NCBI GenBank assembly: GCA_014377495.1
Contig: JACMPN010000146.1
Coordinates: forward strand, 1-41,188
From: Candidatus Sericytochromatia bacterium
Lineage (GTDB): Bacteria; Cyanobacteriota; Sericytochromatia; JACMPN01
Reading direction: 5' to 3'
Length of the DNA: 41,188 bases
Under the pieces are notes generated by a model. It made no database searches and was not told the DNA's origin. It saw only the letters and a list, made by a program, of their open reading frames with translations. Every line of letters starts with the position of its first letter. Within the stretch, counting starts at the first letter, position 1. Positions 1 through 41,188 of this stretch are shown here, one piece after another. A program made the translations under genes and the position numbers.

Positions 1-26
1 CGGTTGCGGCGTGTGGAACCCCCACA

Positions 27-353
27 GTGAGCAGCGCCCCGGCCTTGGGCGCGAGTGCACCCCACTCCGTCAGTCAGCAGACCTTCAAAACTGAAAATTG
101 GCGGGGGGGCTACGGCGGCTATGGCGGCTATGGCGGCTACGGCGGCTATGGCGGCTATGGCGGCTACGGCGGCTATGGCGGCTACGGCGGCTATGGCGGC
201 TACGGCGGTTACGGGCGCTTCGGCTTCGGTGGCATCTCTCCGTTCAGCTACGGCGGCCTCGGCTATGGCGGGCTCGGCTACGGCGGGCTCGGCTATGGCG
301 GCCTCTATTCACCCTGGCAATACAGTGGCCTCAGCTACGGTGGCTTCTGGTAG
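27..353 (+). CDS. Glycine/tyrosine-rich low-complexity repeat protein (possibly 5'-truncated by the window edge)
   Basis: ORF-track frame 27..353 encodes (GGY)x~12, then (GGLGY)x4, ending SYGGFW. The frame stays open back to nt 3, so the true start may lie upstream. Third positions are G/C-rich in this frame. The TAG at 351-353 is followed about 11 nt later by a perfect 18-bp hairpin. The two alternative open frames (55..477, 98..403) run into or through that hairpin. Confidence 0.55.
   Translation: MSSAPALGASAPHSVSQQTFKTENWRGGYGGYGGYGGYGGYGGYGGYGGYGGYGGYGGYGGYGRFGFGGISPFSYGGLGYGGLGYGGLGYGGLYSPWQYSGLSYGGFW
105..214. repeat. Tandem 9-bp repeat ggc-ggc-ta(c/t), about 12 copies, encoding (GGY)n
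   Basis: Direct reading: ggctacggc/ggctatggc units repeat head to tail. The tac/tat alternation gives a partial higher-order 27-bp periodicity. Confidence 0.9.
251..306. repeat. Tandem 15-bp repeat encoding (GGLGY)x~4
   Basis: Direct reading: ggcggcctcggctat / ggcgggctcggctac units follow one another. Confidence 0.8.
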
Positions 354-364
354 ATCACGTTCAA

Positions 365-410
365 CTACCGCACCGGCGGACTGCCAGTCCGCCGGTGCGG
401 TAGTCGTTTG
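365..410 (+). terminator. Intrinsic terminator-like hairpin after the Gly/Tyr-rich ORF
   Basis: ctaccgcaccggcggact (365-382), loop gcc, agtccgccggtgcggtag (386-403). This is a perfect 18-bp stem, followed by tcgttt. Confidence 0.75.
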
Positions 411-547
411 GGGCACGGGCATTGGACGGGAGCCTGGCGGGCGCACGAGATGGGAATCAGGGGGCCACCCGCATTGACAAGCCGCTTGCGCACTAAGGAA
501 GATGGTAGGACCGCAGAAGCTTGATTGCTGGAGAGCCCAAACCCCGT

Positions 548-2335
548 ATGGCCACCACCCCGGAAGACGTCGCCAAGCGTGCATCGGTCATCGCCAAAGC
601 GGCGCTGGCAGCCCGTCGGGCGGCGGCCCATAAAGTGGCAAATCCCGAAATGCCGGATCCCGACGCTGACAACGGCGAGGACCCCAAGACGATCATGGCC
701 CAAGGCCTGCAGAACGTCCTGAACGGTCTGGCGGAGCTGGCCCGGTGCTCGCGGGGCATCCTCGTCCTCTGGGAACAGCGCAGCCGGATCTCCGTCTCCG
801 TCGCCTGGCCCAAGGTGATGGAAGCCGTGCCGGTCCTCGATGCCAGCCGCACCTGGGGCGAGCGGGCCCGCCAAGGGGCCCTCGCCGATCAGGATCCGTC
901 GACGGGCACATACCTGCTTTGTGTCCCTGTGCGCGGGGCGGTCGGCGAGTTGGGCTATGTCTACCTGGACCGGCCGCACACGGCGGGCACCTTCGGGCCG
1001 TGGGAGTTGCAGGCCGCTGAGCTGGCCGCCGCCGCCGCCGCCAGCGTGGCCATCCAGTCCCGGTTCTTCAAGGATCTGGCGGGCAGCTATCAGCGTCTGC
1101 AGACGATCAACAAGCTGATCCGCTCCCTGTCCTCCAACCTGCCCACCCGGACGATCTACGAAGAAGTGCTGAACTGCTTCGTCTCGATCTCAGGGGCCGA
1201 ACAGGGCGCGTTTTTCGTCGCCGAGCAGCTGCGGTTGGTGGCGGCCGTCGACATGCATGGGAATGCGTTGCGTAACTTCGTCCCCACCGAGGCCATCCTG
1301 GAGCAGGGTCGCAAAAGCAGGCGGCCACTCGTCACCCTCGACATGCCGCACGAGGATCCGCATGACCGGCGGCCAGGCGCCAAGGACGCCCCGCAGATGA
1401 TGAAGGGCATGCGCTCCGTCATCACCGTGCCGCTGTTTGCCGGTGAACGGGTCCTGGGCCTTATTTATCTGACCAGCCAGGTCGCCGCTCGCTCCTTCTC
1501 CAAAGAAGACGAGACGATCCTCGAAGTCCTCTCCACCCAGACGGCCAATGCCCTGGAGCGGGCCGTACTCTATCAGGAGATGGAAGTGCGGGTCGTCGAG
1601 CGGACCCGGCAGCTGGGCCGGGCCAATGAGGAGCTGAAGGCCCTGAACGAAGTGCTCGACGCCAAAGTGCAGCAACAGGTGGCCACACTGCGCAACGCCG
1701 AACGGCTCCGCCGCTATCTGGCGCCCAACGTCGTCGAAGCGGTCATGCGCAATGACGAGACCCTCGGCCAGACCAGCCGCAAGAAGCTGACCATCTTTTT
1801 CACGGACATCCGGGGCTTTACCGCCCTGTCGGAGTCCCAGGAGCCGGAGGAGGTCATCTCCCTGCTCACCGAGTACCTGAATGCGATGACCTCCCTGATC
1901 CACCATCACGAGGGGACCCTGAACAAATTCCTCGGCGACGGCCTGATGGGCTTTTTCGGCGACCCGATCCCCATGGCCGATCACGCCCAGCGGGCCGTGC
2001 GGATGGCCCTGGAAATGCAGGAGAAGATGGTCCACCTGCAGAACCGCTGGTTCAGCGCCGGCAGCCACCCTCTGGCCATCGGCATCGGCATCAACACCGG
2101 GTTTGTCACCGTGGGGAACATCGGCTCGGAAACGTTCACCGATTACACGGTCATCGGCACCCAGGTCAATTTGACTGCCCGCATCCAGTCGCTGGCCGGC
2201 CCCGGCGAAATCGTGATTTCCCATCCGACGTATGCTCAGGTCAAGGACATGGTCGAGGTTGAGCCCCGGGGCGAAGTCGTCGTCAAGGGCCTGCACGCAC
2301 CCGTGATGGTCTACCGGGTGATCAGTCTGAAGTAG
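548..2335 (+). CDS. GAF-GAF-domain class III adenylate/guanylate cyclase
   Basis: The C-terminal cyclase homology domain has FFTDIRGFTALSE, LNKFLGDGLMGFFGDP, GINTGFVTVGNIGS and DYTVIGTQVNLTARIQS. Two GAF-like modules and a coiled-coil linker lie upstream. ATG 548 is preferred over TTG 521 because ggagag sits about 12 nt upstream. Confidence 0.9.
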   Translation: MATTPEDVAKRASVIAKAALAARRAAAHKVANPEMPDPDADNGEDPKTIMAQGLQNVLNGLAELARCSRGILVLWEQRSRISVSVAWPKVMEAVPVLDASRTWGERARQGALADQDPSTGTYLLCVPVRGAVGELGYVYLDRPHTAGTFGPWELQAAELAAAAAASVAIQSRFFKDLAGSYQRLQTINKLIRSLSSNLPTRTIYEEVLNCFVSISGAEQGAFFVAEQLRLVAAVDMHGNALRNFVPTEAILEQGRKSRRPLVTLDMPHEDPHDRRPGAKDAPQMMKGMRSVITVPLFAGERVLGLIYLTSQVAARSFSKEDETILEVLSTQTANALERAVLYQEMEVRVVERTRQLGRANEELKALNEVLDAKVQQQVATLRNAERLRRYLAPNVVEAVMRNDETLGQTSRKKLTIFFTDIRGFTALSESQEPEEVISLLTEYLNAMTSLIHHHEGTLNKFLGDGLMGFFGDPIPMADHAQRAVRMALEMQEKMVHLQNRWFSAGSHPLAIGIGINTGFVTVGNIGSETFTDYTVIGTQVNLTARIQSLAGPGEIVISHPTYAQVKDMVEVEPRGEVVVKGLHAPVMVYRVISLK

Positions 2336-2506
2336 CGCCGGCCCGGAGTCCGGCAGGGATTCCGCCCGCTGGGGAAGTCCGCCCTGAAAAAATGTGCCTG
2401 GTGGGATGTTCAGACGAAGCGGAAAGGGGAATACTAGGTGTTGAGTGCTGTCATCAGCCGATTGACGCCGATCGCTTCGTCGAGGGCGCTGGTCCTTTCA
2501 AGGTTT

Positions 2507-2538
2507 GGGACGGTGCGGTGACCCCACCGCACCGTCCC
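2507..2538 (+). other. Perfect 14-bp GC-rich hairpin in the leader of the 2602 gene
   Basis: gggacggtgcggtg (2507-2520), loop accc, caccgcaccgtccc (2525-2538). There is no downstream T-tract. It lies 64 nt before the ATG at 2602 and about 170 nt after the cyclase stop. Confidence 0.4.
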
Positions 2539-2601
2539 GACAGCCGAACGGTCGCCGGTATTCCCTGGATGTATGTCATTGCAGAGCGTGGGAGTGAGTA
2601 G

Positions 2602-3252
2602 ATGTCCGAAACAGAAACGCAGGAACTGGACCTCAGGTCGGTAGGCGCTGCCCAGAAGGCGCTGGAGACCAATGCCCAGAAGAAGAAACTTCTGGAGCGG
2701 GTGCACGAGCTGATGCGCTCCGTGTTCGTCATCTTCAACGAGTTGCAGAAGCGGCTGCCGCCGAACTCCAGCGAGTTGGAGTTCCACGAGGACCGGATCG
2801 TTTTCCAACTGGGTGGCATCCCTTTGACGGTCATCTACCTCAAAGAAGAAAAACCGATGTTTGTGAACATCAACAAAAGGCCCTATCTGGCGGAACGGAT
2901 CTACCTCTGCAACGCCAACTTTGGCAACAGCGGCGGTGAGGACCTCGGCCCCCGGGAGATGGAGGTCGGCTCGATCTTCATCTGCGAGGAGGTTTACGTC
3001 GTCCGCTGGAACGAAAAGATCGAGGTCTGGAACACGCCCATCGAGCTGATGGACGCCATCCTCAACGCCTACTACCAGGAAAACGCCAAGCACACCGACC
3101 GTGAAGGCAACGAGATCGCCATCGCCACGGATGCCTGGTTGTACGGCGCTCGCAAGAACGACACGCCGGAACTCGAAGGCGGCGAGATCATGCTGCCGCC
3201 GCCGTCGATGCCGAACATCGGTGCCGCCTACCAGTTCAACAAGCGTCGCTAG
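2602..3252 (+). CDS. Hypothetical soluble protein (216 aa), no family recognised
   Basis: Clean ORF with gggagtgag 4-5 nt before the ATG. Composition is protein-like, with no TM segment and no recognisable motif. Confidence 0.7.
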   Translation: MSETETQELDLRSVGAAQKALETNAQKKKLLERVHELMRSVFVIFNELQKRLPPNSSELEFHEDRIVFQLGGIPLTVIYLKEEKPMFVNINKRPYLAERIYLCNANFGNSGGEDLGPREMEVGSIFICEEVYVVRWNEKIEVWNTPIELMDAILNAYYQENAKHTDREGNEIAIATDAWLYGARKNDTPELEGGEIMLPPPSMPNIGAAYQFNKRR

Positions 3253-3415
3253 CACGTTCAGTGGCGCTCGCCTGTCTGCCGGTCCTCCAAGTGGCCGCTG
3301 GCCGGTGAGCCCATCACCGGCCTGATCGCCCGCCCGACGGCTTAGCTTTGGCTAGCCGCCGGGCGTTCGGCATCTCGTCGCTTCCGGGTGGTCAACTGTC
3401 TCAGGTGGAGGTGGG

Positions 3416-4153
3416 ATGTCGGGTTTTTCCGTCGTGCCGTTGGGTGTCGGTGACGCCTTTTCGGCACTGTATTATTCGTCGTGTCTCCTGCTGGAAGCTG
3501 AAGGCGTCCGCATGCTGATCGACTGTCCCCACCCGATCCGCAAGATGCTGCGGGAAGCGGCGCCGGACGTCGACATCAACGAGATCTCGGGCGTGGCCCT
3601 GACTCACCTGCACGCTGATCACAGCTCGGGCCTCGAAGGGTTCGGCTACTACGCCTACTTCACTTTGGGCCGCAAGGCCCACCTCGTCATCCACCCGGCC
3701 GTCAGTGAACGCCTCTGGAGTGCCCACCTGGCCGCAGGCATGGAGCAGATGATGGAGGTGCCCGGACATCCGCCGCACCATATGGGCTTCGACGATTACT
3801 TCGCATTGACCGCCCTCGACAAGACGAAACCCGTCAGCGTCGGTCCCTTTACCTTCGAATGCCGCCGGACGATCCACCCGGTGCCGACGACGGCGATGCG
3901 GATCACGGCTGCTGGGCGGACTCTCGGCTACAGCGCCGATACGGCGTATGACCCGGCCCTGATCGAGTGGCTGTCGTCGGCGGATCTGATCCTGCACGAG
4001 ACGAACATCGGCATCCATACCCCCTATGAGCGGCTGGCCGAGCTACCGGCCGAGCTGAGGGCCCGGATGCGGCTCATCCATTACCCCGACGAGTTCGACC
4101 TGGCGGCCAGCGTCATCCAACCCGTTCGCCAGGGCGTGGGATTCACCGTCTGA
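3416..4153 (+). CDS. MBL-fold metallo-hydrolase (RNase Z / beta-lactamase superfamily)
   Basis: HxHxDH motif (THLHADHSSG) at the expected position, with later His/Asp ligand positions (ILHETNIGIH). RBS ggtggaggtggg precedes the ATG. Confidence 0.85.
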   Translation: MSGFSVVPLGVGDAFSALYYSSCLLLEAEGVRMLIDCPHPIRKMLREAAPDVDINEISGVALTHLHADHSSGLEGFGYYAYFTLGRKAHLVIHPAVSERLWSAHLAAGMEQMMEVPGHPPHHMGFDDYFALTALDKTKPVSVGPFTFECRRTIHPVPTTAMRITAAGRTLGYSADTAYDPALIEWLSSADLILHETNIGIHTPYERLAELPAELRARMRLIHYPDEFDLAASVIQPVRQGVGFTV

Positions 4154-4184
4154 GCGCCGGACCGATCCGGCAGTGGGAGTCCGC

Positions 4185-4844
4185 ATGAAGCGACCGACCG
4201 AGCTGGTCCCACGCAAACGGCCCGTGCAACAACGTTCCAAAGAGACCGTCGAGGCCATCCTCGAGGCTGCCGGCCGGGTGTTTGCCAGCCATGGCTTTGC
4301 GGCCGGCACCTCGAACCGCATCGCGGCGCGGGCCGGTGTCTCGATCGGCTCGTTTTATCAGTATTTTCCCAACAAGGATGCCATCGTCGTCGCCCTGATG
4401 GAGCGCCACATGGCCGAGACGACGGCCACTTTCGAAGCCCTGAAGGACCTTTCCGATCGGGTGGTGATGACGGTCGAGGACGTCGTCCGCCATTTCGTGA
4501 TGGCCCTGCTGAACACCTATCAGCAGGATCCCGCCCTGTTCCGGGTCCTCTTCGAGGAGGCGCCCCGACCGCTGGGCATCCACAATACCCGGGCGAAAAT
4601 CCATGAAGCTGTGGCCAACGCCCTCGTCCCCCAGATGGGCCGGCTAATCACGGCCCAATTGCGGGATCCACTGGTCAGTGCCCATCTGCTCGTCGAAGTG
4701 GCGACCGCCAGCGTACGGCACTTCGTGTTGCACACGCCCGCCGGGCTCAAGGCCGAAACCTTCGCCGAGGAACTGATTGTCATGATCGTCGCCTATCTCG
4801 TCGGACCCGAGCCGACCATGACGCCCCGTTCGGCGAATCCCTGA
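4185..4844 (+). CDS. TetR/AcrR-family transcriptional regulator
   Basis: N-terminal TetR helix-turn-helix: RSKETVEAILEAAGRVFASHGFAAGTSNRIAARAGVSIGSFYQYFPNKDAIV. ATG 4185 is preferred over GTG 4173 because gggag lies just upstream. Confidence 0.9.
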   Translation: MKRPTELVPRKRPVQQRSKETVEAILEAAGRVFASHGFAAGTSNRIAARAGVSIGSFYQYFPNKDAIVVALMERHMAETTATFEALKDLSDRVVMTVEDVVRHFVMALLNTYQQDPALFRVLFEEAPRPLGIHNTRAKIHEAVANALVPQMGRLITAQLRDPLVSAHLLVEVATASVRHFVLHTPAGLKAETFAEELIVMIVAYLVGPEPTMTPRSANP

Positions 4845-5062
4845 CGCCCTGCGTCAAATGCGACCAGCCATCCCGGCAAGGGCGGCAAAACGGTCTCGGG
4901 CCTCGCTGTAGCGTCATTCCGTCCCGTCCGTCCCCACGTCAACGGCATGCCCGTCTGGTTGTATGCCATCGGGGTGGCCGACCTCAGCCACATGGGACGG
5001 CCGCCGCGGCGTTGACCCGAAGTGTCCGCCCCGGTGTCGTCATCCGGTTCTAGGGCCGGCCT

Positions 5063-5110
5063 GACAAGACAAAGACCCCGAGCTGCGTCGCTCGGGGTCT
5101 TTGTCTTGTC
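5063..5110. terminator. Bidirectional terminator hairpin between the convergent TetR and MFS genes
   Basis: gacaagacaaagaccccgag (5063-5082), loop ctgcgtcg, ctcggggtctttgtcttgtc (5091-5110). Perfect 20-bp stem with A/T-rich outer ends. Confidence 0.8.
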
Positions 5111-5126
5111 AGGTGAATCCGAGTGC

Positions 5127-6299
5127 CTAGCTGGCGGCTTTGACGATACCGGGCTGAGGCGCTTTCGGCCGCAGGACAGCCAGGGCAAAGAAGAAGGCCC
5201 CAGCCATGACGAGTGAGCCGGCCAGGTAGGGCCAGTCAGGATGGCTGTAATACAACATGCCGCCGACGGCCGGACCGACGACCCGGGCCATCGATTCAAA
5301 GCTCTGCAGCATACCCATCGCCGTGCCCTGTCCGGACTGGGCACCCTTGGAGACGCCCGTGGCGAGGGCGCTGCGCATCAGGGCGGAGCCGACGCCGGTC
5401 CAGCACATGGCGAGTGTCAGAGCCCAGTAATTGCCGGCCAGGATGACGAAAAACAGGCCGGACGCCAGGATGGCAGTGCCGGTTTTGATGATCGTCCCTT
5501 CGCCGTGTTTTTGGACCAGCTTGCCGACCATACCGCCCTGCACACCGGCAGAGACGAGGGCCATCGTGGCGAAGAGTCCACCGACCTGGCCAATGGTCAA
5601 GGCAAAACGGTCCTTGGCGAACAGGACGAAGGTGGCTTCCATGTTCGTGAACGCAAAGGTCGACACGAAGGTAAGCAGATACAGCGGCCAGAGGGCCGAG
5701 CCTGTTTCCTGCAGGGCCTGACGCCACGTCGGCTTGTGCTTGATGGCCGGGGGGAGGCCGCCCGGCAGCATGGCGGCAATGAAGAAGACCGTCAGCAGGC
5801 TCGTCACGCCGGCGATGAAGAAAGGCAGCTTGTGGCTGTATTGGCCGGCCAATCCGCCGATGGCGGGACCGACGACCATGCCGAGACCCACCGCGGCACC
5901 CAGCAGACCGACCGACTTGGCCCGGGCCTCCGGGGGGGACCGGTCGCCGACGATGGCGAAGGCCGTGGGCAGTGCCGCCGCCCCGAGGATGCCGCCCAGG
6001 ATGCGGGCCCCGAAGAGCTGCGGCATGTTCGTGGCCAGGCCGAACAGGACGAAACTGAGGCCCAGTCCGGCGATGCCCGTCATGAAGATCGGTTTGCGGC
6101 CGATGCGGTCGGAGAGCCGTCCCCAGAGGGGGGCGAAGATCACGTTCATGATCGAGTAAGAGGCCATGAGGAACCCGACCGTGCGGGCGTCGCCGTGCAT
6201 CTCCAGCGTGTAGTACGGGAGGGCCGGGATGATGATCCCGAAGCCGAGCATGACCAGGAACAGGCCAAAGAACAGAATGCCGAGGGTGCGTTTATCCAT
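5127..6299 (-). CDS. MFS transporter, DHA1-like drug:H+ antiporter
   Basis: 390 aa with about 12 predicted TM segments. MFS signature between TM2 and TM3: GRLSDRIGRKPIFM. Confidence 0.9.
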   Translation of the reverse strand: MDKRTLGILFFGLFLVMLGFGIIIPALPYYTLEMHGDARTVGFLMASYSIMNVIFAPLWGRLSDRIGRKPIFMTGIAGLGLSFVLFGLATNMPQLFGARILGGILGAAALPTAFAIVGDRSPPEARAKSVGLLGAAVGLGMVVGPAIGGLAGQYSHKLPFFIAGVTSLLTVFFIAAMLPGGLPPAIKHKPTWRQALQETGSALWPLYLLTFVSTFAFTNMEATFVLFAKDRFALTIGQVGGLFATMALVSAGVQGGMVGKLVQKHGEGTIIKTGTAILASGLFFVILAGNYWALTLAMCWTGVGSALMRSALATGVSKGAQSGQGTAMGMLQSFESMARVVGPAVGGMLYYSHPDWPYLAGSLVMAGAFFFALAVLRPKAPQPGIVKAAS

Positions 6300-6318
6300 G
6301 GAGTCATCCTATGTTGCT

Positions 6319-6352
6319 GGTGGAAAAACGGCAAGTTCAGCCGTTTTCCACC
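6319..6352. promoter_or_regulatory. Near-perfect 13-bp inverted repeat about 20 nt upstream of the MFS start codon (candidate operator or 5'-UTR hairpin)
   Basis: ggtggaaaaacggc (6319-6332), spacer aagttca, gccgttttccacc (6340-6352). There is one bulged A. Confidence 0.35.
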
Positions 6353-6564
6353 GTGTCGTGCCGGCCCCGCAAAGGAGTATGGCGTCAGAAATGGGTGCCC
6401 CCTTGCGGGGAACCTCAAGGAGAGAGGGATCCGTCAGAACCGGCCGATGGCGCTGCAAAGCAGTCATGAGTGTGTGCCGTTGACCCGATTGGACGTCGGT
6501 CCGCCCATCAGGCAACCTCCCCTTGGGGGGACCAAGAACCTCTCGACGGCGCCACACATCAGGG

Positions 6565-6759
6565 CTAGTGGTACGCGCCCATCCCCGGCTTGTTCTTGTT
6601 ATGACCGTCCTGGTCTTTGTAGAGGGCATCCTGGATGACGCCCCGCGTGAAGTACGACACCAGCATCATGCCGATGACGACTGTTCCGAGGATGGCTGTG
6701 GTGATCCACTTGCCCCGGATCTGGCCGGGCGTCAGCCCCGGGTTATTGTCTGCAGACAT
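6565..6759 (-). CDS. Small single-pass membrane protein (64 aa), last gene of the oxidase operon
   Basis: One hydrophobic helix (WITTAILGTVVIGMMLVSYF). RBS agggag lies about 7 nt before the ATG. It sits 44 nt downstream of ctaG on the same strand. Confidence 0.6.
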   Translation of the reverse strand: MSADNNPGLTPGQIRGKWITTAILGTVVIGMMLVSYFTRGVIQDALYKDQDGHNKNKPGMGAYH

Positions 6760-6803
6760 GTCTTAGCTCCCTTTTTGCCGGTCCACCCGTCTCCGGGCAC
6801 CGG

Positions 6804-7391
6804 TCACTTGATGGTCGAGAGGGATTTCGTTTGACCGTGTTCGATCTGCTTCTGGTCCGGTTCCAGCGCATACAGGGTGTAGGCGAGGGTCACCTCGGGG
6901 ATTTCCTTGCCCACCGTCGGTTCCAGCCGGAAAGTCACCGGCATCGTCCGCACCTCGTGCGGTTTCATCGACTGCCGGGTGAAGCAGAAGCACTCGATCT
7001 TCTGCAACGAGGGACCGGCTTGTTCCGGGGCCACGCTATGGACGGCCTGAAACTCGATCGGCTTGTTGCTGAGGTTGCGGAAACGGTAGCTGACAGTGTT
7101 CATTTCACCGACCTTGACCCGTTTCGTCAGCTCGCTGACGGGACCAAAATCGGCGGCCAGTCCGGCATTCACCTGACTGACAAAGTGCATGGTGACGTAG
7201 CGGCTCTCGGTCGTCGGTGTGTTGCCCCGTTTGGCGGGCGACGCAAAGGCCGGGCCAATGCCCAGCGTGCTGCACAGCAGTCCATAGAGCGGTACGACGG
7301 CAAAGGCAAATCCGAACATGCCCGTCACGAACAGCAAGACGTACTTGGCGACCAGGCGGTTTTTTTCCGCCAGGGGTTTATCGTTCCACAT
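6804..7391 (-). CDS. ctaG: Cytochrome c oxidase assembly protein CtaG/Cox11 (CuB insertion)
   Basis: N-terminal TM anchor plus a soluble domain carrying the Cox11 CFCF motif (KIECFCFTRQ). Confidence 0.85.
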   Translation of the reverse strand: MWNDKPLAEKNRLVAKYVLLFVTGMFGFAFAVVPLYGLLCSTLGIGPAFASPAKRGNTPTTESRYVTMHFVSQVNAGLAADFGPVSELTKRVKVGEMNTVSYRFRNLSNKPIEFQAVHSVAPEQAGPSLQKIECFCFTRQSMKPHEVRTMPVTFRLEPTVGKEIPEVTLAYTLYALEPDQKQIEHGQTKSLSTIK

Positions 7392-7406
7392 GATCCGTCG
7401 GTCCTT

Positions 7407-8318
7407 TCACGCGATGCCGTAGCGAACACCCAAGTCGATGACGAGGGCAATGAACAATACCATCAGGTACAAAATCGAAAAGAAGAACAGCTTCATCGAG
7501 GCGGGACGACTGGGATTGCGCAACAGCTGTACCGTCTTGACCAGGTAGATGGTGTCCAGGACGACCGCCGTGGCCAGGTAGATACCGCCGGCCTGTTGCA
7601 TCGGATAGAGCACGAGGGTGAAGGGGATCAGCAGGGCCGTGTAGATGAGCATCTGCCAGCGGGTGTACTCGATGCCGTGGGTGTTCGGCAGCATCGGGAT
7701 GGACGCCTTGGCGTAGTCGTCGACCCGGTAGATCGCCAGCGCCCAGAAATGCGGCGGCTGCCAGAGGAAGATGACCATGAAGAGGATCCAGGCCGGTAGG
7801 CCGATCTCGCCCCGCACGGCCGCCCAGCCGATGAGTGGGGCGACCGCACCTGCCACACCGCCGATGACCGTGTTGTGTGGCGTCGTCCGCTTCAGGTACA
7901 TCGTGTAGAACCCGGCGTAAAAGAGGATGCTGCCGACGGAGACGGCAGCGGCAAGCAGGTTCACCCCCAACGCCAGCATCAGCGTGGAGGCGACGGAGAG
8001 GATCAGGCCAAAGGCGAGGATCTGCCCGGGCGAAATCGTGTCGGTGACACTCGGCCGCTTGGCCGTCCGCTCCATGATCCCGTCGATGTCCCGGTCGACG
8101 TACATGTTGATCGTGGCGGCCCCGCCGGCGGCGAGCGCCGTCCCGCCCAGGGTGAGCAGGACCAGTGAGAGGGGCGGCATGCCTTGCTGGGCCATCATCA
8201 TCGCCGGCAGGCCGGTGACCAGCACGAGCAACACGATGCTCGGTTTGGTCAGCGACCAGTAGTCACGCCAGGTGGCGCTGGGCTTCAGCAGGGGGGAAAT
8301 GGCGGGAGTTTCGATCAT
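7407..8318 (-). CDS. ctaB: Protoheme IX farnesyltransferase (heme O synthase)
   Basis: UbiA-family polytopic protein with NMYVDRDIDGIMERTAKRP and WQPPHFWALA motifs. Start is at MIETPAIS (residue 257 of the 559-aa track ORF). Its ATG overlaps the ctaA TGA as ATGA. Confidence 0.9.
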   Translation of the reverse strand: MIETPAISPLLKPSATWRDYWSLTKPSIVLLVLVTGLPAMMMAQQGMPPLSLVLLTLGGTALAAGGAATINMYVDRDIDGIMERTAKRPSVTDTISPGQILAFGLILSVASTLMLALGVNLLAAAVSVGSILFYAGFYTMYLKRTTPHNTVIGGVAGAVAPLIGWAAVRGEIGLPAWILFMVIFLWQPPHFWALAIYRVDDYAKASIPMLPNTHGIEYTRWQMLIYTALLIPFTLVLYPMQQAGGIYLATAVVLDTIYLVKTVQLLRNPSRPASMKLFFFSILYLMVLFIALVIDLGVRYGIA

Positions 8319-9283
8319 TGGGCAGGTACCATCGGGATTCCGGTGAGAGTGGGCTGGGTCCGGCGCTGGCCTTGCGCCGTCAGGGTGACCGTGATCAGGG
8401 TCGTCCAGAGGGCGACGGCCGTGGCCAGGTGTAACCCCGAAAGGAACGGGGGAATAAGCAGGAAGACGTTGACTACGCCCAGTGTGATCTGGGCGAGGAC
8501 CAGGCCGAAAGCCAGGGCCGTGCCCCGACGGATACGGGGATCGGCGCTCTGGCGGGCGATCAGCATCAGCGCCAGGACCAGCCCGGCGACCGTGTAGGCG
8601 CCGAAGCGATGGATCACCTGCAGGCCGACCGCCCCACCCATCGGCGGGAAGAGCATCCCGTTGCAGAGCGGCCAGTCGGGACAGGCGAGGGCGGCGTAGT
8701 GGCTGGAGACGGCCACACCCAGGAGGGCCTGACCGTAGACGGCGATCACACTGAGCAGGGAGAGCGTCCAGACGCCGGCCGGGATGGCGGGTCGCCCACC
8801 CATCGGGCCGTCCGGCGTGGGTTGCTGGTGGCGCTGCATCTGCAAGGTGGTGACGAGCAGGCAGCCATAGAAAGCGAGGGCGGTGCCGAGGTGGAGAAAC
8901 ACCCACTCGGGCTTGAGGAGTTTTTCGACGGTCAGCTTGCCCAGGATGATCTGGACGAAGATGAGCAGGACCGACGTGCCGAGGATCGCCCCGTAGCGGG
9001 CCCTGAATGCCGGGACAAGGAGCACCCAGCCCGTGAGGACCAGAAAAATCGTGCTCACTGTTGCGGCCGCCAGGCGGTGGAACCATTCAAGAAAGACCAG
9101 GCTATTCATGGGTGGGATCCACTGGCCGAAACACTTGGGCCAGTCCGGACACGCCAACCCGGCCCCGTAGGCCCGGGTCAGCCCGCCCAGAAAAATAAGC
9201 AGGAACGTGAGGACGGTGAGCCCAAGGCTCAGCTGGGTCAACCACTTTGGTTGTTCCAACGCCCGCACGATCCTGCTCATCAT
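8315..9283 (-). CDS. ctaA: Heme A synthase (COX15/CtaA)
   Basis: Polytopic protein with paired Cys/His motifs in both halves (GLACPDWPKC ... FHR; ALACPDWPLC ... IHRF). Confidence 0.9.
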   Translation of the reverse strand: MMSRIVRALEQPKWLTQLSLGLTVLTFLLIFLGGLTRAYGAGLACPDWPKCFGQWIPPMNSLVFLEWFHRLAAATVSTIFLVLTGWVLLVPAFRARYGAILGTSVLLIFVQIILGKLTVEKLLKPEWVFLHLGTALAFYGCLLVTTLQMQRHQQPTPDGPMGGRPAIPAGVWTLSLLSVIAVYGQALLGVAVSSHYAALACPDWPLCNGMLFPPMGGAVGLQVIHRFGAYTVAGLVLALMLIARQSADPRIRRGTALAFGLVLAQITLGVVNVFLLIPPFLSGLHLATAVALWTTLITVTLTAQGQRRTQPTLTGIPMVPAQ

Positions 9284-9298
9284 GATTTGCCGCCTCTA

Positions 9299-10879
<1,581 letters not shown>

Positions 10880-10885
10880 GCTTCG

Positions 10886-12031
10886 TTACCTTTCTTTGGC
10901 GACTTGGTCAGGGGTGACCACGCCGGCCTTGTTACCCCAAGCGTTGCGCTCGTAGGTCAAGACTGCGGCGATCTCACGATCGCTGAGCACGTCTTTCCAG
11001 GCCGGCATCACGCCGTTGTAGGATTGGCCCTTGACCTTGATGGCGCCGTTCAGACCGTTCAGCACGATCTTGATGTGTTCTTCCGGCTTGCCGGTGACCT
11101 GTTCGGCCCCAACCAGCGGCGGGAACGCCCCTGCTATGCCCTCGCCTGTGGGCTGGTGGCAGCTGGCGCAGCGGGCGCCGTAGACTTTTTCGCCTTCCTT
11201 CTGGAGGGTGGCGAGATCGACCGGGAGATTCTTCGTGTCCTTATCGCCCTGGGTCAGAGAGGCGATCGGTTGGCCCTTGCGCCAGATTTCCCAGTCGGCG
11301 TCGGAGACAGCCTTGACGGAGATGTACATCTTGGCGTGCATGGTGCCGCACAGTTCGGCGCACTGGCCGTGATAGAGGCCGGGCTTCTCGACCTTGAACC
11401 AGGCCTGGTTGATCCGGCCGGGGACGGAGTCGATCTTGAAGCCGAACTGGGGGACGAACCAGGAATGGATGACGTCCTCAGCTGTCAGGTTCAACCGGAT
11501 CACTTTGCCGACCGGGACGACGAGCGGGGTCTTGTTGCCGTCGTTGGCCATGATCTGGACTTTGTGATCCGGCAGCCGGTACTCCCAGTACCACTGGTGA
11601 CCGATGACCTCGACGTTCAGCCCGTCGGGATCCTGCGGGATCGACTCTTGGTAGGCGATGACATGGTAGGTCGGGATGGCGATACCGATGAGGATGGCCG
11701 CCGGCAGCGCCGTCCAGAGGATCTCCAGACCGGTGTGGTGGTTAAAGTTCATCGGCTGGCGGTTTTCGCCGGGCCGCTTGCGGAAGCGGACCATCACGTA
11801 GCCCATCAGGCACATGACCAGGATGAAAATCCCGATCGTGATGTAGGTGATCAGATGGTAGAGGTCCTTGATCATGTGACCGACCGGGGTCACCATCTGG
11901 GGCATCAGGTCCGCATCTAGGGTTTGCCAGTCTTTCCCCTCGGCCAGCGCCGGTAAGGCGCTGAGCACGGAGATGAGACTGGCGGTCGCCCAAAGCCCAA
12001 TACGTGATCGGGTCTGGCGTAAGTTCTCCAT
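10886..12031 (-). CDS. ctaC: Cytochrome c oxidase subunit II with fused C-terminal cytochrome c domain (caa3-type)
   Basis: CuA site HSWFVPQF ... CAELCGTMHAKM. C-terminal CASCH heme-c motif with a distal Met region. Start is placed at MENLRQ (residue 58 of the track ORF) because GGAGG lies 5 nt upstream and a signal-like N-terminus follows. Confidence 0.92.
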   Translation of the reverse strand: MENLRQTRSRIGLWATASLISVLSALPALAEGKDWQTLDADLMPQMVTPVGHMIKDLYHLITYITIGIFILVMCLMGYVMVRFRKRPGENRQPMNFNHHTGLEILWTALPAAILIGIAIPTYHVIAYQESIPQDPDGLNVEVIGHQWYWEYRLPDHKVQIMANDGNKTPLVVPVGKVIRLNLTAEDVIHSWFVPQFGFKIDSVPGRINQAWFKVEKPGLYHGQCAELCGTMHAKMYISVKAVSDADWEIWRKGQPIASLTQGDKDTKNLPVDLATLQKEGEKVYGARCASCHQPTGEGIAGAFPPLVGAEQVTGKPEEHIKIVLNGLNGAIKVKGQSYNGVMPAWKDVLSDREIAAVLTYERNAWGNKAGVVTPDQVAKER

Positions 12032-12496
12032 TACGACCTCCATGGCGCTGGATCGGTTGTAGCTACAGGTGCGGCAAAGGCCGGACTGCCGAAGTACAGG
12101 ACCAAGCGCAGAGAAACGGTTCCACTCTTCATGAAACCCGCATTCTCCTTGCTTGCCTCGGCAATTTAATGATTCGTTTATCCGCGCTAACGGCTTCGCC
12201 ACGCCAATCGTGGATCAACCGCGCAAGCGCAGTCACGGACAGTGACGTTATAACCCAAGTTTGGCCCCGGTTTCGTAAAGATGTGTTGCTGAGGCACGGG
12301 TCTCGCCCTTGCCAAGAGCTGGTTCGCGACGTTTTGCCAGGGGCAATCCGGCTCTCTCCCGGGGGCCTGGCTTGGATCGTTGCCAAGGATGGGGCCGGGC
12401 GCTGCGTTCGGGGGACACCAGAGCGCAGCTGTTCGAATAACGCCCTTCCCCTTGGTGCAGAACCTGCTGGAGGAGCGCACTGATGGCGCTACCGGG

Positions 12497-13726
12497 TTAA
12501 AACAGCAGGCGCTGTCGGCGCATGGCGATGCCCTGGATCAGGCCCAATGCCAGGGCATTGGCGAGCAGCGTGGAACCGCCGTAGGAGATGAGCGGCAGGG
12601 GGATCCCGGTGACTGGCATGATCCCTGTCGTCATCCCGATGTTGACGAAGACATGGAAGGCGAACATGGCGGTGACGCCAATGGCCAGCAGTGAGCCGAA
12701 GTCGTCTTTGGCCTGGGAGGAGATGACCAGGCAGCGCCAGAAGATGATCGCAAAAAGCACGACGAGGACGCACCCGCCGACGAAGCCCCATTCCTCGCCG
12801 ATGGCGGAGAAGATAAAGTCGGTCTGCTGCTCGGGGATGAAATGCAACTGGGTCTGGGTGCCGTGCAGCCAGCCCTTGCCCCAGAGGCCGCCGGAGCCGA
12901 TGGCGATCTTCGACTGCGTCAGATGGTAGCCGGCCCCCAAAGGGTCCCGTTCGGGGTCCAGGAAGATCGTCAGCCGGTTGCGCTGGTATTCCTTGAGCAG
13001 GCTCCATGCCAGGGGGATGGACAGGCCCCCGAGGAGGTTGACGATCCAGACGCCGATGGCCTGGCCGCGATGACGCAGCCGCCAGGCGAGCAGGCCGCCC
13101 AGGCCCAGCAGGTAAAGGATCCAGAGCGGGAAGTTCAGTGCATGCAGGATGGCGCTGACGAGCGGGCTGATGAGCATCGCCAGGATCCAGCCGTCGAGAC
13201 CGGCGCCCCAGAGCATGGCCAGCAGGATGGCGAGCAGGACCAGGCTGGTGCCCAGATCGGGTTGCTTGAAGATCAGCAGCCAGGGGATGCCGACGTGGAT
13301 GGCGACGGGGATGAGATCCAGGAGCTTTTGGGGTGGTTTGGCGGTGAGGGCGTAGGCCAGCGTGATGATCAGGAGGACCTTGGCGAACTCGGAAGGTTGC
13401 AGCGAAAAGCTGCCGATGCGGATCCAGCGCTGGGCGCCCAGCGCCGAATGGCCACCGACCATGACGGCGATGAGCAGGCCGAGATTCAGGGCGTACAACG
13501 GCTTGATCAGGTTTTTCAGCCAGGTGTAGTCCATGAACAGCATGACGAGGAAACCCACCGCCATGGGACCGGACCAGATCAGTTGCTGGTGCCAGAAGGT
13601 GATGCCGCTGCGGTGGTGGGTGACCGAATAGATGGCCGCCACACCGGCCCCATACAGGGCCAGCACGGCAGCCATCAGCAGCCAATCGAAGTTGCGGCCG
13701 AGCCGCAGCAGGTGAGACCAGTTCAT
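12497..13726 (-). CDS. rodA: SEDS-family peptidoglycan glycosyltransferase RodA
   Basis: 409-aa polytopic FtsW/RodA/SpoVE-type sequence (IGSGGLWGKGW, PVTGIPLPLISYGGS), in the same gene string as PBP2. Confidence 0.9.
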   Translation of the reverse strand: MNWSHLLRLGRNFDWLLMAAVLALYGAGVAAIYSVTHHRSGITFWHQQLIWSGPMAVGFLVMLFMDYTWLKNLIKPLYALNLGLLIAVMVGGHSALGAQRWIRIGSFSLQPSEFAKVLLIITLAYALTAKPPQKLLDLIPVAIHVGIPWLLIFKQPDLGTSLVLLAILLAMLWGAGLDGWILAMLISPLVSAILHALNFPLWILYLLGLGGLLAWRLRHRGQAIGVWIVNLLGGLSIPLAWSLLKEYQRNRLTIFLDPERDPLGAGYHLTQSKIAIGSGGLWGKGWLHGTQTQLHFIPEQQTDFIFSAIGEEWGFVGGCVLVVLFAIIFWRCLVISSQAKDDFGSLLAIGVTAMFAFHVFVNIGMTTGIMPVTGIPLPLISYGGSTLLANALALGLIQGIAMRRQRLLF

Positions 13727-13748
13727 GTGGCTCTCAGTCGACCGTGAC

Positions 13749-14075
13749 TCAGGTGCTGAGGTCGGCGGCGGCGGGTGCCTCGGCCTGGACGACGGCGTCG
13801 TCCACCCGTTTCTCGCGGACCTTGCGGATCGGGATGTTGGCGATCAGGGCCACCGAGCCGTCTTCCTTTTCGAGGTTGACTTCCAGGGCGTCCTGGTCGA
13901 TCTCCACGTACTTGGAGAGCACGGCGATCATGTCCTGCCGCATCTGTTCCAGCATCAGGCTGGGGATGTCGGTGCGGTCATGGAGCAGGACCAGCCGCAG
14001 CCGGTCCTTGGCGGTCGAGCGGGACGGGCTCTGGCGATTGAAAATGCGATCAATGAAACTGGCTAACACAGGCAT
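13749..14075 (-). CDS. minE: Cell division topological specificity factor MinE
   Basis: N-terminal membrane-targeting and MinD-contact region (SFIDRIFNRQSPSRSTAKDRLRLVLLHDR). Lies directly after minD. Confidence 0.93.
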   Translation of the reverse strand: MPVLASFIDRIFNRQSPSRSTAKDRLRLVLLHDRTDIPSLMLEQMRQDMIAVLSKYVEIDQDALEVNLEKEDGSVALIANIPIRKVREKRVDDAVVQAEAPAAADLST

Positions 14076-14084
14076 CGATCCTCC

Positions 14085-14888
14085 CTATTTCCCAACCGCG
14101 AAGAGCTTTTTGAACATCCCCAGGACGCCAGTGCTCTTGGTTTGGAAGGTCATGAACGGCACGTCCTCGCCTTGGAGGCGACGGGCGATGTTCCGGTAAG
14201 CCTGGCCGGCGATGGAGTGCGCCATCAAGACGGCAGGCTCGCCCTTGTTCGTGCTGACGATGATCGACTCGTCGTCGGGGATGACGCCGATCAGCTTGAT
14301 CGCCAGGATGTCCTGGACGTCCTCGACGCTCATCATGTCGTCTTTCTGGATCAGGTTGGGCCGGATCCGGTTGACGATCAGGTACTTGTCGGTGATCTCG
14401 GCCGCTTCGAGCAGGCCGATGATCCGGTCGGCGTCACGCACCGAGCTGACCTCGGGGTTGGTGACGACGATGGCCTCGTGGGCGCCGGCGATGGCGTTCT
14501 GGAAGCCCTGCTCGATGCCGGCCGGGCAGTCGATCAGCACGATCGTGAACTCTTCGAGCAATTGGGCGATGAGGACCTTCATCTGTTCGGGGCTGACGGC
14601 CGATTTGTCCCGGGTCTGGGCGGCGGGCAGCAACGCCAGGTTGGGCTCGCGCTTGTCGCGGATCAGGGCCTGCCGCAGCTTGCAGCGGCCTTCGACCACG
14701 CTGACCAGATCGTAGACGATCCGGTTTTCGAGGCCCAGCAACAGGTCCAGGTTGCGCAAGCCGATATCGGCATCCACCAGGCAGACCTTCTCGCCGTTTT
14801 TGGCGAGGGCCATCCCCAGGTTGGCGCTGGTGGTCGTCTTGCCCACCCCTCCCTTGCCGGAGGTAACGACGATGACTCGTCCTGCCAT
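14085..14888 (-). CDS. minD: Septum site-determining ATPase MinD
   Basis: Deviant Walker A SGKGGVGKTT and the DADIGLRNLD switch. C-terminal amphipathic helix (GMFKKLFAVGK). Confidence 0.97.
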   Translation of the reverse strand: MAGRVIVVTSGKGGVGKTTTSANLGMALAKNGEKVCLVDADIGLRNLDLLLGLENRIVYDLVSVVEGRCKLRQALIRDKREPNLALLPAAQTRDKSAVSPEQMKVLIAQLLEEFTIVLIDCPAGIEQGFQNAIAGAHEAIVVTNPEVSSVRDADRIIGLLEAAEITDKYLIVNRIRPNLIQKDDMMSVEDVQDILAIKLIGVIPDDESIIVSTNKGEPAVLMAHSIAGQAYRNIARRLQGEDVPFMTFQTKSTGVLGMFKKLFAVGK

Positions 14889-14924
14889 GTGTCCTGTGTC
14901 TCCTTAGGTCTGCTTAGTGTCGAT

Positions 14925-15620
14925 TTAGCCGATGAGGTTGCGGTTGCGCAGCGGCGCAATGTGGATCTCGCCACCCGAAACCCAGGCATACTCCGGATGA
15001 TACGTCAGCGGCGGGTCTCCGTGGTCGGGACTGCGGGCAATGTAGCCGGCGATCCGCAGCTGCGTGGGGCGCAGGTTGATGGCGGTGATCTGAGCGCTCT
15101 CGTCCCCCTTGGCGCCGGCGTGAGCCACGCCCCGCAGGGTGCCGAGGACGACGATGTCACCTGTGGCGACCACCTCGCCGCCGGGATTGACGTCGCCGCT
15201 GATGACGACCGTCCCGTCGTGGCGCATGATCTGGCCGCTGCGCAGGGTCTGGCGCAGATACAGGGCGTTGTTCTGGTAGTTGCGGCTGGCCGGGGCTTCG
15301 GGCTCTGGCTTCGCTTCCGGCTCGGAAATCAGGCCCATCTGGGTGGCGATCGTCCGGGTCTTGGCATCCTGGGCGAACAGCGCCGTCAGCTGCAGTTGGT
15401 AGCGCTTGTTGAGCATTTCCTGAAGGCGTTTGATCTGGGGCTCGTCGAGGACATGCGCCCCGACGTCGACCTGGGTCACGGCACCCTGCCAAAACTCCCG
15501 GGCGGCGTCCAGCTGGTCGCCCAGCACACGCACCAACTCATTCCATGGCGCTTCCGAGGGCAGCATGATCAGCAGCCCGTCCTTCGTCCCTTTGACGACC
15601 ACTTTGTGGGCCACCGGCAT
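14925..15620 (-). CDS. minC: Septum site-determining protein MinC
   Basis: C-terminal beta-helix repeats (GDVNPGGEVVATGDIVVLGTLRGVAHAG). Start is at MPVAHK (residue 39 of the track ORF), with gggag upstream. Confidence 0.9.
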   Translation of the reverse strand: MPVAHKVVVKGTKDGLLIMLPSEAPWNELVRVLGDQLDAAREFWQGAVTQVDVGAHVLDEPQIKRLQEMLNKRYQLQLTALFAQDAKTRTIATQMGLISEPEAKPEPEAPASRNYQNNALYLRQTLRSGQIMRHDGTVVISGDVNPGGEVVATGDIVVLGTLRGVAHAGAKGDESAQITAINLRPTQLRIAGYIARSPDHGDPPLTYHPEYAWVSGGEIHIAPLRNRNLIG

Positions 15621-15844
15621 GCCACTCCCTAACTGCGTTGTCGTGCGACTAGTTTGCTGCGGTCTGCGTGCGCCGGATCCCCAGGAGCAGGTAAAGCCTG
15701 TCGGCAGATCGTCCCCCCTGAACGGGGGGCACAACCGCCAGCCTGGCGGCTCGGACCCAATTCACACGCCGGGTCATTGTACCACCCTTGGGGATCGGCT
15801 GAGCGCATCAAGGTGAATATGGGAGGTTGCCTCCCATGGGGCCG

Positions 15845-17647
15845 TCAGGGCGTGACCGGCTTTTTCGCCTCCGGGGGCTTGGGCGGTGGGATCAGCACCT
15901 CGATCATCGTCTTGGCGATCGGGCCGGCTGTCGACGCACCCCAGCCACCGTTTTCGACAAAAACGGCGATGGCGATCCTCGGCTTGTGCATCGGGGCCAA
16001 GGCCACCATCCAGGCGTGGTCCTTGCGGGGCGGATCCTGCGCCGTGCCCGTCTTGGCGCCGACGACGATGTCGGGCCGGGCCAGGATGCCCGAGGTGCCG
16101 TACTTGACGGAGCCGATCATTCCCCTGTTCAGCATGTCCATCGTCAACGGTTTGATGGTGACGTGGTTCTGGACCTCGTGCTTGAGCATCTGCTTGGTGG
16201 CGCCGTTCGGCTGGCGGATCGACTTGACCAGTTCCGGTTTCAGCACGTCGCCGCCATTGCCCAGGGCCACCATCATCCGGGCCGCCTGCAATGGTGTCAC
16301 CTGGTTGAAGCCCTGACCGATGGCCGAATTGGCACTGTCACCGGCGTACCAGTCTTCCTTGATGTACTTCTTTTTCCAGGCCCGGTCGGGGATGTGGCCG
16401 TCCGCCTCGCCCGGCAGGCTGATCCCCGTCGCCGTACCCAGCCGGAAGGCATCCGCCCAGAGCTTGATCGGGCCGATGCCCGTGCGCAGGCCGATTTCAC
16501 TGTAGGCCGTGTTCACGGAATAGGCGAAGGCCTGCTCGATGTTCACAGCGCCGTGGGCCTCATGATCATGCATGACCATGCCGCCGATGCGCAGGTAACC
16601 CGTCGACATCCACAGGCTGCTCGGCGTGACGACGCCCGTTTCGGCACCGGCGATCGTGGTGACGATCTTGAAGGTGGAGCCCGGCGGGTAGGCGTTCAGG
16701 GCCCGGTTGTGGAAGGGATGGTCCTGCGCCTGGACTTCTTTCCAGTCCTTGGGACTGATCGTGCCGGTGAACAGGTTGGGGTCGTAATCGGGTTTGGAGG
16801 CCATTGCCAGCACTTCGCCGGTGTTCACGTCCATGACGATGACGGCGCCTTTTTGACCTTCGAGGTGCTTTTCGGCCGCCTTCTGCAAATCGAAATCCAC
16901 GGACAGGACGAGGTGGGTGCCCTGGACGGGTTCCTCGACCTTGAACTGCCGGATCGTCCGGCCCCGGGCGTCGACCTCCATATAGGTGCCGCCGTCCTGG
17001 CCGCGCAGTGTCTCGTCGTAGATCCTCTCCAGGCCCGCCTTGCCCATGATGTCGCCGGACTTGTAGCCTTTCGGGGCCCGGGTCTCCAGTTCCTTTTGGG
17101 TGATCTCGCCTGTGTAGCCGAGGACGTGGGCGGCCAGTCGGCCGTGGGGATAGAACCGGACGGCTTCCTGGCTGATGCCGATGCCGGGGAACTTGGTCTG
17201 GTTTTCCAGCAATTGGGCGATCGTCTGGTCGTCCACGTCCCGTTTCAGGTAGATCGGGTACGGCGACTGGAATCCGGCGGCGGCCACTTTGCGGGCGATG
17301 TCTTCGGCGGGGAGGGCCAGCAGCTCTTCCAGGCGCTGGTAGACCTCGTCGGCGGATTTTTTGTCGAGCTTCGTCGGGTGCAGTGTCACCGAATAGGAAA
17401 AGCGGCTGCCCGCCAAAAGGCGGCCTTTGCGGTCGTAGACGTTGCCCCGGGAGGCGGGGATGGGCACGATCCGCAGGCGGTTGCCCTCGGAACGTTGCAG
17501 GAGCTGGGGGTGGATCACCAGTTGCAGGTAGGCCAGTCGGGCGATCAGCCCGGCCATCGCCAGGCCGCAGACGATCCCCAGAGCGATGAGCCGGACGGGG
17601 AGCAGGGCCCGCAGCGGCGGTCCGGGGCGCGAGAGGTGGGAGTCCAC
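15845..17647 (-). CDS. mrdA: Penicillin-binding protein 2 (elongasome transpeptidase)
   Basis: N-terminal anchor plus a transpeptidase domain with STFK, SVN and KTGTA motifs. Confidence 0.93.
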   Translation of the reverse strand: MDSHLSRPGPPLRALLPVRLIALGIVCGLAMAGLIARLAYLQLVIHPQLLQRSEGNRLRIVPIPASRGNVYDRKGRLLAGSRFSYSVTLHPTKLDKKSADEVYQRLEELLALPAEDIARKVAAAGFQSPYPIYLKRDVDDQTIAQLLENQTKFPGIGISQEAVRFYPHGRLAAHVLGYTGEITQKELETRAPKGYKSGDIMGKAGLERIYDETLRGQDGGTYMEVDARGRTIRQFKVEEPVQGTHLVLSVDFDLQKAAEKHLEGQKGAVIVMDVNTGEVLAMASKPDYDPNLFTGTISPKDWKEVQAQDHPFHNRALNAYPPGSTFKIVTTIAGAETGVVTPSSLWMSTGYLRIGGMVMHDHEAHGAVNIEQAFAYSVNTAYSEIGLRTGIGPIKLWADAFRLGTATGISLPGEADGHIPDRAWKKKYIKEDWYAGDSANSAIGQGFNQVTPLQAARMMVALGNGGDVLKPELVKSIRQPNGATKQMLKHEVQNHVTIKPLTMDMLNRGMIGSVKYGTSGILARPDIVVGAKTGTAQDPPRKDHAWMVALAPMHKPRIAIAVFVENGGWGASTAGPIAKTMIEVLIPPPKPPEAKKPVTP

Positions 17648-17841
17648 AGCGTCCTTTCCCGGTGAGGGGTCTAACCGTCGGCTGATTGCCAGGCCGGAGG
17701 TGACGCCGGCAGCCCCGCCAACGGCGGAAACTGGCTTTTGACGTTGGCCTGCGAGCCTCTTATACTGCGATGACTTGCCCCGTCGACGCCGTAAGGGCGC
17801 ACGAAGCCGTCAGCACCAGCATTATAGGGTCTTGCCACACG

Positions 17842-18201
17842 ATGTTGAAATCGCTCGTACTCCTACTCATCGGCGTCCTGCTGGGTATCGTCGGCCAACT
17901 CAGTCTCAAATCAGGCATGAAGGTCGTCGCCTCCGTCGGTGGCGGGGCCGTCCCCATGCTGATGCATGCCGCCCTGAATCTCAACGTGATCATCGGGATC
18001 GCCTGCTACGGATTCAGCATGATTTTCTGGCTGCTGGTGATCAGCAAGCTCGATCTGAGCCTCGCGTATCCGATGCTCGGCATCAGCTACATCGGCGTCG
18101 TCTTCGCCAGCTGGTGGTGGCTCGGCGAGGCGATCAGCCCCATGCGCTGGGCCGGCACGCTGGTCATCTGCCTTGGTGTCTATCTGGTCGCCCGCTCCTA
18201 A
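17842..18201 (+). CDS. Small EamA/SMR-like 4-TM membrane protein (ArnE/ArnF-like)
   Basis: 119 aa from MLKSLVLLLIG with four hydrophobic helices. Resembles half-size EamA proteins. The start was chosen at the first helix (residue 25 of the track ORF). Confidence 0.6.
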   Translation: MLKSLVLLLIGVLLGIVGQLSLKSGMKVVASVGGGAVPMLMHAALNLNVIIGIACYGFSMIFWLLVISKLDLSLAYPMLGISYIGVVFASWWWLGEAISPMRWAGTLVICLGVYLVARS

Positions 18202-18326
18202 GGGGTGGTCTGGGGGGCGTCTGGTCAGACCGACCGCGTTGTCGAACCCGCCTAAGCTCCAGACGGAGCTGCTGTCGGGTGTCTCCCAGTATCCGGCCCG
18301 CCCAAGCGCCTCCCAGACCACCCCTT
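18200..18326. other. Long-range inverted repeat enclosing about 85-95 nt in a convergent intergenic region
   Basis: aaggggtggtctggg (18200-14) is perfectly complementary to cccagaccacccctt (18312-26). The stem extends to about 21 bp with two G:U pairs (18215-20 / 18306-11). An inner hairpin agctcc-agac-ggagct lies at about 18255-18270. Confidence 0.5.
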
Positions 18327-18347
18327 GCCTACGTGGGCTGACCCTTT

Positions 18348-19268
18348 TTAAGTGCCCGTCACCACGGGCGTCGTCGGATCGTTGCCCCACTCCGCCCAGG
18401 AGCCGGCGTAGTTCTTGACGTTGGGATACCCGAGCAGGCGTAACACCCAGTAGGTGACGGCCGCCCGTGAGCCGCTCTGGCAATGGCTGATGACGGTCCG
18501 GTCCGGCGTGACGCCTTTGCGTAAATACAGAGTCCGCAACCGCTCCGGGTCTCCGAGGCGGGGCCCGTCAAAGTTCGTCTGCCAGTCGATGTTCACTGCC
18601 CCGGGCATGTGGCCCCCTCGGGCGGCCCGCACGTCGGAGCCGGCATGTTCGGCAGCACTGCGGGTATCGACCACCACGCTGTGGGGATCGCCGAGGGCGA
18701 CGATGCAGCCGGCCATCGTCTGCAAACGGCCCAGTTCCACCTTCGTCTGGAAGGGGCTGGCCCCGATCCTGGTCGGGACGGTCGTCATCCCACCCGCCAC
18801 GGATTGCCAGCCTTGCAGGCCACCGTCCAGGACAGCGACCTGGCTGCGTCCGAGCAGCTCCAACGTCCAGAACAAACGGGGGGCTGCCGTATCGCCACCT
18901 TTGTCATAGAGGATGACCCGTTTGTGCGTGCCGATCCCACTCGCACTGACCACTGCCGTCAGCCGGGCCACGGTGGTCGCTGCCGTCTCGGTGGGATCGG
19001 TCAACAACTGCGTCAGGGGCAGGCTGATCGCCCTCGGGATATGCCCCTGGGCATAGGCCTCGGCACTGCGGGCATCGACAACGATCAGGTCTGGCGACGA
19101 CAGGTGCGTCTTGAGCCAGGCAGCGGACACGACGAGGTCGGGTTGCGCAAAGCCGGGTGTGGCGGCAGTGGCTGCCAGCACGGGCACGGTCATGCCCAAT
19201 ATCACCGTCAGCCCGGAGGCCACAATCAGCCCGCCGCACCGGCGGGTCACATGCCGCTTCGTCATCAT
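18348..19268 (-). CDS. Tandem-rhodanese sulfurtransferase (thiosulfate/3-mercaptopyruvate type), probably exported
   Basis: Two rhodanese modules. Catalytic loop CQSGSRAA is in the C-terminal module. The N-terminus has an RR-containing signal-like sequence (TRRCGGLIVASGL...AATAA). Confidence 0.88.
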   Translation of the reverse strand: MMTKRHVTRRCGGLIVASGLTVILGMTVPVLAATAATPGFAQPDLVVSAAWLKTHLSSPDLIVVDARSAEAYAQGHIPRAISLPLTQLLTDPTETAATTVARLTAVVSASGIGTHKRVILYDKGGDTAAPRLFWTLELLGRSQVAVLDGGLQGWQSVAGGMTTVPTRIGASPFQTKVELGRLQTMAGCIVALGDPHSVVVDTRSAAEHAGSDVRAARGGHMPGAVNIDWQTNFDGPRLGDPERLRTLYLRKGVTPDRTVISHCQSGSRAAVTYWVLRLLGYPNVKNYAGSWAEWGNDPTTPVVTGT

Positions 19269-19322
19269 GGTGGTCTCCTCATCTGGGCAACGTCAGGAGT
19301 CGCTGCCACGCGGTATCGATCC

Positions 19323-19745
19323 CTAGGGCTTTTTTACCATGTCGGTGGGTCGGATATGCGGTTCGATCGCCAGCAAATGAGGATCCAGGATCACCCACAG
19401 CTCGGCCAGCCGGTCCAGCTGCCCATCCAGGTGCAGATAGCCGATCAACGCTTCGAAAGCCGTCGCATAGCGGTAGTCGAACAGGTCTTTGCGTTTGGCG
19501 GACGTCTTGGCGTTGCGGCCACGCCGGACGATGTCGGCTTCGTCGTCGGTCAGATGCGGCTGGATGATCGTCAGCAACTCTGCCTGGCGCTCCGCCCGGA
19601 CCCGGGACACCGTCTGCCGGTGCAACGTCTCGATGCGGGGCCACACGGGCAACAGCAGGATGCGCACGTGCGATTCGAACACCCCGTCGCCGATGTAGGC
19701 GAGGAGCTGCGGCGCGAGCATATGCGGAGCGATGGAAGTTGCCAT
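19323..19745 (-). CDS. mrnC: Mini-ribonuclease 3 (Mini-III, 23S rRNA maturation)
   Basis: RNase III-like catalytic signature (LAYIGDGVFE ... ATAFEALIGYL) without a dsRBD, about 140 aa. Start is 1 nt after the cysS stop. Confidence 0.85.
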   Translation of the reverse strand: MATSIAPHMLAPQLLAYIGDGVFESHVRILLLPVWPRIETLHRQTVSRVRAERQAELLTIIQPHLTDDEADIVRRGRNAKTSAKRKDLFDYRYATAFEALIGYLHLDGQLDRLAELWVILDPHLLAIEPHIRPTDMVKKP

Positions 19746-19746
19746 G

Positions 19747-21357
19747 CTAAAGCTGGGCGGTTGCCGCTTCAATGATCCGCCAACCGGTCTGTCCGCCGGC
19801 TTTGTCCTCCAACACGATACCGATGGCCTGCAGCCGGTCCCGGATGGCGTCGGACATGGCGAAGTCCTTGTTGGCCCGTGCCTCCTGACGCAGGGCAATC
19901 AGGACCTGTACGGCCGCATCCGTCAGATCACTGGCTGTCGACTCCTCGGTGGGCCGCCAAGTCGTCACGTTGCCCGGCTTGTCTTCGAGGACGAGTTGCC
20001 CGGCGGCCAGCTTGTCCCGGATCACGTCGGACAGGGCAAAATTCTTGGCCGCCCTGGCCTCTTTGCGCAAGGCGATCAGCACGTCCATGATCGGTCTCAG
20101 GGCGTCATCGCCACCGGTGGCCGCTTCGGGCTCCAGCGAGAGTCCGAGGATCCCCGCCAACTCCTGCGTCAGGGCGACGCCCTTTTGGAGCGTCTCGGTC
20201 GGCGCCAGGCGGAACGGATGCAACTGGCGGACCAGCTCGAAGAGCACGGCGACGGCGCCCGGTGTGTCGAAATCATCGTCCATGTGGGTTTCGAACCGGT
20301 GCCGGCTTTCGGCTAATACCTGCTCGATCTTGGCGCCCTGCTCGGCATCCGTCCCGCCGGGAGCCTGGGCGATCTCGGCCATCGAGCGCCGCAGCCGGTT
20401 CCAGCCGGATTTGGCCGCCATCAGGGCGTCGTCAGAAAAATCCACCGGCCGGCGGTAGTGCTTCTGCAGCAGGAAAACGCGTAGGGTATCGACGTCGATC
20501 ATTTTCAGCAGGTCGCCGAGGTTCTTGATGTTGCCGAGACTTTTGGACATTTTCTGGCCATCCGCCGTGACCATGCCGTTGTGCATCCAGTAATGGGCCA
20601 GGGGCGCATGCTGGGCCCCTTCGGATTGGGCGATCTCGTTTTCGTGGTGGGGGAAGATCAGGTCCATACCGCCGGCATGGATGTCGATCGTCGGACCGAG
20701 GGCCGAGGTGACCATTGCCGAGCATTCGATGTGCCAGCCGGGCCGACCGGGGCCCCAGGGCGACTCCCAGCTCTCTTCACCGGGCTTGGCGTGTTTCCAG
20801 AGGGCGAAGTCCAGCGGGTCCCGCTTGATCTCGCCGACCTCGACCCGGGCGCCGGACTGCAGATCGTCGATGTTCCGGCCCGAGAGCTTGCCGTAGCCGG
20901 GGAACTTGCGGACGGCGTAGAAGACGTCCCCGTCAGGGGACGGGTACGCCAGATCCTTGCCGATCAGGACCTCAATAAAGGCGATCATCTCGGCCATGTG
21001 CTCGGTCGCCCGGGGGTACTCCGTGGCCGGCTGGACGCGCAGGGCGATCATGTCCGCCATGTAGCGGTCGACGTAGCGGTTGGCGAGCTCGCGGGGGCTG
21101 ATGCCCTCGTCCCGGGCCTTGTTGATGATCTTGTCGTCGACGTCCGTGAAATTCTGCACGTAGTGGACGTCGTAGCCCCGATAGCCCAGGTAACGCCGGA
21201 CCATGTCCCAGGTGATATAGCAGCGGGCATGGCCCAGGTGGACGTCGCCATACACCGTGACGCCACAGACGTACATCGACACCTTGTTCGGCTCCAGGGG
21301 GGTAAAGTCCTCGACCTGTCGGTTCAATGTGTTGTAGACGCGCACGGGTTTCCTCAT
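19747..21357 (-). CDS. cysS: Cysteine--tRNA ligase with a duplicated C-terminal module
   Basis: HIGH (HLGHARCY) and KMSKS (KMSKSLGN) motifs and zinc-site Cys residues. Start is at MRKPVRVYNT (residue 24 of the track ORF). Confidence 0.97.
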   Translation of the reverse strand: MRKPVRVYNTLNRQVEDFTPLEPNKVSMYVCGVTVYGDVHLGHARCYITWDMVRRYLGYRGYDVHYVQNFTDVDDKIINKARDEGISPRELANRYVDRYMADMIALRVQPATEYPRATEHMAEMIAFIEVLIGKDLAYPSPDGDVFYAVRKFPGYGKLSGRNIDDLQSGARVEVGEIKRDPLDFALWKHAKPGEESWESPWGPGRPGWHIECSAMVTSALGPTIDIHAGGMDLIFPHHENEIAQSEGAQHAPLAHYWMHNGMVTADGQKMSKSLGNIKNLGDLLKMIDVDTLRVFLLQKHYRRPVDFSDDALMAAKSGWNRLRRSMAEIAQAPGGTDAEQGAKIEQVLAESRHRFETHMDDDFDTPGAVAVLFELVRQLHPFRLAPTETLQKGVALTQELAGILGLSLEPEAATGGDDALRPIMDVLIALRKEARAAKNFALSDVIRDKLAAGQLVLEDKPGNVTTWRPTEESTASDLTDAAVQVLIALRQEARANKDFAMSDAIRDRLQAIGIVLEDKAGGQTGWRIIEAATAQL

Positions 21358-21422
21358 CTGCAGGTGTTGCCGCCAGCAGGATACCACGTTGGCCAAGCCC
21401 TTCCCACAGGCCGGCGGGCGCC

Positions 21423-22661
21423 TCACTCCGTGCGCAGGGCTTCGATGGGGCTCAGCTTGCTGGCCCGATAGGCCGGGTAATAGCCAAAGAAGATGCCGAT
21501 GGCGACGGAGATGCCCGAGGCCATGAGGATGCCCGTCCAGTCGATCGGCAGCGAAAAGGCCAGATCCGGCATGACCGCATGGATGATCAGGGTGCCCAGG
21601 GAACTGATCCCCAGACCGACGGCAATGCCGATGACCCCGCCGCAGACACTGAGGACGACGGCCTCGCAGAGGAACTGGCCGAGGATATCCCGTCGACGGG
21701 CCCCGATGGCCTTGCGCAGCCCAATCTCCTTCGTGCGTTCGGTGACACTGACGAGCATGATGTTCATGATCCCGATGCCGCCGACCAACAGGCTGATGGC
21801 AGCCACCGAACTGATCACCGCCGCCATGACGCCAGTGATCGAGTTGAACATGCTGACCAGGGACTCCAGCGCCTGCATGCGGTAGTTGCCCCGGCCGGCG
21901 TGCCGGAGCTTGAGGAAGCTGATCAGCTTGTCGGAGACGTCGTTCTTGACCGAAAGGTCGTTCACCTGGGCGCCGAGGGAATCGATGAATTGGGTTTCGC
22001 CGTCGATCATCATCGCCACGGTGTAGGGCATGATCAGCCTGCCGCCGTCCTCGCCCATCATGGCGACGAGCCCCTTGGGCGTTTTGACGAGACCGACGAT
22101 CGTCAGGTAGTTCGCCCCGAAGGTGAGTTCCTTGCCGAGGACAGACTCACCGGTGTCGAACAGCTGGTCGCGGAGAGTCTCGTCGATGACACAGACCATG
22201 CTGCGGGCCAGGGCGTCGTCCTCACTCAGATACCGGCCTACCAACACCTGGGTGTTGTTCAGGATCCGGGCGGCCTCGCCCTCGTTGCCCTGGGCCTCGA
22301 CGTTGCTGCCTTCCTTGTCTTGGAAGCGGACCTTGTGCTCGTCACGGCTGAAGTAGGTGAATGGGGTAACGTTCCGCAACTGGGGGAAGTGCTCCCGCAC
22401 GGCGACGATATCCTCGAGGGAGATGCGCGTGGTGATCCCCTGGGTGTGATCGTCCCGCCAGTTGCGCTGGATGCTGATCCCGTCGAGGGCGCCGTATTTG
22501 AGGATTTCCTGCGAAATCATCGCCCGACCGCCGCCGCCGACCGCCATAACGGTGATCACGGCAGAGACGCCGATGACCAGGCCAAGCATGGTCAGGGCCG
22601 CCCGAAACGTGTTGGCGAGCAGGGCCCGGACCGCCAGACGTAATAGTTGCCAGACATCCAT
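21423..22661 (-). CDS. MacB/DevC-type ABC transporter permease (FtsX domain with large periplasmic domain)
   Basis: N-terminal TM, a periplasmic domain of about 220 aa, and a C-terminal 3-TM FtsX module (ERTKEIGLRKAIGARRRDI). Confidence 0.9.
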   Translation of the reverse strand: MDVWQLLRLAVRALLANTFRAALTMLGLVIGVSAVITVMAVGGGGRAMISQEILKYGALDGISIQRNWRDDHTQGITTRISLEDIVAVREHFPQLRNVTPFTYFSRDEHKVRFQDKEGSNVEAQGNEGEAARILNNTQVLVGRYLSEDDALARSMVCVIDETLRDQLFDTGESVLGKELTFGANYLTIVGLVKTPKGLVAMMGEDGGRLIMPYTVAMMIDGETQFIDSLGAQVNDLSVKNDVSDKLISFLKLRHAGRGNYRMQALESLVSMFNSITGVMAAVISSVAAISLLVGGIGIMNIMLVSVTERTKEIGLRKAIGARRRDILGQFLCEAVVLSVCGGVIGIAVGLGISSLGTLIIHAVMPDLAFSLPIDWTGILMASGISVAIGIFFGYYPAYRASKLSPIEALRTE

Positions 22662-22761
22662 GGGTTAGAGGCTCGCATACTTTCGGACGGTGAGCCAAGC
22701 CGACAGGTTGGCGGTGCACTGAGGGGAGGGCAGATCGCCCGGGCGGCCGTCTGGCCATCGA

Positions 22762-22974
22762 TCACGTGGCGGCGGGTTGGAACTCCAACTTGGCGATGTG
22801 ACTGGGATTGATGATCGTCTCCATCTCGCCGGTGACGATGCTGACAGCGTGGCCTTCCAGCATGCCGGTGCGGATCTGGTTCATCATCGCCTCATCGCAG
22901 GTGAACACCCATTCCTGCTGGGTGTGGCCCCAGGTGATCCGGGAGAAAAAGGTTTTGGTGGCCGTCGTGGTCAT
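22762..22974 (-). CDS. Hypothetical 70-aa soluble protein
   Basis: Start at MTTTATK (residue 19 of the track ORF), with GAGGAG 6 nt upstream. It begins 16 nt after the SPASM gene stop. No TM segment or signal peptide. Confidence 0.55.
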   Translation of the reverse strand: MTTTATKTFFSRITWGHTQQEWVFTCDEAMMNQIRTGMLEGHAVSIVTGEMETIINPSHIAKLEFQPAAT

Positions 22975-22990
22975 GGTGGTCTCCTCACTG

Positions 22991-23641
22991 TCAGGGTGTG
23001 GTGCTGGCCGGCGGTGCATAAGGCGCACCCCCGTCCCGAACTGCTATGGCCAGGGCGTGGTCGCCCCGATCCAGCCACGAAACGGCCGGCGACGGGGCAT
23101 CCTTGGCTTCGATGACGCTCTCAAAAATGCCATGGTCAAAGGGAGCGCCGGGTGCGGCGTCCGTGCGGATCATCCGCTCGCGCAAGCCTTGCCGGTCATG
23201 CTCCAGGGCCCGGTGATGGCAGTATGGGTTGTTGCCCCGTTTGCCGTAAAACACGTGGGCCGTCCACGTGCAGCCGCCCCGGCACATTTTCTTGAACTCG
23301 CAGGTGCCGCAGAAGCCCCACAGGTGGGCAATGCTCTCCTCGGAATAGCGGAGAACCTTGTTCATCGGCAGCGGTTCAGTATGGGCCATGATGTCGGCCA
23401 GGCTCATGTCACGGATGTTGGCGCCCGTGTACGGGCCGGAGGGCAGCGAGGGGCAGCCCTTGATCTTGCCGTCGGCCTCGATGCCCAGGGCCTGGGTACC
23501 CGCCTCACAGCCGCTGTAGTAGACGCTGCCTTCGCCGCCGCGACTGAGCAGCAGCTGATCGTAGGGGCCGTAATAGCCGATGTTGTTGCCCGAGGCCATG
23601 CGGGTCCGGGAGATTCTCTGAAACCCGCCCGTGGAGGCCAT
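22991..23641 (-). CDS. Stand-alone SPASM-domain Fe-S protein (no radical-SAM core)
   Basis: Full seven-Cys SPASM pattern: C-x17-C including G-x4-C (SGCEAGTQALGIEADGKIKGC), then C-x2-C-x5-C-x3-C (FCGTCEFKKMCRGGC), then a distal Cys (NPYCHH). There is no CxxxCxxC anywhere in the 216 aa. Only about 29 nt separate it from the HlyD stop. Confidence 0.75.
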   Translation of the reverse strand: MASTGGFQRISRTRMASGNNIGYYGPYDQLLLSRGGEGSVYYSGCEAGTQALGIEADGKIKGCPSLPSGPYTGANIRDMSLADIMAHTEPLPMNKVLRYSEESIAHLWGFCGTCEFKKMCRGGCTWTAHVFYGKRGNNPYCHHRALEHDRQGLRERMIRTDAAPGAPFDHGIFESVIEAKDAPSPAVSWLDRGDHALAIAVRDGGAPYAPPASTTP

Positions 23642-23670
23642 TTTTAGCCAACTGTCGCATCGCCGGGATC

Positions 23671-25035
23671 CTACATGCGAACCTTCGGTCGCTTTGGGTT
23701 TGCCGAAGCATGGCTGCTGGTGTCCGACTCGTTGGGATCGGCGATCTTCAATAGCTTGTCCGCCTCGATCGGCTTGCCCTGACTGGCGACCACCTGATCG
23801 CCCACTCGCAAACCTGCGGTGATCTCGATGAACTGCGGATCGGCAATCCCTGTCTTGATGGTCACCTTTTTGGCGTGGGACCCGGCATCCAGCCGCCAGG
23901 TGTATTTCTTGCCCGCTTCCCCGGCGATGACGGCTTCGAGCGCCAGGGCGGGAACCTGTTTTTTCTCCTGCAGAATGATCTCGGCCCGCACGGTGCTGCC
24001 GGCCTTGATCCGCCTTTCCGGGCGGGTGAGGACCGCTTTGACGACGACGGAGTTATATTCGTTGCGGCGGTTCGTTTTTTCGGCGATCGGCGTGATCAGC
24101 GAGATGATGCCTGTCAGTTTTACGTCCGGCAGGGCCGTCGTCGTCACCAGGACCGGCATCCCCGTGCGGACTTTGACGGCGTCCAGTTCGTTCACTTCCA
24201 CGCTGACGATCTGCCGGGCGTCGTCGGCCAGGTCATAGAGGACTGTCCCCAGGGTCAGCGACTGCCCGGTCAATACTTTCAGGCGGCTGACGAGACCGTC
24301 CTGCGGGGCACGGACGGTCAGCCGGGCCACTTTGGCTTCCAGGTTGCGCACCTTTTCCCCGGCGGCGGCGACCTTGGCTTCCGCCAGTTTCAGGGCGTTT
24401 TCCGCCTGGACGATTTTCAGCTGGGCCGCCCGGACGTCCCCTTCCGCTTTGGCGACCTCGAGGCGGCTTTTGTCCCGTTTGGCTTTGGCGGAATCGAGGT
24501 TGATCCGGCTTTCCGCCTTGGCATCGAAGAGCATCTGCTTCATCGCCAGTTCGCCGTCCGCTTCGGTCAGGCTCAGGCGAGCCTGGGCCACGGCATTGCG
24601 GGCATGAGGCACACCGATCTGCCGGGCATCCTGCAGCTTGTAGCGGGCCTCGACCAAGTCGCTCTTTTCGACCTGCACATAGCTGTCCCGGGCCTCGGTG
24701 ACTTGGCGCATCAGCTCGGGATCGCTCAGGCTGGCCACCGTCTGGCCGGCCTTGACGTGATCGCCCGCCTGCACGTACAGCCGGGTGATGAAGCCGGCGA
24801 CCTCGGCGATGATCGGCCGCTCCGACAGCGGTTCGATGGCCCCGGCGATCCGCAGCGACTCCGCCACATCCCGGGCGGTTACCGTGTAGGCCTGCACCTT
24901 CAGGGGCTGGGCCTGGCGCGGCCAGAAGAACCAGCCGAGTGCCCCGGCGAGCACGACGCCCGCCGCGATCCAGGCTGTGCGCTGGCGCTTCGGCGGTGCC
25001 GGCGGCAGGGGGGACTCGATGCGGTCGGGGGTCAT
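23671..25035 (-). CDS. HlyD/MacA-family periplasmic adaptor (membrane fusion protein)
   Basis: N-terminal anchor, lipoyl/barrel segments and a long Ala/Lys/Glu-rich coiled-coil hairpin. ATGA overlap with the upstream TolC-like gene. Confidence 0.9.
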   Translation of the reverse strand: MTPDRIESPLPPAPPKRQRTAWIAAGVVLAGALGWFFWPRQAQPLKVQAYTVTARDVAESLRIAGAIEPLSERPIIAEVAGFITRLYVQAGDHVKAGQTVASLSDPELMRQVTEARDSYVQVEKSDLVEARYKLQDARQIGVPHARNAVAQARLSLTEADGELAMKQMLFDAKAESRINLDSAKAKRDKSRLEVAKAEGDVRAAQLKIVQAENALKLAEAKVAAAGEKVRNLEAKVARLTVRAPQDGLVSRLKVLTGQSLTLGTVLYDLADDARQIVSVEVNELDAVKVRTGMPVLVTTTALPDVKLTGIISLITPIAEKTNRRNEYNSVVVKAVLTRPERRIKAGSTVRAEIILQEKKQVPALALEAVIAGEAGKKYTWRLDAGSHAKKVTIKTGIADPQFIEITAGLRVGDQVVASQGKPIEADKLLKIADPNESDTSSHASANPKRPKVRM

Positions 25036-26387
25036 GGTTGCTCCTTCGTGGGCGCAGGGGTGGGGGGGAGCGCGCTCGGTTCGGCCAATGGTCGGCCCAC
25101 GGCCTGATAGAGGCGGGCCGCCGCCACGAGGTAATCGATGGTTGCTTCCAGGTTTTCGGTCAAAGCCGAGACCAGGGCCCGCTGCACGTCGTTGACGTCG
25201 GTGATCACCGCCGCCCCCAGCTTGTAGCGCATGGCCATGATGTCCCGGGTGCTCCGAGCGATCTCGATCGAGCGCCGCAGACGGGAGAGCCGGCTGGCGG
25301 CACTCGTCAGTTGGGCGTGGGCCTGATCCACGTCCGTCTTGATCTGCCGTTTTGTCTGGGTCAGATCCAGTTCGGCACTCTCGATCGTCAGGGCCGCTTC
25401 CTGCATGCGCCGCCAGGTCTCGGCATTGTCGAAGAGGTTGTAGGTCATTGTCGCCCGGCCGTCGAAGGTGCCTTCGAAAGCCGCCAGGACGTTGTTCGAG
25501 CTTGCCAAGGGGCGGAACGGGTTGTTGCCGTACTGGTACTGGGCCGTCAGGGCGAACTCCGGAAAGAGCTTGCTGCGGGCGATGGTCAGGCCGGCTTTGC
25601 CGGCGTTCAGGCGGGCATCCGCCGCCTGGACCTCCGGGCGTTGGCGCAGGGCCCGGGCCAGCCAGATCTCCCGCCCCTCGTCGGGGATCGCCTGAAACTG
25701 CGGGTCGTCGCTGAGGGTCCAGGTATCGTCATTGCGGAAGAGCAGATTGCCGAGCCGGGCCCGGGCTACCTGCATGTTGCCCTCGTTGCGGATCAGGCCC
25801 GCCTGGGCACTGATCAGGGTCACCTCGGCCCGGTTCACGTCGATCGGGGCGATGGCGCCCGCCCGCAGCCGGGTCTTGGCCAATGCGTGGATTTCCTCCG
25901 CCTGTTTCACCTGATCCTGGTTGACCAGATAGAGCTTTTGCTGCCGCTGGTTGTCCCAATAGGCCTCAATCACCGACAGGGCCACGTTCTGCCGGGTGGC
26001 GAAGAGGGTGGCTTTCCGTTCGGCGACGCCCTGTTCCGCCCGTTCGATGCTGCCTGTGATCCGCCAGCCGGTGAACAAAGGCACGCGCAACGTGCTGTTG
26101 GCGTTGACGAAGAGGACGTTCTGGTCCTTTTGACTGGCCGTCGTCATCCCGGAGACGGTGTAGTTGTCGCCCCCGTTCAGATCGAGGCTGAGGCTGGCCC
26201 GCTGGAACTGGGCCCGCCAATAGTCGATGTCCGCCTGACGGACCTGCACGTCCTGATTGGCGATGCTCGGGTTGTGGGCCATGGCCTGGCGCAGGGCGTC
26301 GGCCAAAGACATCGGCTCGGCGTGGGCCATGGCCGTCAGCATCAGCCAGACGGCGACGGCAGGGGCCAGGCGGTGGAGACGGATCAT
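25032..26387 (-). CDS. TolC-family outer-membrane efflux protein
   Basis: Signal peptide (MIRLHRLAPAVAVWLMLTAMAHA) followed by two TolC/OEP repeats. Start is at residue 12 of the track ORF, forming an ATGA overlap with the ATPase stop. Confidence 0.88.
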   Translation of the reverse strand: MIRLHRLAPAVAVWLMLTAMAHAEPMSLADALRQAMAHNPSIANQDVQVRQADIDYWRAQFQRASLSLDLNGGDNYTVSGMTTASQKDQNVLFVNANSTLRVPLFTGWRITGSIERAEQGVAERKATLFATRQNVALSVIEAYWDNQRQQKLYLVNQDQVKQAEEIHALAKTRLRAGAIAPIDVNRAEVTLISAQAGLIRNEGNMQVARARLGNLLFRNDDTWTLSDDPQFQAIPDEGREIWLARALRQRPEVQAADARLNAGKAGLTIARSKLFPEFALTAQYQYGNNPFRPLASSNNVLAAFEGTFDGRATMTYNLFDNAETWRRMQEAALTIESAELDLTQTKRQIKTDVDQAHAQLTSAASRLSRLRRSIEIARSTRDIMAMRYKLGAAVITDVNDVQRALVSALTENLEATIDYLVAAARLYQAVGRPLAEPSALPPTPAPTKEQP

Positions 26388-27142
26388 GTCAGCCCCTCGT
26401 GCGGCGGCGGGGTCTTGCACTCGTCGGACAGGATGCGGCCGTCCCGAAACCGGATGATCCGCCGGGCCCAGTCGGCGACTTCCTGCTCATGGGTCACGAG
26501 GACCACGGTCATGCCCTCCTGGTTCAGGTCGCGGAACAGTTGCATGATCTCCAGGCTCGTCGTGCTGTCCAGGGCGCCGGTCGGTTCGTCGGCCAGCAAC
26601 AGGCGTGGGCGGTTCACCAGGGCCCGGGCGATGCTCACCCGTTGCTGTTGGCCGCCGGATAATTGGTTCGGCATGTGCGCCATCCGGTCGCCCAACCCCA
26701 GGCGTTGCAGGGCCGCCGCCGCCCGCACCTGTCGCTCGGCCGGTTTGACCCCCGCGTACAGCATAGGTTGTTCCACATTTTCCAAGGCGGTCGTCCGGGG
26801 CAGCAGGTTAAAAGACTGGAAGACGAAGCCGATGTACCGGTTCCGGATCTGGGCCAGGTCGTCTTCACTGCGGTTGGCCACGTCCAGCCCGGCCAAGCGG
26901 TAAAGACCGGCGTTCGGGGTGTCGAGACAGCCGACCATGTTCAGGAACGTCGACTTGCCGGAGCCGCTGGTCCCCATGATGGCGACGAAATCACCCTCGG
27001 CGATCGCCAGCGAGACATCCTGCAAGGCCCAAACAGGCTGCTCGCCACGGTGGTATACCTTGCTGAGGTGGCTGATCTCAATCAGCGGCGGCATTTCAGG
27101 CGTCATCGCCGGCAGATTAACAGATTTCCGGTTGGTCGGCAT
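26384..27142 (-). CDS. ABC transporter ATP-binding protein (MacB/LolD/DevA type)
   Basis: Walker A GTSGSGKST, Q-loop, signature LSGGQQQRVSIARAL, Walker B LLLADEPTGALD and an H-loop VTHE. aggtg lies about 7 nt before ATG 27142. Confidence 0.95.
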   Translation of the reverse strand: MPTNRKSVNLPAMTPEMPPLIEISHLSKVYHRGEQPVWALQDVSLAIAEGDFVAIMGTSGSGKSTFLNMVGCLDTPNAGLYRLAGLDVANRSEDDLAQIRNRYIGFVFQSFNLLPRTTALENVEQPMLYAGVKPAERQVRAAAALQRLGLGDRMAHMPNQLSGGQQQRVSIARALVNRPRLLLADEPTGALDSTTSLEIMQLFRDLNQEGMTVVLVTHEQEVADWARRIIRFRDGRILSDECKTPPPHEGLT

Positions 27143-27232
27143 TTTGTGACACCTGACAAGAAAGGGTTAAGTCGGGGTAGTGTTTTGCTGAAACGGGGTC
27201 AGGTTTGGGGTGTGGAGGTGGATGAGCAAGGC

Positions 27233-28369
27233 ATGACCACCTTACGTACGATGGCACCCACCGCACCGCCCGAGGCGGCGACGACGGTGGCTGCGGCTGC
27301 TGCCAGGTTCCCCCGGTCCAAGACAGCCATGGCCGCCGTGCCGGCCGTCGCCGATCAGGTGCGGGCGTCAACGGCCAAGACGGATCGCCCGGCCATCGAC
27401 AAGTCCCTTTTCGCCGTGGTGGTCAGCCCGGATCGCGCTCACACTTTTGCGGACATCCAGCCGGATCAGATGCGGGCCATCAACAGTTGGCGGGAACTGC
27501 CGGCCATCCTCCAGGCACTCAAAACCCGCAGCCAGGCTACCGGTCAGGTGGTGGTGCTTGATTTGGCCGTCCATGGAAACAACGGCACGGGTCTCAAAGT
27601 CGTCCACGGCAGTGCCAAAGGCGACGTGGCCAGTGTCACGAGCATGGCGGAGGTCAACCGCATGGTGCGGTCGGCAGGGTTTGCCCCCGGCGAGATCGTC
27701 ATCCTGACAGAGGGGTGCAACGTCCACCGCAGCTGGACGAACAGTGCGGACGGCTTTACCGCTGCCGAAAAGGCGGGCGTCCTGCATCAGGCGGAGCGTC
27801 TGGCGACCGGCCATGGCCAAAAGCTGGCATCCACCCCGGAGATTGTCGACTCGGGTCCCACCCAAGTGGACAAGGACTATCAGTGGCTGGGGCGTGGCCC
27901 CGGCACGAACTGGATCAGCACCGTGTTCCTCCAATATGTCACCGGTGCTGAAGAGGGCGCCCCGTTGGAGGATCTGCGCCGGTACAAGGACCCCAAGGCC
28001 CCGCTGGCGGCCCAGACGGATGCGGTCATGCTGGTGGCCGGTATGCGCCCGCAGATGATTGCCGCCATCCAGGAAACCCGCTTTGGGGTTTCCGCTACCG
28101 CCACGCCGGGCGCCGCCACCGGTGCCCGCCGTTTCGTCGACCGGATGTCGATCCGCTCGACGCCGGCCACCCAGCAAACGGCCGACGACTCGGAAGGGAC
28201 GTCTCCCGAACCCACCAGGGTTCCCGGGGCAACGGCGCCCGTGCAGCCGGCGACGACCGACTCTCTGCCGGCGACGAAACCGGTCAAAAAGCCTGTAGAC
28301 AGCATCCAGACCGGTTTGCGGTTCATCGATCGTCTCCGTCGGACCCCGGTGGCCACATACCAGCCCTAA
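27233..28369 (+). CDS. Hypothetical protein (378 aa) with a Pro/Thr/Ala-rich tail
   Basis: Only the part of the 568-aa track ORF not antisense to the ATPase gene is taken. Start is at MTTLRT (residue 191); in-frame GTGs at 27212 and 27218 are alternatives. No confident family. The motif VVVLDLAVHGNNGTGLKV is faintly DUF4347-like. Confidence 0.6.
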   Translation: MTTLRTMAPTAPPEAATTVAAAAARFPRSKTAMAAVPAVADQVRASTAKTDRPAIDKSLFAVVVSPDRAHTFADIQPDQMRAINSWRELPAILQALKTRSQATGQVVVLDLAVHGNNGTGLKVVHGSAKGDVASVTSMAEVNRMVRSAGFAPGEIVILTEGCNVHRSWTNSADGFTAAEKAGVLHQAERLATGHGQKLASTPEIVDSGPTQVDKDYQWLGRGPGTNWISTVFLQYVTGAEEGAPLEDLRRYKDPKAPLAAQTDAVMLVAGMRPQMIAAIQETRFGVSATATPGAATGARRFVDRMSIRSTPATQQTADDSEGTSPEPTRVPGATAPVQPATTDSLPATKPVKKPVDSIQTGLRFIDRLRRTPVATYQP

Positions 28370-28546
28370 CCTGATTTTCGGCCGCCCGGTCGTCAGGCTA
28401 CCCGTCCCGATCTGCCAGGGGCCCGGCTGCGGCCATCACACGGCTGTTCATGGGCTCCCTGACTTTACGATCAGCGGTGCCGTGGCTACGATGCCTGCCC
28501 AACGCGGGGGACAGCCCGTCCCCCGGCTGGACGGTGCGGAGGCAGC

Positions 28547-30232
28547 ATGGTAGACCTGAACCCCCTCACGGGCGGAAGCGAACCGGCACGGTTGGCGGCA
28601 TTGCGTCGGACAGCCCTCCTCGACACGCCGACGGAGGAAGGCTTCGACCGGCTGACCAAGCTGGCGACCCGGGTACTGCATGTGCCTGTTTCCATGGTCA
28701 CTCTGGTCGACGTCGACCGGCAGTTCTTCAAGAGCTGCGTCGGGATACCGGATCCTTGGCTGTCCCGCCGTGAAATCCCCCTGAACTATTCAATTTGCCG
28801 GCATGTTGTCGCCTCCGGGACCCCGCTGATTGTGGACGATGCGGCGCAGGACAGCATGTTCCGCGATCACCCCATCGTCCGGGAGTACGGGGTCTCCAGC
28901 TACGCCGGGATCCCGCTGATCGTAGGCGGCGGGTACGTGATTGGCACGTTCTGCGTGATGGATTTTAAGCCACACCATTGGACGGCGGACGAGATTGCGA
29001 TCCTGCAGGCCCTCGCCGCTTCCGCCATGAGCGAGATCGACCTGCGCATGTTGGTCACGGAGGTGAGTGAGCAGCGGGCTCTGGTCCAGCGCCAAGCCGA
29101 CCGCACGTCGACCTTGCTCGACGCCACCGCCGAAGGCATTATTGGGGTCGACTTGGATGGGCGCTGCACCTTTGTCAACGCTTCGGCCGTGAACGCCCTC
29201 GGCTATGCCCCCGAGGCATTCATCGGTCAATCGATCCATGATCTGAGCCACCACAGCCATGCGGATGGCACACCCTATCCTTTGAGCGGTTGTTCGATCT
29301 GTCAGGCCTATCGGTCCGGCAGGTTGATGCATGCCAGTGACGGGGTGTTTTGGCGGGCGGACGGCTCTTCCTTTCCTGTGGAATGGCGGGCAAATCCGAT
29401 CCGTGAGGACGGGCGGGCCAGCGGCGCCGTCGTCACCTTCCTGGATCTGACGGATCGCCGCAATGCCGAGCGGGCCAAGGCCCGGGTGGTCGAGTTGGAG
29501 GATTCGTTGCGCCTGAAAGACGACTTCCTCGCCATCGCCGCCCATGAGCTGAAGACGCCGATCACTGTCAGTCTGCTGGCCATCGGCCGGCTGCGCCGGG
29601 CCCTCGAACGGGATGCCGCCGGGGCGATTGCGGCCAAGCTGTCGGCGTCGGTGGGCGCAGCCGAACGCTCCGTGCTGCGGATGGCCAAGCTGATCGACAA
29701 CATCCTGGACGTCTCACGGGTCACCCTCGGCGGTTTGCCGTTGCAATGCGACAGTCTGGATCTGGTGACCCTGGTGCGCGAGGTCCTGGCCCACTTTTCC
29801 GACGAGCTGCAGGCCGCCGGCAGTGACTTGACGTTCAGGGCCGGTCCGCCGGTCTGGGGGCGCTGGGACGGTTCCCGACTGGAGCAGGTGATCGCCAATC
29901 TGATCGCCAATGCGATCAAGTTCGGCCAGGGCCGGCGGATCGAGGTCGCCGTCACCGGCAAGGAGCAGTCGGCCATCATCAGCGTGGTGGATCACGGCAT
30001 GGGGATCGCGGACAAGGACCAGCAGCGGATCTTCGACCGCTTCGAGCGGGCCGTGTCCAGCCGGCACTACGGTGGGTTCGGGCTGGGGCTCTGGATTGCC
30101 AAAAAGGTGGTCGAGGCCCATGGCGGCACCATACAGGTGGACAGTCACCGGAAACAGGGGACACGGTTCACCGTGACAATGCCCCGCTTTTGCGTGGTGC
30201 CGGCGGGCAGTCGCCAGTCCGAGGCAGCCTGA
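28547..30232 (+). CDS. Soluble GAF-PAS sensor histidine kinase
   Basis: GAF domain, PAS domain, H-box FLAIAAHELKTPIT, and N/G1/G2 boxes (NLIANAIKF, DHGMGI, GGFGLGLWIAKKVVEAHGG). No TM segment. GGAGG lies 5 nt before the ATG. Confidence 0.9.
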   Translation: MVDLNPLTGGSEPARLAALRRTALLDTPTEEGFDRLTKLATRVLHVPVSMVTLVDVDRQFFKSCVGIPDPWLSRREIPLNYSICRHVVASGTPLIVDDAAQDSMFRDHPIVREYGVSSYAGIPLIVGGGYVIGTFCVMDFKPHHWTADEIAILQALAASAMSEIDLRMLVTEVSEQRALVQRQADRTSTLLDATAEGIIGVDLDGRCTFVNASAVNALGYAPEAFIGQSIHDLSHHSHADGTPYPLSGCSICQAYRSGRLMHASDGVFWRADGSSFPVEWRANPIREDGRASGAVVTFLDLTDRRNAERAKARVVELEDSLRLKDDFLAIAAHELKTPITVSLLAIGRLRRALERDAAGAIAAKLSASVGAAERSVLRMAKLIDNILDVSRVTLGGLPLQCDSLDLVTLVREVLAHFSDELQAAGSDLTFRAGPPVWGRWDGSRLEQVIANLIANAIKFGQGRRIEVAVTGKEQSAIISVVDHGMGIADKDQQRIFDRFERAVSSRHYGGFGLGLWIAKKVVEAHGGTIQVDSHRKQGTRFTVTMPRFCVVPAGSRQSEAA

Positions 30233-30238
30233 GCCGGC

Positions 30239-32386
30239 TCAGAAAGGGTTGAAGCCGGGCGGAATCGGGATCCCGTAGTTCTCAAAGGAATCCAGGACCC
30301 GGGGCCGCAGGGGGCTGACCGCAAAGGACCCCTCGAGTTTGCCGCCTTCCTTCGTCTGGACGGCCTCGTACGTGAAAATGTCCTGCATGGAGATGATTTC
30401 GCCCTCCATGCCGATGATCTCCGAGATCTTGGTGATCTTGCGGCTGCCGTCCCGCATGCGGGCCTGGTGGACGATCAGGTTGATCGCCGAGGCGATCTGC
30501 TCGCGGATGGCCCGGACGGGCAGGTCCATGCCGGCCATCAGGACCATCGTCTCCAGACGGGCGAGGGCATCCCGGGGGCTGTTGGCATGACCCGTGGCCA
30601 GGGAGCCGTCGTGGCCCGTGTTCATGGCCTGCAGCATGCCCAGGGCTTCGCCGCCCCGGACTTCGCCGACGATGATCCGGTCGGGACGCATCCGCAGGGA
30701 GTTGCGGACCAGCTCGCGGATCGTCACGGCCCCCTGGCCCTCCATGTTCGCCGGGCGGGACTCCAGTGTGATCACGTGGTCCTGCATCAAATTCAGTTCG
30801 GCGGCGTCCTCGATCGTGACGATCCGCTCGTCCCGCGGGATGAAGCTGCTCAGGATGTTCAGCAGGGAGGTTTTGCCGCTGCCGGTACCGCCCGAGATGA
30901 AGATGTTCAGCTTGGCCCGCACGGCCCCGTCGAGAAACTCGGCCATCGTGTCGCTGAGCGTGCCGAAGCGGAGGAAGTGATCGACCGTCATCCGTTCGGC
31001 GGGGAACTTCCGGATGGTCAGCGTCGAGCCGATCAGGGCCAGCGGCGGGATGATGATGTTCACTCGGGAGCCGTCCGGCAGGCGGGCGTCGACCATCGGC
31101 GAGCTTTCGTCGATGCGGCGGCCCAAGGGCGCCACGATGCGGTCGATGACGACCCGCAACTGCTTTTCGTCCGTGAAGAACAGGCCCGAGTTGAGCAGTT
31201 TGCCTTTTTGTTCAACGAAGATCTGGTCCGGTCCATTGACCATGATTTCACTGACCGAGATGTCCCGCAGCATGGCTTCCAGCGGGCCGTAGCCCAAGGC
31301 CTCGTCGACGACCTCCTCGATCAGCCGCTGCCGCTCGGTGCGGCCGGCCAGTTCCGGGACGTCGCCCTCGACGATCTTGGCGATTTTCTCGCCGACCTTC
31401 TGGCGCATCGCCGCCCGTTTGACGGAGTCGCCCTGGAGATCGACCTCGCTGAGCTTCATTTCCCCGACGAGGCGGGCATGCACCCGCCGGCGCAGGACCC
31501 GGTAGGCTTCCCGGGCCTCATCGCCGAGGACGATCCCCGTCGACACACTGGCCGGGGTGGCGGCACCGCCGGCCGTGGGGGTGTAGCCGAGATCGATGGC
31601 GGCCTGCTGGCTGGCCGTGGATGGTGCCGGGGGCGAGATGTGAGCCGTCTCCAGGGACGGGACCTGCATGACGTGCTGGGCGACGAGTTTGAACATCGGG
31701 GCCAGGGCCGTGCGGGTCGGGTTCGCCATCAGCGGCAGGCCCCGGTTGATGCTGGTCAGGACTTCGGTGAGGTTGTACGGAAACTCGAAGCTGACCGGCC
31801 GCCCGAGGATTTCCGCCATGTCCTCCAAGGGGATGTCCCGGGTCATGTCGGCCATGTTCACGACGAGGCGGAAGCGCTCCGGCGGAAAGCGCAGCTCGCT
31901 CATCCGTTTCAGGACGAAGCGGGCCTGCTGCAGGGCATTGATCTCAGGGGTGAAGACGATCAGGACCAAAGCCGAATGATCGAAGAGGGTCGGCAGCGGA
32001 TCGGCGAGATGGGGGGCATGGGCGTCGATCACCGTCAGCGGCCGCACTTCGGCCAAGGGCTGCAGGACCCGGTACAGCGACGAGGCGTTCATTGCCTGGC
32101 CTTCGAACGGAGCGGCGAGCAGGTCGATCCCGTGTTTCGTCGGCAGGAGGAAACCTTCGACGTCGGCCGGCGTCGGGGAGCCTGCGGCGAGGAGGCTCCC
32201 GAGATTGCGGTCTTTCGGATCGATGTCGAAAAAGCTCGCCAGGCTGCCGCCCCGGTAGCAGTCGAGGTCGACGAGACCGACACGTTGCCGGGACTCCTGA
32301 GCTAGGGCGAGCGCCAGATTCGTGGCCAAAAAGCTGGTGCCGACGCCCCCTTTGGCGCCGTACAGGGTGATGAACTTGGCTTTCAC
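30239..32386 (-). CDS. Fusion protein: MinD/ParA-like (CpaE/TadZ-like) domain + CpaF/TadA-family type II/IV secretion ATPase
   Basis: Residues about 1-250 have [16 protein letters not shown] and a MinD/ParA fold pattern. An Ala/Pro/Thr linker follows. The C-terminal half has Walker [19 protein letters not shown], Walker [12 protein letters not shown] and a His box [15 protein letters not shown] start. Confidence 0.85.
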
Positions 32387-32419
32387 GGGGTTATGCCCCC
32401 GCCCGGCGATGGCGTGCGG

Positions 32420-33040
32420 TCACGAGTTGGGGTCTTTCGGCGGGGCAGTCGTCTTGGCGTTGGACAGCACGGCGCCCGTCTCGATCTGCTGCAGCTCATA
32501 AATCGAAGCCAGCACGTAACCATTGGTCTTGTCGATGTCACGGGCCTTGATCAGCAGTTCCTTGGCTTTGTCGGTGTTGCCGATGATGAAGTAGCAGCGG
32601 CCGAGCTTCGCCAAGCCGACGGGATCCAGCTTGGTCAGGTCCCGCCCGTTGTGTGCGGCGATCGTCGCCATCGACTTGGTGGCAAAGCTCGTCAGACCGG
32701 CGTTGACTTCCTCGTCCGTCTGGATCAGGGTCTTCGTCTCGTTCAGGACAAAGAAACAGGACAGCGTGCGACCACGATCGTAGTAGACCCGGGCGAGCTT
32801 TTTGTGGGCGTCGATGTTTTTGGGGTCATGGCCGATGGCGGCTTTGTAATGGAATGCGAGATTATCGGTCAGTTGCTCTTGCTCTTCGAAGTTCAGGGTC
32901 TTGATCGTGGCGGAACGGGTGACCGTTGCGTCGCCGAGGGCGATTTCCCTGGCGGCCGCCTTCGGGTCGGCCGTGTTGGCGCAGGCCGAGACGAGGGCGA
33001 TCAAGGCCGCGAGCAGATAACGGTGAGTCAGACGGCGCAT
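32420..33040 (-). CDS. TPR-like lipoprotein (TadD-like?)
   Basis: Lipobox LVSAC after a basic/hydrophobic N-terminus. Helical repeats are typical of TPR (KKLARVYYDRGR..., LGRCYFIIGNTDKAKELLIKARDID). Confidence 0.7.
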   Translation of the reverse strand: MRRLTHRYLLAALIALVSACANTADPKAAAREIALGDATVTRSATIKTLNFEEQEQLTDNLAFHYKAAIGHDPKNIDAHKKLARVYYDRGRTLSCFFVLNETKTLIQTDEEVNAGLTSFATKSMATIAAHNGRDLTKLDPVGLAKLGRCYFIIGNTDKAKELLIKARDIDKTNGYVLASIYELQQIETGAVLSNAKTTAPPKDPNS

Positions 33041-33054
33041 GTACTTCGGTGTCC

Positions 33055-33519
33055 TTAGGGCGTGGCTCGCACGTAAATCATGGCCAGGCGGGTGCCCTGG
33101 CCTTCGGGTTGGGTTTCGGCCTGGATGGTCAGCCGGTCGCCGTTGGCCTTGGCCAGGTCCGTCACCCAGGTATCGGGCAGCTCACGGATCAGGTCTTCCG
33201 GCAAGGACAGCTCGGAGCGGTAAAACGCCTTGACCTGATCCAGGGTGTCCATCGTCAGGTAGATCGCCGTCTGCACGGGACCGCGGCCATTCGGCGGCAG
33301 GAAGGGGTCAGGCGATGCCCCGGGATAGACCGGGACGTCGGTAAGCTTCTGCAGCCGTTCGACTTTGGCCATGGCTTTGGCGGAGGTGGCGGTGGTCGCC
33401 CAGTTCCAGACCCAGGGCGCACCGGCTAGGACGGCGGCGGTCACCAGCGTGGCGATGAGCCAGGGGCCCCGCTGGCGCCAGAGCATGGGGGCGATTGGCA
33501 CTGCGTGGGGTTGGATCAT
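33055..33519 (-). CDS. Hypothetical membrane-anchored protein (154 aa)
   Basis: Single N-terminal TM (PWLIATLVTAAVLAGAPWVW) plus a domain of about 110 aa. ATGA overlap with the upstream propeller gene. Confidence 0.55.
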   Translation of the reverse strand: MIQPHAVPIAPMLWRQRGPWLIATLVTAAVLAGAPWVWNWATTATSAKAMAKVERLQKLTDVPVYPGASPDPFLPPNGRGPVQTAIYLTMDTLDQVKAFYRSELSLPEDLIRELPDTWVTDLAKANGDRLTIQAETQPEGQGTRLAMIYVRATP

Positions 33520-34670
33520 CGGGTGCTGACCCAGGATTCCCCGTCGATCCAGGGTTGCTGATGGCCGCCCCAGGCGTCCACGGTCCAGATCTCCTGGGTG
33601 CCCCGGCGATCCGTCGTGAAGGCGATCAGGCCGGAGGGCAGCACCACCGGATTGGCGTCGTTGCCGGCGACGTTGGTCAGGTTCATCACCCGTTTGGTGG
33701 CCGGGTCATAACGGAAAATGTCCAGATCCTCACCGGTCGCGGTGACGACACTGCGGGCATCGGGCCGTCGGTGGGCGACAAAGATGATCTGGGACTGCAG
33801 GAGCTGCTGATAGGCCTGGCCGGGCATGGCGCTGGGCATGAGCAGGGCTTGGTTGAGACGATAGGGCGGCGGCACCTTGCCGGCGGGGAGGAGGGTCAGG
33901 TCGGTGACGTTGTAGCCGAGGTTGGTCACCTGGAGTTTTTGACCGCCGTCCCCATCCACCAGCCAGACCTGGCGGCTGCCGTTGAGCAGGCGGGTATAAG
34001 CGATCCGGCCGTCCGGCCCGGGGGCCGGATTGTCGCATTCGCCCGTCTCGGGGGTGAGCAGGCTGGCTTCGTTCTGGCCGGGGACGAGGGCGAAAATCTG
34101 CTTGCGGCCGCTGCGGTTCGAGACGAACAGGACCTGACCGCTGGGGCTGACGACGGGGCCGAAGTCGTCGGCCTCGGCGCTGGTGTAGTGGAACTCGCTC
34201 TGCCGGACCGGAGGTTCCTCGTTGGGGCGGGTGGCGGCGGCGGGGCGGGGATCGACGACCTTGAGGCGCCAGCGGCCCACTTCGCGTGAGGCGTAGACGA
34301 TGCGGCGGTCGGGCAGCATGGCGGGTGCCGCTTCGATCAGCTGGTCATCGGTGAGGCGGCGCCGTTGACCGCCCGGCACGGCGACCGCCCAGAGGTCGGT
34401 GAATTGGCCGTTGGCGGCGATGTAGGGGAACCATTGGGCCGCGTCCTGCTCTTTGGCTGGGACCCGCGCAAAACACCCGGCTATGATCAGCGGAATCAGG
34501 CCAGCTCGCCAAAGTCTGCGAGTGCGGGGCCAAGAGCTGGTCACAGGGGGATCCTTTGCTGCGTCGATGCCGAGCGGGCGAATGGGTTCATTGTCGCCGC
34601 CCACGCCACCGGCCGTCAACGGGCGAAAGGCCTTGGCTTGCGAACAGAGACCACGTGTTTTTCCCGGCAT
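33516..34670 (-). CDS. PD40/TolB-like beta-propeller repeat protein, probable lipoprotein
   Basis: PD40-type repeats (FVSNRSGRKQIF, FTTDRRGTQEIW, PDGRIAYT). Lipobox-like LIIAGC. The alternative GTG start at 34544 (aagga about 7 nt upstream) gives a conventional signal peptide. Confidence 0.72.
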   Translation of the reverse strand: MPGKTRGLCSQAKAFRPLTAGGVGGDNEPIRPLGIDAAKDPPVTSSWPRTRRLWRAGLIPLIIAGCFARVPAKEQDAAQWFPYIAANGQFTDLWAVAVPGGQRRRLTDDQLIEAAPAMLPDRRIVYASREVGRWRLKVVDPRPAAATRPNEEPPVRQSEFHYTSAEADDFGPVVSPSGQVLFVSNRSGRKQIFALVPGQNEASLLTPETGECDNPAPGPDGRIAYTRLLNGSRQVWLVDGDGGQKLQVTNLGYNVTDLTLLPAGKVPPPYRLNQALLMPSAMPGQAYQQLLQSQIIFVAHRRPDARSVVTATGEDLDIFRYDPATKRVMNLTNVAGNDANPVVLPSGLIAFTTDRRGTQEIWTVDAWGGHQQPWIDGESWVSTR

Positions 34671-34752
34671 CCGGTAACCGAATTGGACCTTGATCGGCGC
34701 GGGGCCTGACGTGAGGATGCTTCGGTTTATGGCCGGCAGAGGGGCTGGGGCG

Positions 34753-35301
34753 ATGCGATTATTCCGAAATATCGGCTGGGGCCTACTGTTTGGGGTGCTG
34801 ACGTTGCCTGTTCAGGCGGCGCCCCTGACCGGCCGGGTGGTGGAAGTGTCGGACGGCGATACGGTGGTCGTGCTGAACCGGGGTGGGGGCCGCCTGCGGA
34901 TCCGGATGCTGGGCTTGGACGCCCCCGAGATTGCCCACGGTGGGGCGCCCGGTCAGGAGCCCTGGGGCACCCGGTCGCGACTGGCGCTGCAGCGTCTCGT
35001 CGGCGGTCGCATCGTGCGCATCGAGCCCGGCGTGCCGGCAATGGACAAGTACGGCCGCATGCTGGCGCTGATCTGGTCGGGCGATCGCTGCGCCAATTTG
35101 GAGATTGTGGCCGCCGGACTGGCTTTGGCCTATCCCCGGGGGCTCAGCCCGGCGTTGCAACACCAGTTCCGCCAAGCCGAAATGACGGCCCGGGCCCGGG
35201 GTTTGGCCATGTGGCAGCGCCGTGGGGGCTTGGCCGAGTTGCCTGGGGATTACCGGGCCCGGGCCCGGGGTGGGACGCGTGAGCCGGAGCTGGCGCGTTA
35301 G
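34753..35301 (+). CDS. Secreted staphylococcal-nuclease-like (thermonuclease) protein
   Basis: SNase motifs VSDGDTVVV, IRMLGLDAPE and DKYGRMLA, plus a signal peptide (MRLFRNIGWGLLFGVLTLPVQA). Start is at residue 22 of the track ORF. Confidence 0.85.
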   Translation: MRLFRNIGWGLLFGVLTLPVQAAPLTGRVVEVSDGDTVVVLNRGGGRLRIRMLGLDAPEIAHGGAPGQEPWGTRSRLALQRLVGGRIVRIEPGVPAMDKYGRMLALIWSGDRCANLEIVAAGLALAYPRGLSPALQHQFRQAEMTARARGLAMWQRRGGLAELPGDYRARARGGTREPELAR

Positions 35302-35304
35302 AGC

Positions 35305-35346
35305 GGCGTGCGAGCGCCCAATGCCAACGACGTGCGCTCGCACGCC
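35305..35346. terminator. Hairpin between the convergent nuclease and glmS genes
   Basis: ggcgtgcgagcgc (35305-17) is perfectly complementary to gcgctcgcacgcc (35334-46). Loop is about 16 nt. There is no clear U-tract. Confidence 0.55.
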
Positions 35347-35389
35347 ACTCTCTGGTTCTGAAGGCACCCCCGGCCGCCGCTGCCCGCCC

Positions 35390-37219
35390 CTACTCGACGG
35401 TGACGGACTTGGCCAAATTGCGGGGCTGGTCGACGTCGCAGCCTTTTTTGGTGGCCACGTAGTAGGCGAGCAACTGCAAAGGCACGACGTTGACGAGCGG
35501 CGAGATGATCTCCGGCGTCTCGGGGACGTAGATGACCCGGTCGACCACTTCCGCCAGCCTCTCGTCGCCCCGGGTGCCAAGGGCGATCGTCACGGCGTCA
35601 CGGGCGGCGACTTCCTTGAGGTTGCTGAGGGTCTTGTCGTAGACGGCGCTCTTGGTGGCGACGGCGATGACGGGGAAGTCGGCATCGAGCAGGGCGATCG
35701 GGCCGTGCTTCATTTCCCCGGCGGGCAGCGCCTCGGCGTGGATGTAAGACAGTTCTTTCAGCTTCAGGGCCCCTTCGAGGGCTGTGGGATAGTTGACCCC
35801 CCGACCGAGGTAAAGGCAATTCCGGAAGGTGTGCAGCATGGCTGCCAGATCCTGGATGGCGCCGACTTCGGCGAGGGTCTCCTCAATCCAGGACGGGACC
35901 TGCCGCAGGCTGCCCAGGGTTTCACGGACAAAGTCTGCGGTGACGTGACCGCGGACTTGGGCCGTGTGCAGGGCGACGAGGAGCAGGCTGGCCACGGTGC
36001 CCGTGTACGCCTTGGTGGAGGCCACGCCGATCTCCGGACCGACCCGCATGTAAAGCGTGCCCTGGGTTTCCCGGCTCATGGCACTGCCCTGGACGTTCAG
36101 GATACTGGCGGTCAGGCCGCCGAGGTTATTCGCCTCACGGATGGCGGCCAGCGTGTCCGCCGTCTCGCCCGATTGGCTGAGGCCGATGATCAGGGTGTCG
36201 CCGTCGACGACCGGCTTGCGGTAGCGGAACTCGCTGGCGTATTCGACCGTGGTCGGGATCCGGGCCAACTGCTCGAAGTAATATTCACCGACGAGTCCGG
36301 CGTAGTGGCTGGTCCCGCAGGCGACGATGACGATCTGCCGGATCCGGCGCAGTTGCTCGTCTGTGATTCCGAACTCGTCGACGTAGACCCGGCCCTCCTC
36401 CTCCCCCATGCGGCCGCCCAGGGTCTGGGCCAGGGTCGTCGGCTGCTCATTGATTTCTTTGAGCATGAAATGGTCATAACCGCCCTTTTCGGCAGCGACG
36501 AGACTCCATTCGATCGTCGTCTGGTCACGATGCTGCCGTTCGCCCTGCAGGTTGAACACGGACCAGCTGCGTTGGCGCACCTCGGCGATGTCGCCGTCTT
36601 CCAGGTAGATGATCTGCCGGGTGTGGTTGAGGATCGCCGGGATGTCGCTGGCGATGAAGTTTTCTTCCGCCCCGATGCCGAGGATCAGCGGGCAGCCGTT
36701 GCGGGCGGCCACGAGCAAGTCCGGATGGTCCTGATGCAGGACGGCAATCGCATAGGAGCCGTGCATCCGCGAGAGGGCCACCTGGACGGCGAGACGCAGG
36801 TCGCCGGTGTAAGAACGGGCGACCAGGTGGGCGAGCACTTCAGAATCCGTGTCGGAGAGGAAGATGACCCCGTCTTTGATCAGTTCGTGTTTGATTTCCA
36901 GGTAGTTTTCGAAAATGCCGTTGTGGACGACGACGAGTTGTCCCAGGGTGTCGGTATGTGGATGGGCGTTCGTCGTGGTCGGCCGGCCGTGGGTCGCCCA
37001 GCGGGTGTGGCCGATCCCGATGAGGCCTTTCGGGGCGTTGACGGCGACTTCCTTGGCCAGATTCCGCAATTTGCCGACTTCACGCCGGATATCGAGGCCG
37101 TTGCCGTTCAGCACGGCGATCCCGGCCGAGTCGTAGCCGCGGTATTCCAGCCGCGACAGGCCCTCCATCAGAAGGTCTGCTGCCTGCGTGTCCCCGATGT
37201 AGCCGACGATGCCGCACAT
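35390..37219 (-). CDS. glmS: Glutamine--fructose-6-phosphate aminotransferase
   Basis: Starts MCGIVGY (Ntn Cys) with two SIS domains and ends KSVTVE. It is 609 aa from residue 49 of the track ORF. AGGAGG lies 8 nt upstream. Confidence 0.97.
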   Translation of the reverse strand: MCGIVGYIGDTQAADLLMEGLSRLEYRGYDSAGIAVLNGNGLDIRREVGKLRNLAKEVAVNAPKGLIGIGHTRWATHGRPTTTNAHPHTDTLGQLVVVHNGIFENYLEIKHELIKDGVIFLSDTDSEVLAHLVARSYTGDLRLAVQVALSRMHGSYAIAVLHQDHPDLLVAARNGCPLILGIGAEENFIASDIPAILNHTRQIIYLEDGDIAEVRQRSWSVFNLQGERQHRDQTTIEWSLVAAEKGGYDHFMLKEINEQPTTLAQTLGGRMGEEEGRVYVDEFGITDEQLRRIRQIVIVACGTSHYAGLVGEYYFEQLARIPTTVEYASEFRYRKPVVDGDTLIIGLSQSGETADTLAAIREANNLGGLTASILNVQGSAMSRETQGTLYMRVGPEIGVASTKAYTGTVASLLLVALHTAQVRGHVTADFVRETLGSLRQVPSWIEETLAEVGAIQDLAAMLHTFRNCLYLGRGVNYPTALEGALKLKELSYIHAEALPAGEMKHGPIALLDADFPVIAVATKSAVYDKTLSNLKEVAARDAVTIALGTRGDERLAEVVDRVIYVPETPEIISPLVNVVPLQLLAYYVATKKGCDVDQPRNLAKSVTVE

Positions 37220-37495
37220 GTTCGTGATCCTCCTGCCGCCAAAAGCGCGGTCGATGTTGCCCGGAAAAACGGCGTAACCGGAGTCCTGAAACGGCTTGGC
37301 AGCACACGTCCAGCCCCTGGCAACGGTGACCCCACGATACCACACCGTTTTCGGGTCATCCAAAACCGGTGATGCCTGTCACAAGCGGGGTGGGGCAGGT
37401 TCGCTGCATGGTACCCCGTCGGGGGGCCCGGCCTTGTCGTCGGATCAAACCTCCCTTTAGGATGAGCCAACGTAAGTAGAGTCGGGACCCCCTCG

Positions 37496-39097
37496 TTGAA
37501 ATTTCGTCAGCAACCCACCACTGTCACTCCCGCCGTCGCCCTGCTCGCCGGTTTGTGCGGGATGGTGGCAGGATTCGCCTTCACCTGGCGGGCCGGCGGC
37601 GTCCTCATGTGGGTGGCCCTCGTTCCTTTGTTTGCCCTGTTGTGGGTGCGGCCCCTGACTGTCTCCCGGGGATTTTGGCTGTCCGGCAGTTGGGGGATCG
37701 GATTCTTCCTCGCCAGCTACCGTTTCATGACCGCCCTCCATCCGTTGACGTGGCGGGGGTTCTCCGATCTTGAAAGTCTGCTGATCAGCTATGGCGGGGC
37801 CTGGCTCGGGCTCAGTCTCGTTTCGGCCGTCGGTTTGGGTCTGTGGGGGGCCGTGATCGGGCTGATCCGTCCGACGGGCTGGTCACGGGTCTGGGTGCCG
37901 GCGGCGGCGTGGATGATCTGGGAGTGGGCCCAGCGTCTCGGGCCCTTTGCCATGCCCTGGGACGTCCTGGCTGTCAGCCAGGTCGGCTACCCGGCTTTTT
38001 TGCAGATCGGTGCCGTCGCCGGTTCGGTGGCGGTCGCCGGCCTGATCGTTGCGGTGAACGCCGGTCTCGCCAGTGTCGTGGCGGATTTCCGCCTGCGCCA
38101 GTGGACCAGTTGGCGCTACCTCGTGGTGCTGTTGGTCCTGGCCGGGATCAACGCGGGCGGCGGCATCTGGTATCTCGGCGGCCAGCCCAAGGCTGAAGTG
38201 GGCAACATGCGGGTCGGCGTCGTCCAGGGCAACTTCCGGCCGGACCAGAAATGGCAGCGTGACGCCCTGCGGGAGATGTTCGACGTCTACAAGCGCCTGA
38301 GCGAAGCGGTGGCCGGCGACGGGGTCAACCTGATCGTCTGGCCCGAAACGGCGATGCCGGTGGCCCTCGATCGGTTCGCCGGGGCCAACAAAGCCATCGC
38401 TGATCTGGCCATGCGCACGCAGACGCCGATCCTGGTGGGCGCCCTTGATCAAAAACCCGCTGCCCCTCCGGCCGACCCCCATAACCGCGTCGGCAAGCCG
38501 GCCGTGCCGGGCCCGTACAATGCGACGGCCCTCTTTCGGGAGGACGGGACCCGTTCGGAGTGGTATCACAAGCGGCACCTGGTGCCTTTCGGTGAATATA
38601 TGCCGGGAGGCAGGTGGCTCGCCGCACTCCTGCCGCAGATCAACGCCCTGCCGGAGGACGTCCAGGCCGGGGCGACAACGGGCGTCATCGCCTTGGGCGG
38701 CCTGCGCCTGGGCACGCTGATCTGTTACGAATCCCTGTTTCCGGCGCTGGCCGCCGATTCCGTCCGGGACGGCGCCGACCTGTTGCTGGTCATCACCAAC
38801 GACGGCTGGTACAAACGGTCGTCCGCCATGCACCAGCATCTCGGTCAGGCGGCACTGCGGGCCGTCGAGACTCACCGCTCCGTCGTCCGGGCAGCCAACA
38901 CGGGGATCAGTGCCTTTATCGACCCCTTCGGCCGGATTAGCGCCGAGACGCCGATCGATGCCAGGACGACCTTGACGGGGGCCGTCACCCCGAGGGGTGA
39001 GCGGACACCCTACGTGCGGTGGGGGGATTGGGTGATCGCCCTGGCCGCCGCCCTGCTCGTCTGTCGGGCCGCCATGAGCATCTGGTGGCGGGAGTGA
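37496..39097 (+). CDS. lnt: Apolipoprotein N-acyltransferase, copy 1
   Basis: Polytopic N-terminal domain plus a nitrilase-fold domain with the E-K-C triad context (VWPETAMP, YHKRHLVPFGEY, LICYESLF). The TTG start is uncertain (no clear RBS; ATG 37562 is an alternative). Confidence 0.85.
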   Translation: MKFRQQPTTVTPAVALLAGLCGMVAGFAFTWRAGGVLMWVALVPLFALLWVRPLTVSRGFWLSGSWGIGFFLASYRFMTALHPLTWRGFSDLESLLISYGGAWLGLSLVSAVGLGLWGAVIGLIRPTGWSRVWVPAAAWMIWEWAQRLGPFAMPWDVLAVSQVGYPAFLQIGAVAGSVAVAGLIVAVNAGLASVVADFRLRQWTSWRYLVVLLVLAGINAGGGIWYLGGQPKAEVGNMRVGVVQGNFRPDQKWQRDALREMFDVYKRLSEAVAGDGVNLIVWPETAMPVALDRFAGANKAIADLAMRTQTPILVGALDQKPAAPPADPHNRVGKPAVPGPYNATALFREDGTRSEWYHKRHLVPFGEYMPGGRWLAALLPQINALPEDVQAGATTGVIALGGLRLGTLICYESLFPALAADSVRDGADLLLVITNDGWYKRSSAMHQHLGQAALRAVETHRSVVRAANTGISAFIDPFGRISAETPIDARTTLTGAVTPRGERTPYVRWGDWVIALAAALLVCRAAMSIWWRE

Positions 39098-39200
39098 CGC
39101 ACGGTCGTCATAGGACGGCCGATGATCGTCGAATGGGTGTCATCCGGTTGGGCCAGTACGGGCCTGCGGTATACTCGGCCCCGAAAGGTGGGCGATTACC

Positions 39201-40760
39201 GTGAGCACGATCCTGGCTGCCGCTCCCACGTGGACCGTGCGGCGCGCCGGTTGGCTGGCTGCAGTCAGCGGTCTCGCTTCCGGCATGGCGTTTATCTTGC
39301 CCCATTTGGGCTGGCTGCTCTGGTTCACGCTGATTCCGTTTTTCGTGGTCGTCTGGTCGGCTGACTGGCGTTGGTCGCGGCTGTGGCGGCTGTGTCTGGC
39401 CTGGGCCCTGCCCTACAATCTTTGCGGCATGTTTTTCCTGACGCAGCTGCACTCGCTGGAATGGCGGGGGCTGTCCCATACGCAGAGTCTGATTTTTGCC
39501 TATGGGGCCGCCTGGATCGGGGGCACCCTGGTGGTTGCTCCGCCCGTGCTGGCCTGGGGCTATGCCCTCTATCGGCTGCGGCCCACCGGGGTTTGGCGCT
39601 TCGTCACGCCGGCGGCCCTGTGGGTCGTCATGGAGTGGGCCCAGCGCCACCTGCCCCTGGCCATGCCGTGGAACCTGCTCGCCCTCAGCCAGATCGACTA
39701 TCCGGCCCTCGTCCAGATCACGGCCGTCACCGGTGCCTTGGGCGTTTCCGCCCTGATCGTGGCCGTGGCCAACGCCGTGGCTCTGGGGATCGTCAGCGGG
39801 GCCTGGCCGGCAGCCATGATGGCGGTCGGCGTGGCCGTGGTCAACGGGGTGGCCGGCTGGGCCTATCTGGCCACCCGGCCGGTGCCCGTGCCGGGGACCG
39901 GGGTGGCGGTGCAGATCCTGCAGGGCAACATGCGCCCCGACGTCAATTGGCAGCCATCGCTCTTTGCGGACATGCTCACGACCTACGAGACGATGACCCG
40001 GGGGGCGGCTCGCCACCACCCCAAGCTGATTGTTTGGCCCGAGTCGGCTTTGCCTGTGGACGTGCCCCACACGGCCTGGCTCACTCAGCGTCTGCAGGAT
40101 CTCGCCAAAGAGACGGGCGCCACGCTGGCGATCGGCACCCTGGAGACCCGGCCGGAGAACGGCCGGCTGCAGAACGACCTGGGCTTTTACGATCCCAATG
40201 GCTTGGCGATCCCCTGGTATCACAAGCGGCATCTGGTGCCGTTTGGCGAGTACACGCCGGGCGGCTCCGTCCTGAAGCCCGTGTTGCTGTCGATGGGCCT
40301 GGCGGCCGCCAACACCCTGCCGTCGGATGCCATGCCGGGCGACTCGGCGGCGCCGATCAGCGTGGCGGGGATGCAACTGGGGCCGTTGATCTGCTTTGAG
40401 ACGCTGTTCCCGAATGTCGTCCAGGAGTCGGTGGCGGCCGGTGCCGATGTGCTGATCGAGGGGGCGGACGACGCCTGGTTCAAACAGTCCAGCGCCCTGG
40501 CGCAGCACAATGGTCATGCGGCCCTGCGAGCCTTGGAGAATCACCGCTTCATCATGCGGGCGGCCAACACGGGCGTCAGCAGCATCATCGATCCGTACGG
40601 CCGGGTGGTGGCCACGATGGCGACGAATGAGCGGGGCACGGTCAGTGGCGAAGTCTGGCCGCACCGTGAACGGACGCCGGCCAGCCGCTGGCCCGACTGG
40701 TGGGTGGCGGCCTCGGTCCTGGTGATCGCGGTGGGCGGTTGGCGGGGGCGGCAACGATGA
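39201..40760 (+). CDS. lnt: Apolipoprotein N-acyltransferase, copy 2 (tandem paralog)
   Basis: Same architecture and triad context as copy 1 (VWPESALP, YHKRHLVPFGEY, LICFETLF). GTG start with aaaggtggg upstream. Confidence 0.88.
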   Translation: MSTILAAAPTWTVRRAGWLAAVSGLASGMAFILPHLGWLLWFTLIPFFVVVWSADWRWSRLWRLCLAWALPYNLCGMFFLTQLHSLEWRGLSHTQSLIFAYGAAWIGGTLVVAPPVLAWGYALYRLRPTGVWRFVTPAALWVVMEWAQRHLPLAMPWNLLALSQIDYPALVQITAVTGALGVSALIVAVANAVALGIVSGAWPAAMMAVGVAVVNGVAGWAYLATRPVPVPGTGVAVQILQGNMRPDVNWQPSLFADMLTTYETMTRGAARHHPKLIVWPESALPVDVPHTAWLTQRLQDLAKETGATLAIGTLETRPENGRLQNDLGFYDPNGLAIPWYHKRHLVPFGEYTPGGSVLKPVLLSMGLAAANTLPSDAMPGDSAAPISVAGMQLGPLICFETLFPNVVQESVAAGADVLIEGADDAWFKQSSALAQHNGHAALRALENHRFIMRAANTGVSSIIDPYGRVVATMATNERGTVSGEVWPHRERTPASRWPDWWVAASVLVIAVGGWRGRQR

Positions 40761-41188
40761 AATGGACTCAGGTGTTGGTGCCGGTGGTGGTCGTCTTCGG
40801 CCTGTGCGGCATGGGGTACTGGTTCTACACCCACCGGGCCCACAACCCGGCGGCTGTGCCCCCGCCCGCCAAACCGGACACGGAGATCGAGCTGCGCTTT
40901 CACAACGTGGAGCTGCGGGGCCGGAAGAACGGCCAAGGGCATTGGATCATCCGCTCGAAGCAGGTGGATGTGAGTCGGGATCAGCGCTACGCCTACCTGA
41001 AGCAGCGTCCGAACGGGACCTTTTTCAACATCAAGGACTGGAACCCGCCCGCCGCTCTCCCGGGCCAGGCTGGCGGCGAGCCCCGCAACCGCAGCTTCGA
41101 TTGGGAAGGTGATTCGGCCGAGTACGACACGGTGACCAACAACCTGAGCATCACCGGCAAGGCTGTGATCCGCACGGGCGCCAAAGAA
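40757..41188 (+). CDS. Partial ORF (runs off window): membrane-anchored LptC/OstA-like protein
   Basis: Not in the ORF track because it has no stop. The ATG overlaps the lnt2 TGA as ATGA. My translation is MKWTQVLVPVVVVFGLCGMGYWFY...ELRFHNVELRGRKNGQGHWIIRSKQVDV...SAEYDTVTNNLSITGKAVIRTGAKE, 144 codons without a stop. Third positions are G/C-rich. The pattern is an N-terminal TM helix followed by beta-rich repeats. Confidence 0.55.
   Translation, partial: MKWTQVLVPVVVVFGLCGMGYWFYTHRAHNPAAVPPPAKPDTEIELRFHNVELRGRKNGQGHWIIRSKQVDVSRDQRYAYLKQRPNGTFFNIKDWNPPAALPGQAGGEPRNRSFDWEGDSAEYDTVTNNLSITGKAVIRTGAKE

What the first reader, a model, noticed from the sequence alone, without database searches (positions are those of the whole stretch)
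21423..27142. Tripartite MacB/Dev-type exporter operon split by two non-transporter genes
The minus-strand order is ABC ATPase, TolC-like OMP and HlyD adaptor, all chained by ATGA overlaps. Next come a 216-aa SPASM-only Fe-S protein and a 70-aa protein, and only then, after about 100 nt, the FtsX/MacB permease. In MacAB, DevBCA and Lol systems the ATPase and permease are fused or adjacent. Here the transporter's own membrane subunit lies beyond an inserted gene pair. This suggests the pair belongs to the pump as cargo, a cargo-processing module or a redox-sensing module.
Basis: partly seen in the sequence, partly recalled or inferred. Interest (0 to 1): 0.72.

Follow-up and report, generated by a model that had tools for sequence, protein, structure and literature searches.

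The report
Decayed peptide-maturase cassette inside pump operon
Two small genes sit inside an otherwise ordinary four-gene efflux-pump operon; they are what is left of a peptide-modifying (radical SAM "splicease"-type) gene cassette that has lost its substrate gene and the catalytic half of its enzyme, so they are not a built-in pump part.

Summary
The gene order is as described: ABC ATPase, TolC-like OMP and HlyD/MacA adaptor joined by ATGA overlaps, then a 216-aa ORF, a 70-aa ORF, 100 nt, and the MacB_PCD/FtsX permease.

The 216-aa ORF is not a dedicated SPASM protein. It is the 3' half of a radical SAM/SPASM RiPP maturase gene of the TIGR04103 type (nif11-class maturase 3). All seven SPASM cysteines are present, but the CxxxCxxC motif and the TIM barrel are missing. 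DNA homology to the orthologue in a related metagenome contig (L091, 81% aa identity, radical SAM core present) starts abruptly at window 23600.

The 70-aa ORF belongs to a tiny unnamed family with only two other members. Each lies directly downstream of such a maturase. In L092, an APMYG-repeat precursor gene lies directly upstream of the maturase. XYG is the published splice motif of spliceotides.

In L091 the maturase, small gene and permease are syntenic. In another relative (L094) the four pump genes are contiguous, with the HlyD stop abutting the permease ATG.

So the pair is an accessory, now truncated RiPP cassette nested in a MacB-type pump operon. A role as an integral or redox-sensing pump subunit is not supported.

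The parts
26384..27142 (-). ABC ATPase subunit (NBD) of a MacB-type exporter, 252 aa as an ORF. NCBI calls a 233-aa version.
   Evidence: NCBIfam MacB N-terminal half E 1.4e-83; LolD and DevA families also match. Pfam ABC_tran. 81% aa identity to the L094 orthologue.
25032..26387 (-). TolC-family outer-membrane channel, 451 aa. Its start overlaps the ATPase stop (ATGA).
   Evidence: TIGR01844 E 3.5e-44; Pfam OEP x2. Junction sequence read. 72% aa identity to the L094 orthologue.
23671..25035 (-). Periplasmic adaptor (MFP; MacA/HlyD type), 454 aa. Its start overlaps the OMP stop (ATGA).
   Evidence: TIGR01730 E 1e-40; MacA E 2.6e-21; Pfam HlyD_D23 and HlyD_3. 69% aa identity to the L094 orthologue of the same length.
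23601..23670 (-). 70-nt junction segment between the adaptor stop and the point where maturase homology begins. Its origin is unknown. It contains the first ATG (23641) of the 216-aa ORF, with no recognisable Shine-Dalgarno.
   Evidence: No DNA similarity to the L091 maturase gene upstream of window 23600. Sequence read.
22991..23641 (-). 5'-truncated radical SAM/SPASM RiPP maturase gene (splicease-type, TIGR04103-like). Only the SPASM/C-terminal half is kept. True homology spans 23600-~23063. The second in-frame ATG at 23599 is the start used for the near-identical 202-aa copy P0001 (99% aa identity; 2 aa differences).
   Evidence: TIGR04103 positions 216-387/412, E 6.6e-72. Aligns to residues 222-376 of the full-length 377-aa homologue P0088. 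All 7 SPASM Cys are present; CxxxCxxC and the barrel are absent. The N-terminal half is absent from the whole window. The breakpoint at 23600 is sharp.
22762..22974 (-). 70-aa small protein with no family name, conserved partner of this maturase clade. It occupies the position of the splicease 'Y' accessory gene and has a strong RBS.
   Evidence: Only homologues are P0130 (62% identity, L091) and P0131 (34%, L092), both directly downstream of the maturase. No Pfam or NCBIfam hit. AF2 model pLDDT 78: hairpin-helix-3 strands.
22662..22761 (-). 100-nt spacer before the permease. No convincing promoter, terminator or known RNA.
   Evidence: Promoter and terminator scan is at the chance level. Folding z-score -0.12. 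No Rfam match.
21423..22661 (-). MacB-type permease (TMD): periplasmic MacB_PCD plus a C-terminal FtsX domain, 412 aa.
   Evidence: NCBIfam MacB C-terminal part E 8.7e-64; Pfam MacB_PCD and FtsX. Orthologues at 69-80% identity.
19747..21345 (-). cysS, the conserved downstream neighbour. It anchors synteny with L091 and L094.
   Evidence: tblastn 72-78% identity; collinear order pump-cysS-miniIII-PBP2-minCDE-rodA-cox in L094.

Best explanation
The region is a conserved four-gene MacB-type tripartite efflux operon: separate NBD, TolC-like channel, MacA/HlyD adaptor and MacB_PCD/FtsX permease. In this lineage it carries, between the adaptor and permease genes, the remnant of a spliceotide-type RiPP cassette.

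The intact cassette, seen in relatives, has three parts:
- a precursor gene with repeated xAPMYGx (XYG) sites;
- a radical SAM/SPASM maturase ('X');
- a small 70-86-aa partner gene in the 'Y' position.

In the window, a deletion with its right-hand breakpoint at 23600/23601 removed the precursor gene (inferred) and about 200 codons of the maturase (shown). The lost codons carry the CxxxCxxC SAM-cluster motif and the TIM barrel. What remains is an open SPASM-only ORF and the small partner gene.

The pump genes are intact and presumably work as a normal MacAB-TolC-like exporter. The permease is probably expressed by read-through across the remnant (inferred; no terminator found). The remnant cannot perform radical SAM chemistry and is most likely a young pseudogene (inferred).

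In the intact ancestor, the nested position would have given the peptide products co-expression with a ready exporter. That makes it a cargo-making module, not a pump subunit (inferred).
For: Domain identity of all six ORFs.

Truncation:
- The 216-aa ORF matches only positions 216-387 of TIGR04103 and residues ~222-376 of full-length homologues.
- The N-terminal half is absent from the 41-kb window.
- The L091 orthologue (81% aa identity) carries the radical SAM core up to the contig edge.
- DNA homology window/L091 starts abruptly at 23600 with a 29-nt identical run.
- There is no Shine-Dalgarno at either candidate start.

Cassette nature:
- L092 has a 256-aa precursor with 7 APMYGMP repeats, then a 417-aa full-length maturase (TIGR04103, 615 bits), then the 86-aa homologue of the 70-aa ORF.
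- L001 (69% identity) has a 134-aa precursor with 3 IAPMYG repeats upstream of a full-length but frameshifted maturase.
- YG-repeat ORFs lie next to related maturases in further loci.
- XYG is the published splice site of radical SAM spliceases, which work with a small Y protein (PMC11414181; PMC11626197; PMC11002830).

Accessory status:
- The L094/L095 pump operon is contiguous, and 15 flanking genes are collinear with the window.
- No MacB, HlyD or TolC homologues lie near about 40 other related maturases.

The deletion is real: L002, from an independent sample, has the same junction. Both SNPs inside the remnant are nonsynonymous, while the three in the 70-aa and permease genes are synonymous.
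Against: - The remnant ORF is fully open over 216 codons and keeps all seven SPASM cysteines.
- Its dN/dS against L091 is the lowest of the genes compared: 0.15, against 0.36 for the permease and 0.19 for cysS. The truncation is therefore either recent or the fragment is still under selection.
- What lies upstream of the maturase in L091 is unknown, because the contig starts inside the gene. The presence of a precursor gene in the window's ancestor is inferred from L092 and L001 only.
- The direction of change is unresolved. By cysS, L091 and L094 are closer to each other (91% aa) than either is to the window (83%, 78%). Presence in window + L091 and absence in L094 therefore needs a gain plus a clean loss, or lateral exchange.
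- The assignment as a 'splicease' rests on family similarity below the curated cut-off and on neighbouring XYG precursors. No characterised splicease sequence was available for direct comparison.
Confidence: 0.72

Rival explanations
1. The SPASM-only protein and the 70-aa protein are retained, functional accessories of the pump. Possible roles are an Fe-S redox sensor or a peptide-binding module that gates or loads the MacB permease.
For: - Intact ORF with all 7 SPASM Cys.
- dN/dS 0.15 against L091.
- The arrangement is fixed in two independent samples.
- Strong RBS on the 70-aa gene.
- The pair lies next to the permease in L091 as well.
- No terminator or promoter signal separates it from the pump genes.
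Against: - The L091 orthologue carries the radical SAM core that the window copy lacks (its first ~37 codons lie off the contig), and the window copy begins at a sharp deletion breakpoint.
- There is no RBS at its possible starts.
- A pump operon without the pair exists in a close relative.
- The pair occurs without any pump in L092.
- Both within-species SNPs in the remnant change amino acids.
- Other SPASM-only forms in the databases have different breakpoints (reference positions 150, 209, 219) and are scattered in the tree. They are independent decay products found because the query was the C-terminal half.
- The match to the only curated stand-alone SPASM family (TIGR04304) is 26 bits against a cut-off of 300.
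Confidence: 0.1
2. The maturase is a split enzyme. The radical SAM half and the precursor are encoded elsewhere in the genome, and the SPASM half here complements them in trans.
For: The open, conserved SPASM half. Only 41 kb of the genome is visible.
Against: - No N-terminal half or XYG-repeat precursor related to L001/L092 is found in the window.
- The breakpoint falls inside the domain linker region with unrelated sequence upstream. It is not at a gene-like start with translation signals.
- No naturally split member was seen. L001's two ORFs are a single frameshifted gene, overlapping and collinear.
Confidence: 0.06
3. The cassette was never complete here. A fragment (half maturase + small gene) was inserted directly into a contiguous pump operon by illegitimate recombination. 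L091 acquired a full copy independently.
For: The contiguous operon in L094 shows an empty site. The species relationships (window as the outlier by cysS) do not fit one simple gain.
Against: - The window and L091 share the same right-hand arrangement: small gene, then 67-100 nt, then the permease ATG.
- They share 81% and 62% identity in the two genes, in line with their housekeeping genes.
- Two independent insertions at the same site are less parsimonious than one insertion followed by a deletion.
Confidence: 0.1

Closest known systems
Spliceotide (tyramine-splicing) RiPP clusters: precursor A with XYG sites, radical SAM/SPASM splicease X (PlpX, PcpX, RhaX, RcsX) and small activator Y (PlpY) (PMC11414181, PMC11626197, PMC11002830)
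   Same: - The best family match of the 216-aa ORF and its orthologues is the Nif11-class rSAM/SPASM maturase 3 model.
- Relatives L092 and L001 have precursors with repeated APMYG (XYG) sites directly upstream.
- A small ORF lies directly downstream of the maturase, in the Y position.
- Cyanobacterial relatives sit beside Nif11 precursors and C39-ABC/HlyD exporters.
   Different: - The window copy lacks the catalytic radical SAM half and the precursor.
- Even the full-length relatives score below the curated cut-off (615 against 725 bits).
- The 70-aa partner shows no detectable similarity to the small Y-position ORFs of the cyanobacterial loci (hhalign probability 0.1%).
- Its model is not PqqD/RRE-like.
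- Precursors are long multi-repeat proteins without a detected Nif11 leader.
- The nearby exporter is a MacB-type tripartite pump, not a C39 peptidase-ABC transporter.
MacAB-TolC / DevBCA-TolC type VII ABC tripartite efflux pumps
   Same: The NBD, the MacB_PCD + FtsX permease, the MacA/HlyD-type adaptor and the TolC-family channel are all encoded in one operon.
   Different: - NBD and permease are separate genes (fused in E. coli MacB). They are separated by the OMP and adaptor genes even in the unsplit relative.
- In the window the operon additionally carries the RiPP remnant between the adaptor and the permease.
Stand-alone SPASM / pseudo-radical-SAM proteins (GeoRSP SPASM protein TIGR04304; pseudo-SAM/SPASM TIGR04347)
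   Same: A protein with SPASM cysteines but no working radical SAM site.
   Different: Matches are weak: 26 and 23 bits against cut-offs of 300 and 525. The window ORF is demonstrably a recent truncation of a full-length enzyme, not a member of a conserved stand-alone family.

Membership tests
MacB-type (type VII ABC) tripartite efflux pump | Permease with a large periplasmic MacB_PCD domain and a C-terminal FtsX four-helix domain | tested here: met
   Pfam MacB_PCD E 6.4e-30 and FtsX E 2.4e-21. NCBIfam MacB residues 257-648, E 8.7e-64.
MacB-type (type VII ABC) tripartite efflux pump | Cognate MacB/LolD/DevA-class ATPase, membrane-fusion adaptor and TolC-family channel | tested here: met
   ATPase matches MacB residues 1-226, E 1.4e-83. 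Adaptor matches TIGR01730 and MacA. OMP matches TIGR01844/OEP.
MacB-type (type VII ABC) tripartite efflux pump | NBD fused to the permease in one polypeptide (E. coli MacB architecture) | tested here: not met
   Separate genes at 26384-27142 and 21423-22661. They are also separate in L094. This is the DevCA/LolCDE-like split form.
Radical SAM/SPASM peptide maturase, TIGR04103 (nif11-class maturase 3; splicease type) | N-terminal CxxxCxxC [4Fe-4S]/SAM site and TIM-barrel core | tested here: not met
   Absent from the ORF and from the whole window. Present in L092 (CNLACSHC). The L091 orthologue carries the core from position 38 onward.
Radical SAM/SPASM peptide maturase, TIGR04103 (nif11-class maturase 3; splicease type) | SPASM auxiliary-cluster cysteines (7 Cys) | tested here: met
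   All seven columns are conserved in the window ORF. TIGR04085 E 2.2e-11.
Radical SAM/SPASM peptide maturase, TIGR04103 (nif11-class maturase 3; splicease type) | Whole-protein score at or above the curated cut-off (725 bits) | tested here: not met
   Window 242 bits. L091 partial copy 531 bits. L092 full-length copy 615 bits. This is a sister clade rather than an equivalog.
Spliceotide cluster | Adjacent precursor gene with XYG splice sites | tested here: not met
   None is found next to the remnant or related to the L001/L092 precursors anywhere in the window. Precursors are present in L092 (7 APMYG) and L001 (3 APMYG). A GYG-rich ORF at 27-353 is 22 kb away and was not followed up.
Spliceotide cluster | Tyramine excision (-135.06 Da) at XYG by the maturase | not testable with these tools
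   This needs expression and mass spectrometry. No characterised splicease sequence could be obtained for direct comparison.
Splicease Y activator (PlpY/PcpY; distant PqqD/RRE similarity) | Small gene immediately downstream of the X gene | tested here: met
   Window: 16-nt gap. L091: ATGA overlap. L092: 17-nt gap.
Splicease Y activator (PlpY/PcpY; distant PqqD/RRE similarity) | Sequence or fold similarity to known Y proteins or PqqD-type RREs | tested here: not met
   hhalign against the cyanobacterial Y-position ORFs gives probability 0.1%. There is no Pfam or NCBIfam hit. The best PDB fold match is Rv3208A (TM 0.53-0.58, E 0.04), with no RRE match. The model rests on only 3 sequences (pLDDT 78).
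Stand-alone SPASM-domain protein families (TIGR04304 GeoRSP_SPASM) | Score above the family cut-off; conserved stand-alone architecture in relatives | tested here: not met
   26 bits against a cut-off of 300. The closest relatives are full-length. Short forms elsewhere have varied breakpoints and are polyphyletic.

The most novel reading that the evidence does not exclude
The SPASM-only half-enzyme and its 70-aa partner are not dead. After losing the radical SAM core, they were kept under purifying selection as an Fe-S/peptide-binding accessory co-expressed with the MacB pump. More broadly, this clade (APMYG-repeat precursor + maturase + a new 70-86-aa partner family) would be a previously undescribed spliceotide subtype that uses a host MacB-TolC pump as its exporter.
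Probability: 0.12. Interest if true: 0.6.

Novelty: new variant of a known kind. Interest (0 to 1): 0.3.

Why it matters
For genome annotation, a "SPASM domain-containing protein" wedged in a transporter operon should not be read as a new Fe-S pump subunit. Here it is a truncated RiPP maturase. The database search with its C-terminal half returned many other N-terminally shortened forms; the three checked on long contigs (L004, L007, L088) also lack the radical SAM half.

For natural-product mining, the relatives are the useful leads. L092 has an 8-site APMYG-repeat precursor. L091 has a maturase with its radical SAM core, nested in a MacB pump operon. Together they point to a splicease-like clade with an unrecognised small partner protein, and possibly to MacB-type export. 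The window itself holds only the wreck of that system.

Tried and rejected
- Exact look-up of the 216-aa ORF: not on record.
- Word-index search with the 70-aa ORF: found only itself. The exhaustive HMMER scan was needed. Its hits P0132 and P0133 are long repeat proteins matched on short stretches and were treated as spurious.
- Genome-collection scan with the permease: only relatives at 38% identity or less, so no taxonomic placement was obtained.
- Metagenome scan with the 70-aa alignment: nothing.
- Metagenome scan with the L091 maturase: 36 loci at 24-57% identity, none with the 70-aa family or a MacB pump.
- Hypothesis that SPASM-only forms are a conserved stand-alone family, because several database proteins start near 'GNNIGYYGP': rejected. 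tblastn breakpoints differ (150, 209, 219), the forms are scattered in an NJ tree, some are contig-edge fragments, and the query itself biases recovery to C-terminal halves.
- Search for the missing N-terminal half and for Nif11 or APMYG precursors in the window: none.
- Promoter and terminator scan: at the chance level.
- RNA folding of both junctions: not better than shuffles.
- Rfam: no match.
- PDB sequence search with the 70-aa profile: only chance lectin matches.
- Attempts to get PlpX, PlpY or RcsX sequences from paper supplements for a direct comparison: not held.
- The mapping of TIGR04103 to the InterPro entry cited for PlpX (IPR026482) could not be verified in the library. It is from memory only.

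Full report

| Gene | Coordinates | Size |
|---|---|---|
| ABC ATPase | 26384-27142 | 252 aa |
| TolC-family channel | 25032-26387 | 451 aa |
| MacA/HlyD-type adaptor | 23671-25035 | 454 aa |
| 216-aa ORF | 22991-23641 | 216 aa |
| 70-aa ORF | 22762-22974 | 70 aa |
| spacer | 22662-22761 | 100 nt |
| MacB_PCD + FtsX permease | 21423-22661 | 412 aa |
| cysS | follows the permease | |

Family assignments come from NCBIfam and Pfam. The two ATGA overlaps are read directly from the sequence. An independent 2.1-kb assembly from another sequencing run (L002) has the same adaptor-216-70-permease junctions with only five SNPs. The arrangement is therefore real, not a misassembly.

**What the 216-aa ORF is.**
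- It matches only positions 216-387 of the 412-position model TIGR04103, 'nif11-class peptide radical SAM maturase 3' (E 6.6e-72; 242 bits against a cut-off of 725). It also matches the corresponding part of TIGR03913.
- Against full-length 377-aa homologues that begin with the CxxxCxxC motif (for example P0088), it aligns to residues ~222-376.
- A multiple alignment shows all seven SPASM-region cysteines conserved, but nothing corresponding to the first ~220 residues, which hold the radical SAM cluster motif and the TIM barrel.
- tblastn with five longer homologues (two of them full-length) finds no N-terminal half anywhere in the 41-kb window.

**The orthologue in L091.** A related organism is represented by contig L091 (cysS 78-83%, permease 69% aa identity). 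There the orthologous gene (81% identity over the shared part) extends upstream through the radical SAM core to the contig edge. It matches TIGR04103 positions 38-388 at 531 bits. At the DNA level, window/L091 similarity starts abruptly at window 23600 with a 29-nt identical run (CATGGCCTCGGGCAACAAC...). The 70 nt between there and the adaptor stop are unrelated. Neither possible start codon (23641 or 23599) has a Shine-Dalgarno, whereas the 70-aa gene has GAGGAG. This is the signature of a 5' deletion, not of a purpose-built SPASM protein.

**What the 70-aa ORF is.**
- It has no Pfam or NCBIfam family, and the word-index search found no homologue.
- An exhaustive HMMER scan of 1.84 billion representatives found two credible relatives: P0130 (71 aa, 62% identity) and P0131 (86 aa, 34%).
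- Both lie immediately downstream of the same kind of maturase. In L091 the order is maturase, ATGA overlap, 71 aa, 67 nt, MacB permease. In L092 the order is a 417-aa full-length maturase (TIGR04103, 615 bits), 17 nt, then the 86-aa gene.
- The pair is therefore a conserved two-gene unit.
- An AlphaFold2 model from the three sequences (pLDDT 78) gives a hairpin-helix-three-strand fold. Its best PDB neighbour is Rv3208A (TM 0.53-0.58, E 0.04), not a PqqD-type recognition element.
- A profile comparison with the small ORFs that follow the cyanobacterial homologues (L003, L004, L088; a family with PLLPRSAWNSQLAYLK) shows no relationship.

**What the cassette is.** Directly upstream of the maturase in L092 is a 256-aa protein with seven repeats of [FLP]APMYGMP. 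L001, whose maturase is 69% identical to the window ORF and full-length apart from one frameshift, has a 134-aa protein with three IAPMYG repeats in the same position. YG-repeat ORFs also flank related maturases in several metagenome loci.

Published work shows that radical SAM/SPASM 'spliceases' (PlpX, PcpX, RhaX, RcsX) excise a tyramine unit at XYG motifs, including MYG, in Nif11/NHLP-type or other precursors. The first cyanobacterial systems also need a small 'Y' protein that activates the enzyme (PMC11414181; PMC11626197; PMC11002830; PMC10849128).

The window pair is therefore best read as the X and Y-position genes of a spliceotide-like cassette. Two points remain unproven. The enzyme family score is below the curated cut-off. 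No characterised splicease sequence could be obtained for a direct comparison. The window has no precursor gene related to those of L001 or L092.

**Relation to the pump.** The permease has five orthologues at 69-80% identity. For one of them (P0135; loci L094/L095 from two samples), the operon is ATPase (235 aa), OMP (441), adaptor (454) and permease (412). It has overlapping or abutting junctions (adaptor stop TAG directly followed by the permease ATG), and cysS follows. Fifteen genes around it are collinear with the window.

This gives three conclusions:
- The pump operon exists without the pair.
- The ATPase and permease are non-adjacent even in the unsplit form.
- The pair also exists without a pump. 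L092 has none, and none of ~40 loci with related maturases has MacB-permease, HlyD or TolC homologues, only generic ABC ATPases.

The cassette is thus an accessory element nested in the operon in the window and L091 lineages.

**Direction of change.** This is not settled. By cysS, L091 and L094 are closest to each other (91% aa; dS 0.34), and the window is the outlier. Presence in window + L091 with absence in L094 therefore implies either an old insertion with a clean loss in L094, or lateral exchange of the insert through the flanking homology.

**Is the remnant dead?**

For decay:
- the deletion breakpoint;
- loss of the catalytic half and of the precursor;
- no translation signals;
- both within-species SNPs in it are nonsynonymous, while the three in the neighbouring genes are synonymous (numbers too small for significance).

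Against decay:
- the ORF is open;
- all cluster ligands are kept;
- dN/dS against L091 is 0.15, lower than for the permease (0.36) or cysS (0.19).

A recent deletion reconciles these. It would be older than the 0.24% divergence from L002 but young relative to the dS of 0.83 from L091. Continued selection is not excluded.

Several database proteins start close to 'GNNIGYYGP', so I tested whether SPASM-only forms are a recurrent functional architecture. On long contigs the homology boundaries differ: position 150 in L004, 209 in L088, 219 in L007. These forms are scattered in a tree among full-length sequences. The search itself could only recover C-terminal halves. They are better explained as independent decay of a frequently lost cassette.

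**Transcription.** The promoter and terminator scan is at chance level. The junction RNAs fold no better than shuffles. There is no Rfam match. Nothing argues against read-through from the pump promoter, and nothing demonstrates it.

**Verdict.** The two genes are a genuine unit with a cargo-making ancestry, and they recur next to the orthologous permease in one relative. They are not an integral, conserved or redox-sensing part of the pump, and in this genome the enzyme is truncated and its substrate gene is gone. The pump itself is an ordinary split-gene MacB-type tripartite exporter.

The most useful by-products are the intact relatives (L092, L091). They define a splicease-like clade with multi-repeat APMYG precursors and an unnamed small partner family.

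Noticed in passing
window 27-353 (+), at the contig edge: Gly/Tyr-rich low-complexity ORF: 12 consecutive GYG units, then four GLGYG units. It is formally XYG-rich, like splicease substrates, but lies 22 kb from the maturase remnant and probably runs off the contig start.
   Followed up: partly
window 19747-19933 (cysS 3' end, minus strand): The cysS ORF is ~60 aa longer at the C-terminus than the L094 orthologue. By eye the last ~45-aa segment (VLIALR.EARA.K.FA.SD.IRD.L...G..LEDK.G..T.WR) occurs twice in tandem.
   Followed up: no
window 18348-19268 and 28547-30232: Relative to the otherwise collinear L094, the window has an extra rhodanese-like gene. It also has a 561-aa sensor histidine kinase (no domain scan run) where L094 has two unrelated genes. 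These are further small indels in a conserved core region.
   Followed up: no
L004 5905-6726; L088 2848-3483; L007 6010-6609: N-terminally truncated splicease-type maturase ORFs on long contigs of unrelated organisms. Two of them directly abut Nif11-type precursor genes and are followed by a conserved small ORF. This suggests frequent decay of these cassettes.
   Followed up: partly
P0109 (225 aa, database protein): An internal-deletion form: the N-terminal CxxxCxxC segment (21 aa) is joined directly to the SPASM half, skipping the TIM barrel.
   Followed up: no
L092 1791-2561; L119 5648-6763: Very long multi-core candidate precursors: 256 aa with 7 APMYGMP sites in L092, and a 372-aa ORF with ~10 alternating [AP]KYGVP sites next to a related maturase in L119.
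   Followed up: partly
window 22920-22935 (70-aa ORF residues 13-17) and homologues: The 70-aa family has a conserved aromatic-Gly at the predicted hairpin turn. It is WG in the window and P0130, but VYG (a formal XYG site) in P0131.
   Followed up: no
L091 1372-1392: A perfect 8-bp GC-rich hairpin (CCTGCGGC/GCCGCAGG) sits between the 71-aa gene and the permease in L091. It has no T-run and no counterpart in the window spacer.
   Followed up: no

Follow-up and report, generated by a model that had tools for sequence, protein, structure and literature searches.

The 216-aa open reading frame (ORF) located between an HlyD adaptor gene and a 70-aa ORF in the window (the whole stretch of DNA analyzed here, 41,188 nucleotides) is very probably the 3' half of a gene for a PlpX-like radical SAM/SPASM peptide maturase, left behind by a deletion. 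In the sequence of events that we propose, a tripartite ABC efflux operon would originally have housed, between its genes for the HlyD adaptor and the MacB-type permease, an ancestral three-gene cassette, consisting of an A gene (for a precursor with XYG repeats), an X gene (for the radical SAM/SPASM enzyme) and a small accessory gene. A deletion with a net size of about 1.4 kb would then have taken the precursor gene together with the first ~224 codons of the enzyme gene, which would have encoded the SAM-binding 4Fe-4S motif plus most of the TIM barrel, and would have become fixed in the population. The evidence consists of a series of syntenic loci, a point at which homology restarts exactly, and the lack of both the radical SAM core and the precursor in the window. 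The features concerned are listed in Table 1.

Table 1. Positions of the truncated gene, its junction and the surrounding operon in the window
Feature	Position	Strand	Basis or remark
ABC transporter ATPase (MacB/LolD-like), first gene of the operon	26384..27142	minus	PF00005, E = 1e-32
TolC-like outer-membrane efflux protein (OEP)	25032..26420	minus	PF02321, E = 3e-54; TIGR01844, E = 4e-44
HlyD/MacA-type periplasmic adaptor	23671..25035	minus	HlyD_D23, E = 1e-21; TIGR01730, E = 1e-40
Deletion junction, 71 nt (29 nt intergenic plus 14 codons, MASTGGFQRISRTR)	23600..23670	minus	blastn breakpoints against L052
5'-truncated PlpX-like radical SAM/SPASM (splicease-type) remnant, 216 aa (probable)	22991..23641	minus	TIGR04103 and alignments with L012 and L052
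GAGGAG ribosome-binding site of the small ORF	22981..22986	minus	read from the sequence; six nt before the ATG
70-aa cassette accessory protein (putative), directly downstream of the enzyme gene	22762..22974	minus	homologues follow radical SAM/SPASM genes
MacB-type permease (MacB_PCD + FtsX), last gene of the operon, followed by cysS	21423..22661	minus	PF12704, E = 6e-30; PF02687, E = 2e-21

The 216-aa ORF carries the complete seven-Cys SPASM pattern, the one for two auxiliary 4Fe-4S clusters, that the earlier note had read from the sequence, with Cys residues at positions 45, 63, 111, 114, 120, 124 and 141 and the spacing C-x17-C with G58-x4-C63, then C111-xx-C-x5-C-x3-C124, and a distal C141. 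The two SPASM models proposed there as a check gave different outcomes: TIGR04085 scored 44 bits (cutoff 27), but PF13186 reached 20.8 bits, marginally under its cutoff of 21.5. Also in agreement with the earlier note, the ORF contains no CxxxCxxC motif, and its ATG (at 23641) is separated from the HlyD stop codon (23671-23673) by a short gap, noted as about 29 nt and measured as exactly 29 nt. The best enzyme family match, TIGR04103 (E = 6.6e-72, 242 bits), covers only model positions 216-387 of 412, without a full-length match and below the equivalog cutoff of 725 bits; TIGR03913 likewise matches at model positions 231-405 of 477 only. Within the ORF, homology to the family occupies 22991-23599, starting from Met15 (MASGNNIGYYGPY), and residues 1-14 (MASTGGFQRISRTR) have no homology to it. 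The GC content at third codon positions (0.81 and 0.83 for the 216-aa and 70-aa ORFs, respectively, in a window of 64% GC) shows the bias of real genes. The SPASM frame is open upstream of the ORF start. For this reason an HlyD-SPASM fusion made by frameshifting was weighed, and it was dropped as no signal supported it.

The same efflux-pump locus was found in three states. At the empty site, represented by L053 and L054, the gene order is ATPase-OEP-HlyD-permease-CysS-RNaseIII-EamA-PBP, and the permease ATG comes immediately after the HlyD stop (…CAATAGATGG…). At L052, the same flanks enclose a full cassette, with genes for proteins of 199 aa, 426 aa (Radical_SAM) and 72 aa between HlyD and the permease. 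In the window, the flanks are again the same, and the HlyD-permease interval holds just the 216-aa and 70-aa ORFs. Aligning the window with L052 by blastn gave two blocks, one, which ends inside the HlyD gene, pairing window 25046-23783 with L052 9990-11250 and the other pairing window 23600-21409 with L052 12865-15052 (74.5% identity); the interval between them is about 1.6 kb in L052 versus 182 nt in the window. Between the HlyD stop and the Met codon that both share lie 1,503 nt in L052 and 71 nt in the window. Homology picks up at CATGGCCTCGGGCAAC, which is the Met225 codon of the L052 enzyme (window 23600 = L052 12865). The 71-nt junction stands in for about 1.5 kb of L052, comprising the gene for the precursor and the first 224 codons of that for the radical SAM enzyme, and it has no homologue in the L052 cassette, with blastn-short giving chance words alone. 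As the blastn breakpoints fall in this manner and window Met15 aligns with residue 225 of the 426-aa L052 enzyme, the 199-aa gene and enzyme codons 1-224 have been lost from the window. A truncated maturase was one of the readings offered in the earlier note, and it is borne out by the presence of the full-length gene at the same place in L052.

Since the window comes from a 41-kb contig, presumably metagenomic, and several related database entries are frameshifted, the truncation might be suspected to be a product of misassembly or of a chimera. However, L002, an independent assembly from a different sample, carries the identical HlyD / 29 nt / ORF junction at 99.8% nucleotide identity, differing from the window by five SNPs over 2,124 nt. 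The truncation is therefore not an assembly artefact; an error of this kind is extremely improbable.

The intact relatives contain what the window lacks. The motif CNLACNHC stands at residue 22 of the 426-aa L052 enzyme, whose TIGR04103 match spans positions 3-387 with 598.8 bits. Over the full 202-column alignment, the window ORF is 77% identical to the L052 enzyme and 78% identical to that of another locus, L012, and BLASTP against the L012 enzyme gave 81% identity over residues 15-208. At L012, the enzyme (at least 382 aa, being cut by the contig start) is followed by a 71-aa gene overlapping it by 4 nt and then by a 412-aa MacB permease; the counterpart of window Met15 is an internal residue of this enzyme (…EDGIVMASGNNIGYF…). 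At L013 and L014, a 417-aa Radical_SAM protein is followed by an 86-aa gene, and at L013 the 417-aa protein is preceded by a 256-aa protein with APMYGMP repeats, with no pump there. As the TIGR04103 scores of the intact enzymes of L052 and L013 (599 and 615 bits) are below the equivalog cutoff (725), the two are placed in a sister clade of TIGR04103. A metagenome scan with the L012 enzyme recovered relatives at about 50% identity only, and no closer syntenic locus. A sequence search of the PDB gave matches confined to the radical SAM core region (SkfB, BlsE and PqqE), the part that is absent from the window.

When five full-length homologues were compared with the window by tblastn, the C-terminal half was found at 23042-23656, and no radical SAM N-terminal half was found anywhere in the 41 kb. 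No PMYG, APMY or MYGM motif occurs in any frame of the window, nor is there an ORF for an XYG-repeat precursor. The SPASM half could in principle act in trans if other parts of the genome encoded a core half to work with and a precursor, as two-ORF versions do exist among the relatives (L009-L011, with 227 + 190 aa in three samples) and as the genome search was confined to 41 kb. Such a split enzyme is nevertheless very unlikely. The halves seen in these relatives are adjacent, overlapping products of frameshifts rather than dispersed genes; the syntenic L052 enzyme is one full-length polypeptide, and the L012 homologue has at least 382 aa; the break is inside the enzyme and not at a start having its own ribosome-binding site; and the window lacks the precursor gene as well as the core half.

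The earlier note had also offered the reading of a free-standing auxiliary-cluster protein and had proposed a survey for a conserved family of ~200-aa SPASM-only homologues. When 5.8 billion proteins were searched, there were 663 matches, among which the full-length members are about 377 aa long with PF04055; the survey then concerned the short (~200 aa) matches situated on long contigs. Among these, the sole other copy in the arrangement of the window is L002 (protein 99% identical; 99.8% at the nucleotide level). In the next relative, L001 (69% identical), the SPASM ORF is overlapped by a Radical_SAM ORF of 180 aa, and tblastn showed L001, L007, L008 and L009-L011 to be full-length genes split by frameshifts. 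The SPASM-only entry at L004 is cut by the contig end, and those at L003 and L005 are truncated genes, starting at residues 223 and 145, respectively, with unrelated surroundings. Thus, no conserved free-standing lineage of ~200-aa SPASM-only proteins in a recurring context was found among the short matches on long contigs. The likeness of the breaks in the window (residue 225) and in L003 (residue 223) was considered as a functional domain boundary and set aside; as matches of about 200 aa were picked, their starts are biased and this likeness is uninformative.

Families with a seven-Cys SPASM domain and no CxxxCxxC motif are known: the GeoRSP SPASM protein (TIGR04304), the pseudo-SAM/SPASM protein (TIGR04347) and the grasp-with-spasm protein (TIGR04193). 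These are conserved lineages that keep a full-length N-terminal domain, whereas the N-terminal domain of the window ORF was lost by a deletion that is visible in the synteny. Against these three models the window ORF scored 17-26 bits, the cutoffs being 175-525.

The remnant is intact, with no stop codon and no frameshift, and all seven Cys residues are retained; it agrees with the consensus at all 57 of the 57 family positions that are at least 95% conserved. Pairwise dN/dS values are 0.19 for the window and L052, 0.17 for the window and L012, and 0.23 for L052 and L012, and relative-rate tests on the remnant showed no acceleration. The lack of decay together with a low dN/dS fits a recent deletion and fits retained constraint equally well. 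A pseudogene had been pictured in the earlier note as a copy whose closest homologues are all full-length enzymes and which shows a recent 5' deletion with decaying sequence; the closest homologues are indeed full-length or frameshift-split and the 5' deletion is present, but the sequence is not decaying. As the remnant has no decay, the deletion is probably recent. The two differences between the window and L002 within the remnant are both non-synonymous (L107M, in the conserved HLWGFC motif, and S184L), whereas all three in the neighboring genes are synonymous; with such small numbers the contrast (2/2 versus 0/3) is not significant.

This state of preservation speaks for an alternative in which the SPASM protein stands by itself, works with the 70-aa protein and was retained because of a new function, such as carrying electrons by means of its Fe-S clusters or serving as a scaffold that binds peptides. 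If the SPASM half and the 70-aa protein were kept as a working module, for example as an Fe-S redox or peptide-binding unit for the MacB-type pump, the complete absence of ORF decay would be accounted for. The intact ORF with its seven Cys and no conserved position lost, the dN/dS of 0.17-0.19, the strong ribosome-binding site retained by the small ORF, the occurrence of the arrangement in two samples (window and L002), and the start of L003, another true 5'-truncated copy, near the same residue are all consistent with this. However, both the new function in general and the pump-associated module in particular are unlikely. The 5.8 billion proteins include a single other copy with the same arrangement, and this is 99% identical; in the next relative the gene is full-length but frameshifted, and the radical SAM half lies beside the SPASM half; the remaining SPASM-only matches come from genes split by frameshifts, from a fragment at a contig end, or from truncated genes with unrelated surroundings, and the shared break of L003 is subject to the bias described above. 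Elsewhere, the small-protein family always stands behind a full-length (or contig-cut) enzyme. Both of the recent SNPs in the remnant are non-synonymous. Finally, neither of the two candidate starts of the 216-aa ORF has a Shine-Dalgarno motif; the L052 enzyme gene, by contrast, has GAGG upstream.

Returning to the deletion remnant, we consider that the truncated protein cannot carry out radical chemistry and is most likely non-functional. As the permease gene lies downstream, the remnant would still be transcribed, passively, along with the pump operon.

The 70-aa ORF begins 16 nt past the stop codon of the remnant and is identical in L002. Its GAGGAG ribosome-binding site and its single Cys (within VFTCDEAMM), both described in the earlier note, were confirmed, and AGAGGAG is present at the equivalent place before the 72-aa gene of L052. 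The homologues found are P0122 (71 aa, 62% identity), the 72-aa protein of L052 (60%) and P0123 (86 aa, 34%); their genes are each directly after a full-length (or contig-start-cut) radical SAM/SPASM gene, at L012, L052 and L013, respectively. Together with the window protein they make up a small family of four members with invariant positions including E21, W22, F24, N56, P57, H59 and I60. The Cys is not among the conserved positions, Cys26 being replaced by Ser in P0123. A word-indexed search with the 70-aa protein returned only itself, and P0122 and P0123 came from an exhaustive HMMER search. Two other HMMER candidates, P0124 (an RCC1-like repeat protein) and P0125, were rejected as false positives inflated by repeats. 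A genome scan with the small-protein alignment found the L013 MAG only. None of the four members matched Pfam at E <= 10, and the 70-aa protein had no match in NCBIfam. AlphaFold2 predicted a beta-beta-alpha-beta-beta-beta topology for the 70-aa protein, with a moderate pLDDT of 78 from a three-sequence alignment. Foldseek comparison of this model with the PDB gave no match to PqqD, and the best match, Rv3208A (E = 0.04), was unconvincing.

L053, where there is no cassette, lacks the small gene, and L013, where there is no pump, possesses it; the gene is therefore part of the cassette and not of the pump. The earlier note had named the 70-aa protein as the obvious candidate for a partner or substrate of the SPASM protein. 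The first holds only in the sense of an accessory gene of the intact cassette; the second does not hold, as the 70-aa protein is not the substrate, the substrate of the intact relatives being a separate protein with XYG-motif repeats encoded upstream. In the window, the 70-aa gene would be an orphaned accessory gene whose enzyme and substrate are gone.

The proteins encoded upstream of the enzymes contain five copies of QPVYGAPI(R/L/M)K in L052, seven of APMYGMP in L013 and three of IAPMYG in L001, and next to many of the relatives with ~50% identity there is a YG-rich ORF (PPYG, AAYG). The family name of TIGR04103, "nif11-class peptide radical SAM maturase 3", is in keeping with the Nif11 domain of PlpA3, and we take IPR026482 to be the InterPro entry for TIGR04103. 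PlpX has been assigned to IPR026482 (PMC11002830). PlpX-type spliceases are radical SAM/SPASM enzymes that act on XYG motifs, and the small gene plpY is directly downstream (PMC11414181, PMC5995677, PMC11002830). The cyanobacterial type I systems need this small "Y" protein, whose gene comes immediately after plpX, and non-cyanobacterial spliceotide systems have been reported without Y (PMC11414181, PMC5995677, PMC10849128). An engineered splice tag, PIRPGYGLPI (PMC10533398, Table S3), resembles the QPVYGAPI and APMYGMPV repeats.

On the strength of homology and motif resemblance, the intact cassette most likely represents a cluster of the spliceotide type that belongs to a sister clade. It would be predicted to yield a spliceotide-type product by excision of tyramine (a loss of 135.06 Da) at XYG. 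The gene order of L052, with an XYG precursor, a radical SAM/SPASM enzyme and a small gene, is like that of PlpA/PlpX/PlpY in Pleurocapsa sp. PCC 7319, and TIGR04103 as the best enzyme family match links the cassette to spliceotide clusters in general (PlpA/PlpX/PlpY and the binary RhaXA/RcsXA). However, there are several differences: the precursors of the relatives are long and multi-repeat (3-7 XYG sites) and have no Nif11 leader; the cassette lies within an operon for a MacAB-TolC-like pump rather than next to a C39-peptidase exporter; and the copy in the window has neither the precursor nor any of the radical SAM core, and therefore cannot be a working splicease. From its place in the gene order, the 70-aa protein is a positional analogue of PlpY, with homology undetectable: the small protein has no similarity to PqqD or to the cyanobacterial Y-like proteins, and hhalign of the small family against the cyanobacterial Y-like pair (after the L004 and L005 enzymes) gave a probability of about 0.

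The ORF studied here is an ordinary remnant of a known kind of RiPP cluster, not a new kind of iron-sulfur protein, and in itself it matters little. It does show that a "SPASM-only" ORF can be the fresh product of a deletion and need not represent a new protein architecture, and that many of the SPASM-only database entries encountered here are artefacts of frameshifts or contig ends, which calls for caution in genome mining. Three by-products may be of modest interest for the study of ribosomal peptide natural products: one efflux-pump locus in three states, with an empty site, a full cassette and a decayed cassette; a cassette whose clade is spliceotide-like and has XYG precursors with multiple repeats; and a previously undescribed small accessory family in the PlpY position, outside the cyanobacterial type I clusters, where the literature reports no Y protein (PMC11414181, PMC5995677, PMC10849128).

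As for the host operon, its order on the minus strand is ABC ATPase, TolC-like OEP, HlyD adaptor, 216-aa ORF, 70-aa ORF and MacB-type permease, and then cysS. A scan of the operon for promoters and terminators gave matches not above the expectation from shuffled sequences. The flanking genes fall in the same families as those of MacAB-TolC and DevBCA-type pumps and look intact, but the operon, unlike those of these pumps, has the remnant of the cassette inserted between its adaptor and permease genes. The ABC ATPase matches the N-terminal part of MacB (E = 1.4e-83) and is syntenic in L052 and L053, and the HlyD orthologues of L052 and L053/L054 are 69-72% identical to that of the window. All four components of a tripartite ABC pump (ATPase, permease, adaptor and OEP) are present in this one operon with strong E-values.

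Across related genomes, one and the same locus was found in three states: an uninterrupted pump operon, a pump operon with a full three-gene spliceotide-like cassette in the interval between the adaptor and permease genes, and, in the window, an operon with a decayed cassette (see the table). In the part shared by the window and L052, the syntenic locus with the full cassette, conservation is slightly higher for the cassette protein (77%) than for the pump proteins (70-73%). A possible reading of this difference is that recombination in the pump genes carried the cassette from one genome to another.

Features of the pump locus and its relatives
Feature	Locus	Coordinates	Strand	Remark
State 1, uninterrupted pump operon	L053	10001-12604		also L054
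State 2, full cassette	L052	10001-15039		
State 3, decayed cassette	window	21423-25035		
Small-protein gene	window	22762-22974		
Small-protein gene	L052	13485-13703		
Small-protein gene	L012	1146-1361		
Small-protein gene	L013	3829-4089		P0123
Putative precursor	L052	11521-12120		
Putative precursor	L013	1791-2561		
Putative precursor	L001	3305-3709		
YG-rich ORFs downstream of enzyme	L023, L033, L035, L037, L038, L043, L045			
ParA/CbiA-T2SSE fusion gene	window	30239-32386	minus	
ParA/CbiA-T2SSE fusion gene	L052	4463-6607		
ParA/CbiA-T2SSE fusion gene	L053	1717-3864		
Long ORF divergent from pump operon	window	27209-28369	plus	GC3 0.73, coding-like

Each putative precursor is a long protein of multiple repeats (QPVYGAPI, APMYGMP or IAPMYG) that carries 3-7 XYG sites. 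Relatives at about 50% identity carry YG-rich (PPYG/AAYG) ORFs 3' of the enzyme gene, the N-termini of which are lipoprotein-like.

In this clade, the gene directly 3' of the rSAM/SPASM gene encodes a family of small proteins (70-86 aa), unannotated until now. Searches of Pfam and NCBIfam gave zero matches for this family, nor does it resemble the cyanobacterial Y-like proteins. As non-cyanobacterial spliceotide systems are reported to lack a Y protein (PMC11414181, PMC5995677, PMC10849128), the small proteins may represent an unrecognised accessory factor. One distant member, P0123, carries VYG (in KLVYGASD), an XYG motif resembling those of the precursors, where the other members have (V/T)WG. 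This likeness is probably coincidental, since the model places VYG within a beta-strand.

In L052, the stretch after the small gene (13704-13800) contains a GC-rich hairpin with a perfect 12-bp stem (GAGGCCGGTTCC…GGAACCGGCCTC) and then CTTTCTT, which together look like a terminator closing the cassette; no equivalent is present in the 100-nt spacer after the small gene in the window. Within the window, the same 16 nt, TGAGGAGACCACCATG, comprising a ribosome-binding site and start, occur at 22972-22987 and 19266-19281, preceding the 70-aa ORF and a rhodanese gene (18348-19268), respectively.

Several database homologues (P0015, P0029, P0031, P0076 and P0085), cyanobacterial by name or apparently so and all on long contigs, begin at reference residue 43-47, just past CxxxCxxC, some with a GTG or TTG start. 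The pattern suggests that the starts were mis-called or that the SAM-cluster motif is lost through a stop or frameshift further upstream. In L009 (1297-2533), the enzyme gene is split by a frameshift into a 227-aa rSAM ORF and a 190-aa SPASM ORF with a 20-nt overlap. As the identical split is present in L009, L010 and L011, which come from three separate metagenome samples, it is a real allele rather than a sequencing error.

A conserved 715-aa protein has an N-terminal ParA/CbiA-type P-loop domain fused to a T2SSE secretion ATPase domain, and its gene is adjoined by genes for PD40/Tricorn-like and TPR proteins. The long divergent ORF of the window had no match in a Pfam search; an unannotated gene for 395-411 aa occupies the counterpart position in L052 and L053.
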